DNA from: the human T2T-CHM13v2.0 reference genome, Homo sapiens
DNA length: 64,000 nucleotides
Reading direction: 5' to 3'
Assembly: GCA_009914755.4 (NCBI GenBank)
Contig: CP086569.2
Coordinates: forward strand, 15,680,001 to 15,744,000
The position numbers and the translations under genes were made by a program. Under the pieces are notes generated by a model. The model worked only from the letters and a program-made list of their open reading frames with translations. It did not search any database and was not told where the DNA came from. Positions 1 through 64,000 of this stretch are shown here, one piece after another; the stretch's first letter is position 1; each line of letters begins with the position of its first letter.

Positions 1-1790
1 CTCTTCAAGGAGAACTGCAAACCACTGCTCAAGGGAACAAGAGAGGACACAAACAAATGGAAAAACATCCCATGCTCATGGATAGGAAGAATCAATATTG
101 TGGAATTGGCCATACTGCACAAAGTAATTCCTAGATTCAGTCCTCTCCCCGTCAAGCTACCACTGACTTTCTTCACAGAATTAGAAAAAAAAAACTACCT
201 TAAATTTCATAAGGAAACAAAAATGAGCCCATATATACAATCCTAAGCAGAAAAAAAATAGCTGCAGGCATCACCTTACCTGACTTCAAACTATAGTACA
301 AGGCCATAGTAACCAAAACAGCATGGTTCTCATACCAAAACAGATGTATCGATTAGTGGAACAGAACAGAGGCCTCAGAAATAATGCCACACATCTACAA
401 CCATCTGATCTTTGACAAACCTGACAAAAACAAGCAATGGGGAAAGGATTTCCTAATTAATAAATGGTGTTGGGAAAACTGGCAAGCCATATGCGGAAAA
501 CAGAAACTGGACCCCTTCTTTACACCTTTTACAAAAATTAACTCAAGATGGAGTAAAGACTTAAACATGAGACTTAAAACCTCTTTTAAGGACCCACAGC
601 ATTTCTGAGCATCAACACATTCATCATCAACCCAAAACCATGGAGGCAGAAGGAGGGAAAGCATTTGAAAAACTAGAAGAAAATCTAGGCAGTACCATTT
701 AGGACATAGACATGGACAAAGAAAATACTTCATGACTAAAACACCAAAAGCAATGGCAACAGAAGCCAAAATTGACAACTGGGATCTGATTAAACTAAAA
801 AGCTTCTGCACAGCAAAAGGAACTATTACCAGAGTGAACAGGCAACCTACAGAACGGGAGAACAAATTTGCAATCTATCCATTTCACCAAGGGCTAATAT
901 CCAGAATCTAAAAGGAACTTAAACAAATGTACACACACAAAAAATCAAACAACCCATCAAAAATTGGGAGAAGGACATGAACAGACACTTCTCAAAAGAA
1001 GACGTAAGTGCAGCCAACAAGCATATGAAAAAAAGCTAATCATCACTTGTCATTAGAGAAATGCAAACCAAAACCACAATGAGATACCATCTCATGCCAG
1101 TTAGAATGGCAATCATTAAAAAGTCAGGAAACAACAAGTTCTGGAGAGGATGTGGAGAAGTAGGAATGCTTTTACACTGTTTGTGGGAGTGTAAATTAGT
1201 TCATCCATTGTGGAAGACAATGTGGTGATTCCTCAAGGATCTGGAACAAAAAATACCATTTGACCCAGCAATTCCATTACTGGGTATATACCTAAAGGAT
1301 TATAAATCATTCTACCTTAAAGAACATGCACATGTATGTTTATTGTGGCCCTGTTCACAATAGCAAACACTTGAACCAACCCACATGTCCATCAATGATA
1401 GACTACTTAAAGAAATGTGGCACATATACACCAGGGACTACTATGCAGCCATAAAAAAGATGAGTTCATGTCTTTTGCAGGGACATGGATGAAGCTGCAA
1501 ACTATGTTCTCAGCAAACTAACACAGGAGCAGAAACCAAACACTCTTATGTTCTCAGTCATAAGTGGGAGTTGAACAAGGAGAACACATGGACACAGGAA
1601 GGGGAACATCACGCACCCGGGCTTGTCAGGGCTTAGGGGTTAGGGGAGGAATAGCGTCAGGAGAAATACCTATGTAGATGATAGCTTGATGGGTGCAAGA
1701 AACCACCATGGCACGGTATATATACCTCTGTAACAAGCCTGCATATTCTGCACATGTATCCCAGAACTTAAAGTATAAGAAAAAAATATG
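1..1790 (+). mobile_element. L1 (LINE-1) 3' portion: ORF2 C-terminal region plus 3' UTR, truncated by the window edge, L1PA-like
   Basis: ORF 384..608 translates to the L1 ORF2 C-terminal region ([48 protein letters not shown]). Other typical L1 strings follow (gagaggatgtggagaa, tggaagacaatgtggtgattcctcaaggatctggaaca, ccagcaattccattactgggtatatacc). The 3' UTR ends in cccagaacttaaagtataag plus an A-rich stretch. Confidence 0.9.
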
Positions 1791-2039
1791 TAAACAAATT
1801 ATAATAGGAAAATGTCATATTCATATTATGAATATGTACTTCAAATTAGCTGTTGAATAAAATTAATGAAGTCACTTAAAAAATAAAATGCAGGTTATTC
1901 TGGAGGGTATTAAATATTTATCAGTAACTATCATTTGTTAAAAACCAGGTATCCCCAATATGTTACTGGATGTGTGAGAAAGAGTTTCTGGAGACGTATT
2001 TTGGGGAGTCCACTACAACTGATGAATTTCATCTCTTCT

Positions 2040-2135
2040 TTGTCTCTCTGTCTCTGACTCTGACACTCTCTGCCTCTCACTGATTGCTTCTCTCTGTCTT
2101 TACATACACACACACACACACACCATACACAGAAT
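2040..2135. repeat. Compound microsatellite (CT)n/(CTCTGA)n followed by (CA)n
   Basis: ctctgtctctgactctgacactctctgcctctc...acatacacacacacacacacacca is read directly. Confidence 0.85.
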
Positions 2136-2314
2136 ATTTCAGAAATTCTCAACACACACCACCAGTAAGTAATGCCAACAATTAGATTATAAAACTGGCA
2201 GTAATTTTCTTTCAATGCGGCTTTCTATTTCATTATGTCACAAATACCAAAGTAACAGGTGGACAATCAGGATACATTCTGTCATGTTTACATTATGTAA
2301 TAACTAATCTAAAA

Positions 2315-2530
2315 CAAATGCCCAGTGGAGGGTTTCTTAGCTTTCTGTCAGTTTTTCAAATGTTTTCCCTCTTCCTGCCTCCCTGGTCTCAGGTTGGCGA
2401 TGCATGTGCTGGTGCTCAGAGATGCTATGGGTCCTTAGAAGGGGTTTTGAGCTGGGGCATAGATGATTATTTCCAAAGCAGTCTGCCAAACCCTCAGTTC
2501 CTGTAATTCTACACATTTTCAGGCAATCGA
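2315..2530 (-). mobile_element. Short L1 ORF2 fragment in inverted orientation
   Basis: The + strand ORF 2318..2506 (FQMFSLFLPPWSQVGDACAGAQRCYGSLEGVLS) closely parallels the minus-strand ORF of the L1 at 395..865 ([33 protein letters not shown]). It is therefore the reverse complement of the L1 segment seen at about 480-600. Confidence 0.6.
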
Positions 2531-2789
2531 AACACAATGAGAAAGATAGTTTGGGTGGTTCTCGGATTGCAAACTTAGGCAGCCACAGTCTCAACTAGCA
2601 ATACTAATTTTTCTCATCCTTTCCATTTCTACCCAGTGTATAATTTATATAAATTTCCTCTGCAAACCAAAAAAATGAACTATTCCTTATTTTATGATGT
2701 TATGAATGTGTCTGTGTCTTAGACTATAACTGTTGGCATAGAAACCAGCTTATGCTTCTATAACTTTTGTTGTATGATCTTTAAAATTT

Positions 2790-3060
2790 TGACTTGCTGG
2801 TAAATATAAATATAAATATAGAAATAAATATAAATATAAATATATTTGCCTGAGTGTCAAAATTATATATATAAAATGTATGACTGTGTGTATATATACA
2901 CAAATATTTTATGTAGATTATATATATAATGTAATGTAAAACATATATTACATCATATATTACGGATTAGCTATATATAACATATTTGTTTTATATTTAT
3001 ATTTATATATTATGTAATGTATAATATATATTTTATATAATTATATATATATAATTTCAT
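2790..3060. repeat. AT-rich simple repeat (AAATAT / TATATA variants)
   Basis: aaatataaatataaatatagaaataaatataaatataaatata is followed by runs of atatatat and tatatt. Confidence 0.8.
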
Positions 3061-4199
3061 TAGTTGTATCATTTTCTCCAGTTTGATTTCCAGTGGTGCA
3101 GAACATTTTATTCATATTCCTGATACCAGGAAAGGGTGCATATTGACAGTGCAACTCAAGTAAAATATTTAGAAGACACATGGCTATAATTAGTTACTTG
3201 CATTTTTCCTGAAAGCTTTTCATGGTATTGCCTATTTAAGAATATCTTGCTTTGCTTTCTGAGCAAATAAACTACACTAGCAGCATTTCTTGAATCTCTT
3301 TGATCTGTGTGGTGTGTTGGTGTGGTTTTACACAGGATTTTGCCTATTTTTTTTTAAGTGTGGATATTCCTCCTTTTATCTTTTAACAAATATTGAAATA
3401 TTTTAAAATTTTTAATACTAGTCTCATTAGGAATGAGAGTTTCCTATAATTTTCCTGGGGTAATGTTATACAATTCATTTCTTAAAAAAATACTTCTTAA
3501 ATTTTGTTAATGTTCTGATTATTTTTCTGTCATTATTTTGGCACTTTGTATTGTTACATTATGATTCCATATCCTCCTTTGATTCCAGCACTGAGAATTG
3601 GTTTTCATTTCTATGAACTCATTACTGAGGTCCTTGTTTCTTTTGAGATATTAAACTTGACCCTGATTTTTTTTCTTCCCTGTGAGAGTGGAAATTATCA
3701 TTCTTTTCTACTGGTTCAGCAAAAAAGAAATGCTACTTCCTAAAGAATATATTTTTTCTATGATTAAATATGTTTTAGATAAAACAAAAGCTTTTTACAT
3801 CTGTCCATAAAGTGTAGGTTTTGAAATTCTCATTGGTGATAGCTATGTTTATTTTCTTACCTGACACATCAGCTACCACAGTTAAATTCGGTGAACTATT
3901 TCTGTATCACTTACTGATGAAGAAATAAATGGCTGTCTCATGTTGGTAAGTGTATTGCTGTTCCACAATCTGAATATATTTTGCTTAAACCTTGAGGTGT
4001 TACCACATGGTAAGGATTTTAAAATCACACTCAGATCATAATAGTAGTTATCTACTTTCAATGTTGTAAAGTCAGATATACCATTGCAAGTTTAAAAACA
4101 GAGAGTACTTTGTAGTTTAAGTATCTGATTTACCTTGATAAACACTTTCATCAATTTTGAGAGCATATACAAGCTATATTCTGCTCTTAAATTTTCAAG

Positions 4200-4320
4200 G
4201 TTTGGGGGTGTGGGGGAGAGTGGGAAGGGGAAGGAGGAGAGGGTGAGTGTGAGGGGGGAAGAGGGAGGGAGGAAGAGAGGAAGAGAGAGAGAGATAGACA
4301 GAGAGAGACAGAGAGAGAAA
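4200..4320. repeat. Polypurine GA/GGA-rich low-complexity tract
   Basis: ggggtgtgggggagagtgggaaggggaaggaggagagggtgag...gagagagagagatagacagagagagacagagagagaaa is read directly. Confidence 0.85.
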
Positions 4321-4365
4321 TTGCCGTGGTTCATGGAGCCATCTAGCTACAAATGTCAGTTTATG

Positions 4366-4659
4366 AGACCAGACACAATGGCTCATGCCTGTAATCCCAG
4401 CACTTTGGGATGTTGAGGCAGGAGGAATACTTGAGCCCAGGAGTTTGAGATCAGATTGGGCAACATAGTGAGACCCCATCTTTTCAAAAAATAAAAAATA
4501 TAAAAAATTATTCAGGTGTGGTGGTGCCTGCCTGTAGTCCCAACTACTTGAGAGGCTAAGCCTGGAGGATCATTGAGCCCTGGAGTTGGAGGTTGCAGTG
4601 AGCTATGATTGCACCACTGCATTCCAGCCTGGGTGACAGCACAAAACCCTGTCTCTGTA

Positions 4660-4706
<47 letters not shown>
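4366..4706 (+). mobile_element. Alu (AluS-like) with an (AAAT)n-expanded tail at 4659..4706
   Basis: ggctcatgcctgtaatcccagcactttggga ... gcctgggtgacagcacaaaaccctgtctc is followed by taaataaataaataaat repeated 11 times. Confidence 0.9.
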
Positions 4707-5540
4707 CTATGTATGTTCTTTCCAGCTTTTCATAGTCCCCCAAAGCCTTGCAGCCTTCCAAAACTTGATTTTCTTCTAAATTTCTCAGAAAATTGAGGGG
4801 AAAATAGCACTTAGAATTTGACGACAGCTGTCTACATCACCTGGAATCTCTGGCAGAACACCAATTCAGTCTCTTCTTTGAGCTTCACAACGCAGGCATA
4901 TATTACAATTTTATTAGGTTGAGCACATATGGCCTTTACCCTCAGGAGTTCCTCCATAGTTCCTCCATGCTAATCTCCGTAGAGAGAGGCATTTCTCCAC
5001 TTTTATTCAAATTAACAGCCCATAAAAGAAAAGACATCTTAAAGGCTGCAGCCTCTCTGGGACTTGCATGGGGCGTCTCCTATTATTGTGCATAATGCTG
5101 TGCTGAAATACAGGTCAAATACTCTAACATCCTTTTGCTCATTATATGAACATTATGCATATTGCAGTTTGAAACTAGGAAGAGAGAAGAGCAATATTAC
5201 AGGCGAACATGAATGCATCAGAATATGATAACTTTAAATTAGAAGAGAAGGCTCTCAATTTTGAATTCTCAGTGTTTCTCTTCTAATACACACAATGATG
5301 TCTTTCACATGATTTTAATTTTGATTATTATGGATAAATAATAGATGTATATATGTATGCAGTGTTTTCCCACAGGTGTGAAATGTGTAATAATCAAGTC
5401 ACAGTAGTTGCAGCATTTATTACGGCAGGTATTTATTCCTTCTCTGTGTTAAGAGCATTCCAGCTCTACTCTTTAGTTATTTTAAAATACACAACAAATT
5501 ATTTTTATTGAATCACTCTGCTATGCTACCAAATAGTAGA

Positions 5541-5803
5541 TTTTTTTCTTTTTTGAGACAGAGTCTGGCTTTGTCGCCCAGGCTGGAGTGCAGTTTTGTG
5601 ATCTTAGCTCACTGCCACCTCGATCTCCTGGGCTCAAGCAATCCTTCCACCTTAGCCTCCTGAGTAGCTGAGGTGACAGGCCCATGACACCATGCCCAGC
5701 TAATTAGTATCATTTTTAATTTTGTACAGATGAGGTCTCACTGTGTTGCCCAGGCTGGTCTCAAATTCCTGAGCTCAAATGATCCTCCTGCCTTGATCTC
5801 CCA
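5541..5803 (-). mobile_element. Alu in minus orientation, 3'-truncated
   Basis: The poly-T lead and tttttgagacagagtctggctttgtcgcccaggctggagtgcag ... gcccaggctggtctcaaattcctgagctcaaatgatcctcctgccttgatctcccaa are the reverse complement of Alu. Confidence 0.85.
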
Positions 5804-7099
5804 ATATGCTCATATTTCAGATGTGAAACTCTGCCCAGCTGATAGGAATCTTTCATAGAGTTTCCCAATAACTGAGCTTTCAAAGATTTTGGATAGCGAC
5901 TGAGATAGTGCAAAGATCTCTCTAAATAACAAGTCTGACCAGGGACCTTGTGTTACTTATATGAATACACTGAGGTTGCTGTCTGTCTCTTTGTTAATGT
6001 ATAAGCAGAGAATGGTATATTGATGCTTATCAGATTTTCAGTTTAATATTGAAGCATTACAAATTAAAATATAAGGTGTGGGATACATGCAATTTTACTT
6101 TAGGGGTATGCAAAACCTGAGGGCCCCCAAAGCAGAAGAAGGCATTCAGCCCCTACTCTGCATTTCCTCCCTCCTGAGTTGCCAGCCAGCCAGCCAGCCT
6201 GTCTTACAGATTCCAGACTTGCCAGTTCCCAGATTGCGTGAGTCAATTCCTTAAAATAGATCGATCTAATAAATTTATCCTATATTGGTGAACAAATTTA
6301 GCACAGAACTTTGATATATATTAGTACCACTTATTATTTTTAGAAAAGTTGGAATTTGAATAACTTATACCAAAGTTTAATTCGTCATCTGGTGTGTATG
6401 TTATAAATGCACACCCACTCACAGAGACCTATTCATGGCCTCACATAAAAATAGGCAATAGATACAGGAAAAGACAGGCAGCCATAGAAGGTCTTAGATA
6501 AGAAACCCCATCCTTCGCACACTCACTCAAGAACGTTGTTCCCAACTTCTACATCTTTTGTAGTTTATATCCACTGGGCACCCCTAACATCCATCCACAT
6601 TCTTTCATTTATCCCATTTGGAAATAAGCATCTGACCTGCACTTTCTCTGCCTGATGTGGCTGTATGTCTTTGTTTCTCTAGCAACCATCTGCTCGTCTT
6701 CCAAGAGTCCTCACTGATCACATCTCAACTCCTCTTCACCTATCCTTTCTTAAATCCACTCCACTTCACCAAACTCCTCTTGCCAATTATACAATTGGAT
6801 CTTAGGCCCCACAAAAGTGGAGCTACTATTCCTAATGTTCCTAAAAAATGACCATTCTGCATTTTCCCTCCAATCTCCACTGCCTCTATTTTTGGAAAAA
6901 AATTTCATCTTTGAAAAAGCATTTAAGACCAACTTTTTTTCCCACTCTGGTGGGAAAAGAAATATTGCTGAATGCAGAGGACAACTACATGAATTCATAC
7001 TACTTGCTCTGGCAATATTCCCAGATCCTTATCCTGGAGCATTTGTGGTAGTTGGGAGGATGGATTTTCTAGCAGTATATAGACTGAATGTGTATGTCC

Positions 7100-7440
7100 C
7101 CCAAAAATTCATATGTTGAAACCTAGTCCTCAACTGTGTAGGTATTTGGAAGTGGGGCTTTGGGAGGTAATAAGGCCATGAGAGTGGAGCCCCATGAGTG
7201 GAATTCCTACCATTACAAAAGGGTCCCCAGAATTCCTACCATTACAAAAGGCGCCATTGCAAAAGACACCCTCATCCCTTTTACCATGTGAGGACACAGC
7301 GAGAAGGTGCTGTCTATGACCCAGAAAGTGAGTCCTCACCAGCCACTGAATCTGCCTTGATCTTGGACTTCTGGTGTCCAGAACTGTGATCAGTTTTTGT
7401 TTTTTACAAACCATGGGTACAGTCTTTTGTTTTAGCAGCC
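7100..7440 (+). mobile_element. Unclassified ancient interspersed repeat with an internal 26-bp tandem duplication at 7198..7250
   Basis: It matches a widespread roughly 350-bp human repeat family (cccccaaaaattcatatgttgaaac ... ccatgtgaggacacagcgagaaggtgc ... cttgatcttggacttctggtgtccagaactgtga ... ttttgttttagcagcc). The family name is not recalled. Confidence 0.4.
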
Positions 7441-10400
7441 AAAGCAGGTAAGATAGGTGATGCTGGAAAGTAATGGAGATGTCCACAAACACCCTGAATC
7501 ATGTACTGCTTCCCAACCCCCTGTCCTCCTAGCAGAGACAGCAGGAAAAAGAAGGCTTACTTCCTCCAGATTTGATGCTCTTCTACCCACAGTAATGACA
7601 GACAGGTTGCCTTATATTTTTATTGTGTTTGGTTCATCTGATCAATTCACAAATTGCTCAAATGTCAGAAAAATGGGTCAAAGGGCCAGTTTGGATTTCT
7701 GTGGTAGAAAAAGAAAATGCAAAAGACTAGATCCTGGTGTATTCCTAGACTGTAAGAAAGTTCTTATTTTACAAAGCCATAAATAAATATGACATTTCTG
7801 GTGCCTGAGAATTTGAGGCAGGTAGTACTCCCGTGAAGTAAGATAATGTCTTATGTAAAATAATAAATTCATTCAAAACCATGGGAATCATTGTAACTTT
7901 CATTGTCAAGAAAGAAACACATAATTTTGGATGTAGGTGAACACTAATTATTAAAGATGATTGTTCTCAGAACAAGTTTATTCCGATTTGTAGCTACAGC
8001 AATCTAAGAGAAAAGCAATACAGCAACCACAACCAATATGAGGCTTCTTATAATCATGTTGGGGTGGGGATGCTTCTTCTCTGTCCTACATCCTGAGAAT
8101 GACTGAAGGTTTCCTCCTGTCATGCGATCTTCCCTTCATTTGCTATATTCTAGATTTGCTAGTCTAGTGCACTCACTCCAGGAACTCTGTACTTGTACTC
8201 AGCATTTACTGGGTGGTGTATATCTGTCACAGGTTATAAGTTTCATGAAAAGCATGTATCATGCCTCCCTTTTTCCTCATGCACGCATGCAGCAAGCCAA
8301 TTAAGGGCATAAAACACAGCACATAAAGCCCTCCATTGATTGACTTAAATTAATTTATGAACAGTTGCAAGGGTAACTGAGGGCCCACATGGTTTTCATG
8401 TATCATTTAAAAAAATTTTAAATAATGTGATTTGATTTTTTATCTATATTCTTATTCTATAGAAATTAATCTATCATATTTCAATAGTAACATGGTTGAC
8501 ATTGAGGTTTAATATAATATGTTGGAACACACATGATACCTTGATTCTGAATCAACACTGTATGTGCAATTTGATGTCTGATGTATGATTTGGGGCAGTT
8601 TGAAGACCAGACATTTCTTTGTACTGAGCCTCTCCCATTCCCTGTGTGTGAAGGGAACCGTGGGAATAAATCAGTCTTCAATGGATAGGACAGTTGCCTT
8701 TGTCCCTGGAAGGTTTCATCAACTGATCACAGCAGTCTGTTTTTCTGAGTCAAGATGCAACTTCCCCTTGATGTAGGACACTACATATAGTGTAGTGTGC
8801 TATTCCATATCTATTGGAATCATCACACATGATCAGTCAGGTTTAATGTCAAGTCAGGTTTAATGTCAAGGGTGTGATAGATAGAAATGGATGCAGATAG
8901 TCTTGCAAATTTAGTTGAACCCTCTCCCAGCATCTTCTGCTGGCCTCAGTGACTATCTTCTTGAATAGAATGTTCTGGGAGTAATGATTTGGGACTTCCA
9001 AGGATGGATTATAAGGAACTATTAAGCTTCCATTTAGGACATTTGGAGTGCTGATTCTTGTGACATTTCCTTTTGGAACCCATACCTCATGCTGCAAGTG
9101 TTCAAGCCCCATGGAGAAGCTATGCATGGTGCTCCAATCAGTAGCTTTTGCTTCATTTCCAGTTGACAACCAGCAGTGCCACCATGTGAGTGACCCATTA
9201 AGGACATCCCATCTGATTGAGAACTCCTATCCCTTAGCTAACTCAGGAACTCTCAAGAGAGAACTTCTCAGCTAATCCCAGTCAACTCACAGAATTATGG
9301 GAGATCCTCATAAAAGAGTGTTTGAAGCCATACATTATGGGCATGTTTGTTACACAGCAATAGCTAACCATTGTTACACAGCAATAGCTAACCAGAGCAG
9401 GCATTGAAACCAGAAGTGAGGATCTCTTTCAACAGAAACCTAAAGTAAGTGGTGTTGGATTTGAGGCCAAATGGTATATGGAAGCTAGAACCTCCATGGG
9501 GCGAGACAAAGGGCTTAAAGAACAAGGAAAGAAAATTGGAGGCTGGGGCATTGGAACTGATGAAGAGAACTCTTTGAATGACTGACTCACAACAGTGAGC
9601 ACTTTTCTCACTATTGGTGAGAGAAGTAACCTTTTGCATTGTGCAACTGCATGCAAACTGGATTTTGTCTTTTGAAATAGAAAGATGGCATCTCAACACA
9701 TTTGTCATGTGTAGTTCCTAATAAGCTTAATACTTAACATAAAGTTCACAGGCCTGTGTTATTTATAATCTTAGTATAGTATAGTTTACACTGGATGGCA
9801 AAAGGTCACATATACAATGACAATAATAGATTCTTTTAAAATTTATTTTGGTTACACTTAAATGTAAATTGTGAACATCATTTCTATTTTCTATTATACC
9901 CCATGGCTTTTCTATTGTTTGAGTCATACTAAGTCTATTTTTATTGCATAAATTTTGCAACATATATTCTAACAGGAAAAATAAAATTATAAAACATATG
10001 TTTTATATATGTCTTTCCTTTAAACGTGAGATTTTAACTAGGTTTTCTTCTTCTCTGTTACTATGCATATGTCTTTTTATTCTTTGGATCAATATATTCC
10101 CACATCCCCTGGAACATTTTTTGGAAAGTTGGCAGTGCTCCTATAAATTCTTTTTAGTCTCTATCTGCCTGACATATATTTAGGTTCCATATATATTTAT
10201 CATTTTCTACTTAAATATACATATTTCCATTTTTATGCTCATGCTATTCTGCAAATGTCTGATTTTTAAGGATGAGACATGCATTTAAAAAGGACATCTG
10301 TATCTTCTTTCAGAATATTTTTTCCTTAATATGTGTTACTTTCATATTTGAAATTTCATACCCACAAACATACACATACAAACATGTGTGCATAATATAC

Positions 10401-10829
10401 ATCTCACAGAAATATCCACCACTTTGGGAAAATGTCATTTCTGTTGAAAATGTCTTTACAGCCACAAAATATATATTATTTCTTGGCCTAAGCCACAGAT
10501 CCTCTGTCACCACTATCAATTCATCCCCAGGGTCTAATCACTTGAAATTAATATTGTTTCTTTGAAGAATTTCAGAATTAATTTTTTTCCTCAAAATTTC
10601 ATGAACTTGCATGCATTTTTTACCTCAGACCTTGAACACTCTGGACAAATTCCTTTATCCCTGTAAATTTTTTAACTAATTCTAAACAAAATACCTTTGT
10701 TCACTTTTCCCCTAAATTTGCTAACTTTCATGCATTTTGTTTTGTGACTTGAAAATGCTCTGGAAACACTTCTTTATGCCCATGATTCTTTAATTCTAAA
10801 CAAGCTACTTTTATCAATGCTGACAAGGT

Positions 10830-11790
<961 letters not shown>

Positions 11791-12111
11791 CACTACATGT
11801 ATGGACAGTTTTCTTGGGTTTCACCTCAGAAAACACTGCTAAAATTCAAGATAAAATTACTTTGATTACATGGGTTAATAATAGCTCTCTGTGTGTGTCT
11901 TAGTCCCCTCTCTGTTTCCTATGTGTATTACTTGATTTCTAAATAAACTGTAGAAGCTCCAAGTACTTATTTGAATCTCTACATACAATGGTGCCATGTT
12001 ATCTAATTTTTCCTTTAGGATGTGTACAAAGACTGTACAAAATATTTGAATTGTGTAATGGTATCCAGTATGGATAATAAAGGATAAGTAAATTTTTGAG
12101 AAGTCAGTTAA

Positions 12112-12414
12112 GTCCGGGCGCGGTGGCTCACGCCTGTAATCCCAGCAGTTTGGGAGGCCAAGCGAGCGAATCACGAGGTCAGGAGATCGAGACCATTCTG
12201 GCTAACACGGTGAAACCCCGTCTCTACTAAAAATACAAAACATTAGCCGGGCGCTGTGGCGGCTGCCTGTAGTCCCAGCTACTCAGGAGGCTGAAGCAGG
12301 AGAATGGCGTGAACCTGGGAGGCGGAGCTTGTAGTGAGCTGAGATCGCACCGCTGCTCTCCAGCCTGGGCGACAGAGCGAGACTCCGTCTCAAAAAAAAA
12401 AAAAAAAAAAAAAA
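12112..12414 (+). mobile_element. AluY with a pure 24-nt poly-A tail; a short L1 3' fragment follows at about 12420..12545
   Basis: gtccgggcgcggtggctcacgcctgtaatcccagcagtttgggaggccaagcgagcgaatcacgaggtcaggagatcgagacc ... gactccgtctc followed by A24. A short direct repeat aagtca flanks it. Confidence 0.9.
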
Positions 12415-13499
12415 GTCAAAAAATAACAGATGCTGGTGAGGTTGCAAAGAAAAGAGAACACTTACACAATATCGGAGAGAGTGTAAATTAAATCAATCAT
12501 TGTGGAAAGCAGTATAGTGACTCCTCAAAGAGCTAAAAACGGAACCAAAAAGAAAAAAAGAAAAAAAAGAAAAGTCAGTTGAAATGTAATAGATACATAG
12601 ATGTCTAATTTTTCAGTTCTGAACTATGGACATTTTTGCAAAGATACATGCTTTTCACTTCAGGAGGTATTTGTCAAGGTCTGGAAAAAATTTTGGCTGC
12701 CACAGCTAGATTATGGGAGTGAGTACCACTCGCATTTCAAGGCCAGAGGCCAGAGATACTGTTAAGCCACCCACAAGGCATAGGATAGCCCAGCACATTA
12801 AATAATCTTCCATCTACACATGTCAATATTCCTGAGGTTGAGAAACCCAGATCTAGAGTAATATTGATGAGCAGTAAGTATAGGCCGAAGCCTCGTTTTC
12901 CATATGGCTGTGATAGATTTTTTAAAATAGTCATTGGAAGAAATAAACCCTCGGTTCTATGGAAGTCATAAGGAATATTCTGCCTGTGTGCTTGTACAAC
13001 CTTGGCTTGGAGCAGCGGTGGATATAATGCAAGTGGCTTTGCAGAATCACGGGGTTTTCTACAGGTCATTTCATCACCCAGGTATTAAGCTGAGTACTCA
13101 TTAGTTATTTTTCCTGATACTCTCCCTGCTCCCACCTTCCACCCTCAAGGAGGTCTCAGTGTGTGTTACTCTCCTCTATGTGTCGTTGTGTTCTCGTCCT
13201 TTAGCTCCCACTTATAAGTAAAGACATTCAGTATTTGCTCCAGATAGTTGCTGGAGGCTATTATCCTTACAATCTTCTATATTAATTACAATGGGGCATC
13301 TCCTGAATTTCAGAGGAATACTTGTTTCCTGATTCCTGATGTATATACTATCAGCATATACATAAATACATAAATACATGGCTGTGAAATCACATAAAGC
13401 CTTTACTTCCATACTTGACTTCCTGCAGAACCTCCACATTTCTTATGAGCTTCCATTTTTCTTTCTTCTTGGCATTTATCATTACTTAATGAGAGGTTT

Positions 13500-13662
13500 C
13501 CAAAGTTTAGAGTAGTACATTAATTACCATTTCTCCTCTTCCTCCTCCTGCTCCTCCTCCTCTTCCTCCTCCTCTTCCCTTTCCCCTTACTCTCTTTCTC
13601 CCCCACCTTCTCCTCTTTCTTCCTCTTCTTCCTTCATTATTTATTTATTTATTTATTTATTT
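13500..13662. repeat. (CCT/CTT)n pyrimidine microsatellite followed by (ATTT)n
   Basis: cctcttcctcctcctgctcctcctcctcttcctcctcctcttcc ... tatttatttatttatttatttatttc is read directly. Confidence 0.85.
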
Positions 13663-13943
13663 CTGAGACAGCATTTTGCTCTTTCACCCAGGCTAGAATG
13701 CAGTGACACCATCATAGCACAGTGCAGCCTCAACCTCCTAGGCTCAAGCAATCCTCCTGTCTTGGCCCCCCAAAGTGCTGGGAATACAGGCATGTGCCAC
13801 ATGCCAGACTACTTTTTATTTTTATTATCTTTTTTTTAAGAGACAGTCGTGCTCTCTTGACCACGCTGGTTTTGAACTCCTGGGCTCGACCAGTCCTCCT
13901 TCCTTGACCTCCCAAAATGCTGAGATTACAAGCATGAGTCACC
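13662..13943 (-). mobile_element. Alu-derived sequence in minus orientation, two partial Alu segments
   Basis: tctgagacagcattttgctctttcacccaggctagaatgcagtg ... gctgagattacaagcatgagtcaccatgcctggcc is read directly. Confidence 0.75.
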
Positions 13944-15587
13944 ATGCCTGGCCTTAAATTGTGTATCTTCTAATTGATGTAGACTTTTATGCCCTATTTA
14001 TTTGTGCTTTGAAGTGAACTGATTCTGAATGTCAGTGCTAGAGCACTGCTTAGTGTTTGGGGGTGGTTAGGCAGATATGCAAGTTCTTAGAGCATAAAGC
14101 TGCTCACTGCTCCCAGTAGAGGGGCTGCAACTGTTTGGAGGGTTTTAGAATACTACCATTTGTGAGTTATGTATGAAGTTAGGGAAGCCTGCTACTCCTG
14201 ATTAGACTGGCAACAACTTTTTGCATTATAAGACAACTGAAATTTCATGTCCAAGCCAGGTGATCTGAGCTACCCCTGTTCATTCCAGATCCAGGGCTGG
14301 TGAGGCAAAATGGTATCCCCAAAACAGATGGGTCTCTTTACTGAACTTCTGGGTTATCTCCACCATGTAGAGAAGATATAGAATCATGCATTTATAAACT
14401 GTATGGTTGAAGATGGCACCCACAGTTACATTTTTCTCCCAAACTTCCCCGGCCTATCTCAGTTCTTAGATATATTGTCTGAGGATTCCTGATTAGGCAT
14501 AGAGTAATGAGGAAATTTTCTCCTTAGATGATTATGGCAAGCTGCTATAGGCCTGTTATTTATCCTCAGTTAATATGGATATTCTAGTAGGAGGGCACAG
14601 TAAGGTAGGAAGAAATGGTCACTCTGAATTCAAAGTATCTCTTAATTTAGAAGGCAAGTTTACCACTCTGAAAGTACTGAGAGTCTCAAATTTCACGTAA
14701 GCATATTTTTGAGCATTTTCTACAAATCCTCATTTCTTCAAATCCCATCCTTTGCAACCTCAAGTTTATCCGGAGGATTCACACTGCCTGCAAGTCCTTC
14801 TTGTATGCATTTCTTGTTGTTTCTGTAACAAATTATCTCACCTGTAGTGGCTTAAAACACACACATTTATTATATCGCCATTGTGAAGTTCTGTAGTCTG
14901 AGTAGCTTGGATGGTTTCTCTTCATTGTCGACCAAGGCTGAATTCAGTGTGTTGGCAGCAGGGTAGTGTTTCTTCCTCCATATTCCAGGGATGCGTTCAC
15001 TTCCAGAAACATCTGGGTTGTTGGCTACATTCAGTTCCATCAGGTTGCGGGTCCTGCTTCCTTGCAGGCTATTGATTGGCTGAGGGCAAATTTTGGCTTC
15101 TTGAGGATCGAAGCATTCCATGACTCCTGGCCTCCTTCCTCATTCTTCAAAGCACAGCTTTTAATGTTCTGAATCTCTCCAACTACCTTTTCTACCTCTT
15201 CTGTCCTTTCCCTTGTCATATGGCTTGTCTGACCTGATTGTTCTGTCACTGTTTTCTTGGTTTTCAGTATCATACAATTGTATTGGACACATTTGGTTAT
15301 TCTAGGATAATCAGCTTATCTTAACATCAGCTGACTAGTAACCTTAATTGTATCTGCAAAGACCATTCATAACAGTACCTAGATACATGTTTAACTTAAT
15401 AGCGAGGGGAATAAGAATCTTGAGTGGTGTCTTTATAATTCTGTTTACCACACACCCATCCGGGTGGACAGACTCCTTACAACTGGGTTTGAGTACTCAG
15501 AACAATGGCCTTCCATCTTTACTCACCCAGGGAGCTCCTCCAGGGAAAGCTCATCTAAGTAAGATCTCACCATCATTTTCATGCCCT

Positions 15588-15897
15588 TTCTTTTTTTTTT
15601 TTTCTTTGTTGTTTTGAGACAGAGCCTTGTTGTCTCTCCCAGACTGGAGTGAAGTGACATGATCTCGGCCCAGTGCTACCTCCACCTCCCAGGTTCAAGC
15701 AGTTCTGCTGTTTCAGCCTCCTGAGTAGCTGGGACTACAGGAGTGTGCCACCACACCTAGCTAATTTTTGTACTTTTAGGAGAGATGAGGTTTCGCCATG
15801 TTGGTCAGGCTGATCTCAAACTCCTAACCTCAGGTGATCCACCTGCCTCAGACTACCAAAGTTCTGAAATTATAGTCATGAGCCACTGTGCCCAGCC
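15588..15897 (-). mobile_element. Alu, minus orientation
   Basis: The poly-T lead and gagacagagccttgttgtctctcccagactggagtgaagtg ... ccactgtgcccagcc are read directly. Confidence 0.9.
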
Positions 15898-15950
15898 TCT
15901 CCTGATCTTTTGAAGTCCAAGTAATAATCCTCAGGTGGCAGTGCACATAA

Positions 15951-16298
<348 letters not shown>

Positions 16299-17759
16299 TA
16301 TTTGTCCTTTTTAATTTAAAAGACTCAACATGTAGAAATAATTTTATCCCTTCACCTTGTGCATTAAGAGCTTCCTTTTTCTTGCAGATGGCTGAACTGA
16401 AGCACCATAAGTGATGAGATGACATTTTGTATTTTTACACACATTCCTGCCCTTTCTCAGATGAGTCTAGGCTTTCATCAGTATTTAAATGCTAACTTAC
16501 TCTGGCAAGACATTTAGGTCCAGAAAATAGTTTAAAAAAATAACATCTTCACAGAAAGAACCTCCAGATAGTTAAAAATAGGGGAACTTGTGGATACACC
16601 ATATTCTGAACAATTAGTGTTGCTAAATAAACCACATTATTTTAGGTTTTTCTTCCTGATTTTTTTTTTCTTCCTTGTGTTACTTTAATTCTGGAACATA
16701 ACTGGGCACTGATAATACTACAGCAGACCCTTATCTCTTTTCTTTATTATGACTGGAAATCGTAATTAGAAAGATGGATAAAAATGGAAAAGCTTAATGA
16801 CGTATGCATATTTTTATAAGACAGAAATATGGAAAGATACGAGCAATAAAATAATTCAGTTTAGAATAGGAAGGGTTATAAAACACTTTTTAAGCAGAAA
16901 AGGAATCAGAGAATGGCACTTTATAATATAGTAATTAAGCCTATTTATTTGATAAAATTCAAATGTCATGTCCTCTTTGTACCTATGAGTGCACATTAAC
17001 AGTAACCATAAAAAAGAATACTTGGAGCTACAGATATGTGTGTGTGTGTGTGCATCTGCACCTGTGTCTTTGGGTGTGTTCCATCTGATTTGATTTTTCA
17101 CCATATCTCTATTTTTGCACTCCCAAATGTAAGTATTTAAGTGTTTATTATATAAAATATTTTTGCATTCTTCCTCCCTTCACATGCAGTGATTTACAAA
17201 TTTCCTATCTGACTATTTCCATCCTGCAAACCCCCAGAATACTGTGGCTGAGGTACTCCTCTTTCTGTTCCCTTCTCTATATAGGTGGAACATCTTCTGG
17301 GAACCATCTTCCATCTATAAGTTTCCCATTCACAGAGGTGGCTAAATCTGTAGCATGCATCCATCCATATCCAATAGTGTCTTTACATGGGTGGGTTGGA
17401 TAATGCAAAACCAAGCTTCAACGTCAATGGTGTGAGAAGTACACAAACACACACACACAAATAAAAACATGCATAATCTCTGTAGATCAGAAGGGGATTG
17501 TCCAGAGTTAATATTAATGTACACTCTTAACTACAAAGAGGTCATAACATCCAAATTCCGTTAAGTACATTGACTAAATTACTATATTATAAAGCTCCCA
17601 TTCTCTAATATCTTTTGTGCTAAAAATATTCCCAAGCCATGTTGAAGATATCTTTCAACAGTTATGTTTCCTAAAAATATGCCTAGATTGTTAAATGTTC
17701 ACTTCTTCATGTGTTTTTCTGGTTACGATTTTCAGTCATAAAGATGAAAGTGACAAGGG

Positions 17760-18500
17760 TCTCAGCAGTGTTTTACCTCTAAACCTAATACTGACCCTAA
17801 CAGAAATTGAAACCTTAAAACTAACCTGTGGCCTTTGACCATTGCTTCTTGATCATTGAGCTGACCCATGACCCTGAACAGAGAATGAGAACTTGAACCC
17901 AAATTTTAATCTGGACCCTAACTAATGACTGGATATGAAACCTAATTCTACCCAACCTTGAAAATGAATCTAAATTTAGACTCAAAACCAAACCCAACCC
18001 AACACCTACTTTAACTTCAATGTAAAATTTTGAACTCACCCTTGACTTTTGCCAGTAACCCTTGACTCTTGACCCCTGATTTGAACACTGAAGGCATCTA
18101 CCAAATTCTCTAACCCACAGACTTTTGATCCTAATCCTGACCTTTGACCATTGTCCCTAATAACGAATATAATCCCTTGATCATAATATTGACTTGTGCT
18201 CCTACCCTGACATTCAATTAGTGATCTAACCATACCCCAAATTGAACTTGAAGCCAAATCCTAACATGAACCTTTATCAATACCTGAAACCCGTCCTAAC
18301 CCTTGATCTTTGATCTTTAACCCTCTGTGTTTTGCTCCTTGACTCCTGACTGTGAGATCCCAGCCTGGACTAAAATCCAAACACACACTCAACATCATTC
18401 TTGACCAGAATTGTTACCCAAACCTGAACAGGAACCCAAACCCTTACCCTACCCACTTACAAATCTGAACACAAAACCTCTACCTATTCTGAACTTGGGG
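17760..18500. repeat. Degenerate tandem repeat or decayed minisatellite rich in TGACC/TTGACC/AACCC units
   Basis: Dozens of variants of ttgacc, tgaccc, cttgatc and aaccc occur over about 740 bp, for example cctgacctttgaccattg (twice), cccttgactcttgacccctga and ccttgatctttgatctttaaccc. Confidence 0.6.
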
Positions 18501-19135
18501 ATTTGAGTGTCTCGGTCCTGTTTGGTAGATGCGGAGTTTGCAGGCCTTCAGTCATGGTGGACACCACAGACTTGAAGAAACTCTCCAATATATTTTTTGG
18601 GAAAAAAAGATGCAACCATTTGAGAGCAAGATGTTAAAACATTCATCCTCAATCTCTGTTTGTACAGACTTCAAGGTGAAATACATGTGGTTGGACTTGT
18701 GATATTTCCAGCCACAAAATTGTATCATGTAGAGATAATGTAGGTTTCCCTGTCTCTGAAAATGCATTTATTCAACCAGTACTTACTTGCTCCAGAAGTG
18801 CACCAGGGACCATTTTAGGCCCCTGGAGGCAGCCATAAGCAAAACTTCCCAGATCCCTACCTATGGAATCTCTGCCTATGGAATGGACATTGTCATAATG
18901 GATGTAGATAAGAAATATCCTGGACTCAAATCTGAACTTCAGTCACGCTGGAAGTCCAAACTCCTGCCCAGACATGTTTTCCTATTACTCACAGAGGATA
19001 GGTGAGGACTCAGGTTAATTAAGGTGGTTATTTTTGTTGCCAGTTTTATCTAATGTCCTTTGTGGATGATGTGTTTTTCACTTGGAATACCAACATGAGA
19101 GACTGGGCCACTTCTCAATTCAGAAATCCACTCAA

Positions 19136-19412
19136 GGCCAGGCATGGTGGCTCACACTTGTAATCCCAGCACTTTGGGAGCCAAGGTGAGAGGATCGCTT
19201 GAGCCAAAGAGTTCGAGCCCATCCTGGGCAACCTGACTAAAGCCTGTCTCTACAAAAAGAAAAAAAAAATTAGCTCAGTCTGGTAGCACATGCCTGTAGT
19301 CCCAGCTACTCAGGAGGCTTGAGGTGGGAGGATCCCTAATCCCAGGATGTCAAGGCTGCTGTGAGCTATGATTGCACCATTGCACTCCAGCCCAGGAAAT
19401 TGATCCTGTCTC

Positions 19413-19452
<40 letters not shown>
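19136..19452 (+). mobile_element. Alu (AluS/J-like, diverged body) with an unusually long pure poly-A tail of about 44 nt
   Basis: ggccaggcatggtggctcacacttgtaatcccagcactttgggagccaaggtgagaggatcgcttgagcc ... tgcactccagcccaggaaattgatcctgtctcc followed by A44. Confidence 0.9.
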
Positions 19453-19454
<2 letters not shown>

Positions 19455-19467
19455 CAACTACATGTAG

Positions 19468-19476
19468 AAGAGAGAG

Positions 19477-19521
<45 letters not shown>
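19468..19521. repeat. (GA)6(GT)21 dinucleotide microsatellite
   Basis: agagagagagag followed by tgtgtgtg... is read directly. Confidence 0.95.
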
Positions 19522-19522
<1 letters not shown>

Positions 19523-20327
19523 CATTAGATTTAACTGAGGATTTAAGGAGAAATTTGGAGGCATATTCTCATATGGGAAAAATAGGAAAATAAACCTTCT
19601 AAAATCAACATCTAGCCCTTTTGCTGATGACCTTTTGGCTATCCTAACATAAACTTTTCTTCTGAATGCTTCAAATCTCAACTCAGCAAATCCACAATGA
19701 GCTATAGGAAATTCACGATCTCTTCTTTTCTTTGGATTTCACCCGCCGCCATTCATGATTTAACAAATAATTCTTTGAAAGGCAGTTCTCTTTCAAAGAT
19801 GAGTTTTGCTTCTCTGTGTTAAAATAATAAATATGTGTCGCTGTTAAAATAGTTTTGCATACATGAGGGAACTCCTTTAGAAGCTTTATTGGGTTTCTTA
19901 GCTGTGCATGCAATTTGAATAATTACTACATAGCAATTCCAGTAACATAGCCAATACATCAGAACCCTCAGGGGAGGCAGCCAGGAACTTTCTTGCAAAA
20001 TATCCCCCACATCTTCATCCCTCTCTGGAGACCACTGGTAAAATTTACAATCGGTAATAATTTCTACAGACATGGCAACTGAGAATGGTAGAACATTAGT
20101 TTTAAAAATCATTTTAATAAAATGGCTTTATAAATATTGAGACTTAATTATTTAATTTGTTCCAGTTAATGAAAGATTTCATTTGGCACAAGACTAGGAC
20201 AAATTAGAATACGTATAATTTTCTTCATTCCAGACAAACAATTATTTTAATGTCTACTGGTACTTAGACCACAAACTTAATTCATTGATTTCATAGTATT
20301 AGAAAATATAGAGTGAGAAAATTGTTA

Positions 20328-20645
20328 GCAGGGCACAGTGGCTCACGCCGGTAATCCCAGCAGTTTGGGAGGCCGAGACGGGCAGATCACAAGGTCAGGA
20401 AATCGAGACCACCCTGGCTAACACGGTGAAACCTCGACTCTACTAAAAAAACAAACAGAGAAAAAAAATATATAGCCGGGGGTGGTGGTGCACTCCTGTA
20501 ATCCCAGTTGCTCAGGAGGCTGAGTCAGAAGAATGGCCTGAACCCGGGAGGTGGACCTTGCAGTGAGCAGAGATCATGCTGCTTCCCCGCAGTCTGGGTG
20601 ACAGAGCGAGACCCCATCTCAAAAAAAAAAAAAAAAAAAAAAAAA
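20328..20645 (+). mobile_element. Alu (AluS/Y-like) with a 25-nt poly-A tail
   Basis: agcagggcacagtggctcacgccggtaatcccagcagtttgggaggccgagacgggcagatcacaaggtcaggaaatcgagacc ... gagaccccatctc followed by A25. Confidence 0.9.
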
Positions 20646-21516
20646 GTTAGAAGTTGTTGAACAGCTGGATTTGACCTAAAATTACTCCAAGAATGTATCA
20701 TTTTTTATGCCTCAAGCTGTTTTGTGCAGTTCTATTTTCAACTTCCATAGACAATTGTAATCTTTTATTTTTGTTTTCTTATTAGAGAATGTTTCATGAT
20801 ATGGATGTGAATAATTAAATGAACATCTTTCTATGTACAGCTTGAATTTAAATTAGAACATGATGGAGATTTTTGGATTCCCTTTAATTCCTGTTATAAA
20901 TTGTATTTCTTTAAACCTGCCCAAAGGGTAACCATCTTTCTGAAACCAATTCATTATTTCCTTCTTTTACTAAATTTTATTTCTACAAAATTAGCACTAC
21001 CAGCTTAACCTAAAGAATATATTGTCATCTGCTTTTGTTCTTTTATAAATGTCATTCTGTGTTTTTCTTGACCTAGCACTTCCTTTTTCATTGAATGGTA
21101 TGTTTTTGATATTCAACCATGAAAATTCTTGGAGCTGTAGTTCATTTATGTTCACTGATATGAGAAACCACACCCTATGGTTATTCCACAAGATATTTAA
21201 CTCTTTCAGAAGCTGGGTATTTGAATTGGCCTTATGTAAACAGTTCAACTGTTAGTATTCTGTGTATATCTTGTTGAAAAAAAATGAAGTTTCTCTACCT
21301 AGAAATAGATTTACTGGACTATATTTTATATCCATATTTAGATATGCATCCTGATGTCAAGAACTGTTTAAGTGGTTGAACAGTTTTATTTACCCAAGAA
21401 CCATATGAAAGTTTCTTGTTCTTACGTTCACTATACTGAGTCCAAAGTTGAATAGAAATGAAATTAGCTATCTTTGATTTGTTCTGTCTTTAGACAAAAG
21501 GAGTTTTAAAAAAAAT

Positions 21517-21803
21517 TTTATTTTGAGACAGTCTTACTCTGTTGCCCTGGCTAGAGTGCAGCGGCATGATCTTGTCTCACTGCAACCTCTGCTTCCGGGG
21601 TTCAAGCGATTCTCATGCCTCAGCCCCCTGAGTAGCTGCCACTACAGGCGTTCACTACCATGCCTGGCAAATTTTTGTATTTTCAGTAGAGATGGGCTTT
21701 CACCATGTTGGCCAGGCTGGTCTCGATTTCCTGACCTGAGGTGATCTGCCTACTTCAGCCTCCAAAAGTTCTGGGATCACAGGTATGAGCCACTGCATCC
21801 AGC
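21517..21803 (-). mobile_element. Alu, minus orientation
   Basis: ttttattttgagacagtcttactctgttgccctggctagagtgcagcggcatgatc ... gagccactgcatccagcc is read directly. Confidence 0.9.
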
Positions 21804-22942
21804 CAGACAGAAGTCTTCTAATGTTTTATCATTATGTATAATATTTGGAGTAGGATATAAATGAACTATCTTTTTCACATAAATAAATGTTTATCTCCTT
21901 AATTTGATAACATGAAACCATAAATTCATTAGAGGTAATTTTTTTTTCATCTTTTAATATTTTCCTTGCTTTGTGTTTAATTTGTTCATGTAGTAAATTA
22001 AATAAGTTAACTTTCTAATATCAAGCTTAGTTTGATATTCAGTATACTCTTTAATATCATTTTTGTATTTGTTATATATTAATCATTTTTGTATCTCTGT
22101 ACTAAATTGGATAGGCTGTAATTTTCCTTATGTTAGGCTTCTCTGGTTTTAGCCTCAACTTAATAGTAGCTGTGTAGAAATAGTAAGAAAACATTTCTGC
22201 TCTCTGGGAGAGTTCATATAAAAAATTCCTTAATTAATAGGTGGTAGACTTGCTATTCAGTCCACCCTGGACAGATGATGTCTTTGATGTAGTTAAAAAC
22301 ATCTTTTATTTCCTGCTTGATTTGTGGGCTTTATTACGTATTGATTTCTTATATATATTAATAACAACATGTTTGCCTGTATCTGTCTGTTAACACTTTA
22401 TTATGTTCTCTTTTTTCATTTGTCTGTTGTCTGTATACATTTTGTTAAACTATTGTAACAAATTATGAGAAATGTAGTAATGTAAAAGAGCAACCATGTA
22501 GTATGTCATGGTTCTAAAGGTCAGAATTCTTGGTGCAGTGGAGCCTAGCTTGGTCCTCTTCTTAAGGTCTTCCATGGGTGAAATCAAGAGACTGGCAGGG
22601 CTGTATTCCTCTCTGGGGGCTGGAGGGATGAATCTGTTACAACATGTAGATTTTTAAAATCTAAGTATTTGCACTAACTTCTGATTTTACCATATTAGAT
22701 CCATAGGGTGAATTCCTATTTCTTGATCATTTGAGTCTTAGAGAAGCTTGATTTCCGTCCTACAACATCGTTAGATTATTACAGATTTCTTATCTGCTTT
22801 AAACAAGGGGTTTTTCTCTGTTTTTTGTCAAGATTAACATAATATTTTCAACATGTATTATACTTGAGTTGTATATTGTGAGTATATAAGTACACACAAT
22901 GAACGACTCTTCAGCCTTAAAAAAGGAGTAAATAAGAAATAG

Positions 22943-23224
22943 GCCGGACGCGGTGGCTCACGCCTGTAATCCCAGCACTTTGGGAGGCCGAGGCGGGCGG
23001 ATCACGAGGTCAGGAGATCGAGACCATCCTGGCTAACACAGTGAAACCCCGTGTCTACTAAAAATACAAAAAAATTAGCCGGGTGAGGTGGCGGGCGCCT
23101 GTAGTCCCAGGTACGCGGGAGGCTGAGGCAGGAGAATGGCGTGAACCCCAGAGGGCGGAGCTTGCAGCGAGCCGTGATGGCGCCACTGCGAGGCTCCATC
23201 TAAAAAAAAAAAAAAAAAAAAAAA
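22943..23224 (+). mobile_element. AluY, + orientation, 3' body slightly truncated, tail of 24 or more A
   Basis: ggccggacgcggtggctcacgcctgtaatcccagcactttgggaggccgaggcgggcggatcacgaggtcaggagatcgagaccatcctggctaacac is read directly. Confidence 0.9.
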
Positions 23225-23875
23225 GAAAGAAATCATGTAATTGGTGACAACACAGATGTACCTGAAGGACATTATGTGAAGTGAAATGAGCCAGGCACAT
23301 AAAAACAAACACTGCATGATGAAATGTGAAATCTAAAGAAGTCAAACTCACAGAAACAGAGAGTAGACTTGTAGTTGCTATAGGCTGGAAGTTGTGCACA
23401 TGGCGAATTTTGGTCAAAGAGCATAAACAGTTTTTTCCTTCCTATAATATTATTTTCTTAGGTTCTAATTTTTGAGCTATTGGGATTTTCACATCATAAT
23501 TTTTTGGTCTTACTTATGCTTGCATATCTTTTACTACTCTTGAATAATTTTAGTCTTTCTATATCTTTTGGCTTAAAATTTGTCTCAAATTGGTTGCATT
23601 TTTCATCTTTGGTTTTGTTACAAACGTGTGATTGTCTGGAATTTTTAATTTATGAGTTCAAAACATTTATGTTTGTTGAATATTAATTTTACTAAGGCTT
23701 AGTTTGCCATCTTGTTTGACATGTTCAATTTAGTTACTTCAGAATAAGCATAATATAACTGTATATTTTGTCTTTGAAAACATCAGTTTCCACCTGTCAT
23801 TTAATAGATATACTTCTACTGGATTTAAAACTATATTCTGTTTTTTGTTCTTACACTGTTGTTGATCATAACTGA

Positions 23876-24226
<351 letters not shown>

Positions 24227-27129
24227 CCTTCCCAGTTGTTTTTATAAATTTAGCAACATACTATTGGTTTATACCAATTGTGTCCCATTTCTATATGAAA
24301 ATCAAAAATATATAGAATACATCAAGGGATTTGTTGACAGATCTGATAATTTCTGTAGCAGTCCTCTAACAAGACAAACATTTTTCAAACATGCATCTCC
24401 TTTTAGTCCCACCACTGAATGCCATTTAAGTAGATAGTTCCTAGAATTTAAGTTCTGGGCTGTTATCTATGTATAATTGTTGCATTCTTTTTTACCCATT
24501 TTAGCCAAATATAAATTATAAATTATTGATTGTCCCTGCATTTCATATATTTTCCACAATTCTTATCAAAATACTCATATTCTTTCATAGGTGTTTTCTC
24601 AAAAATATTTTTGAGTCATTGAAATTTTGTTTAGCAAAATGTTTGAGTCCCTTTTTGATCAATTTTTTGTTTTTACTTTGCCTATACTATTTGTTTCTAA
24701 ACAAAAAATTTAAATTCACAGTTATTTTTCTTCCAACTTTCAAATATCACTACTGTATCTGCAGATGTTCTGTGCTATCACTGGAAAGTTTAATGTCAGT
24801 CTGATTCTTACTCATTCATGACTCAGCTATTTTTTTCTCCGAAGGCTATTATAATTTTGTATTTGTCTTTGACGTCCTTGAATTTCATAGCAATATATCA
24901 ACTCAGGGCACTCTATGAGCTCATTCAAAATAAAGTTTTTGTTCTGTTTGTCTGTTTTAAGCATATTTTCATTCATTCATCAACTTAGTTCTTTCTGTTT
25001 TTTTCTCTCTTACCTATTATTGATATATCTACCAAAACTGCCTTTCTCTCCTTTATTCTTTCCTGGTGTTTCCTATGAATGTTCTTCCATCTGATCTTCC
25101 AATTCAGTAATTTGTTCTTCAATTCTCTCTGTTCTAAGATTTATCTTAACTATTATGTTCTTGTTCATCTTTACTATTACTTATTCCATACTTACTATAT
25201 TTACCAAGTTATCTTTTAATTCTTATTATAATCTACTATTTGAAATATATTACCTTAGGTGATCAAGTGTATTATTTTGTCTTTTGTAATTTCTTCATTG
25301 ATCTGTTCCAATAATTATATCTTATGTAGAAGAGTTTTCATCTGTTGAGAGAGATAGAGTTTGGTAACTTTTTTAAATATTCAGGTATATAACTTTTTAA
25401 AAAAACATTTAGCCTATATCCTCCTTAGGTGGGTGAAAACTCAACCATCAGCCTGTTTGTAATTGTGGATTTGATATGACTTAAGGCCATGCCCAAGTCT
25501 ATGTTTATTTTACAAGATTAACATTCAAAAATCACTTTTAGGTTACTCTGGTGCACTGAAAACCTGCAAGGAAGGCTTCTTATTTGAAATGTGCCTTTAA
25601 ACTCTAAATGAACTGGCATTACAAAGAGGCAGCCTCTTTAACATCCTTTCTGGGGGCATGGAGGGGAAGGGGCTGAAGCAGGAAAAGCCCATTGTGGCCA
25701 TGAGTGACTGGTGGCCCTGTAGGTTTTTAGCCGACTCCTCAATGCATCTGAGTTTCCCCTAGGCTTACCGAAATCCTACTACCTGATGGCTGCTGTAGGG
25801 TTCTATGTTGTATGGAGAAGAGAAGATGGAAGGGAGATTAGATAATGATTAACTCAAGACATTTTTGCTAAGAGACAAGAGTGAACCTAAGACTTTTCTT
25901 TCAAACTGGCATCGTTGTGTTACCACTTCCACCCTCTGCCAGAAGGTTTAGCCACCCCCATCCGCCATATATACATGGTTCTTCAGGTTGTACTCTCTGC
26001 AGAATGGCTTATAGTTTACTGCTTTTATGTTCTGTTATTGCTCTTTCAGTAGATCGATGCCTTCATTTTCTTAGCCTCTGTAGTTTCTCAAATGTAGATT
26101 TTTGTGGAGGAAGCAGCATTCTGTTCTATTCACCATCTCAAAAGAAGCATAAATCTTTTTCTTGATTTATTAGTATTTTTCCCAACCCATCAAATAAATC
26201 TGTACTTCTACCACCCCCCAGACTTTGCACTGAAGAGGATTGAGAAATGGTGAAACACTTAGCTATTGGATAGCTTTTTTCATTCCCACAGACCTCATCA
26301 GTTATTGTTAGCTAATATACCCATTAAGAAAATTACCGAGGAAACACCACATACATCCTTATTAATTCATCACTTGTCAAAATCCTTCTAAGCACCTTTC
26401 ATCTATTTCTAAAAACATTCCAAATATTTCAGGGACAATTTCCTAATATTTTGGTTTTGAATGTCACATAGTTCATCTATCATCATATATGATAGCTATA
26501 ACTACAGAAACCAAAATATTAACTAATTCTTAATGACAATTAGGATAATGAAGGATCTATTAGAATTGCTCTGGGTGTCTTTGATTGTCATATGAATTTT
26601 TAACCAAAGGCTTGTATGAGTTCCAGAGAGCAAACCCACTACATTTTCCCTGCCCTGACTTCCAGCCCATCACTATGTAGATCCATTGTGGAGCTTTGTT
26701 ACTCCTTTGTAGTGTATTAAATTCGAGGATATAATATCATCTGATTATGGATGAAAGTAATGGGACACTTACTGCCATGAGAGCCCCTCGTGACAGGTGA
26801 TAGTTGAACCAGAAGTTTAAAGACCTGTGGCAGACAGGAGGGGGTAAAACAATAGGACGCAGGACCCAGGAATACATTAGGGAAGGCAACAACAGTGAAG
26901 GAAGAGCTAGAGTAATTGAAAGGCTGATAAACATATTTGGAGCCAGTTCTTTTTATGCTATCATTAAGATAAAATCAGTAAATCAGTAATCCTTGCCTGG
27001 TGGATATTTCTTCTTTGCAAGAAAAATGTTTTAACTAAAGGAAGTCATTTTTGATAATTTGATTTATATACATACATATATCCTCTGTACAAATTGCCTC
27101 CAAGCACTTTGGGGACAGGAGAAGAGGGG

Positions 27130-27440
27130 AAACCTGTGAGATTGATAGATGCTAGATAGATAGATAGATAGGTAGATAGATAGTTAGGTTAGAGATATAA
27201 AGATATATTCTCTCTATATATATATTTTTTCTTTGTCTCTCTAAAGACATGATTAGGAAACATTCTCTTGCTATATATAAGTATATATATTATATACATA
27301 CTTACATATTATATATAATTTATATATAAATGTAATATATATTATTTGTATCATAAATATAAATATATTTTTATATACACATTCTCTCTACAAATAGAAC
27401 ATATCTATCGAGAGAGACATATGCAGTATATGTATATGTG
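27130..27440. repeat. (GATA)n microsatellite followed by TA-rich low complexity
   Basis: agatagatagatagataggtagatagatag is followed by atatatatat and tatgtatatgtgtatgtgtatgtatat. Confidence 0.8.
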
Positions 27441-27844
27441 TATGTGTATGTATATCTAAAACAAAGAAACAATATAAACACAAAATCCAAATGTCAAGTG
27501 GAAGAAAACTCTAATCAGCTACAAGGGACAATTAGAACATCTGTAAGAATAATATGTGTACTGGATTTAAAATGATAAAGACATTAAAATGCATATATTC
27601 ATCATGATACCCAGAATAAAACTCACTGTTAATATTACTAGGCAATGATCACATTCTCCTGGATCTTGATCAATAAAAATTATGATTTTTCCTACATTTG
27701 GAATAAATACTGAATTTCACAATAACTAAAAAATTGATGATTACAAGTAAAATTCCAGATAATATATGCAGGAAAAACAATAGTATAAGAAAATCATTAT
27801 TTTGTGAAACCCCAAATTAAGCTAAGTGTGTGAGTCTGTTCTCA

Positions 27845-27990
27845 CACTGCCAAAAGAACTGCCCGAGACTGGCTAATTTATAAAAGAAAGAGGTTTAATT
27901 GACTCACAGTTCTGCAAGGCTGGGAAGGCTTCCAGAAACTTTCAATCAAGGCAGAAAGGGAAGCAAACATGTCCTTCTTCACATGGTGCC
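27845..27990 (-). mobile_element. MaLR-type LTR fragment (MST/THE1/MLT1-like)
   Basis: gactggctaatttataaaagaaagaggtttaattgactcacagttctgcaaggctgggaaggcttccagaaactttcaatcaaggcagaaagggaagcaaacatgtccttcttcacatggtg resembles the reverse complement of MaLR LTR consensus. Confidence 0.5.
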
Positions 27991-28854
27991 AGGAGAGAGA
28001 AATCAGGTATACATTATAATTTATTCCTCCTGTTTTTTTTTTGTTTGTTTTTTGTTTGTTTATATTTTCCAAAAATAAGAGGCCATATCCAACACAGTGA
28101 AGCAAAATGAACAAAGACGTTCAAATACTGAAGTTGAGCATAAATTTGACTTCACAATTTCTGTCAGATGAACCAAAAAAAAAAAAAAAAAAAAAGAGAG
28201 AGAGAGAGAAACATTTGATTCTGGGATTTTTATTTCCAGAAAGAGAAAGTTTTTCTCTTTTTCTTCTGATTATTGATTAAGAGTAGTTATGAAGTTGGAG
28301 ATAAAAGGAGAAGATGGCAATGATTGTTCCTTGTTCTTTCTTTCTGCAGTGGCTGTCAGCTTCACTGATGATATTAAGAATAACACAGCAAAGCCTGACT
28401 GCCTCCCTAAAGACAGATACTTCCATTACGTGTGGCGGTACCCTTCACTCCTGAATCTAGAAAATACTACTTGGGCCATGTTAAGTTTATTCTTAAAAGC
28501 CTAACATTGTGTAGCTACAGCTGCCCAACAAATCTGCCCAAAGCACTGTTCCCCCAATTGTGAATATGCATACAAATAACTTTTCAGTTTTCATGCCTAC
28601 TCCTGGATCATACCACCAGACATTCTGATTTGGAGGTCGACTGTGGAGCCTATGCAATTTAAAATTTTACAGACTACCCAAGGTTATGTGAATATATCCC
28701 GAGATAGCACAGCCTTCCCAGGCTGTTGGTGCCATAAGGACTTGGAGAGATCACCCTCGCTTACCCACAAACAACTTGCAGGACTAAGAAGAGTGCTTAA
28801 TGAATATGTGTTCAAAAAATAAAGGAATGCACCTGTGCTTGGAGATACCTGGAG

Positions 28855-28945
28855 AGCTCTCTCTCTCTCTCTCTTCATCTCCCCTCTGTATCTCTCACTC
28901 TTTCTCTGGCTCTCGTTCACTCTTTCTCTCTCTCTCTGATTCATT
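28855..28945. repeat. (CT)n-rich pyrimidine microsatellite
   Basis: ctctctctctctctcttcatctcccctctgtatctctcactctttctctggctctcgttcactctttctctctctctctg is read directly. Confidence 0.85.
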
Positions 28946-29129
28946 TGCTATGCCGCTGAGTCATACAGTGAGAAGCAGCTTAAGGTCATTAAAAGGTTGA
29001 AGCATCATGGGAAAAAGTGAACATGTTTTCATTTGAATCTCTATTTTTAACTCTTTCTGAACTTGAGACTGTTGCAGTGATAATGAAATAAGCCTATGGT
29101 GGTTCTTGGAAATCATTTTAGACACACAA

Positions 29130-29945
29130 ATTTCTAACATATATAGAGATAATATGTAAGATCACATTATATATAAAGTCACATAGAGTAAGTATAATAT
29201 ATAATCATATATAATTATAAAAAATTACATATAAAAGTATATTATATATCATACTTATATATTCATATTATATAAATATATAATATATATTAATTATCTA
29301 TAATTTTAAATATAAATTATATATGTAATTATATATTATACATTATATTATATATAAAATATATTTCATATTATGGAAATATATTTTATATATTACATAT
29401 TATATATAATATATAAAATTGTATATTATATAAAAATATATATCATATATAAAATATAATGTATAATTATATATACTTCATTATATAATATGAAATTATT
29501 ATATGTAATACACACTATATATGGTATATAATATATAACATAATTTAAATATAAATTTTATATAATATATAATTTTATAGAATACATTATATACTATAAG
29601 TATATAATTATTTTACATATAATATATTATATATAAAATATAATATAATATGTATTGTATATATTTATATAATATTTTATATATAGAACATAATATAAAT
29701 TTGTATATGATGTATATCATATAGTATATGTAATTATTATATCTAGTTTATGCTATATTGTATGTAATTATATATAAAATATAATTTTAAATATAAACTC
29801 TATATGATATAATTTATATATTATAATATATGATTAGATAATATATAATAAGTATATATACTTAATATATGTGATCTTGTTAAGTATAATACATATATTA
29901 TATATAATATATATTATATGTATATAAAATATATTAAACTTACCA
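29130..29945. repeat. About 800 bp of AT-rich simple repeat (TATATA / ATATTATATA / ATAATATAT variants)
   Basis: The sequence is almost exclusively A and T, built from reiterated tatata, attatata and aatatata units, some palindromic. Confidence 0.9.
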
Positions 29946-31234
29946 TATATGATCTTGTTTGACATGTCTTTTTGTATAGAAAAGCACTTAAATTACCCCT
30001 ACTTCAGCAATGAGGATGTTGTGTTTAGGCCAAAAGGCAATATAAACACAACTTGCTATTAAAGTTTTTTCTTAATCATCACTACCACTGAACCATTAAT
30101 AAGTATTTTCCTGCACAAGATAATAATAGCATCTCACATTTCCATGGTACTTTATAATGCCTGAAGCTCTTCCACATTCATAATTTTGTTCATGTCATAG
30201 AAAGAATGAGCTTTAGTAACCTCTTCCATTTAAGGGGATCACAGAATGAGTAAAAGCCTAGGGTGCAGTTAGAAAAGAACTAGGTTTCAGTCATCTAGAC
30301 ATGGTTCTAGGACTCTTGAATGCATGTGTAACTCAGGCTGAAAATCCCGGAAGATACATCCCCATCCCAAGAGCACCTACACAATTTCAATAACCTGGTT
30401 ACAACTGATGCACTTTGGATATTGCACTCTTCACAAACATCTATCCAAATCTAACATGAACTCACATCAGAACAACTATCGAATCCCCACTCCTACCAAA
30501 TATTCACGTCTGGTATTACCACCAAAGCCTGAAGCACCCTGACAACATGTGTCCAGATGTTGTTGAATTTTTTCCATCCTGACTGCCTCTCACCGAAAGC
30601 CAGAACCAACTTGCTCCTGGATGACTGCAGTGGACTTCTTCCAAAGGCAGCCTCCTGCAGTCACATCCATCAGTGCCTCTTATGGACTTCACAAAACCAT
30701 AAATTCTATCACATACTGCTATCTTCCCATTCTTATGTCTTGTCATTGTTTTATAATAAATTCCAACATTTTAGTCACTTTTCCAAGTGTGAAGTCATTT
30801 ATGCCTACCACTGTAATACCATTCTTTCACATTTCCTTAGTCATGATGAGTCAGTTACACTGGGAATCCTTCTGTTCTCCTCACCCTTTAAAGTTCCTTT
30901 TGGAACTTTGAAACTTATAATTCTTTTCAGGAATGTTTCCCTCTTAACATCTTGTGGCTGCTTCCCTGTCATCATTTCCTTCCATTTCTACCTTTTCAGA
31001 GAGGCTTTGTTTAGAAGAAAATATAGGAGCAAATCTTTGCCAGCTAGGCTTATGAAAAGTTTTCTTACATAGAACACAAAATACAAGAACTGTAAGAGAA
31101 TGTATTGATTATGAGGACTTCAAGGCACCACGAAGAACTCAGACAAAAAGCTTCAGATTCAGACAAAACATTTGTAACTAATAGAGCAGAGAATTGACTT
31201 GCATCTTGAATATATATAAATATCTCCCAACTCA

Positions 31235-31600
31235 ATTGTTAGGCAAGCGCCCTATAGAGCAGCACTCCTGAACATTTTTGACATCAGGGACTGGTTTCAC
31301 ATAAGTCAATTTTCCCATGTCGGTGGATGGTTTCTGGGTGAAAATGTTCCACCTCAAATCACTAGGAATTACATTCTCATCAATAAGCACACAACCTACA
31401 TCCCTCGCATGTGCCGTCTCAATAGGATTTCCGCTCCTATGAGAATATAATGTCACCACTTAACTAACAGGAGATGGAGCTCAGGCAGTCATTTGGGTGA
31501 TGAGGATTGGCTGTAAATACAGAGGAAGCTTTGCTAGGTTGCCTGCAACTCCCCTCCTGCTGACCCAGTTCCTAAAAGGCCATGGACCAGGCTTTGGTGG
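31235..31600. mobile_element. Nonautonomous DNA-transposon-like repeat (hAT/MER-type family, name not assigned)
   Basis: It matches a widespread mammalian repeat (...accagggaccggtttcgtgg...gatggtttcgggatgaaactgttccacctcagatcat...agattctcataaggagcgcgcaacctagatccctcgcatgcgc...ggagctcaggcggtaat...ggttcctaacaggccacggacc). Here it reads gacatcagggactggtttcacat...ggatggtttctgggtgaaaatgttccacctcaaatcact...ctacatccctcgcatgtgc...ggagctcaggcagtcat...agttcctaaaaggccatggacc. Confidence 0.45.
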
Positions 31601-32442
31601 TAATACAAGATGTGAATGTGTGGTAGGAGTGGGGATTCAATGGTTGTTCTGACGTGTGTTCATGTTAGACTTGGATACATGTTTGTGAAGAGTGCAATAT
31701 CCAACGTGTGTTGGTTGTATCTGGTCCAGTACTGGACCATAGCCTGGGGATTGGGGATCCCTGCTGTAGAGGACAGAATAACAAACCCCTATGTATGTTC
31801 ACATCCTACGTTTTGTGGCAAGAAGGTCTTAAGTGATGTGATAAAAGACTTTAAGATGGGGACAGCATCCTCAAGTATCTAGGTGAGCTCAATGTAATAG
31901 AAATATCCTTATAAAACAGAAACTGAAACTTTGAAACAATAGAAAATCTGAAGGTGAAACAGAGGTCAAATAGAGATTAAGGTGCTGTGCTACTGGCTAT
32001 TAACGTGGAAGAGGGGTCCATGTGTTGGAAGCCTCTAAAAGGTGGGAGAAACAAGGAAATAGTTCCACAATTGTACGCTGCAGAAGGTACCAGCACTGAA
32101 GAAGCATTTTAGACCTCTGATTTCCAAAACTATCAGATACTAAGTATGTGTTGGGTTAAGCCACCAAGTTTGTGTATGTTATGGCAACAACTAAGAAACA
32201 CATACATCACATTATTTAACCTTTGCTTGTAAACAATTTGTCTCTCCATGCTGGAGGGTGAATCTCCTGATATCAAAGATCCTGTTTGTATTGTTCATTG
32301 TCTGTGTCTTCAACACTAAGGACAAAACATGACTAGCATATTTTGAGCATTCATGTAGACCTGTTAAATGAACACATGGAATAATCTCAAATGCCTGCTA
32401 AGTATTTTATCTCAATTTCATCTTGTTATATTAAAACCTGTG

Positions 32443-32805
32443 GTCAGCTGTGGTGGCTCACGCCTGTAATCCCAGCTATCTGGGAGGCCAAGGCGAGAGG
32501 ATCAAGAGGTTAGGAGATTGAGACTATCCTGACTAACACGGTGAAACCCCGTCTTTACTAAAAATACACACACAAAAAAATTTAGCTGGGCATGGTGGCA
32601 GGCGCCTGTAGTGCCAGCTACTCAGGAGACTGAGGCCGGAGAATGACATGAACCCGGGAGGTAGAGGTGCAGTGAGCTGAGCTCATGCCACTGCACTGCA
32701 GCCTGGGCAACCATGCGAGACTCTGCCTCAAAAACAAAAACAAAAACAAAAAACAAACAGAAATATTAACAAAAACAAACAACAACAAATAAAAACCTGT
32801 GCTTT
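32443..32805 (+). mobile_element. Alu (+) with a (CAAAA)n-expanded tail from 32730
   Basis: ggtcagctgtggtggctcacgcctgtaatcccagctatctgggaggccaaggcgagaggatcaagaggttaggagattgagac ... ctctgcctc is followed by aaaaacaaaaacaaaaacaaaaaacaaacag. Confidence 0.9.
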
Positions 32806-34620
32806 TTTCCCAACAATTAACTTCAACTCTTAATCATCATTCTTTTGCCTTGGGGGATAATATAAGGTTAATTATATTTTGTAAAACACAAGAGTCATGA
32901 ACAAAATCTAATGGACCATACATAGCCTCCATGTGCTGTCTACTCATGATGCAGTGTTTCAAATATAAAACATATATATAGTATATATGTATACATACAT
33001 ATATACATTCAACAAGCAAACAATATATATATTACCCTGGAGAACTGCTTTGTTGAAGCCTATAAAAGTTTGTGTGTGGAGCTTATAAAATTGAGTGTGA
33101 TAAAAGTTGGAAAATTGAGATAAAGTGGAGAATTGTTACTGTGATAGTTGCTTAAAATCTAGTTTTTAGAACAACACTAAGTTTGACCATAGCTGCTCTG
33201 GTATGTGATCCATTTAATGTTTTTGCTTTTGTACATTAATTATCAGAGAGATATCTTAGCCTGAGATATTTAAATCTGTTAGTGAATAAAGACTTCCATG
33301 CAACACCGAGACAGAGTTATCAAAAATGACAAATCCTTGACAATTATAGTAACAAACTTTAGTACAGTAAGAGATATAATAGGACACTGTAACTGCTCTC
33401 AGATCAAACATCCCTCCTGCTTAGAGAAAAAAAAAAATTGCACTTAGTGCAAATAGAATTGCACCAATTTCTCTGATACAGCCTGAAAATTAAGCCAACA
33501 TTTCAGGTCTTGTAAGAAAAGTTGCTGTCTTCTGGCTTAGAAAAGGCATCCCAGGTAGTGGCTGACCATTAAAAGGAAGATGAGCGTTATGAGGTAGCCA
33601 TCTTCAAAAAGAAAAATGGCAAAGACTTTACAAAACCTTAATGTTACAATGTATAAAAATAGTATAAATAAGTAAGAACTTAAAGAGACAGAGAGTGCGG
33701 TTAAAGCAGCAAGCCAGTAGGACAATTTTAGTGTATAGCTTAAGGTACAATATATGCATAATTTGCCCTTCCTTAATTCTAGAAAATATTGTCTGTCTTC
33801 TTCAATAACCTTTCTATTAATGAAACTAAACATTCCACTGGGATTTTAGCTCTTTTTTATGCTGTCATATTTACTTTGCTACTGTATGTGATTACAACTA
33901 ACTTCTAATTTGTCTAATATATGTGATATTTTATCTAGTATTTCATTCATTTAATATGAATTTTAATTAATCTAATATAATATTGTAAAAGTCTTTTTCT
34001 TATATGTATTTTATAGTGCCTTTTATATGTGTTTTATCTCCATACTTTGATGGTGAAAACTTACTTTCAATTCAAGTGTTTTAAAATACTCTCATTAAAA
34101 ACAAATGGAAATATAAATGAAAAAAAAACATTTCTGTAACTTTTCAAAGTATATATGGAAATGCACTCAACTGTGGCAACATTTTCCCCCAGGTTTAGCA
34201 TATTGCTTGGATGATTATGGCTACTTCATACATGTTTGTTGAATGAGAATTTTTCATAAATTTTATAGTGTATGTAAAAGCTATGGTATGTTTTTTGTCT
34301 TGTCTTTCTCTTTTGGCTTTAAACACATAGTGGCTAAACACAGAGCAGGCTGAATAAATACATCCCCCCTTTATGCAAAATTATTCACTAATAAATGGTA
34401 TCTAGTTCATTCTTTAAAATACCATAAGAGAACACATAATATCTCTTTACCATTTGCAAAATTTTGAAGTCAGAGTCTAATTTGACCAGCAGTCGATTTT
34501 ACCCTTTGGACTCGTTTAATTTATTTGAAGAACATTTATTTGTTCCTCATGTGTGCAGGTGAAGCAAAACTAAAGAGCATGGCTTCTGATCTTCATGGAA
34601 GCAGGCTAGTAGGCAGCTAT

Positions 34621-34875
34621 TTTTTGTTTGCTTTTTGAGATGGAGTTTTTTTTTCTTGTCACTCAGGCTGGAATGCAATGGCATGATCTCCGCACACTAC
34701 AATTTCTCCTCCCAGGTCCAAGTGATTCTCATGCATCAGATCCCCGAGTAGCTGGGGTTACAGGCATGCACCACCACACCCAGCTAATTTTTGCCTTTTT
34801 AGTAGAGATTGGGTTTCACCATGTTGGCCAGGCAGACCTTGACCTCCTGACCTCAGGTGAACTGCCTGCCTTGGC
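34621..34875 (-). mobile_element. Alu, minus orientation, partial
   Basis: gagatggagtttttttttcttgtcactcaggctggaatgcaatggcatgatctc ... ggtttcaccatgttggccaggcagaccttgacctcctgacctcaggtga is read directly. Confidence 0.85.
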
Positions 34876-35784
34876 AACCATTTTTGAACATATTCCACAT
34901 GAGGCACCATGCTGTTTCTTGTACATTGTCCAGTTGAGTTCCTCAGCTTTCTATGTGAGGACTACTATTCTCCTCCCTTTTTCACATGTAAAGAAAGCTG
35001 GGCTTTGAAATCTTAAATAACATGTTTGAGGCCTTACAATAGATTACACCCCAAAGGTGTCAGACTGAATCCATTGAATCAATAACTCTGACAGCAATTA
35101 CAAAGCAAATGACCTTTGTGTAACATGGTATATTCTATAACAGAAATTCATTGAATGCCATTTAGTGTGCTGAGACAATACAGATAATCACACAGGACAC
35201 TTCTGGAAAGAGGTCTACATTGGTAGAAAGACTTGGCCAGGTCCTACCTGATTATGTAGGTGACTCCTGCAGAAGATGCAGAGCCTGCCCTTCAGGTCAC
35301 ACTGACCTTTCAAGTGGTGCTGTGTCCATGAGCTAGCCATGCAGCTTTTTTATATGGCCATAGCCACAGGAAGGGATGCTCAGGCAAGGTGTTCAAGGCA
35401 ATTAAAGGCTGCAGAGGCCACCTTAGATCTTGAGGACTTCATATAAAAAAGCAAGCATTTCAAAATCCAAGGCATATTCTGGAAGTAGTTAGCAAGTATA
35501 GTGGTGGATTTGCAAGCTCAAGAACATAAGTAGGGCATCCCTTGAGAAGGTCACATGGGCCCACACAGGATGACCCTTGGATTCCCAGTAATGAATTTGT
35601 GTGTCCAGTACACTCATTATATTGTGTGTGAATGTGATTGCTAAAAAAGAAGATATAAATTGTGAACAAAATATAAACAGTTATTAGCAATAAAACATGA
35701 ACATTTCCTATAACCACCTCCTTTGAGATAATCACTCTCCACTGTTTGAATTCCTTCCACATTTTATTTTTTAATAAAATAAAT

Positions 35785-36100
35785 GGGCCACGCAAAGTGG
35801 CTCATGCTGGTAATCCCAGCACTTCAGGAGACAGAGGCAGGTGGATCACTTGAGGTCGGAAGTTTGAGACCAGCCTGGACAACATGGCAACGTCTCTGCA
35901 AAAAATACAAAAATTAGCCCACACGTGGTGGCACATGCCTGTAATCCCACCTATTTGGGGGACTGAGGCAGGAGAATTGCTTGAATCCAGGAGGTGGTGG
36001 TTGTAGTGACCCAAGATTGTGCCACTGCACTTCAGCCTGGTCGAGGCTCTGTGGCAAAAAAACAAAAAACAAAAAACAAAACAAAACAAAACCCTAAAAA
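35785..36100 (+). mobile_element. Alu (+), diverged, with a (CAAAA)n tail
   Basis: gggccacgcaaagtggctcatgctggtaatcccagcacttcaggagacagaggcaggtggatcacttgaggtcggaagtttgagaccagcctgg ... is followed by aaaaaaacaaaaaacaaaaaacaaaacaaaacaaaa. Confidence 0.85.
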
Positions 36101-36119
36101 ATATAATAAAATACAATAA

Positions 36120-36344
<225 letters not shown>

Positions 36345-36857
36345 TAACACTTCATGCAAACAAACAGCATCCCATAATATGGATGCAGGCAAGAGAATCC
36401 ACTCAAGTCACTGATTTGTGAACACTGAGCTTGCTGCTATTGTTTGTTTTTAAAATTACAATCCATGTGAATTGCAGAGCCTTGGGTGGTTATTTTTATG
36501 CATCAGAATAAAGATTTTCATAGAAAAACCATTCAAAGCATTAGGACTCCTAGGTCAGAAGTCTCCAATTTTAATTTTCCTGGGTTTTACTCATCCTCTT
36601 ACATTGGACAGCATCATGATTATTTTGATAGTGCAGAAATTCAGAGAAAGCTGAAAGGACATAAAACCCAAGTGGGTAGGTCCTGGAGGACTGTGGTTCT
36701 CATCTCAGGCACTAGGATGCAGACCCAGGGAGGAACAAGATGTACAAGCTTTTTGAAAAATAAAACCAAAAGGATGTGACAGCCAATTGAATGAGAGTCA
36801 TAGCAAATCTGGAGATATATTTAAGGAGAAACTGCTCAGTTAAAAAGATTCAAAGTT

Positions 36858-37131
<274 letters not shown>

Positions 37132-38537
37132 ACTCAAAGTTGACTCAAAGAGAATTGTTTCCAGGCAGGCCATTCTCAAATTTTCATTTCCATGAAACTC
37201 ATATATCAATTATCTTCAAGTTTTGATATATTATTGTTTATTAAGCAAACTGTATTTATTATTTTATATTTTGCTCAGAAAATATCCATCTTGGTTTTTT
37301 TTATTTTATGTAATTGAAACTAAAGCACTTAAAAAAGCTTATGCAGCTTCATTATAGATACATGTAGGTGGACATTACCTACTTTATGAAAATGATGCAA
37401 GGAATCTGAATAAGAGTTTGTGGGCCCCAGAGTTTGGAAATCTGTGGTATAAATACCATGTGTCTGTTATAATTGTCTTAGATTTTCTCTATGGACTTTG
37501 GAAACTAAATTTTGGCTCTGTGAAATAATGATATGATAACATGATACAATAGGAAAATAGTCTGCTAGTACTCATTCCATTTTTAAGTAAAGTAAAAACT
37601 AAAAATCAAAGGCACTGAATTTCAACCAGCCTTACCTATCAAGCTACAGAATTTGAGTGCAGGACGTCACGTTCCCTCCCATCCAGCACACTCTGTATAT
37701 GTATGTGCTCCTGTGTTGAATCCTACACAATTTAAAACAGAAAACTGAAGCCTCACCTTTTAATAAATTGACTATGAATGATTTCCTATAACCATCAAAG
37801 ATTAGTTTTTAATCTATTTGACTGATTTTTATTTTTTATACCTCTGCCTTCATTCTCACCAGATTTCTCTTTGACCACAGTTGTGTGACCTAAAACAAAT
37901 TCTGTTTGTTCTCACTGAATAATTTTTATTTAAACTTTTCCTGTTTGGTGTCACTTCTTTAGTTTAAAGGTGCACATATGTGTGTCTGTGTACATATACA
38001 TTCATACCCATACATTCATATATATGGTTATATATGCATATTGTATGTATGCGCCAGCTACAGGTAAATGACACACACGGAAATGGTCAAAGATATTTAA
38101 CTTCTCTATTCACATAATTATCTTCTGGTTACTTGTCTCCAAAAAATGCCTAGTGTGTTTATACGAGGAATGATCTCATAAAAGAAAGTGGATTATGGCT
38201 TTAATGTCATATAACAATGTCTTTTGTTAATTAAAAGGCCAACAATATCTGACCCCATTTGGTTCCTTACCATTGACTTGGAGGGCATGCAGAAACAAAA
38301 GACCTGCAATTATTCTCCTAAGCCTTGTGATATAATTCAAAAGGAGAGGAAACATCTACATTATTATTTATAATAAAAAGTGGAAACTTTTCTATTCTAC
38401 CAACAATATTAAGCCCAACTAGAAATCCTCATGTTTATATGATACTCATTTTAGTCAACATGCAGAAGGAAAAACTGATTCCTGTTTTACGGCACCTTTA
38501 CCATGAAACATGTTTTTAAATAACCACACTAACTGAA

Positions 38538-38875
38538 TGTATTAGTCTGTTCTCATGATGTTAATAAAGATATTCCTGAGACTGGGTAATTTATAAAGAA
38601 AACAGATTTAATGGATTCACAGTTTCACATCGATGGGGAGGCCTAACAATCATGGCAGAAAGTAAAAGAGGAGCAAAGTCATGTCTTACGTGGTGGCAGG
38701 CAAGAGAGCATGTGCAGGGGAACTGTCCTTCATAAAATCATCAAATCTTGACTATGAAAATAGCATGGGAAAAATTCACGCCCAAGATTAAGTTACCTCC
38801 TGGTGGGTCCCTACCACTATGGGATCTACAATTCAAGATGAGATTTGCCTGGGGACACAGCAAAATCATATCACT
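38538..38875 (-). mobile_element. MaLR LTR (THE1/MST-type), complete or nearly complete, minus orientation
   Basis: It is the reverse complement of the MaLR LTR consensus. It runs ctgttctcatgatgttaataaagatattcctgagactgggtaatttataaagaaaacagatttaatggattcacagtttcacatcgatggggaggcctaacaatcatggcagaaag ... caattcaagatgagatttgcctggggacacagcaaaatcatatca, the last part matching the LTR start TGATATG...GTCCCCA in reverse complement. Confidence 0.85.
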
Positions 38876-39131
38876 GAAAATATTGATTGATATTTCTTGT
38901 GTGTATATTTTTGTTGTCGATGTTCCTTCCAGAGCCCTGGATGAAACTTGGCATCAATGTAGCCATTAACATGCATTAATTCTACATGATCTCTTTTGCA
39001 TCTTTCTTTTGTTGTTCAGTTGGTAGAGGAGAGGTTGCTGATTTACAAGCTTCATTTTAGGGAGAGTAAAACTTAAAAGCCAAAATTTCATCAGCTAACA
39101 GGCTTAGAGTATGGAGCCTAAAGGACCTGTC
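38826..39131. repeat. Copy 1 of a roughly 305-bp local duplication; copy 2 is at 40249..40553
   Basis: The two intervals align end to end at about 92-94% identity (caattcaagatgagatttg[c/g]ctggggacacagc[-/c]aaatcatatcac[t/c]gaaaata...ccttccagagccctggatgaaa[c/t]ttggca...gagaggttgctgatttacaagcttcatttt...gagtatggagcctaaaggacctgtc). Confidence 0.85.
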
Positions 39132-39499
39132 GATGAAGGAGGTTATTCGTTGCATATCTGTGGTTTTAGACAATCAAGGGGGTTGTTTTTTTCATTCACC
39201 TGGAATGTGTATTTAAAGTTAAGTGATCTACCTGAGAGCTGAGTTCTCAAGAAGAGCACTCATCTTTGATATTATGCATGGCTCTCTCCAAGTTGATGAG
39301 GTACCATCATTTTGCTCTCTACAATCAGGAGGCAAAACCCAGTGATTTAGGTGTGCAGGATTCCTAAAATATTAATTTTAACTTGCTACAAAAAATAGCA
39401 GGGTTTCTGGTGTCTGAAAACTTTTGAGAAATCACACCATTAGAATATTGTTAAGATCACTCTTTATTTGCACTTAAGAAGATAACTTTGTCAGGAAAA

Positions 39500-39600
39500 T
39501 TTTCTTTCTTCCTATCTTCCTTCCTTCCTTCCCTCCTTCCTTCCTTCCTTCCTTCCTCCCTCCTTCCCTCCTTCCCTTCCCTCCCACCTTCCCTCTCCCT
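39500..39600. repeat. (TTCC)n / (CCTT)n microsatellite, degenerate
   Basis: cttccttccttccttccctccttccttccttccttccttcctccctccttccctcc is read directly. Confidence 0.9.
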
Positions 39601-40248
39601 GCTCCATCACATAATATAGCTATAATGTGCTGCCTTTTCCTCTCCTCCAGTGTTATTGATAGGAAAAACTGGCCAGGTACTGATGAATAAAGAAAAAGAC
39701 AAATTTATAGTGAGATCTGATTGTCACAGATCAGGTGCCTTATGAAAACAGGTCATTTTCTTCTTCAAACAATAACTTTCTGAGCTCAGAATTTCATGAC
39801 AATAAGCCCACATGCTTCTTAAGTCTCATTTATATAAAATGTGATTTAGACCTCAGAACACTGTAACTGCCCAACAGACTCATCTTTACTACACAGATAG
39901 AGCTGATTAGTCAAGATAGAAGAATTGCAATAAACAGTTTAATTCCTACAGAGCTGGCTAAATAAGTGATTGGAGTTTTATTATTACCTAAATCAGCCTT
40001 CCCCAAAATTCGAAGGCTTGAGTTTTTCAAGGATAGTTTGGCATTTAGGGGCTAGGGAATGAGTGCTGCTGGATTGGTTGGGATGCAATTATAGTGTTTT
40101 GGAAAACAACCCTGGTGCACTAAGTCACCCTCTACATGGGGATACAGAGATGTTAATGGTCCCAGTGGGACCAATCAATTGTCGCAAATAAAAGCCTGAA
40201 AAGGCATCTCAAAAGGCCAATCTGTACTATTCTTATCACCTGAGTAAC

Positions 40249-40553
40249 AACAATTCAAGATGAGATTTGGGTGGGGACACAGCCAAATCATATCACCGAA
40301 AATATCTATTGATATTTCTTGTGTGTATATTTTTGTGGTTGTTGTTCCTTCCAGAGCCCTGGATGAAATTTGGCAACAATGTATCCATTAACATGCATTA
40401 ATTCTACATGATCTCTTTTGCATCTTTCTTTTGTTATTCAATTGAAAGAGGAGAGGTTGCTGATTTACAAGCTTCATTTCAGGGAGAGTAAAACTTAAAA
40501 GCCAAAATTTCATCAGCTAACATGCTTAGAGTATGGAGCCTAAAGGACCTGTC
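40249..40553. repeat. Copy 2 of the roughly 305-bp local duplication (see 38826..39131)
   Basis: Same alignment as for copy 1. This copy contains only the last 50 bp or so of the MaLR LTR edge plus the adjacent sequence. Confidence 0.85.
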
Positions 40554-42318
40554 AGTGAAAGGTCCTGTCACATGAAATTTACCTACATAATAAACCTATA
40601 GTTGTACCCCCAAACCTAAAATAAAAGGTTTTTAAAGGCCAATTTTAGTTTCTAGTGATTGGGGAAGTTGCAGATCTTGTCACCTATGGAATTGTGTCTG
40701 GAGTTTGTTCCTTCTGGTGGGTTCATGGTCTCACTGACTTCAGGAACCAAGTTTCCACTCGACCCAGGAAGTCCACCTGGCTTCACATACCAATAGAAGG
40801 TGTCTCCTCTAAACTGGACACCCCAAATGCTATTGGGAATTGGGTGATGACCGCTCTACCTACTTCCTGATGGATAGGGGCAAAGAAGTGGCCCTGCAGT
40901 TGTAATGTCCTTCAGAGGGGAACTCTCTAGCCCAGTCTTGGAGCCACAAGGTCGATTCAGGGGTCCTCAGTAGAAGTTGTGAGTTGAGCTCATTTGGGGT
41001 TCCATTTGTAAGACCATCTGTAGCTTGATGGCCTCGATCCTGGAGGAAACAAATTTGACAAGGAGATTAAAAATACAGGGCCCAAATGCAAGTAATAGCA
41101 AGATGGCTGTCACAGGACCTAGAAAGGGGAGAAGCCATGTCACTCAACTTCAGATGTTGGTATAAGAGTTTGAGAGGCATTGTCTGATTTCACAAGTCTT
41201 TTCCTGTAAACACTGGATGGCATCTCATATTATCCCTGACTGGTTAATATAAAAACAACACTCTTCCCCTAAGAAGGTGCAGAGTCCTCCTTTCTCAGCA
41301 GTGAGGAGGTCTAGGCCTCAGTAGTTTTGGAGAGTCACTGCTGCCAAAGAGTCTACTTGGGATTGCAGTGTAAGGAAAGATTTTGTTATTTCTTGAAAAC
41401 TGTCTGAGAAATACTTTTAGAGTGTGTGATAGGTAGTAGGATAATGGAGTAGATAAACTGGCTATTCTGTTTCCTGTATCAGTGGCCATTCCTAAAACTA
41501 TAAGTAGGGTTATTAGTTGCATGGCCCTGCACTGACGAACTTGAACTTTAAGGGGCACTGATAGGGTCTGATTTCCTGGGGAAATGTCAGTGTTGGGACT
41601 TAGGAAGACTAAGTTCCAGGTGCCTGTCCAGGTGGGGAGGCAGACGTAGGTTCAAGTTCCACATAAGAAGAACATGCCTTGGCTGAGTAGACAGAACTGG
41701 TTGTATATGTTAAAAAGGCTTGTGATAATAATAATAACTCATATTATTTTCATTTTCCCATACTCCTAGAGTACTTGCCAAGGTACCTCCAGAGAATAGC
41801 TGAAAAGGAGTGTTGGGAGAAAACTGAGTGGCTCCCTGTGTTCTATTTTCCCATTGGAGAAAAAACCGTTTTGTATCTACTAGGAACCATTCAAGACAGT
41901 GATAGAAAGAGGGAATGAGAAGGCTTTCATTAGTGGTGGGGATGCTGCTGCAAGGGGTCCAGGGATGAATGGTCATGCAGGGAGAATGTTTGCCATTACA
42001 ACACCCAGACTGTTAAGCAGGTAGGAGGTGATAATTTTTGGAGGCCCTGAGAAGCAGACAAGCCATCTGAATGGAGCTGTATGGGTGACTCACAAGTTGC
42101 TATGATCTGTTGGTGGTTGAAGTTGTAGAGTATTATTACACTGATGGCATTGTAGGTTTCCAGGGGCAGGCCTGATAACAGATTGCACTGGATGCATAAA
42201 GAGGCTTGAAAAGTTAAGATGGTATTCGTGGTTACAGGGCCATATATGGGCTTTTCATTGCTAGTGTAATAGGTGAAAGTGGAAATGTAAGAGTGTAAAA
42301 GCTGGATTCCATGTCCTG

Positions 42319-42591
42319 TTAGGGTATTCTTGGTAAGCTTTGTGATAACCCAAATCTAGGAATTATTTCATGAATTAGGACTTTAACCACTTCCTGAGCA
42401 TTCTCTGTCTTGCAGGGGAAGGCTTCTATCAAATTTCTAAAGATATCAGCACAGACCAACAAGTATTGAAATCCCTTTAACTTAGGCATAGGCATGAACT
42501 CTAAATACCAGTCCTGCCCAGGATAGTGCCCTATTCTTTCTTCTCCCAGAGGGGCCTTATGATAGACCATGGGGTTTTTTCTTTGGCACAC
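42319..42591 (-). pseudogene. Retroviral integrase catalytic-core remnant (pol), degenerate
   Basis: The ORF reads GQDWYLEFMPMPKLKGFQYLLVCADIFRNLIEAFPCKTENAQEVVKVLIHEIIPRFGLSQSLP. This aligns to the gammaretroviral integrase core motif W.IDFTE...KYLLV.VDTFSGW.EAFPTKKETA..V.K.LL.EI.PRFG.P. The first catalytic Asp is replaced, giving LEF for IDF. Confidence 0.8.
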
Positions 42592-43418
42592 ATCACAGGC
42601 TTTGACTACTTGTCAGATGATCTAGAGGAGACATGTCCTTGTAAATAGGGATTTGGCTATTTGATGAGTGTTCTCAATACACATATGGAGAGTTTGGTGG
42701 AGGCTTTTAAGTATTTTCCACTGGCTGGCTTCAGGTATGAGTACCTTTCCCTTTTCTGTCATTAACCACCCCTAGCATAGAAAACTATACCCCCGTGAAA
42801 TTTTCCATTCTGTTTCATTTGGGGAATACTGGGGCTTAATCTCTTGGAGAGGGTTGTTCCATACCAAGGGTCCTTCCACAGGTACTTCTAATGGGAGGTT
42901 CCGCCTGGTAGCAATTTTGGCCTCAGAGTCTGCCTGACAGTTTCTACCTTTTCTCCTTCATCTTTTTAATGGCTTTGGCAGCACAAGACTGCCACCCCCT
43001 TGGTTTTTGCACTGTGTGCAATAACTCCATGATTTCCTTGTGGCATTTAATGGGGGTTCCCCCAGAAGTTAGGAACTCCCTTTTTCTTCATATTGTAGCA
43101 TTGGCTTGTAGGGTTAGATAAGCATAGTTTCTACCTATATACACATTTATTATTTTTGCTTTTCCCATTTCTAAGGCTCGGGTAAGCACCAGTAGTTCTG
43201 CTAACTGGGTGCTGATCCCTGGGTGAAGAGGGTTACTTTTCAAATACTGTTACATCACTATGGCATAACCTGCCCCTTCATCTCCCATTCTCCACAAACG
43301 AACTTCCATCGTTCTATAGGTTAAGGTCAGGATTAGCTAAGGGGACTTCTTAGAGATCCTCTTGGGTGACACAGTCTGGGCTACAATTTGTTGGCAGTCA
43401 TGCTAGATCGGTCCCATG

Positions 43419-43631
43419 CTATGGGAGAAAAGTCGCAGGGTTGAGGGCTGCACATGTGCATACTTGAAGCAAAGTCTCAAGGAGTAGCACCTGGTATCTA
43501 AGCAGGTGGTTATCTGATAGCCATAAACTTCCTTTGGCACCTAGTGTGCCATTTACATCATGAGTAGTCCAGACAGTGAGATCCTTTCCTTGTATTATTT
43601 TGATAGCCTCTGACACTAAGATGGCCACCAC
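43419..43631 (-). pseudogene. pol RNase H / connection-region remnant
   Basis: The ORF ends ...VCTCAALNPATFLP, matching the gammaretroviral pol motif ALNPATLLP at the start of the RNase H region. Confidence 0.55.
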
Positions 43632-44215
43632 TGCAACTACCCGTTAACAGTGAGGCCAGCCTTTTGCTACTACATAAATTTCCTTACTTAGGTATGCTGC
43701 TGGTTGTGGGGACACTTAGTGCGTCTGAATAAGGACTCCAAGAGCTATTTCCACTCTTTCTGTGATGTATAAAAATAATTTTTTTCATGTACGAAGGCTT
43801 AAGGCTACAGCTTGTACTAGGGCCTGCTTTAAGGTTTTGAAAACTGTTTCTGCCTCTGGTTTCCATTCCACTAGATGAGTATTTGCCCTCTGGGTGTCCT
43901 TGATTAAAGTATAGAGTGGCCTGGCCATCTCGCCGTATCCAGGGATCCATAGTTGGCAAAACTGGTGATCCCAAGGAACGTCTGCAACTGTTTAAATTTC
44001 TTAGGGCAAAGGATAAGCCAGTATGGGCTGCATTTATTCTTTGCTGAGGGTTCCTCTGGTTAAAATTAGGCCTGGATATTTGAATTGTTGTAGGCAGAGC
44101 TGGCCTTCAATTAGATGCCTTTTACCATTGATTAGCTAGAAACTTCAAGAGATCTATAGTAGACTGCTGGCATGTGGCTTCCAAACTGGTAGCGAAAAGT
44201 AAATCATCCACATTC

Positions 44216-44503
44216 TCAAGGACCAGTGTACCTGGACTTGAGAAGTGACCTAGATCTGGGATAGCACCTGACCAAACAGATGAGGGCTATCCCTAAATGC
44301 TTGAGGTAAGACCGTCCATGTAAGTTGGGATGTGTGGTCTGTGGGATCCTCAAAGGTAAAGAGAAACTAGGAGTTAGAGTGCAGGGGAATGGAGAAGAAG
44401 GCATCCTTGAGGTCCAGAACAGTGAACAATTCTTTTTCCTCTGTTGAGAGTGTAGAGGTATAGGTCTTGGGTGCACCTGGATATAGATGAATTTCTGCCT
44501 CAT
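44216..44503 (-). pseudogene. pol reverse-transcriptase N-terminal remnant
   Basis: The ORF contains IPLHSQQRKKNCSLFW, which resembles the gamma-RT motif (C/S)(L/I)(R/P)LHP.SQ.LFAFEW. Confidence 0.45.
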
Positions 44504-47500
44504 TGATGAATCTAAGATCTTGCACTAGTCTCCACTAACAATTCGGTTTTTGTACTCCTAGAATTGGAGTGTTGTAGAGACTGCTGCATTTTCTTGCTAA
44601 GCCTTGAGATTTTAGATGTCTAACAATATCCTATAATTGTTTATGAGCTTCAGACCTTAAGGGATATTGCCTTTGATAAGGAAAATTGGTGGGGTCTTTC
44701 AGCCTGATTTGGACAGGGCCAACATTTTTTGCCCTTCCGAACTGTCCTTACAATGCCCAGACTCCAGGGTTGATTCCCTCCTCAAGCAGTGGACAACAGA
44801 TAAGTGACTTGTTCCCCATATTCATATGGATAATAGCTCCAGCTTTGGCTAATATGTCCCTTCCTAATAAGGGTGTGGGACTTTGAGGCATAACAAGAAA
44901 GGCATGTGAAAAGAGCAAAGTCTCCCAATTACAACTGAGGAGCTGGGAGAAATGCCTGGTTACAGGCTGCCCCAGGATTCCTCAGATGGTAATGGACCTT
45001 CAGAGCAGCCATCTGTGGCAGGATATTAACACTGAGAAGGCCACATCCATGTCCAGAAGGAAGTCAATGTCCTGGTCCTCAATGGTTAAATGTACCTGGG
45101 GCTCAGTGAGGGGGACAAAATGAGCTGGTGCTTTCCACAGGCACCCTCAGTCCTGCTGTTGGATCACCTGGTTGGGGACTGCTGGTCCTGAGAACCTTTG
45201 TCCTCTGGGGCAGTGTGCTTTCCAGTGATGACCTTGGCATAGTGGACATGGCCAAGGGGGTGACTTGTTTCTCACTGGACAATCTTTTCTAAGGTGTCCT
45301 TGAAAACCACACTAATAACAACCCCTACCAGGTAATTGGTCTGATCCATTTTCTGTCCTCTCTGAAGCACCAAGGTTTGTTTGACTGAGGGCCATGACTG
45401 TGGCCTTTCACTGATCTCCCTTTTCCTTTTGGGCCTGTTCCTCTTGGTCTCTATTATAGAACACCAAATTTGCCAGGTTTAATAATGCCTCCAGATTTTG
45501 TTCGGGGCCAGGGCTCACTTTTGGAGCTTTATCCTGATATCTGCAGCTGATTGGATATGTGTTAGGATCAATTGACCCTCGAGGGAGTTGGTTGACAGGG
45601 GAATATATTTTCTTAAGGCCTCTTGTAGCTGCTCAAGGAAGGCAGTAGGATTATTTTCCTTTCCCTGAGTTATGGTGGACATCATTGATTAATTCATGGG
45701 CTTTTTCCTATTCTCCTTAGTCCTTCTAGAACACAGGTCAACAGATGTTTGTGACTCCAGTCCCCACGATCTGAGTCTAGATCCCAGTGGGGATCCATAT
45801 GGGTTACAGCTTGCTGACCAGTAGGGAATTTGTCCCTTTCTTCGGCTGTTATTCTATCATTTACTTAACTAAAATACCAGATCTCCAAACACTCAGGCTG
45901 TAGCTAAAGCCACTTTATTTTCACTAAAGGCCAGGGTTTGATCTAACAATAGCATGATATCTTTCCAAGTGAAGTCAAATATTTGCCCTGGACCCTGTAG
46001 GACATCTATATACCTATTCAGGACTATCTGAAAACATCCCCAGGTCTACCTTATCTGCTTTAAATTGGAGAGGGAGAAGGGGACATGTACCTAGGTTCAG
46101 TCAAATTCCCCTCCCCTGACAGCTTGAAGGGGACATAAGCCATAGCCTGGGGGTGTTTGTGGTCCCTTGGATATTTCTTTGCTTGTTCCCCTTCTGGGTG
46201 GGGGAGACTAGAGGAGGCTTATTACTGATAGGAAAGGGAGCTGTATAGATGGTAGGATATGAAGCTAAACTGAGAGGTCCTCCTGTGGAATGTAAATTTC
46301 AAGCTTTGCCTTGTTGTGGATTATCCTTCAATGAAAAGAAAGCTTAGACATAAGATATTTCACTCAATTTGCCTTCTCTCTTACAGGTCAAAGGACAGTA
46401 TGGCATTCTAATTTATACTTCCCTCAGGTGGTCATTTTTCCCATCAGAGAGAGAATATTGAGGCCAGGCCATAGTGCAGAAAAAAAAATAAGCCACTTCT
46501 ATTTCAGTGTTTGCAGATCAAATTGTTCCCAATGGCTTAGGATGCATTTCAAGGGTGAGCTTGTTGATGCCTGAGTGATTCCCATCTAAAAGAAAAAAAC
46601 AAATGTGGTTTTGGTTTGCCTTTTTTCCTTGCCCAAGATCCTGCAACAGTCCCTGGACCCTGATGTTCCGAATAGTTGTGCTCGCCAAAGCAGCAGCAGA
46701 AACACTAGTTTTCCTCCTAGATCATAAGGAGGACCAATAAATGTCGGATTTAGTAGCCCTTACCAACACATTCTTGAAAATCAACACCCTTGCCTTTCCT
46801 CTTAGACCACAAAGAGGACTGAGAAAAATCAGATTTAGTGGCCCTTAGTGATGCATCCTTAAAAATCTGTAAGAGTCCTAAGCATTCTCCTCTTAGTATT
46901 GGGACCTTATCCTTGTCCTATAAAGATGATATGCATCAAAATGGAGTGGAGGGCCATACCCTTAGGGAGGGAAGGGATCTCCAGGGTTGGAAGAGTGACA
47001 CCTTTTGTCCTCACTTCTCATCAATGAAAAGGAAGGATATAATTTCTGAGGCTCCCCTTATCCTAGCTTCAGGAATAGCCTTTGTTAGGCCTGCTAGTCT
47101 GAGGAGGGTTGATAAATTCCAGATCATCCCCCTCCCAACAAAGCTTCAGGTGAAAACTATGTTTTTCTGATAGGGGAGCCTGGGTACCTAAAGAAGGAAC
47201 AGAGTCCCACAGTTTATACCATAAATCATTTATAGGAGAAACTAGAAGATCACCAGGGACAGGGAGTTGTTTTTAGACACAGGGCTACCTTCAGAGAAGA
47301 GAGGCAGTAGGAAAGGTTGTCTTACAGGCGTTAGGACCCAGAAGGCAAGGGTCACGATAGATAGGATAGATGGGCGAGTCTCGCTTGTGCAACATAACTT
47401 TGAAAGTTATGCTCATGGCTGCAGGGTCAACCAACTTTTTGTTGGGACCCTGGAGCTGAATGACTTTCCTCTCTGTCAACCCTTGGCTCAGCCAAGAAAT

Positions 47501-47777
47501 GCAGGAAAAATGGAAGCTGGTTCCAGGCAAATCAATGCTCCCAACTCCAAAGATTCAGTGGTTGTTAGAGAGCCCTTTCCCAGAAAGCCTGACACCTGAG
47601 TCTTTAGTCCAGCAGCCACGCTAGTTGCTTTTAACTGGTCAACAGGTGCCTGGTATTTAGTCCCCGAATTCTAAAGAAAAATAGGACAGAATAGCAAGTG
47701 AAAAGGGTCCAGCGGTACTCACCACATGGCAATATCCTGGATGAGCCACTAGATGTGTCCAGAGTTGGTTCCTGCCA

Positions 47778-48332
47778 GTGGGTTCGTGGTCTTGCTGACT
47801 TCATGAATGAAGCTGCTGACCTTCACTGTGAGTGTTACAGATCTTAAAGGTGGCATGGACTCAAAGAGTGAGCAGCAGCAAGATTTACTGTGAAGAGTGA
47901 AAGAACAAAGCTTCCACAGAATGGAAGAGGACCCTAGTGGGTTGCCACTGCTGGCTGAGTTGGCCAACTTTTATTTTCTTATTTGTCCCATCCCATGTTG
48001 TCTGTCTGTCCTATCAGAATGCCCTTTTTACAATCCTCCTTGTGATTAACTACTTTTAGGTTATTATAGAGTGCAGATTTGTGCATTTTACAGAGTGCTG
48101 ATTGGTGCATTTTACAATCCTCTTGCTAGCTACAGAGTGCTGATTGGTGTTTTTACAGAGCACTGATTGTTGCATTTTACAATCCCCTTACTAACTACAG
48201 AGCGCTGATTGGTGCATTTTACAATCCTCGCTAAAGAGTGCTTATTGGTGTGCTTTACAATTCTCTTGTAAGACTGAAAAGTTCTCCAAGTCCCCACTCG
48301 ACCCAGGATGTCCACCTAGGTTCACCTTTCAG
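47778..48332 (-). mobile_element. 5' LTR of the ERV9-like provirus, LTR12-like, about 555 bp, with U3 tandem repeats
   Basis: See the provirus entry. The sense strand reads U3 (CCAAT repeats) ... aataagaaaataaaag ... R with poly-A signal agtaaa then cttgctgctgctcactctttgagtcc ... U5 gtaacactcacagtgaaggtcagcagcttcattcatgaagtcagcaagaccacgaacccac. Confidence 0.75.
48065..48265 (-). promoter_or_regulatory. U3 enhancer-type tandem repeats (4-5 units of about 40 bp) each carrying a CCAAT box, which is ATTGG on the + strand
   Basis: agagtgctgattggtgcattttacaatcctcttgctagctac / agagtgctgattggtgtttttac / agagcactgattgttgcattttacaatccccttactaactac / agagcgctgattggtgcattttacaatcctcgctaa / agagtgcttattggtgtgctttacaattctcttg. 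CCAAT-containing U3 repeats are characteristic of ERV9 LTRs and bind NF-Y. Confidence 0.7.
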
Positions 48333-50189
48333 ATAATGTTTGGTAATTATTTAACTAAGCCAACATCTTAGCAGAATTCAGGCATCTGTCATTTTTCTAA
48401 CCTGCTGGTCTTTCATTAGTTTTACAAAGGTTGTTTAGTTTTAAGAAGGGCTATTATCATTTAAACTATAAGTTCAATTTCTCCCAAAGTTAGCTTGGCC
48501 TATGCTCAGCAATGATCATTGTAGTATGGTGGTGAAAGACAAGATGGTGTTGGTTAGGTCAGATCTCTTTCACTGTCATAATTTTCTCACAGTTACAAGT
48601 TTTGCAAAGGTGGTTTCAAGATGAAAGGAGTATACTCTTGTAAAGAGCGTAAAATTATTTCAGTCATTCTGTACCTGAAACAGGCACTCCCCCTTTTTGA
48701 TAGTTTAAATTTAAAAAGAAAATTAATAATCCCTGGATGTTGCAGTAAATGAAAATTCCAATGCAGAAACTGTGAAAACACATGCTTCAAAACACCACAT
48801 TCTTTTGTTAAACTTCAGAGATGCAAGCATTGCCATTTCCCTTGGCAAGCTTACAGAATATTTGGAGGAAATTCTGAACCTCAAAGATCAATCCATCCAG
48901 TAGGATGCTGTTTGAATAACTAAGATTTTTGAACACAAGGGACATTCATTAGCCTGCTATTGGAAAGGTTACAAAAACCCTTGTTTTGTAAGGGAGGAAG
49001 GGATTGTGGTGGAAGAAAGGCCAGTGATTCACAGCATGTTGAAAATCTTCACGATCCTCTGCAGAAACAAAATAAGCCAACAGATCATTCTGCAGAATTG
49101 TGAAAGAGAGAACAGTGAGTTAAGAAAAGATGTGCTGAAGACAGAATCATTCTGTTAGAAAATTACTCGTGCCTTAAAAATTAATTACCTCTCTCTTTAA
49201 TAGGGGACGAAAGCATTGCCCTGTGGTATTAGAGGGCACCCACACTGACATTATTCATCATTGTCATATGTACCCTGAATGAAAGGATTTCTTCTCCCAG
49301 GCAAAGCCTGATGCTCTTTATGAACAAACCGTGTCAAAGATTTAGTGATGGAGACTGGTGTTGCAGAACATTTTTGGCATAAAGCACTAATTAGTAATCA
49401 CTAATTAAATGGTGGGGGGCTTGCGTAATGTCTGAACATACCCACTAATCACAGCTAATCTCACATCAAGTTTCTCTGAACTTTAAAGAAATCACATTGG
49501 TAGGATGTGTCTTAAGTAAGACCAACCTCACAGTTGCAATACTGCCTCTCCTTGAAGCTGCAGGCAATGGTGACTCCTGATTTAGGCTTGGAATTTATTG
49601 TCATTGTAGGAAAAAAAAAATCTTATGACTTTCTTTGAAGCCTGGCCATTTCCTCCTTTCCAGCTCAGAGCATTTTTCCAATTGTTCACGAAACCTAATG
49701 GAAGAAAATCTGGTTAACTCTACTGGTATGCAGCCTCATCCTCTACTCTTTTTGTTTTAAAAGTAGAAGCCAACACTCAGTCTCTCATTGGAATGCTGTC
49801 AACTTTGGTTAGGAATATGCTTTGAAGTAGTTGGTTTGGATTTATGTTATTTTAGGGCTTAAAGCAGTCTGTCATCATACAAACAAGCCCCTCCCTTATG
49901 TGACACTGTTGTTCATAAAAGGCATCAGACTTTGCTCGGGAGAAATGCTCAACTAAGGACAGGAAAATGGTAAAAAACAACAACGCAAGAAACCTTCCCC
50001 AAATACTCAACTATAATATTTGTTCCTTACATACAATTTCTTTTTTTGAAGATCTACGTCATTAACTCATTTGAAGGGACATTTAGTACGTAATTTATCA
50101 TAGGAGTCTGTTGTGTTTAAAGAAAAATGTGCACACAAATGGTACCTTGAACCTCGTAAAATTTACAATGACTTCTGGGATTGCTTCAT

Positions 50190-50655
50190 GTTATTAATAT
50201 TTTAGATTCATTTTGTCTTCTATTAGCCACATATATACCCAAAGATGACAAGGTATCATAATGTCAACTTAACAATAATCATTGTTTATGTAATTATTTC
50301 TGCCACAAAAATTTTTCTCTAGTTTTTTCTTTAATTTCCTGTAATTTCCACTAACACTGTAGATGCATTTTTCCTTCTACATTAGCCACATATATACCCA
50401 AAGATGACATGGTATCATAAGGTGAATGTAAACAATAATCATTATTTGTATAATTATTTCTGCCACAAAAATTGTTCTCCAGGTTTTTCTCTAATTTCCT
50501 ATAATTTCCACTAACATTTTAGATTTATTTTGCCTTCTACATTAGCCATATATACCTAAAGATGACATGGTATCATAATGTCAACCTAAACAATAACTAT
50601 TATCTATGTAATTATTTCTGCCACAAAAAATTTTCTACAGTTTTTCCTCTAATTT
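50190..50655. repeat. Tandem repeat, period about 160 bp, about 2.9 copies (starts near 50222, 50381 and 50541), ending about 120 bp upstream of the exon at 50777
   Basis: The unit attagccacatatatacccaaagatgacatggtatcataatgtcaac[t/c]taaacaataatcattgtttatgtaattatttctgccacaaaaatttttctctagtttttctttaatttcctgtaatttccactaacactgtagatgcatttttccttctac recurs three times at about 90% identity. Confidence 0.9.
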
Positions 50656-50703
50656 GTGGGGGACAGGGTTGTGGAGAGAGAGAATGAAGAAGGCAAGCTA
50701 TGA

Positions 50704-51000
<297 letters not shown>

Positions 51001-51129
51001 TGAACCAAGAAATGAATAGTCAGAGTTCATAGCTGAGATTCATGTCCAGGTTGCCAGAAGTCACTGTGGAAATTGCAACAGAAAATGCCCAAAAGACAAA
51101 ATGAACCCATCTTCATATATTTTAACTCA

Positions 51130-51400
51130 GCTTTTTTTCCATTTGCTCTGTCACTCAGGCTGGAGTGCAGAGGCATGATCATAGCTCATTGCAGCCTCCA
51201 ACTCCTGAGCTTAAGCCTTCTCCAATCTCAACCTGCTGAATACCTGGGACTAATGGTTAAATTTTAATTTTTATTTTTATAGAGAAGTGGTCTTGCTATG
51301 TTTGCTCAGGGTGGTCTCAAACTCCTAGCCTCAAGTGATCCTCCTCCCTTGGCCTCTCAAACTGCTGAGGTGACAGAATTGAGCCACCATGCTTGGTTAG
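51130..51400 (-). mobile_element. Alu, minus orientation, old and diverged
   Basis: tttgctctgtcactcaggctggagtgcagaggcatgatcatagctcattgcagcctccaactcctgagc ... ggtctcaaactcctagcctcaagtgatcctcctcccttggcctctcaaactgctgaggtgacagaattgagccaccatgcttgg is read directly. Confidence 0.8.
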
Positions 51401-51767
51401 CAATATCTCCTCATTTAAGTGTGTGACAATTAGGTGTCGGTTACAATGATAGGAAAAAAATAACTGCTTTAGAAGGGCGGACACTATTGTTTCTTTTGAC
51501 AGTCTCACTGTATTTGAACATTTGAAATTTTATTAACTTCTAGCTACAATTTGGTAAGAGTAATATGGAAGAGAGACAGTACGTCAATAAGGAAGAGAAA
51601 TAGTATGTCAATATTGCAGATTTATAGATTTTTAATCAACTGGGCTTTTAACCACGTGTTTTTTTAAAAGACACTTCTCTAATTCACATTAATTCTTTAA
51701 ATCTTCTGGAAACATTAGGAACATGGCTGGTGCATTCATAGAGAAGTAGATTCTACCCATAGGAATA

Positions 51768-52165
51768 GTGTCTCTCTCCCTGACTCTGTCTCCCTCCCTC
51801 TCTCTCTTCCCCTTTCACTCTCCTCTTTCCCTCTCTCTTCCTGTCTCTCCCTCTCTATGTCCTCTCACTTTCTCTCTGTCTCTCTCTCTGTTTTCCTCTG
51901 TCTCTCGCCCTTCCTCTCTCCCCTCCTTCCACTGTCTCTCCTCGATCTCCCTCTCCCTCACACTATCCTCTCACCTCTTTCTCCTTTTCTCCCCTTCTCT
52001 CTTTGTCTCTCTTCCTCTCTCTCCCTCTCCAGTTCCCCAGTTTCTTCCTCACTGTCTCTCTTCCTCTCTCACTTCCCCCCCTTCACACTCTGTCTCTCTC
52101 CCTTTATTTCTTTCTCTCTGTCTCCCTTTTTCTCCCTCTGTCTCTTTCCCTTTCTTCCTCTCCTG
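51768..52165 (+). repeat. About 400-bp polypyrimidine (CT-rich) tract; it is C/U-rich in the sense pre-mRNA
   Basis: The + strand is almost exclusively C and T, in (CTCT)n, CCTCC and TTTC units. The artefactual ORFs 51768..52214, 51857..52174 and 52003..52329 encode S/L/P-only peptides. Confidence 0.9.
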
Positions 52166-52890
52166 CAAACATGACTTTCAGCAAAGGACCACCTTACTGG
52201 TCAGTTCAGCATGAGGCACTTGGAAGTGTCCACAGTTTCCTTTATCTCTCTCTCTCTAACAGGCCAGTCAGCATGACATCCTCTACTTGTCCCCGTGGGA
52301 GCTCCAAACCCTCCCTGGGGCCCTGCTAATAACCTGGAAAAAGCTGCTGTTGGCAAAATAGGGGAAGGGGAAACCGCAGAAACACACTCACATCATGTTA
52401 CCTCAATCAGACATGCACTTGTATGTGGTAGTTAGCATAGGCAACCACACCCAACCAGATGTGCACTTGGGCCTCTAAGTAGTAATTGCTCATGCTGCCT
52501 AAGTGGTGGTCAGCATAGACAGCCACACCCCTGAGCCCTGCCAGAGCACCTGAGGCTCACTCAATGCAATTCCCTGATGCTAATGCAAGAGGGAGGCTCT
52601 CTGCAGTATCAGATGAAACTTCAAAGAGAAGTCCACAGGAATTTGTGGCAATTGGTTCTGGAAGCTGGATCACCAATTCTTGGCTGTGGCCTAAAAGGAG
52701 AAAGCAGGAAAATCTGCAGAACAGATCCAGCCCTCTGTTACCTGGCCAGGTACAAATGAATATTCATAATAGCCATCTCAGTCATCAACACAGCATTGTG
52801 ATATGTTCTGTGTCATTGGTAGGCTTCAGAATGGCACCACACTGACTGGACCATTTACATCTGAAGTACTCAAAATCTTAATGGAATTTT

Positions 52891-53164
52891 TCTTTCTTTT
52901 CTTTTTTTTTTTTTTTTTTTGAGACGGAGTCTCACTCTGTCACTCAGGCAGGAGTGCAGCATCATGATCTTCACTCATGTCAACCTCTGTCTCCCAGTTT
53001 TAAAATGATTGTCCTGCGTCAGCTTCCCAAGTAGCTGGGCTTACAGGTGACCATCACCATGCCCAGCTAATTTTTCTATTTTTAGTAGAGATGGTTTTTT
53101 ACCATATTGGCCAAGCTGGTCTCAAACTTCTTGACCTGATGTGATCCGCCTGCCTCAGCCTCTG
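52891..53164 (-). mobile_element. Alu, minus orientation, with a 30-nt poly-T lead
   Basis: T30 is followed by gagacggagtctcactctgtcactcaggcaggagtgcagcatcatgatc ... tgatccgcctgcctcagcctctgg. Confidence 0.9.
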
Positions 53165-53188
53165 GAATTGTTATTTATTAAAGTTATC

Positions 53189-53505
53189 AGCTGGGTAAGG
53201 TGGCTCATGCCTGTTATCCCAGCAGTTTGGGAAGCTGAGTGGGGAGTATGGCTTGAGCCCAGGAGTTTGAGCCCAGCCTGTGCAACTTAGTGAGACCACA
53301 TTTATACAAAAATAAATAAATAAAAACAAGCCAGGGCTGGTGGTGGACGCCTGTGGTCTCAGTTGCTTGGGAGGCTGAGGAGGGAGGATCACTTGAGCCA
53401 GGGAGGTCAAGTCTTCAGTGAGCTCTGAAGGTGTCACTGCACTTCACCCTGGGTGGCAGAGAGAGACCCTGTCTAAACATAAAGAAATAAAATTAAAAAA
53501 ATACC
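53189..53505 (+). mobile_element. Alu (+), diverged, with an A-rich tail
   Basis: agctgggtaaggtggctcatgcctgttatcccagcagtttgggaagctgagtggggagtatggcttgagcccaggagtttgagc ... cagagagagaccctgtct is read directly. Confidence 0.85.
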
Positions 53506-54060
53506 TTTCTTTAAAGTAACTGCAGGACTTTCTTCACTTCCTGCACCATCTGAACAAGTTTCTAGATCACTATGCTCCTCAGTGTCTTCTTTAGCAAGAT
53601 AGGACAGATGAGGATTTCCTAAAATCCTCCAAACTCTGAATTCCTTGAGTTCGTAGTTCATAATGTTTTGCCCAGGAGACCAAATGACTTTTGACCTCAA
53701 ACTAGTGCTAATAACAGGGAAGAGGAAAGGCTCATATTTGTAGTAACTTTATTTTAAAAACAGGAACAATGAATAATCTGATGAACCATTTGGCATAGAG
53801 ATTTCTATGGCATTTTTGAAAATACATAGATATTCACATTTCTCAGTTGATATGACAGTTGTAGATTTAGAAAGCAGTCAGAACCAACTTCAGGAGTAAT
53901 GAAACACATGTAAGCCACACTAATTAGAGGAAAGTGTTAATTATTTAAGTCAGCAGGTTGGAAGTTATTATTTGCTGCAAAAATACCTTTTTGTTGGTCA
54001 TTTATGCAAGGCAGTGCTTCTAAACAGCCCATCAGTATTATCAAGAATTTTGAAAAATAT

Positions 54061-54382
<322 letters not shown>

Positions 54383-54811
54383 TTAGGAATTCTAGTCTAA
54401 TGAAGGCAAAGTACCTGTGGAAAGAGACAGTTTTATGAAGATATTCACCCCAGTATTATTATCATAGCAAAGAATGAAATGGAAAAGCTACAAGATCAAA
54501 AGGAGATGAAAGTTATTAGAAACCATATGCAATAACTCAAAAGAATAATAATTTACCTAAGATATTCAACAGCTGGAAAAATGCAGTGTAGACAACTATA
54601 TAAATATTGGGCTCAGCTATTCAAAACAATGTTTGAATGGAAGAGAAAGATGTAAGAAAGAATTATGTTAATTCCCAACATACTCATTTTGCTAAGGTGA
54701 GTTTTGCTTTAATGTTTGACTTATGGGTGATTTTTTTTCATTATCCAAGTTTTTTAGTGTCATCAGGAGTTATATTACTTTCCTAACATACAAATAACTG
54801 TTTTATATATG

Positions 54812-54925
54812 TTACTTATATATATGTGTGTGTGTATATATATATGTGTGTGTGTATATATATGTGTGTGTGTATATATATGTGTGTGTATATATATGTG
54901 AGTATATATATATATACACACAAAA
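54812..54925. repeat. Compound (TATATA)(TGTGTG) microsatellite, unit of about 16 bp repeated 5 times
   Basis: tatatatgtgtgtgtgtatatatatatgtgtgtgtgtatatatatgtgtgtgtgtatatatatgtgtgtgtatatatatgtgagtatatatatatatacacac is read directly. Confidence 0.9.
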
Positions 54926-55587
54926 ATATGCTGCTACCTAGATTATTGCCAGTAGTTATAAGAAGGGTAGGAAAGGAACATCTCAGAGCATTTTTATCTA
55001 ATTCTGAATGTTTTAACTAATGAAAGTATCCAACAGATTACATATTGACATTTTTTTCTTTTGGACATTTTAAAATAATCTTCAGAGCCAAGTACTCAAG
55101 TCAATACTTGTACATTTCTGACAGAAATGTTTCCAAGATGGCTTTGCTGACATAATGGTTAAAGCCATATTGGTTTCAAGTTGCAGTCCTGTGTGTCATC
55201 TTTGGGCAATCCTTTAGTCTTTAAAAATCATATCTTCCTGATGACAATCACATTTTCCTCATATTTGATTGCTTCCATGACATGAAAAATCAACACGGCA
55301 TCTGGACTTACAGCTGAATGCTTTATTCTTTAGTGCCTGACTCAGTCTGGGATTTACAGAAACGTCAGGAAGTGATCGTAAATGGAATGCTGTGATTTTT
55401 ACGGCCTGCCGTCTCTTGTCCTGTTATGATTAAAAATACAGATTTTATACTTCTGGACATTCATGTAGTAGACTGAGCTGATGGAGAATTTTAAGCTATA
55501 CAGAATTTTACTCCTAAAATTGCCCATGCTTTTTCAAGTTTCTCACCAAGTGGAGAATTTTTCCTATGTGGCAAAAAAATAAAAAAA

Positions 55588-55620
<33 letters not shown>

Positions 55621-56063
55621 ATCTCTGAGTTACCAGTGGATATAGTTTTGAAGAAAATGACAAAAAATACTTGTTAGTTGGGTACCTGGTTGAGGATTAG
55701 GCATAGCTAAGCTAATGCATTTACATTAATTCCCAAACCGTAATATCTTCATTAGACGCAGGGTAGAAATGCATTTCTAAATTAGCACTCTGAAATTCAT
55801 TCAACTGGATTTATTTTTTCCCATAATGAAGAGACACCTGGATTTGTTTGTGAGACAAGATAGCCTTTGATCTTTTACTAGTTTAAGGCCTGTTTTTTTG
55901 TTTGTTTATTTTCCCCTTTGGAAATGGGAATGTAGTTGCTGTTGCATTTTTATGTATGGCATCTGAAGGTAAGGAAGCAAAAATGACACTAAATTGTGGA
56001 AGAAAAAAAGAAATCACATGTATTTTACCAGTGCACGAAAAGCCTCAATGTGGTTTCATTTCC

Positions 56064-56093
56064 TTAAACTCGTGTGTGTGTGTGTGTGTGTGT
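56064..56093. repeat. (TG)15 dinucleotide microsatellite about 200 bp upstream of the exon at 56293
   Basis: ctcgtgtgtgtgtgtgtgtgtgtgtgtagaataac is read directly. Confidence 0.95.
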
Positions 56094-56174
56094 AGAATAA
56101 CATTCCCTAAAATGAATGTTCAGGGGGAGGGAATCAAAATGAAAATGGGTAAAAGAGCCCTCTGACAGAGCTGA

Positions 56175-57254
<1,080 letters not shown>

Positions 57255-57445
57255 TGAGAACTCAAATTTTCTTTATTACCAAAGTGTTTTACTCCTAAAA
57301 CACTTTAGTGTCAAACCAGATTTTTACTAGATTTCTAATTGCCCATTAGAAATTCTAGAATTCCTACTTGCAGGTGCAGGACTTACACATATATAATGGT
57401 TTTGTTAACAGCTGATCACTTTTGTTTTTGTTCTTACTGTTGTTG

Positions 57446-57945
57446 AAGAGACACAGTCTCACTCTGCTGTCCAGGCTGGTGTGCAGTGATACAACATAGC
57501 ACACTACAGCCTTGAACTCCTAGGCTCAAGCCATTCTCCTGCCTCAGCCTCCTGAGTAGCTTGGATTACAGGTGACTGCCATGGCTGGCTAATGTTTATT
57601 TTTTTTATTTTTTTGTAGAGACAAGTTCTCACTCTGTTGTCTAGGCTGGAGTGCAATGGTGCAAGCATAGCTCACGGTGGCCTAGAAATCATGGATTTAT
57701 TTGATCCTCACATCTCAGCATCTCAAGCAGCTGGGACTACAGACATGCACCACCATGCCCTTGCATGGATTTTTGTAGAGACAGGGTTTCCTATGTTGCC
57801 CAAGCTGTTCTGAAACTCCTGGTCTCAACGGATCCTCCCTCCTCACCCTTCTGAATAGCTGGGACTACAGGTGAATGCCACCATACCCAGCTAATTTTAA
57901 AATTTATTTTGTTAGAAACAGGATTTTGCTATGTCACCTGAGCTA
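57446..57945 (-). mobile_element. Cluster of partial Alu copies (at least 3 fragments) in minus orientation
   Basis: gagacacagtctcactctgctgtccaggctggtgtgcagtg..., ttgtagagacaagttctcactctgttgtctaggctggagtgcaatgg... and ttgtagagacagggtttcctatgttgcccaagctgttctgaaactcctggtctc... are all Alu reverse complements. Confidence 0.8.
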
Positions 57946-57999
57946 CCACTTGGGGAATTGTTTAGATTGCCTGACCATATGAATACAAACAATTGTCAC

Positions 58000-58400
58000 A
58001 ATATTTATAGAGAAATATAAATAAATATTCCTATATATATTTAACATATATAGAGAGAAAAGAACTATTCCCATATGTATAATATATATATTATATATAT
58101 ATTTGCATTTGTATATATATACACATAAATACCAGTATATTTCTGTGTATATACATATACAAATAGTAATATATATATACTATATATGCATATACAATAT
58201 ATAATATAGAAATACAAACAACTACAAATATATACATACTATATATACAAGTACAAATTTATGTACATATACATATATATTTGTATTTCCTTTGCTGTAT
58301 AAATAGATAGAGAGCAAAGAAAAATATATGATATTTATATTATATTGTTATATGTCATGCATATATAAACACATACACACACATATGTCACAGGAAAGCT
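58000..58400. repeat. AT-rich low complexity with TA, TATG and ATAC microsatellite variants
   Basis: Runs of atatatat, tatacata and catatata are visible. Confidence 0.8.
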
Positions 58401-59089
58401 CATTTATTGACCTAAATATAGTAGAAAATATACAAAAAACACACATACAACAGAGACTGCCAATATTCTACTGAGTGGATTCTCTTCAAACCATGGGAGA
58501 AAAGAAACAAAAGCATCCTAAATAGGTCCAAATATTGTGGCATCTTTTAATTTTCTCCTGTCTAATAATGTAACTATGGAAATCAATGGAGTATCATTCT
58601 GTTCTACCTGTGTGTGCCACCATCATCCACCCTGAGTTTCTTTAAACTGAATAGAAGAGCAACATGTGCATGTCACCCAGGGAGGGTCAATCTTCCCATG
58701 TGGAATGAGGCTCTCAGACTGCAGTGGCCCTGCCATGCATGAGCTGTACACAGTAATTCTGATAAGATCAGAGGACACGATTTTTGTTTGTTTGTTTGGT
58801 TGGTTGGTTTTTTTGGCAAACATATAGCATGTTAGCATGTTTTTGAAGTGGAAAATGTATCATCTGGATATCAACTTTCCAAAATCAGACTGTGTAGATT
58901 TGGTCTGAGAATGGCTACCAGGAGGAGAACAGAGGAGGGACCAACAGTTGTTGGAGATGCTCGTCTATCACTGAAAGGTTCTTTCCTGCATGAAGAAATG
59001 ATTTAAATCAAATTCATATTTTTTTTCTAAGTAAACCTTGTTTATTAGTTAGCTTGGGCTGCTGTTACCAGAGTGCCAAAATCTGTATG

Positions 59090-59222
59090 GCTGTGCCGGG
59101 CAGAGTGGCTTATGCCTGTAACCCCAGCACTTTGGGAGGCCAAGGCCGGAGGACTGCCTAAGGAGGTCAAGAGTTTAAGACAACCCTGGGCAACATAGTG
59201 AGAGTCTGTCTCTACAAAACAA
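59090..59222 (+). mobile_element. Alu left-monomer fragment (FLAM-like), +
   Basis: ggctgtgccgggcagagtggcttatgcctgtaaccccagcactttgggaggccaaggccggaggactgcctaaggaggtcaagagtttaagacaaccctgggcaacatagtgagagtctgtctctacaaaac is read directly. Confidence 0.8.
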
Positions 59223-59223
59223 A

Positions 59224-60444
59224 TGATGCCCCACAAGCCGCAAAAACCAGCAAGTTTTTATTAGGGATTTTCAAAAGGGGAGGGAGTGTGCAAATAGGTG
59301 TGGGTCACAGACATCAAGTACTTTACAAGGTAATGGAATATCACAAGGCAAATGGAGGCAGGGTGAGATCACAGGACCACGGCAGCGGGGCGAAATTAAA
59401 ATTGCTAATGAAGTTTCGAGCACCATTGTCATTGACAACATCTTATCAGGAGACAGGGTTTTGAGAGCAACTGGTCTGACCAAATATTTATTAGGCAGGA
59501 ATTTCCTCTTCCTAATAAGCCTGGGAGCGCTATGGGAGACTGGGGTCTATTTCACCCCTACGGCCTCAACCATAAGAGATGGGCTCACCTAGGGGGGCTG
59601 TTTATAGGCCTATACTTCCAGGCGAGTATTCTCTTTCCCAGGGATGTTCCTTGCTGAGAAAAAGAATTCAGCAATATTTTTCCCATTTGCTTTTGAAAGA
59701 AGAGAAATATGGCTCTGTTCCGTCTGGCTCACTGGCAGTCAGAGTTTAAGGTTATCTCTCTTATTCCCTGAACAATTGCTGTTATCCTGTTCTTTTTTCA
59801 AGGTGCCCAGATTTCATATTGTTTAAACGCACATGTTCTACAATTTGTGCAGTTAATGCAATTATTACATGGTCTTGAGGCAACATACATCCTCATCAGC
59901 TGACAGGATTAAGAAATTAAAGTAAAGACAACATAGGAAATCACAAGCGTATTGATTGGGGAAGTGATAAGTGCCCATGAAATCTTTACAATTTATGTTT
60001 AGAGATTGCAGTAAAGGCAGGCATAAGAAATTATAAAAATATTAATTTGGGGAACAAATAAATGTCCATGAAATCTTCAGAATCCATGTTCTTCTGCCAT
60101 GGCTTCAGCCAGTCCCTCCGTTTGGTGTCCCTGACTTCCCACAACACTCAGTATTAGGGTGGGAGTGATCCAATGTCCCAGGTGCCATCTGTTACCCCTT
60201 TCTTTGACTAGGAAAGGGAATTCCCTGACCCCTTGCACTTCCCAGGTGAGGCGATGCCTCGCCCTGCTTCAGCTCACACTTGGTGCGCTGCACCCACTGT
60301 CCTGTGACCACTGTCCGACACTCCCCAGTGAGATGAACCCGGTACCTCAGTTGGAAATGCAGAAATCACCCGTCTTCTACATCGCTCATGCTGGGAGCTG
60401 TAGACTGGAGCTGTTCCTATGCAGCCATCTTGGCTCCACCTACC
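59224..60444 (-). mobile_element. Solo ERV LTR, about 1.2 kb, class II (HERV-K-type, MER11/LTR13-like), minus orientation, with an internal tandem duplication of about 110 bp
   Basis: The sense strand (reverse complement) begins tggtaggtggagccaagatggctgcataggaacagctccagtctacagctcccagcatgagcgatgtagaagacgggtgatttctgcatttccaactgaggtaccgggttcatctcac. It ends ...ccccttttgaaaatccctaataaaaacttgctggtttttgcggcttgtggggcatca, with a poly-A signal near the 3' end and TG...CA termini. An internal duplication covers about 59905-60010 and 60025-60100, each copy containing aagaaatta...ttgattggggaagtgataagtgcccatgaaatctt or a variant. Confidence 0.7.
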
Positions 60445-61830
60445 AGTCTTCATATATTTTATAGAACCATTAAAACAATAGTGAAATCTAAATAATGCTG
60501 TTAAATTCTCATTAACTCCTCCTGACTCCCAAAGGCTATGATACTGAGGCTGGCTATGTCACTATTAAAAAAAAAAAAAAAGAAAAAAAAAGATACGAAA
60601 AGATAAAGGAAGTTAAATCATTTTATGAGGTGACTATTATCATGACTGGCATCAAATGGATGCTTTTACCAAGATATCATGAAAGTCTGAAAGAGCCGTG
60701 AGAATACCAGTGATCTCTCTGTTACTGAGTGCTTTTTAATGCCATGAATCTATTTCTTAAAGTCACCTGGTTTAGAGCCTGTGATTTCCACCCTGCATTT
60801 AGGGAGTACATTCACATTGCCATTTATGGTCTGTGTTGAGGGTGCTTCTAGCTTTTGTGAAGGCCCTGACATCACCGGAAGAGAGGAGGAAGGAAAAACC
60901 ACTAGAACCACCAGAGCAGAGATTCTCTGATGCTACTCAAATTAAAAACTTCAGATAGAGAGTTCACTGAGGTAATGAGAGCCTGAATGTCAGTCTGTCT
61001 GAAGTCTCTATTTTTGTTTCTTCCATCCATAGGAAACATCCCTGAAATAACAGAGTGTATTAATGCAGTGAGTTCTTTTGTTTCATTAGAAATGTATTAG
61101 AATGACTCAAATGATTCATCAAGGAAGTTACTCAGAACTTACATGTCATGTGAAATGCATGATGTGGATTCAAATATAAATGTTTTAAGTGATCACACTT
61201 GTTTGGCAGCCCTATAAGAGAAAGAAATGAGGAATTTCACTGTTGCTAGTTATTTGCTTATTGTAAACTGGATGGTGGCCTGATCCCTCCAGGGCAGAGA
61301 AAGATTCCCTGGTCGTCAGGTGCAGAGAACAAATGAAACTGATACCTGTAAGGAGAAAACATGGGATGTATCTCATCTGCTGTCATGGTGTGACCTGGCA
61401 AGTTTAACACCATTCTACAGAGCACACACTCAGACAATGACTCACAGAAAAGGAGAGGGTATTTCTGCATATCCTCACTGTTCCCTTCCAGCACTGGAGG
61501 TGACAAGAGGAAACAAGAATAGCTCCCAGCGTGTCTGTCAGTACACAGTGCTGTGGAGAGAGGATCACATTGTGCCAAGACATACTTCCCCACTCTCAGT
61601 GGTCATCATGTCATGTGTTTTAAACCTGCAGGCATAGCACAGTCTCCTGATGACAAATGTTTGTGGAGATGAAGTGGATGGTGCCTGGATGCTTCTTTAC
61701 AGACATCTCAAAGCAGATGGTTCTGATTCTTACTATGAGTTTAAAAGTACATATACCTGGTATGCATATACCTTTGGAATTTGGATGATCACAGAAAAAT
61801 GATGTTGGAATGTGCATGTCAGGAAAAATT

Positions 61831-62426
61831 AGGAAGGGAGGATGAAGGGACTGAAGGAAGGAGAGTTGTGATGAAGGAAAGAAGGGAAGGAGGGAGGAAG
61901 GAGGGAGGAGGGGTGGGAGGGAAAGAAGAGAGAGAGAGGAAGGGAGGGAAAGAAGGAAGGAAGAAGGAAGGGAGGGAATCAAGAAAGGAGTAAAGGAAGG
62001 GAGGAAGTAAGGAAAGAAAGAGGGAAGAGGGAGAAGAGAAATGAAAGATGTAAGAAGGGAAGGAAGGTGAAAGGAAGGAAGGGAGGAAGGAAGGGAGGAA
62101 GGAAGGAAGAAAAGAAGGAAGCAAAGAAAAGAAAGTGAGAGAAAAGAAAGAGAGGAAGGGAGGAGGAAGAAAGAAGAGAGGAAGGAAGGAAAGAGAGATT
62201 AGGGAGAGAGGCAAGGATAAAAATGGATGGAGACAAAAAAGAAGGAAGGGAGAGAGGAAGGAAGGAAGAGAGGGAGAAAAAAGAGGGAATGGAGGAGGAG
62301 AGGAAGAAAGGATTGAGGGAAGGGAGGGATGGGTAAGGGAAAGAAGAAAAACAGGGAAAGGGAGGGTGAGAGATAAAAGAGGGAAGGGAGTAGGGGAGGA
62401 AGGAAAGAAGGAGGGAGGGAGGGACA
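61831..62426 (+). repeat. About 600-bp polypurine GGAA/GGGA/GAAA-rich tract; it is purine-rich in the sense pre-mRNA
   Basis: The + strand is almost exclusively A and G (ggaagggaggatgaagggactgaaggaaggagag...ggaaggaagggaggaaggaaggaagaaaagaaggaagc...gggaggaaggaaagaaggagggagggaggg). The artefactual ORFs 61819..62427 on the minus strand and 62135..62503 on the + strand encode low-complexity peptides. Confidence 0.9.
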
Positions 62427-63046
62427 ATTGGATCCTTGCTTACAAATCATGTCACCTGTATATTTTCATGTTAATATTAGGTAAGAGGGCCCTCCCATCT
62501 TAGAAAGGCAGATTCAGCAAGCACACACAGTAGAAATGAGAAGAAAGTTGCTGCAGAAGCTCTAAACCATGAAAGCCTTGATCAAGACAGGATGTTGAAA
62601 TCAGTGAATGTCAGGGCCTCAAATAATCCTTGCTATTTTTTAATTATTATTTTGAATAGGGAAGCAAGTGCCCAGGCCTGTGCCTGAGGGGGATTCTCCC
62701 CTGTAGCAAGGAGGTGTTTCAATGTTAGTCCAGGTCACGGGACTAAAATCATGCTTGAAGAGAACTGAGTAAGCCCAAACATGCAAAGCCATTGTAGAAA
62801 TAAGGTAGATTAAAACCATTTTTGTAAATGAGAAGCACCATCAAGCAAAAGTGAAAACTAACTCTGAGGTTTGAAAGGGGCTCTAGAGAATTAAACTTAT
62901 TTTCCTCTAAAATTATTTGGGAAATAGGAGAAAAGGGGTTTGTCTAAGCTGATCAATAAAATGCAGGTGCCCATTGATCCAGGATTCTCTCATTTTGAGC
63001 TCTATGTGGAAAGAGATCGGCAAAAAGGAGTGGGGGAACCTTGGTC

Positions 63047-63347
63047 TTTTTTTTTTTTTTCTTCCGAGACAGAGTCTTTCTGTGTCACACAGGCTGGAGT
63101 GTGGTGGTGCGATCTCATGTGATATCAGCTCACTGCAACCTCCGCCTCTGGGTTCAAGCAATTATCCTGTCTCAGCATCCCAAGTAGCTGGGATTACAAG
63201 CTCCCATCAGTGTACCCAGCTAATTTTATTTTTAGTAGAAACAGGGTTTCACCATGTTGTCCTGGTCTCAAACTTCTGACCTCATGATCTGTGCACCCCA
63301 GCCTCTCTAAGTGCTGGGATTATAGGCTTGAGCCACTGCGCCCAGCC
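63047..63347 (-). mobile_element. Alu, minus orientation, with target-site duplication cttggtcttttt
   Basis: The poly-T lead and cttccgagacagagtctttctgtgtcacacaggctggagtgtggtggtgcgatctc ... ggcttgagccactgcgcccagcc are read directly. accttggtcttttt precedes it and aaatcttggtcttttt follows. Confidence 0.9.
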
Positions 63348-64000
63348 AAATCTTGGTCTTTTTATAAGATATGACAAAGAGCAGTGCTTTAAAGTAATCA
63401 AACAATACATTATAATATGTAATAGAAGAAGTTGTGTGCTATTGGAAGTCAGAAATGGGAAAAGAGTTTTGTAATGGAAAATCAGATCAACATGTATTTT
63501 CATTTTTTATGTTGTTGCACTGAGTCTGAGGCTTGTACATCAGATTGATTTCTATCTTTTTTGCATCAGACACCATCACTGCTGTTGAATGTTCTCTATT
63601 CTATCGATAATTTATATTCAACCATTGCTAAATCTGTTGAGGAAAAAAGAAGTCCCAATGAAGTGTTTAGCAGGGATTGGTTACAGAGAGTTGCAGCATA
63701 ATTCTAGTTGTAAAGGTGACCTTTAGTACCAAAAAGGGATTTTAAGCTGAATGAATGAACATCCTCCCCTGGTGTGGTGGAGGAGTCACTGAATGTATAA
63801 TAAACTAGTTTGCTAACAATGTTTTGGATATAAGGAAAACCTGTACTACTTAAAGGAACAGCTGAGAGTGTTCATGGATATTTTTAGAGAGATCATAGTA
63901 CTATATCCATCTCTAGCTAAAGAAATGAACAAGACCTTAGAAATGCACTTGAGTCTCTCCTGCCAAGATTACATCTCAAATAGAACAGGTGGAAATGGCT

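What the first reader, a model, noticed from the sequence alone, without database searches (positions are those of the whole stretch)
40669..48332. ERV9-like provirus antisense in a neuroligin intron, with an LTR12-type 5' LTR carrying a CCAAT-box tandem array and a 3' LTR reduced to a U5-U3 junction
Retroviral pol remnants on the minus strand identify a gamma-like ERV internal region. They are an integrase core (WYLEF...KGFQYLLVCADIF...EAFPCKTE...IIPRFG), an RNase H LNPATFLP motif and an RT IPLHSQQ...LFW motif. The high-coordinate end has an LTR whose U3 contains 4-5 tandem units of about 40 bp, each with an ATTGG (CCAAT) box. This is the signature of ERV9/LTR12 enhancers, which bind NF-Y and act as long-range, tissue-specific promoters and enhancers. 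The low-coordinate LTR is reduced to about 120 bp. A U5 piece (ctggagtttgttccttctggtgggttcatggtctcactgacttcagg) is fused directly to the first 40 bp or so of U3 (ccaagtttccactcgacccaggaagtccacctggcttcac). R and nearly all of U3 are deleted. The intact 5' LTR points antisense to NLGN4, so any LTR12-driven transcript would be antisense to the host gene.
Basis: partly seen in the sequence, partly recalled or inferred. Interest (0 to 1): 0.6.

Follow-up and report, generated by a model that had tools for sequence, protein, structure and literature searches.

The report
Decayed HERV9 provirus in NLGN4Y intron
This is an ordinary, long-dead endogenous retrovirus of the ERV9/HERV9 family (LTR12-type LTR) lying backwards in an intron of the Y-linked neuroligin gene; it is already listed in a published catalogue of human retroviral fossils, and nothing here shows that it does anything.

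Summary
Window 40693-48331 (minus strand) is a 7.6-kb class I provirus: 5' LTR, PBS, leader, gag, pro, pol, env and a 3' LTR remnant. All reading frames are broken.

Published HERV9 consensus sequences (Vargiu 2016) fit better than the HERV-W ones:
- Env C-terminus: 85% identity over 170 aa, against 52% for HERV-W.
- Pol: 66% against 55%.
- R-U5 of the LTR: 84% identity to the HERV9 LTR.

The U3 carries six CCAAT-type boxes in a 65-bp composite repeat, and four of them are intact. The 3' LTR is a 100-bp internally deleted LTR made of the first 46 nt of U3 and the last 54 nt of U5.

The locus matches HERV9 chain 5123 (chrY:16.93 Mb, hg19) in that catalogue through its unusual zinc finger, CY*CGFQGHLRKDC. 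The flanking plus-strand exons are 100% identical to human NLGN4Y.

- The PBS is Pro-like, not Arg/Trp.
- No target-site duplication is detectable.
- The "IPLHSQQ" motif is an out-of-frame string.
- The 5' LTR is complete in length but decayed: four CpGs, no GATA sites, and a mutated poly(A) signal.

The LTRs differ by 12-18%, which suggests roughly 30-50 My. Function is untested and is most likely none. The element is already known and of low interest.

The parts
40693..40792 (-). 3' LTR remnant (100 bp). In sense orientation it is the first 46 nt of U3 (40747-40792) joined to the last 54 nt of U5 (40693-40746). A 478-bp internal deletion removes most of U3, all of R and part of U5.
   Evidence: Direct-repeat families D4 and D7; global alignment to the 5' LTR; boundary refined with L059; 18/100 mismatches to the 5' LTR.
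40802..40813 (-). Degenerate polypurine-tract-like stretch (TTTAGAGGAGAC) upstream of the 3' LTR. An indel of about 7 nt relative to relative L059 separates it from the U3 start.
   Evidence: Sequence; alignment with the L059 3' LTR junction, TTTAGAGGGGACAG|TGAGAG; coordinates.
40862..42346 (-). env remnant of HERV9 type (part of SU plus TM), spread over three frames. The TM domain is at 41048-41434. The immunosuppressive domain [22 protein letters not shown] is at 41264-41332, with an in-frame TGA at 41318-41320.
   Evidence: Pfam TLV_coat, E=1e-35. tblastn with published consensus sequences: HERV9_b C-terminus 84.7% over 170 aa, HERV9_a 75-81%, HERV-W 52%. The ISD string, including the stop, matches HERV9_a/b. 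The closest solved structures are syncytin-2 and syncytin-1.
42334..44996 (-). pol remnant, with frameshifts and many stops. RT is at 44250-44456, with VLDLKDAFFSIPLHS at 44376-44420 and YVDD changed to NVDD at 44197-44214. The RT-RNase H connection is at 43575-43865, LNPATFLP at 43422-43445, the integrase zinc domain at 42571-42738 and the integrase core ORF at 42319-42591.
   Evidence: Pfam; ORFs; tblastn with HERV9 Pol consensus 65.7% over 636 aa against HERV-W Pol 54.7% over 569 aa; primate ERV Pol homologues at 63-76%.
44829..45104 (-). Retroviral aspartyl protease remnant.
   Evidence: Pfam RVP, E=3.5e-4.
45279..46585 (-). gag remnant. The start, MGITQAST, begins at 46585. p30 capsid is at 45518-45715. 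The NC zinc finger CY*CGFQGHLRKDC is at 45279-45320, followed by a second, modified finger.
   Evidence: Pfam Gag_p30 and zf-CCHC; HERV9 gag consensus tblastn; zinc-finger string identical to Vargiu chain 5123.
46586..47733 (-). Long 5' leader or 'pre-gag' region, with an 85-bp tandem duplication at 46710-46867.
   Evidence: The N-terminal pre-gag part of the HERV9 gag putein aligns at 47318-47437 (72.5%) and 46302-47024; repeat family D2. A long pre-gag region is a general feature of gamma-like HERVs (PMC6995185).
47734..47751 (-). Decayed primer-binding site, TAGTGGCTCATCCAGGAT. It is tRNA-Pro-like, with CpG-to-CpA decay of ...GCTCGTCCGGGAT.
   Evidence: Relative L059 has TGGGGGCTCCTCTGGGAT at the same position. 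The PBS table of Vargiu et al. types ...GCTCATCCAGGAT motifs as P (AGG). HERV9 chains with a Pro PBS are listed, for example chain 5983.
47754..48331 (-). 5' LTR (578 bp), a short LTR12-type LTR. U5 ends at 47754. Features: HDE-like 15-mer at 47831-47845; poly(A)-signal position CAGTAAATCTTGC at 47878-47890 (AATAAA changed to AGTAAA); AATAAAAG box at 47968-47975; single GTGGGGA at 48291-48297. There is only one U5 unit and no 5' extension.
   Evidence: blastn to the published HERV9 consensus LTR: 84% over 179 nt and 84% over the terminal 94 nt; U3 units 70-94%. HDE-like motif. Alignment with the L059 LTR. CpG observed/expected 0.147. Motif coordinates.
48065..48268 (-). U3 tandem array: six CCAAT-type boxes with 23/24- and 42-nt spacing (65-bp composite period). 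Intact CCAAT at 48101-48105, 48143-48147, 48208-48212 and 48244-48248. Decayed boxes at about 48078 and 48166. A further decayed box (TTAAT) lies just downstream in sense.
   Evidence: the repeat finder family D1/D3; TRF; pattern search; L059 keeps CCAAT where the window has TTAAT.
50773..50964 (+). Host exon (context): neuroligin-4 residues ~208-271.
   Evidence: tblastn.
56292..57083 (+). Host exon (context): neuroligin-4 residues ~271-534. It is 100% identical to the protein that NCBI names 'neuroligin 4, Y-linked [Homo sapiens]' over their overlap.
   Evidence: tblastn; protein search and sequences.

Best explanation
This is a fossil provirus of the ERV9/HERV9 group (class I, gamma-like, HERVW9 supergroup). 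It integrated into the primate germ line tens of millions of years ago, in antisense orientation in the intron upstream of the exon encoding residues ~208-271 of NLGN4, most probably the human Y gametolog NLGN4Y.

Shown:
- The layout is 5' LTR, PBS, leader, gag, pro, pol, env, 3' LTR.
- Its LTR is a short LTR12-type LTR. It has a CCAAT-box array, one U5 unit and no 5' extension, and is most like what the literature calls LTR12F.
- All genes are destroyed by stops and frameshifts.
- CpGs have been almost completely lost.
- The 3' LTR has suffered a 478-bp internal deletion.

Inferred:
- The element is now a neutral passenger.
- It persists because antisense intronic ERVs interfere least with host splicing and polyadenylation.
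- At most, its four surviving CCAAT boxes could bind NF-Y in otherwise closed chromatin.
For: - Domain order on the minus strand.
- Published HERV9 consensus sequences fit better than HERV-W. Env is 75-85% against 52% and covers SU as well as TM. Pol is 65.7% against 54.7%.
- The ISD string [22 protein letters not shown] is the HERV9_a/b type, including the in-frame stop.
- The LTR is 84% identical to the HERV9 consensus LTR over R-U5, and the U3 repeats align with the consensus CCAAT units.
- The LTR12-enriched HDE-like 15-mer is present once in the window, in the right place and strand (PMC11417402).
- The two LTR copies align at both ends.
- The NC zinc finger 'cyzcgfqghlrkdc' occurs once in the stored part of Vargiu et al.'s table, in HERV9 chain 5123, chrY:16927676-16931568 (hg19), minus strand. 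Its gag/pro/pol spacing fits the window.
- The host exons are 100% identical to human NLGN4Y.
- Decay: 73-93 stops per frame across the coding part; the longest minus-strand ORF is 96 aa; CpG observed/expected is 0.12-0.15.
- Age: LTR-LTR divergence is 18% raw and 12% without CpG-related sites. This lies inside the 9-31% range reported for the HERVW9 supergroup.
- Antisense bias of intronic ERVs: PMC1794541 (abstract).
- Most NF-Y-bound LTR12 copies lie in repressed or unmarked chromatin: PMC12065363.
Against: - The PBS is Pro-like, not the Arg/Trp typical of HERV9. It is, however, a documented minority type ('p') in HERV9 chains.
- No target-site duplication is recognisable: TTATC upstream against ATTCC downstream.
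- RepeatMasker/Dfam could not be run, so the LTR12 subfamily (F?) rests on length (~500 bp for LTR12F) and on analogy.
- RetroTector itself did not call LTRs, PBS or env for chain 5123.
- Lack of function is an inference from decay, not a measurement.
- The match to the chrY catalogue entry rests on a 14-residue string plus consistent spacing and the NLGN4Y exons. It does not rest on a DNA alignment to the assembly.
Confidence: 0.9

Rival explanations
1. It is not HERV9 proper. It would be one of the 'HERV-W-like' mosaic elements that carry LTR12F LTRs around an internal region which RepeatMasker labels HERV17/HERV30 (cluster II of Grandi et al. 2018). On this reading it is an early W/9/30 intermediate or recombinant lineage.
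For: - Grandi et al. describe such loci (LTR12F + HERV17/HERV30), most of them shared from human to rhesus, including one on chrY.
- The LTR here is short (578 bp) and lacks the extensions of canonical LTR12C/D/E.
- The PBS is atypical.
- Identity to the HERV9 consensus is only moderate: Pol 66%, LTR 84%.
- The closest full relative found (L059) is itself only 80-86% identical.
Against: - Env and Pol are each clearly nearer the HERV9 than the HERV-W consensus.
- The ISD signature is HERV9_a/b, not HERV-W or HERV30.
- Vargiu et al. file the locus under HERV9, taxorder 10320.
- The distinction is largely one of nomenclature within one supergroup.
Confidence: 0.12
2. The 5' LTR is still a working NF-Y-dependent promoter or enhancer. 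It would produce an antisense transcript through the provirus into the NLGN4Y intron, or modulate NLGN4Y, as LTR12 copies do elsewhere.
For: - Four CCAAT boxes survive, three with the CACCAATCAG context, and the AATAAAAG box is retained.
- LTR12 elements are well-documented NF-Y-bound promoters and enhancers.
- With the 3' LTR lacking R, and the 5' poly(A) signal mutated, a transcript would read through.
- An antisense lncRNA gene, NLGN4Y-AS1, exists at this gene.
Against: - The LTR has lost nearly all CpGs (4 in 578 bp, observed/expected 0.15). This is the signature of long-term germline methylation.
- The GATA cores of the repeat units are gone and only one GTGGGGA remains.
- Promoter activity in the literature is concentrated in young LTR12C/D/E.
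- A truncated LTR12F studied experimentally had no promoter activity of its own.
- The CpG island associated with NLGN4Y-AS1 was fully methylated in LCLs. No CpG island overlaps the LTR; the only large CpG-dense block in the window is the host exon at 56.3-57.2 kb.
Confidence: 0.06
3. The two ends do not come from one integration. The element would be a recombinant between two related proviruses, or the 100-bp low-coordinate piece would be a leftover of another LTR. That would explain the missing target-site duplication and the high LTR divergence.
For: - No TSD.
- 18% LTR-LTR divergence over 100 sites is at the high end for ERV9.
- Recombinant HERV9 chains are common.
Against: - The remnant sits exactly where a 3' LTR should, directly after the env end and a PPT-like tract.
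- It begins and ends at the same LTR termini as the 5' copy.
- With CpG-related sites removed, divergence falls to 12%.
- A 4-5-bp TSD is easily lost at this age.
- The sample is only 100 sites.
Confidence: 0.08

Closest known systems
HERV9 / ERV9 proviruses with LTR12 LTRs (Repbase HERV9-int + LTR12; Vargiu et al. 2016 taxorder 10320)
   Same: - gag-pro-pol-env gamma-like layout.
- Env ISD LQN(C/H/Y)[18 protein letters not shown].
- Pol and Env nearest the HERV9 consensus.
- LTR with a U3 CCAAT repeat array, a conserved R-U5 and an HDE-like motif.
- Long pre-gag leader.
- The locus matches the row listed as HERV9 chain 5123 on chrY.
   Different: - The LTR is short: 578 bp, one U5 unit and no 5' extension, against 1-1.5 kb in LTR12C/D/E.
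- About 6-7 box units, at the low end of the 5-17 reported.
- GATA motifs are absent.
- The PBS is Pro-like instead of Arg/Trp.
- The copy is older and more diverged than the bulk of the family.
LTR12F-flanked 'HERV-W-like' / non-canonical HERV9 loci (Grandi et al. 2018, PMC5775608, cluster II)
   Same: - Short LTR12-type LTR.
- Interior belonging to the W/9/30 complex.
- Old: their loci are mostly shared with rhesus.
- One similar locus lies ~0.5 Mb away on chrY.
   Different: - This locus is not in their table.
- Its Env and Pol are nearer HERV9 than HERV-W.
- The LTR12F label could not be tested here.
HERV-W (HERV17/LTR17; source of syncytin-1)
   Same: - Same supergroup.
- The TM ectodomain and membrane anchor are recognisably similar (FGPCIFNLLVKFVSSRIEA.KLQM).
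- Syncytin structures are the nearest solved relatives.
   Different: - Env identity is only 52% and limited to TM; Pol is 55%.
- The ISD differs (LQNRRALDLLTAERGGTCLFLGE).
- The LTR is of LTR12 type, not LTR17.
[quoted passage not shown]
   Same: U3 tandem repeats carrying CCAAT boxes that are the NF-Y sites in that system.
   Different: - That LTR has 14 repeats of ~40 bp with GATA and GTGGGGA motifs, and has documented transcription and enhancer activity.
- This one has 4 intact CCAAT, no GATA core and one GTGGGGA, and is CpG-depleted.
- No activity data exist for it.

Membership tests
Class I (gamma-like) endogenous retrovirus provirus | LTR-gag-pro-pol-env-LTR order with gamma-type domains (Gag p30, TLV_coat TM with a CX6CC-type ISD region) | tested here: met
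   Pfam hits in order on the minus strand. The TM is nearest syncytin-1/2 and MLV-type TM structures. The LTR pair aligns.
HERV9 / ERV9 | Pol closer to HERV9 than to sister groups | tested here: met
   tblastn gives HERV9 Pol consensus 65.7% over 636 aa (694 bits) against HERV-W Pol 54.7% over 569 aa (530 bits).
HERV9 / ERV9 | Env of HERV9_a/b type (ISD lqn[c/h][19 protein letters not shown]) | tested here: met
   The window has [22 protein letters not shown] at 41264-41332, with the stop at the same position. HERV9_b C-terminus is 84.7% over 170 aa; HERV-W is 52%.
HERV9 / ERV9 | LTR12-type LTRs | tested here: met
   84% identity to the published HERV9 consensus LTR over 179 nt and over the terminal 94 nt; the CCAAT units align. 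The LTR12-enriched HDE-like 15-mer is present with 1 mismatch. No Dfam/RepeatMasker run was possible.
HERV9 / ERV9 | PBS for tRNA-Arg/Trp | tested here: not met
   The PBS region TAGTGGCTCATCCAGGAT is Pro-like, and relative L059 has TGGGGGCTCCTCTGGGAT. Vargiu et al. list 'p' as a minority PBS type in HERV9 and state that PBS type has weak taxonomic value. This does not exclude membership.
HERV9 / ERV9 | Listed as HERV9 in a genome-wide classification | tested here: met
   Chain 5123, taxorder 10320, chrY 16931568-16927676, zinc finger 'cyzcgfqghlrkdc'. This is the only occurrence of the string in the stored table and is identical to window 45279-45320.
LTR12 U3 enhancer (NF-Y/MZF1/GATA-2 type) | 5-17 tandem ~41-nt U3 repeats | tested here: inconclusive
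   There are four full 36-42-nt units plus two 23-24-nt half units (six boxes), with a 65-bp composite period. This is at or just below the lower bound quoted.
LTR12 U3 enhancer (NF-Y/MZF1/GATA-2 type) | CCAAT boxes in the repeats | tested here: met
   Four intact CCAAT, three of them as CACCAATCAG; two or three boxes are decayed.
LTR12 U3 enhancer (NF-Y/MZF1/GATA-2 type) | GATA motif (TCTGTATCTAGCT) and G-rich GTGGGGA motifs recurring in the repeats | tested here: not met
   The best GATA-motif match is TCTGTAGCTAGCA (2 mismatches, core lost), and no TATCT occurs in the LTR. GTGGGGA occurs once, outside the array.
LTR12 U3 enhancer (NF-Y/MZF1/GATA-2 type) | NF-Y occupancy, transcription start at the U3/R border, enhancer activity | not testable with these tools
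   No expression or ChIP data were available. CpG depletion argues for long-term methylation.
LTR12F subfamily | Best match to the LTR12F consensus; length ~500 bp | not testable with these tools
   The lengths of 578 bp (window) and ~450 bp (L059) fit the ~500 bp quoted for LTR12F. No LTR12F sequence was available to align.

The most novel reading that the evidence does not exclude
The provirus could be a Y-specific insertion, absent from the NLGN4X gametolog. No HERV9-class chain is listed on chrX at 5.8-6.2 Mb in the catalogue. Its surviving CCAAT cluster might then recruit NF-Y and drive or modulate male-specific antisense transcription inside NLGN4Y, contributing to the regulatory divergence between NLGN4Y and NLGN4X.
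Probability: 0.03. Interest if true: 0.45.

Novelty: already known. Interest (0 to 1): 0.08.

Why it matters
It matters little. Fossil HERV9 proviruses number in the hundreds, and their LTR12 LTRs in the thousands, in catarrhine genomes. This copy matches an entry already in a published catalogue of human endogenous retroviruses. Its antisense intronic position is the usual one for surviving ERVs.

The only points of modest interest are taxonomic. It belongs to an old HERV9 sub-lineage with a short LTR12 (probably LTR12F) and a tRNA-Pro-type PBS. It also carries the same in-frame stop in the Env immunosuppressive domain as the family consensus. Apart from those points, it could serve as a marker for dating X-Y divergence at NLGN4.

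Any regulatory effect on NLGN4Y would be interesting for sex-biased neurobiology, but nothing in the sequence points to one.

Tried and rejected
- PBS-Arg hypothesis. My first reading of the PBS as a decayed Arg site was dropped when relative L059 showed a near-perfect Pro PBS at the same position.
- Looking for printed LTR12 sequence by string search in papers. This gave only unrelated hits.
- Supplement of Hu et al. 2017, which holds an ERV-9 LTR sequence. It is not held as text.
- Scan of IMG/VR for the LTR12 HDE-like 15-mer. It returned 57 phage contigs with chance matches and none with LTR similarity.
- Names of protein homologues. The 176 Pol hits carry no family names, so they confirm only 'primate gamma-like ERV'.
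- Target-site duplication. None was found at either candidate boundary.
The flank's similarity to LTR12 U5 (AAGATCTGCAACTTC) is not significant: 26/500 shuffles reach it.
- Gametolog test. Contigs carrying NLGN4 exon 5 with 10 kb of upstream DNA (L060-L065) turned out to be non-primate, with 78-82% identity at exons only. An exact look-up of the integrase ORF found nothing. Only weak negative evidence remains from the HERV9 block of Vargiu's table, which has no chrX entry near 5.8 Mb.
- CpG-island check for an LTR-associated promoter. There is none at the LTR.
- Link to NLGN4Y-AS1. No paper connects it to an LTR.

Full report
**What is there.** The region was read on both strands. Translating the three minus-strand frames of 40600-48400 and scanning Pfam gave the following hits, in this order along the minus strand:
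- Gag_p30 (45518-45715)
- a CCHC zinc knuckle (about 45276-45326)
- retroviral protease (44829-45104)
- reverse transcriptase (44250-44456)
- the RT-RNase H connection domain (43575-43865)
- the integrase zinc-binding domain (42571-42738)
- the gamma-type envelope TM domain (41048-41434; E=1e-35)

The quoted 'IPLHSQQ...LFW' is not the RT motif. It is a chance string in a frame that is out of register with pol (44441-44464). The true RT box, VLDLKDAFFSIPLHS, lies at 44376-44420, and YVDD survives as NVDD at 44197-44214. No frame is open. There are 73-93 stop codons per frame across the coding part, and the longest minus-strand ORF is 96 aa.

**LTRs.** Two direct-repeat families tie the ends together: 40693-40751 with 47754-47812 (80%), and 40747-40786 with 48286-48325 (88%). 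A global alignment shows what the low-coordinate copy is in the element's own orientation. It is the beginning of U3 joined directly to the last ~54 nt of U5, with 478 bp deleted in between. A related provirus fetched from a public assembly (L059, see below) shows that the LTR starts 6 nt further out, at TGAGAG|GTGA. The 5' LTR is therefore 47754-48331 (578 bp) and the remnant is 40693-40792 (100 bp).

The 'U5-U3 junction' wording reflects only the plus-strand view. The remnant is an internally deleted LTR, not a circle-junction-like structure. No target-site duplication is recognisable: TTATC upstream against ATTCC downstream.

**U3 array.** Positions 48065-48268 hold six box-bearing units. 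Their spacing alternates between 23/24 and 42 nt, which TRF reads as a 65-bp composite unit of 2.4 copies. Four boxes have an intact CCAAT, three of them as CACCAATCAG. Two are decayed (CAACAATCAG and CACAAATCTG). A seventh position is TTAAT here but CCAAT in L059.

**Family assignment.** No repeat database was available, so I used published sequences.

(a) A review of LTR12 gives the defining anatomy (PMC11853044):
- U3 with 5-17 tandem ~41-nt repeats containing CCAAT (NF-Y), GATA (TCTGTATCTAGCT) and GTGGGGA motifs
- U5 with 72-bp repeats
- sizes from ~500 bp (LTR12F) to more than 1300 bp (LTR12E)

(b) A 15-mer, AAGAGCTGTAACACT, was reported as strongly enriched in LTR12: 55% of all genomic copies lie there (PMC11417402). 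It occurs exactly once in the 64-kb window, at 47831-47845 on the minus strand, in R/U5, with one mismatch.

(c) The supplements of Vargiu et al. 2016 (PMC4724089) print consensus sequences for HERV groups. Used as queries, they gave these results:

| Comparison | HERV9 consensus | HERV-W consensus |
|---|---|---|
| Env | aligns from residue 175 to the C-terminus (window 42346 to 40862); 75-81% for HERV9_a, 84.7% over 170 aa for HERV9_b | TM only, 52% |
| Pol | 65.7% over 636 aa | 54.7% over 569 aa |
| LTR (consensus 3' end) | 84% over 179 nt and 84% over the terminal 94 nt; consensus CCAAT units match the window's units at 70-94% | not compared |

The immunosuppressive-domain signature that those authors use to name Env subgroups is lqn[c/h][19 protein letters not shown] for HERV9_a/b, where z is a stop. 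The window reads [22 protein letters not shown], with TGA at that very position.

**The locus is already catalogued.** The nucleocapsid zinc finger here is unusual: CY*CGFQGHLRKDC, at 45279-45320. The same string, 'cyzcgfqghlrkdc', occurs once in the stored part of Vargiu et al.'s master table. It is in chain 5123, taxorder 10320 (HERV9), chromosome Y, 16931568-16927676 (hg19), minus strand. That entry places Gag at 16931876-16930276, Pro at 16930272-16930042 and Pol at 16930041-16926881. The spacing agrees with the window if window position x is roughly chrY 16,885,000 + x.

Two plus-strand exons lie at 50773-50964 and 56292-57083. They were first found with a neuroligin-4X sequence recalled from memory. 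They are 100% identical, over the overlap, to a database protein that NCBI names neuroligin 4, Y-linked [Homo sapiens]. This includes the Lys in ECLKNKNYK, where my recalled NLGN4X has Arg. RetroTector did not call the LTRs, PBS or env of this chain. The anatomy given here is thus somewhat more complete than the catalogue entry, but it adds nothing new in kind.

**Sub-lineage.** A search with a stitched RT-RNase H query found 176 unnamed primate-type ERV Pol fragments at up to ~76% identity. One of them lies on an 8-kb assembly contig, L059 (Logan, SRR15442701). That contig is collinear with the window element over LTR, leader, gag, pol and env at 80-86% nucleotide identity. Its 5' LTR is ~450 bp and is followed by TCT TGGGGGCTCCTCTGGGAT. 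This is two mismatches from the tRNA-Pro primer-binding site, TGGGGGCTCGTCCGGGAT, which I recall from knowledge of MLV.

The window has TAGTGGCTCATCCAGGAT at the same place (47734-47751), that is, the same site with CpG-to-CpA decay. Vargiu's PBS table types ...GCTCATCCAGGAT motifs as Pro. It also lists 'p' as a minority PBS in HERV9, for example chain 5983, whose GHLKKDC zinc finger resembles the one here. The same authors and Grandi et al. stress that PBS type is a weak taxonomic marker.

The following features fit what the literature calls LTR12F:
- the short LTR
- the single U5 unit
- the absence of the 5' extension typical of LTR12C/D/E

They also fit the old 'LTR12F + HERV17/HERV30' loci that Grandi et al. 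found shared from human to rhesus. I could not test the subfamily label.

**Age and state.** Over the 100 comparable sites the two LTR copies differ at 18 (K2P 0.21). Removing CpG-related sites gives 11 differences over 90 sites (K2P 0.13). At 0.2-0.23% per site per My per lineage, this gives roughly 30-50 My, with a wide error. That lies within the 9-31% LTR divergence reported for this supergroup and near the reported entry of ERV9 into primates.

The 5' LTR is decayed in several ways:
- It has only four CpGs (observed/expected 0.147), against 0.18 for the window as a whole.
- The GATA cores of the repeat units are lost, and only one GTGGGGA remains.
- The poly(A) signal is AGTAAA.
- No CpG island overlaps the element.

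**How it most likely works.** It most likely does nothing now.

Shown: this is a single decayed provirus with no coding capacity, in antisense orientation.

Inferred: it was tolerated because antisense intronic ERVs do not impose their splice and poly(A) signals on the host transcript. The antisense bias of intronic ERVs is documented (PMC1794541). It has also been methylated for most of its history.

Its four CCAAT boxes could still bind NF-Y. However, most NF-Y-bound LTR12 copies lie in repressed or unmarked chromatin, and promoter use is concentrated in the younger LTR12C/D/E. I put the chance that this LTR is a functional promoter or enhancer at about 6%. An antisense lncRNA gene, NLGN4Y-AS1, exists, but I found nothing tying it to this LTR.

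**Verdict.** The structural interpretation is supported. The functional suggestion is untested and unlikely. The element is a known member of a known family and is already in a published catalogue, so interest is low.

Noticed in passing
L059:865-1330 (Logan SRR15442701 contig): L059 is a provirus 80-86% identical to the window element over its whole length. It carries a ~450-bp LTR12-type LTR followed by a near-perfect tRNA-Pro primer-binding site (TGGGGGCTCCTCTGGGAT). Together with HERV9 chains typed 'P' in Vargiu's table, this points to a distinct Pro-PBS, short-LTR sub-lineage of HERV9.
   Followed up: partly
window 41318-41320 (minus strand): The in-frame TGA inside the Env immunosuppressive domain (LQNY*GLD) sits at the same codon as the stop ('z') in the published HERV9_a (101 members) and HERV9_b consensus sequences. 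The env gene may therefore already have been defective in the source copies that amplified, rather than having been hit independently here.
   Followed up: partly
window 46710-46867: There is an 85-bp tandem duplication (75% identity) in the pre-gag leader of the provirus.
   Followed up: no
window 50773-50964 and 56292-57083 (+): Two neuroligin-4 exons are 100% identical to the protein that NCBI names human NLGN4Y. They have Lys in ECLKNKNYK, where the recalled NLGN4X has Arg. The second exon is the only large CpG-dense block in the window.
   Followed up: partly
window 29193-29934: An AT-rich (TA)n / TATAATA-type microsatellite of about 740 bp lies here (GC 0.14 over 29-30 kb).
   Followed up: no
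window 61873-62313: A purine-rich (GAAG)n/(GGAA)n low-complexity tract lies here. It accounts for the strong GC and AT skew at 61-63 kb.
   Followed up: no
window 10900-11350, 12050-12450, 22850-23250: Three 300-450-bp CpG-dense, GC-rich patches (observed/expected 0.8-0.95) lie in otherwise CpG-poor intron. Their size and density suggest young Alu-type SINEs, but they were not examined.
   Followed up: no
Vargiu et al. 2016 Table S1, HERV9 block (hg19): No HERV9-class chain is listed on chrX between 5.8 and 6.2 Mb, where NLGN4X lies by my memory of its coordinates. The chrY copy is listed. This is weak negative evidence that the insertion may be absent from, or undetectable in, the X gametolog.
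   Followed up: partly
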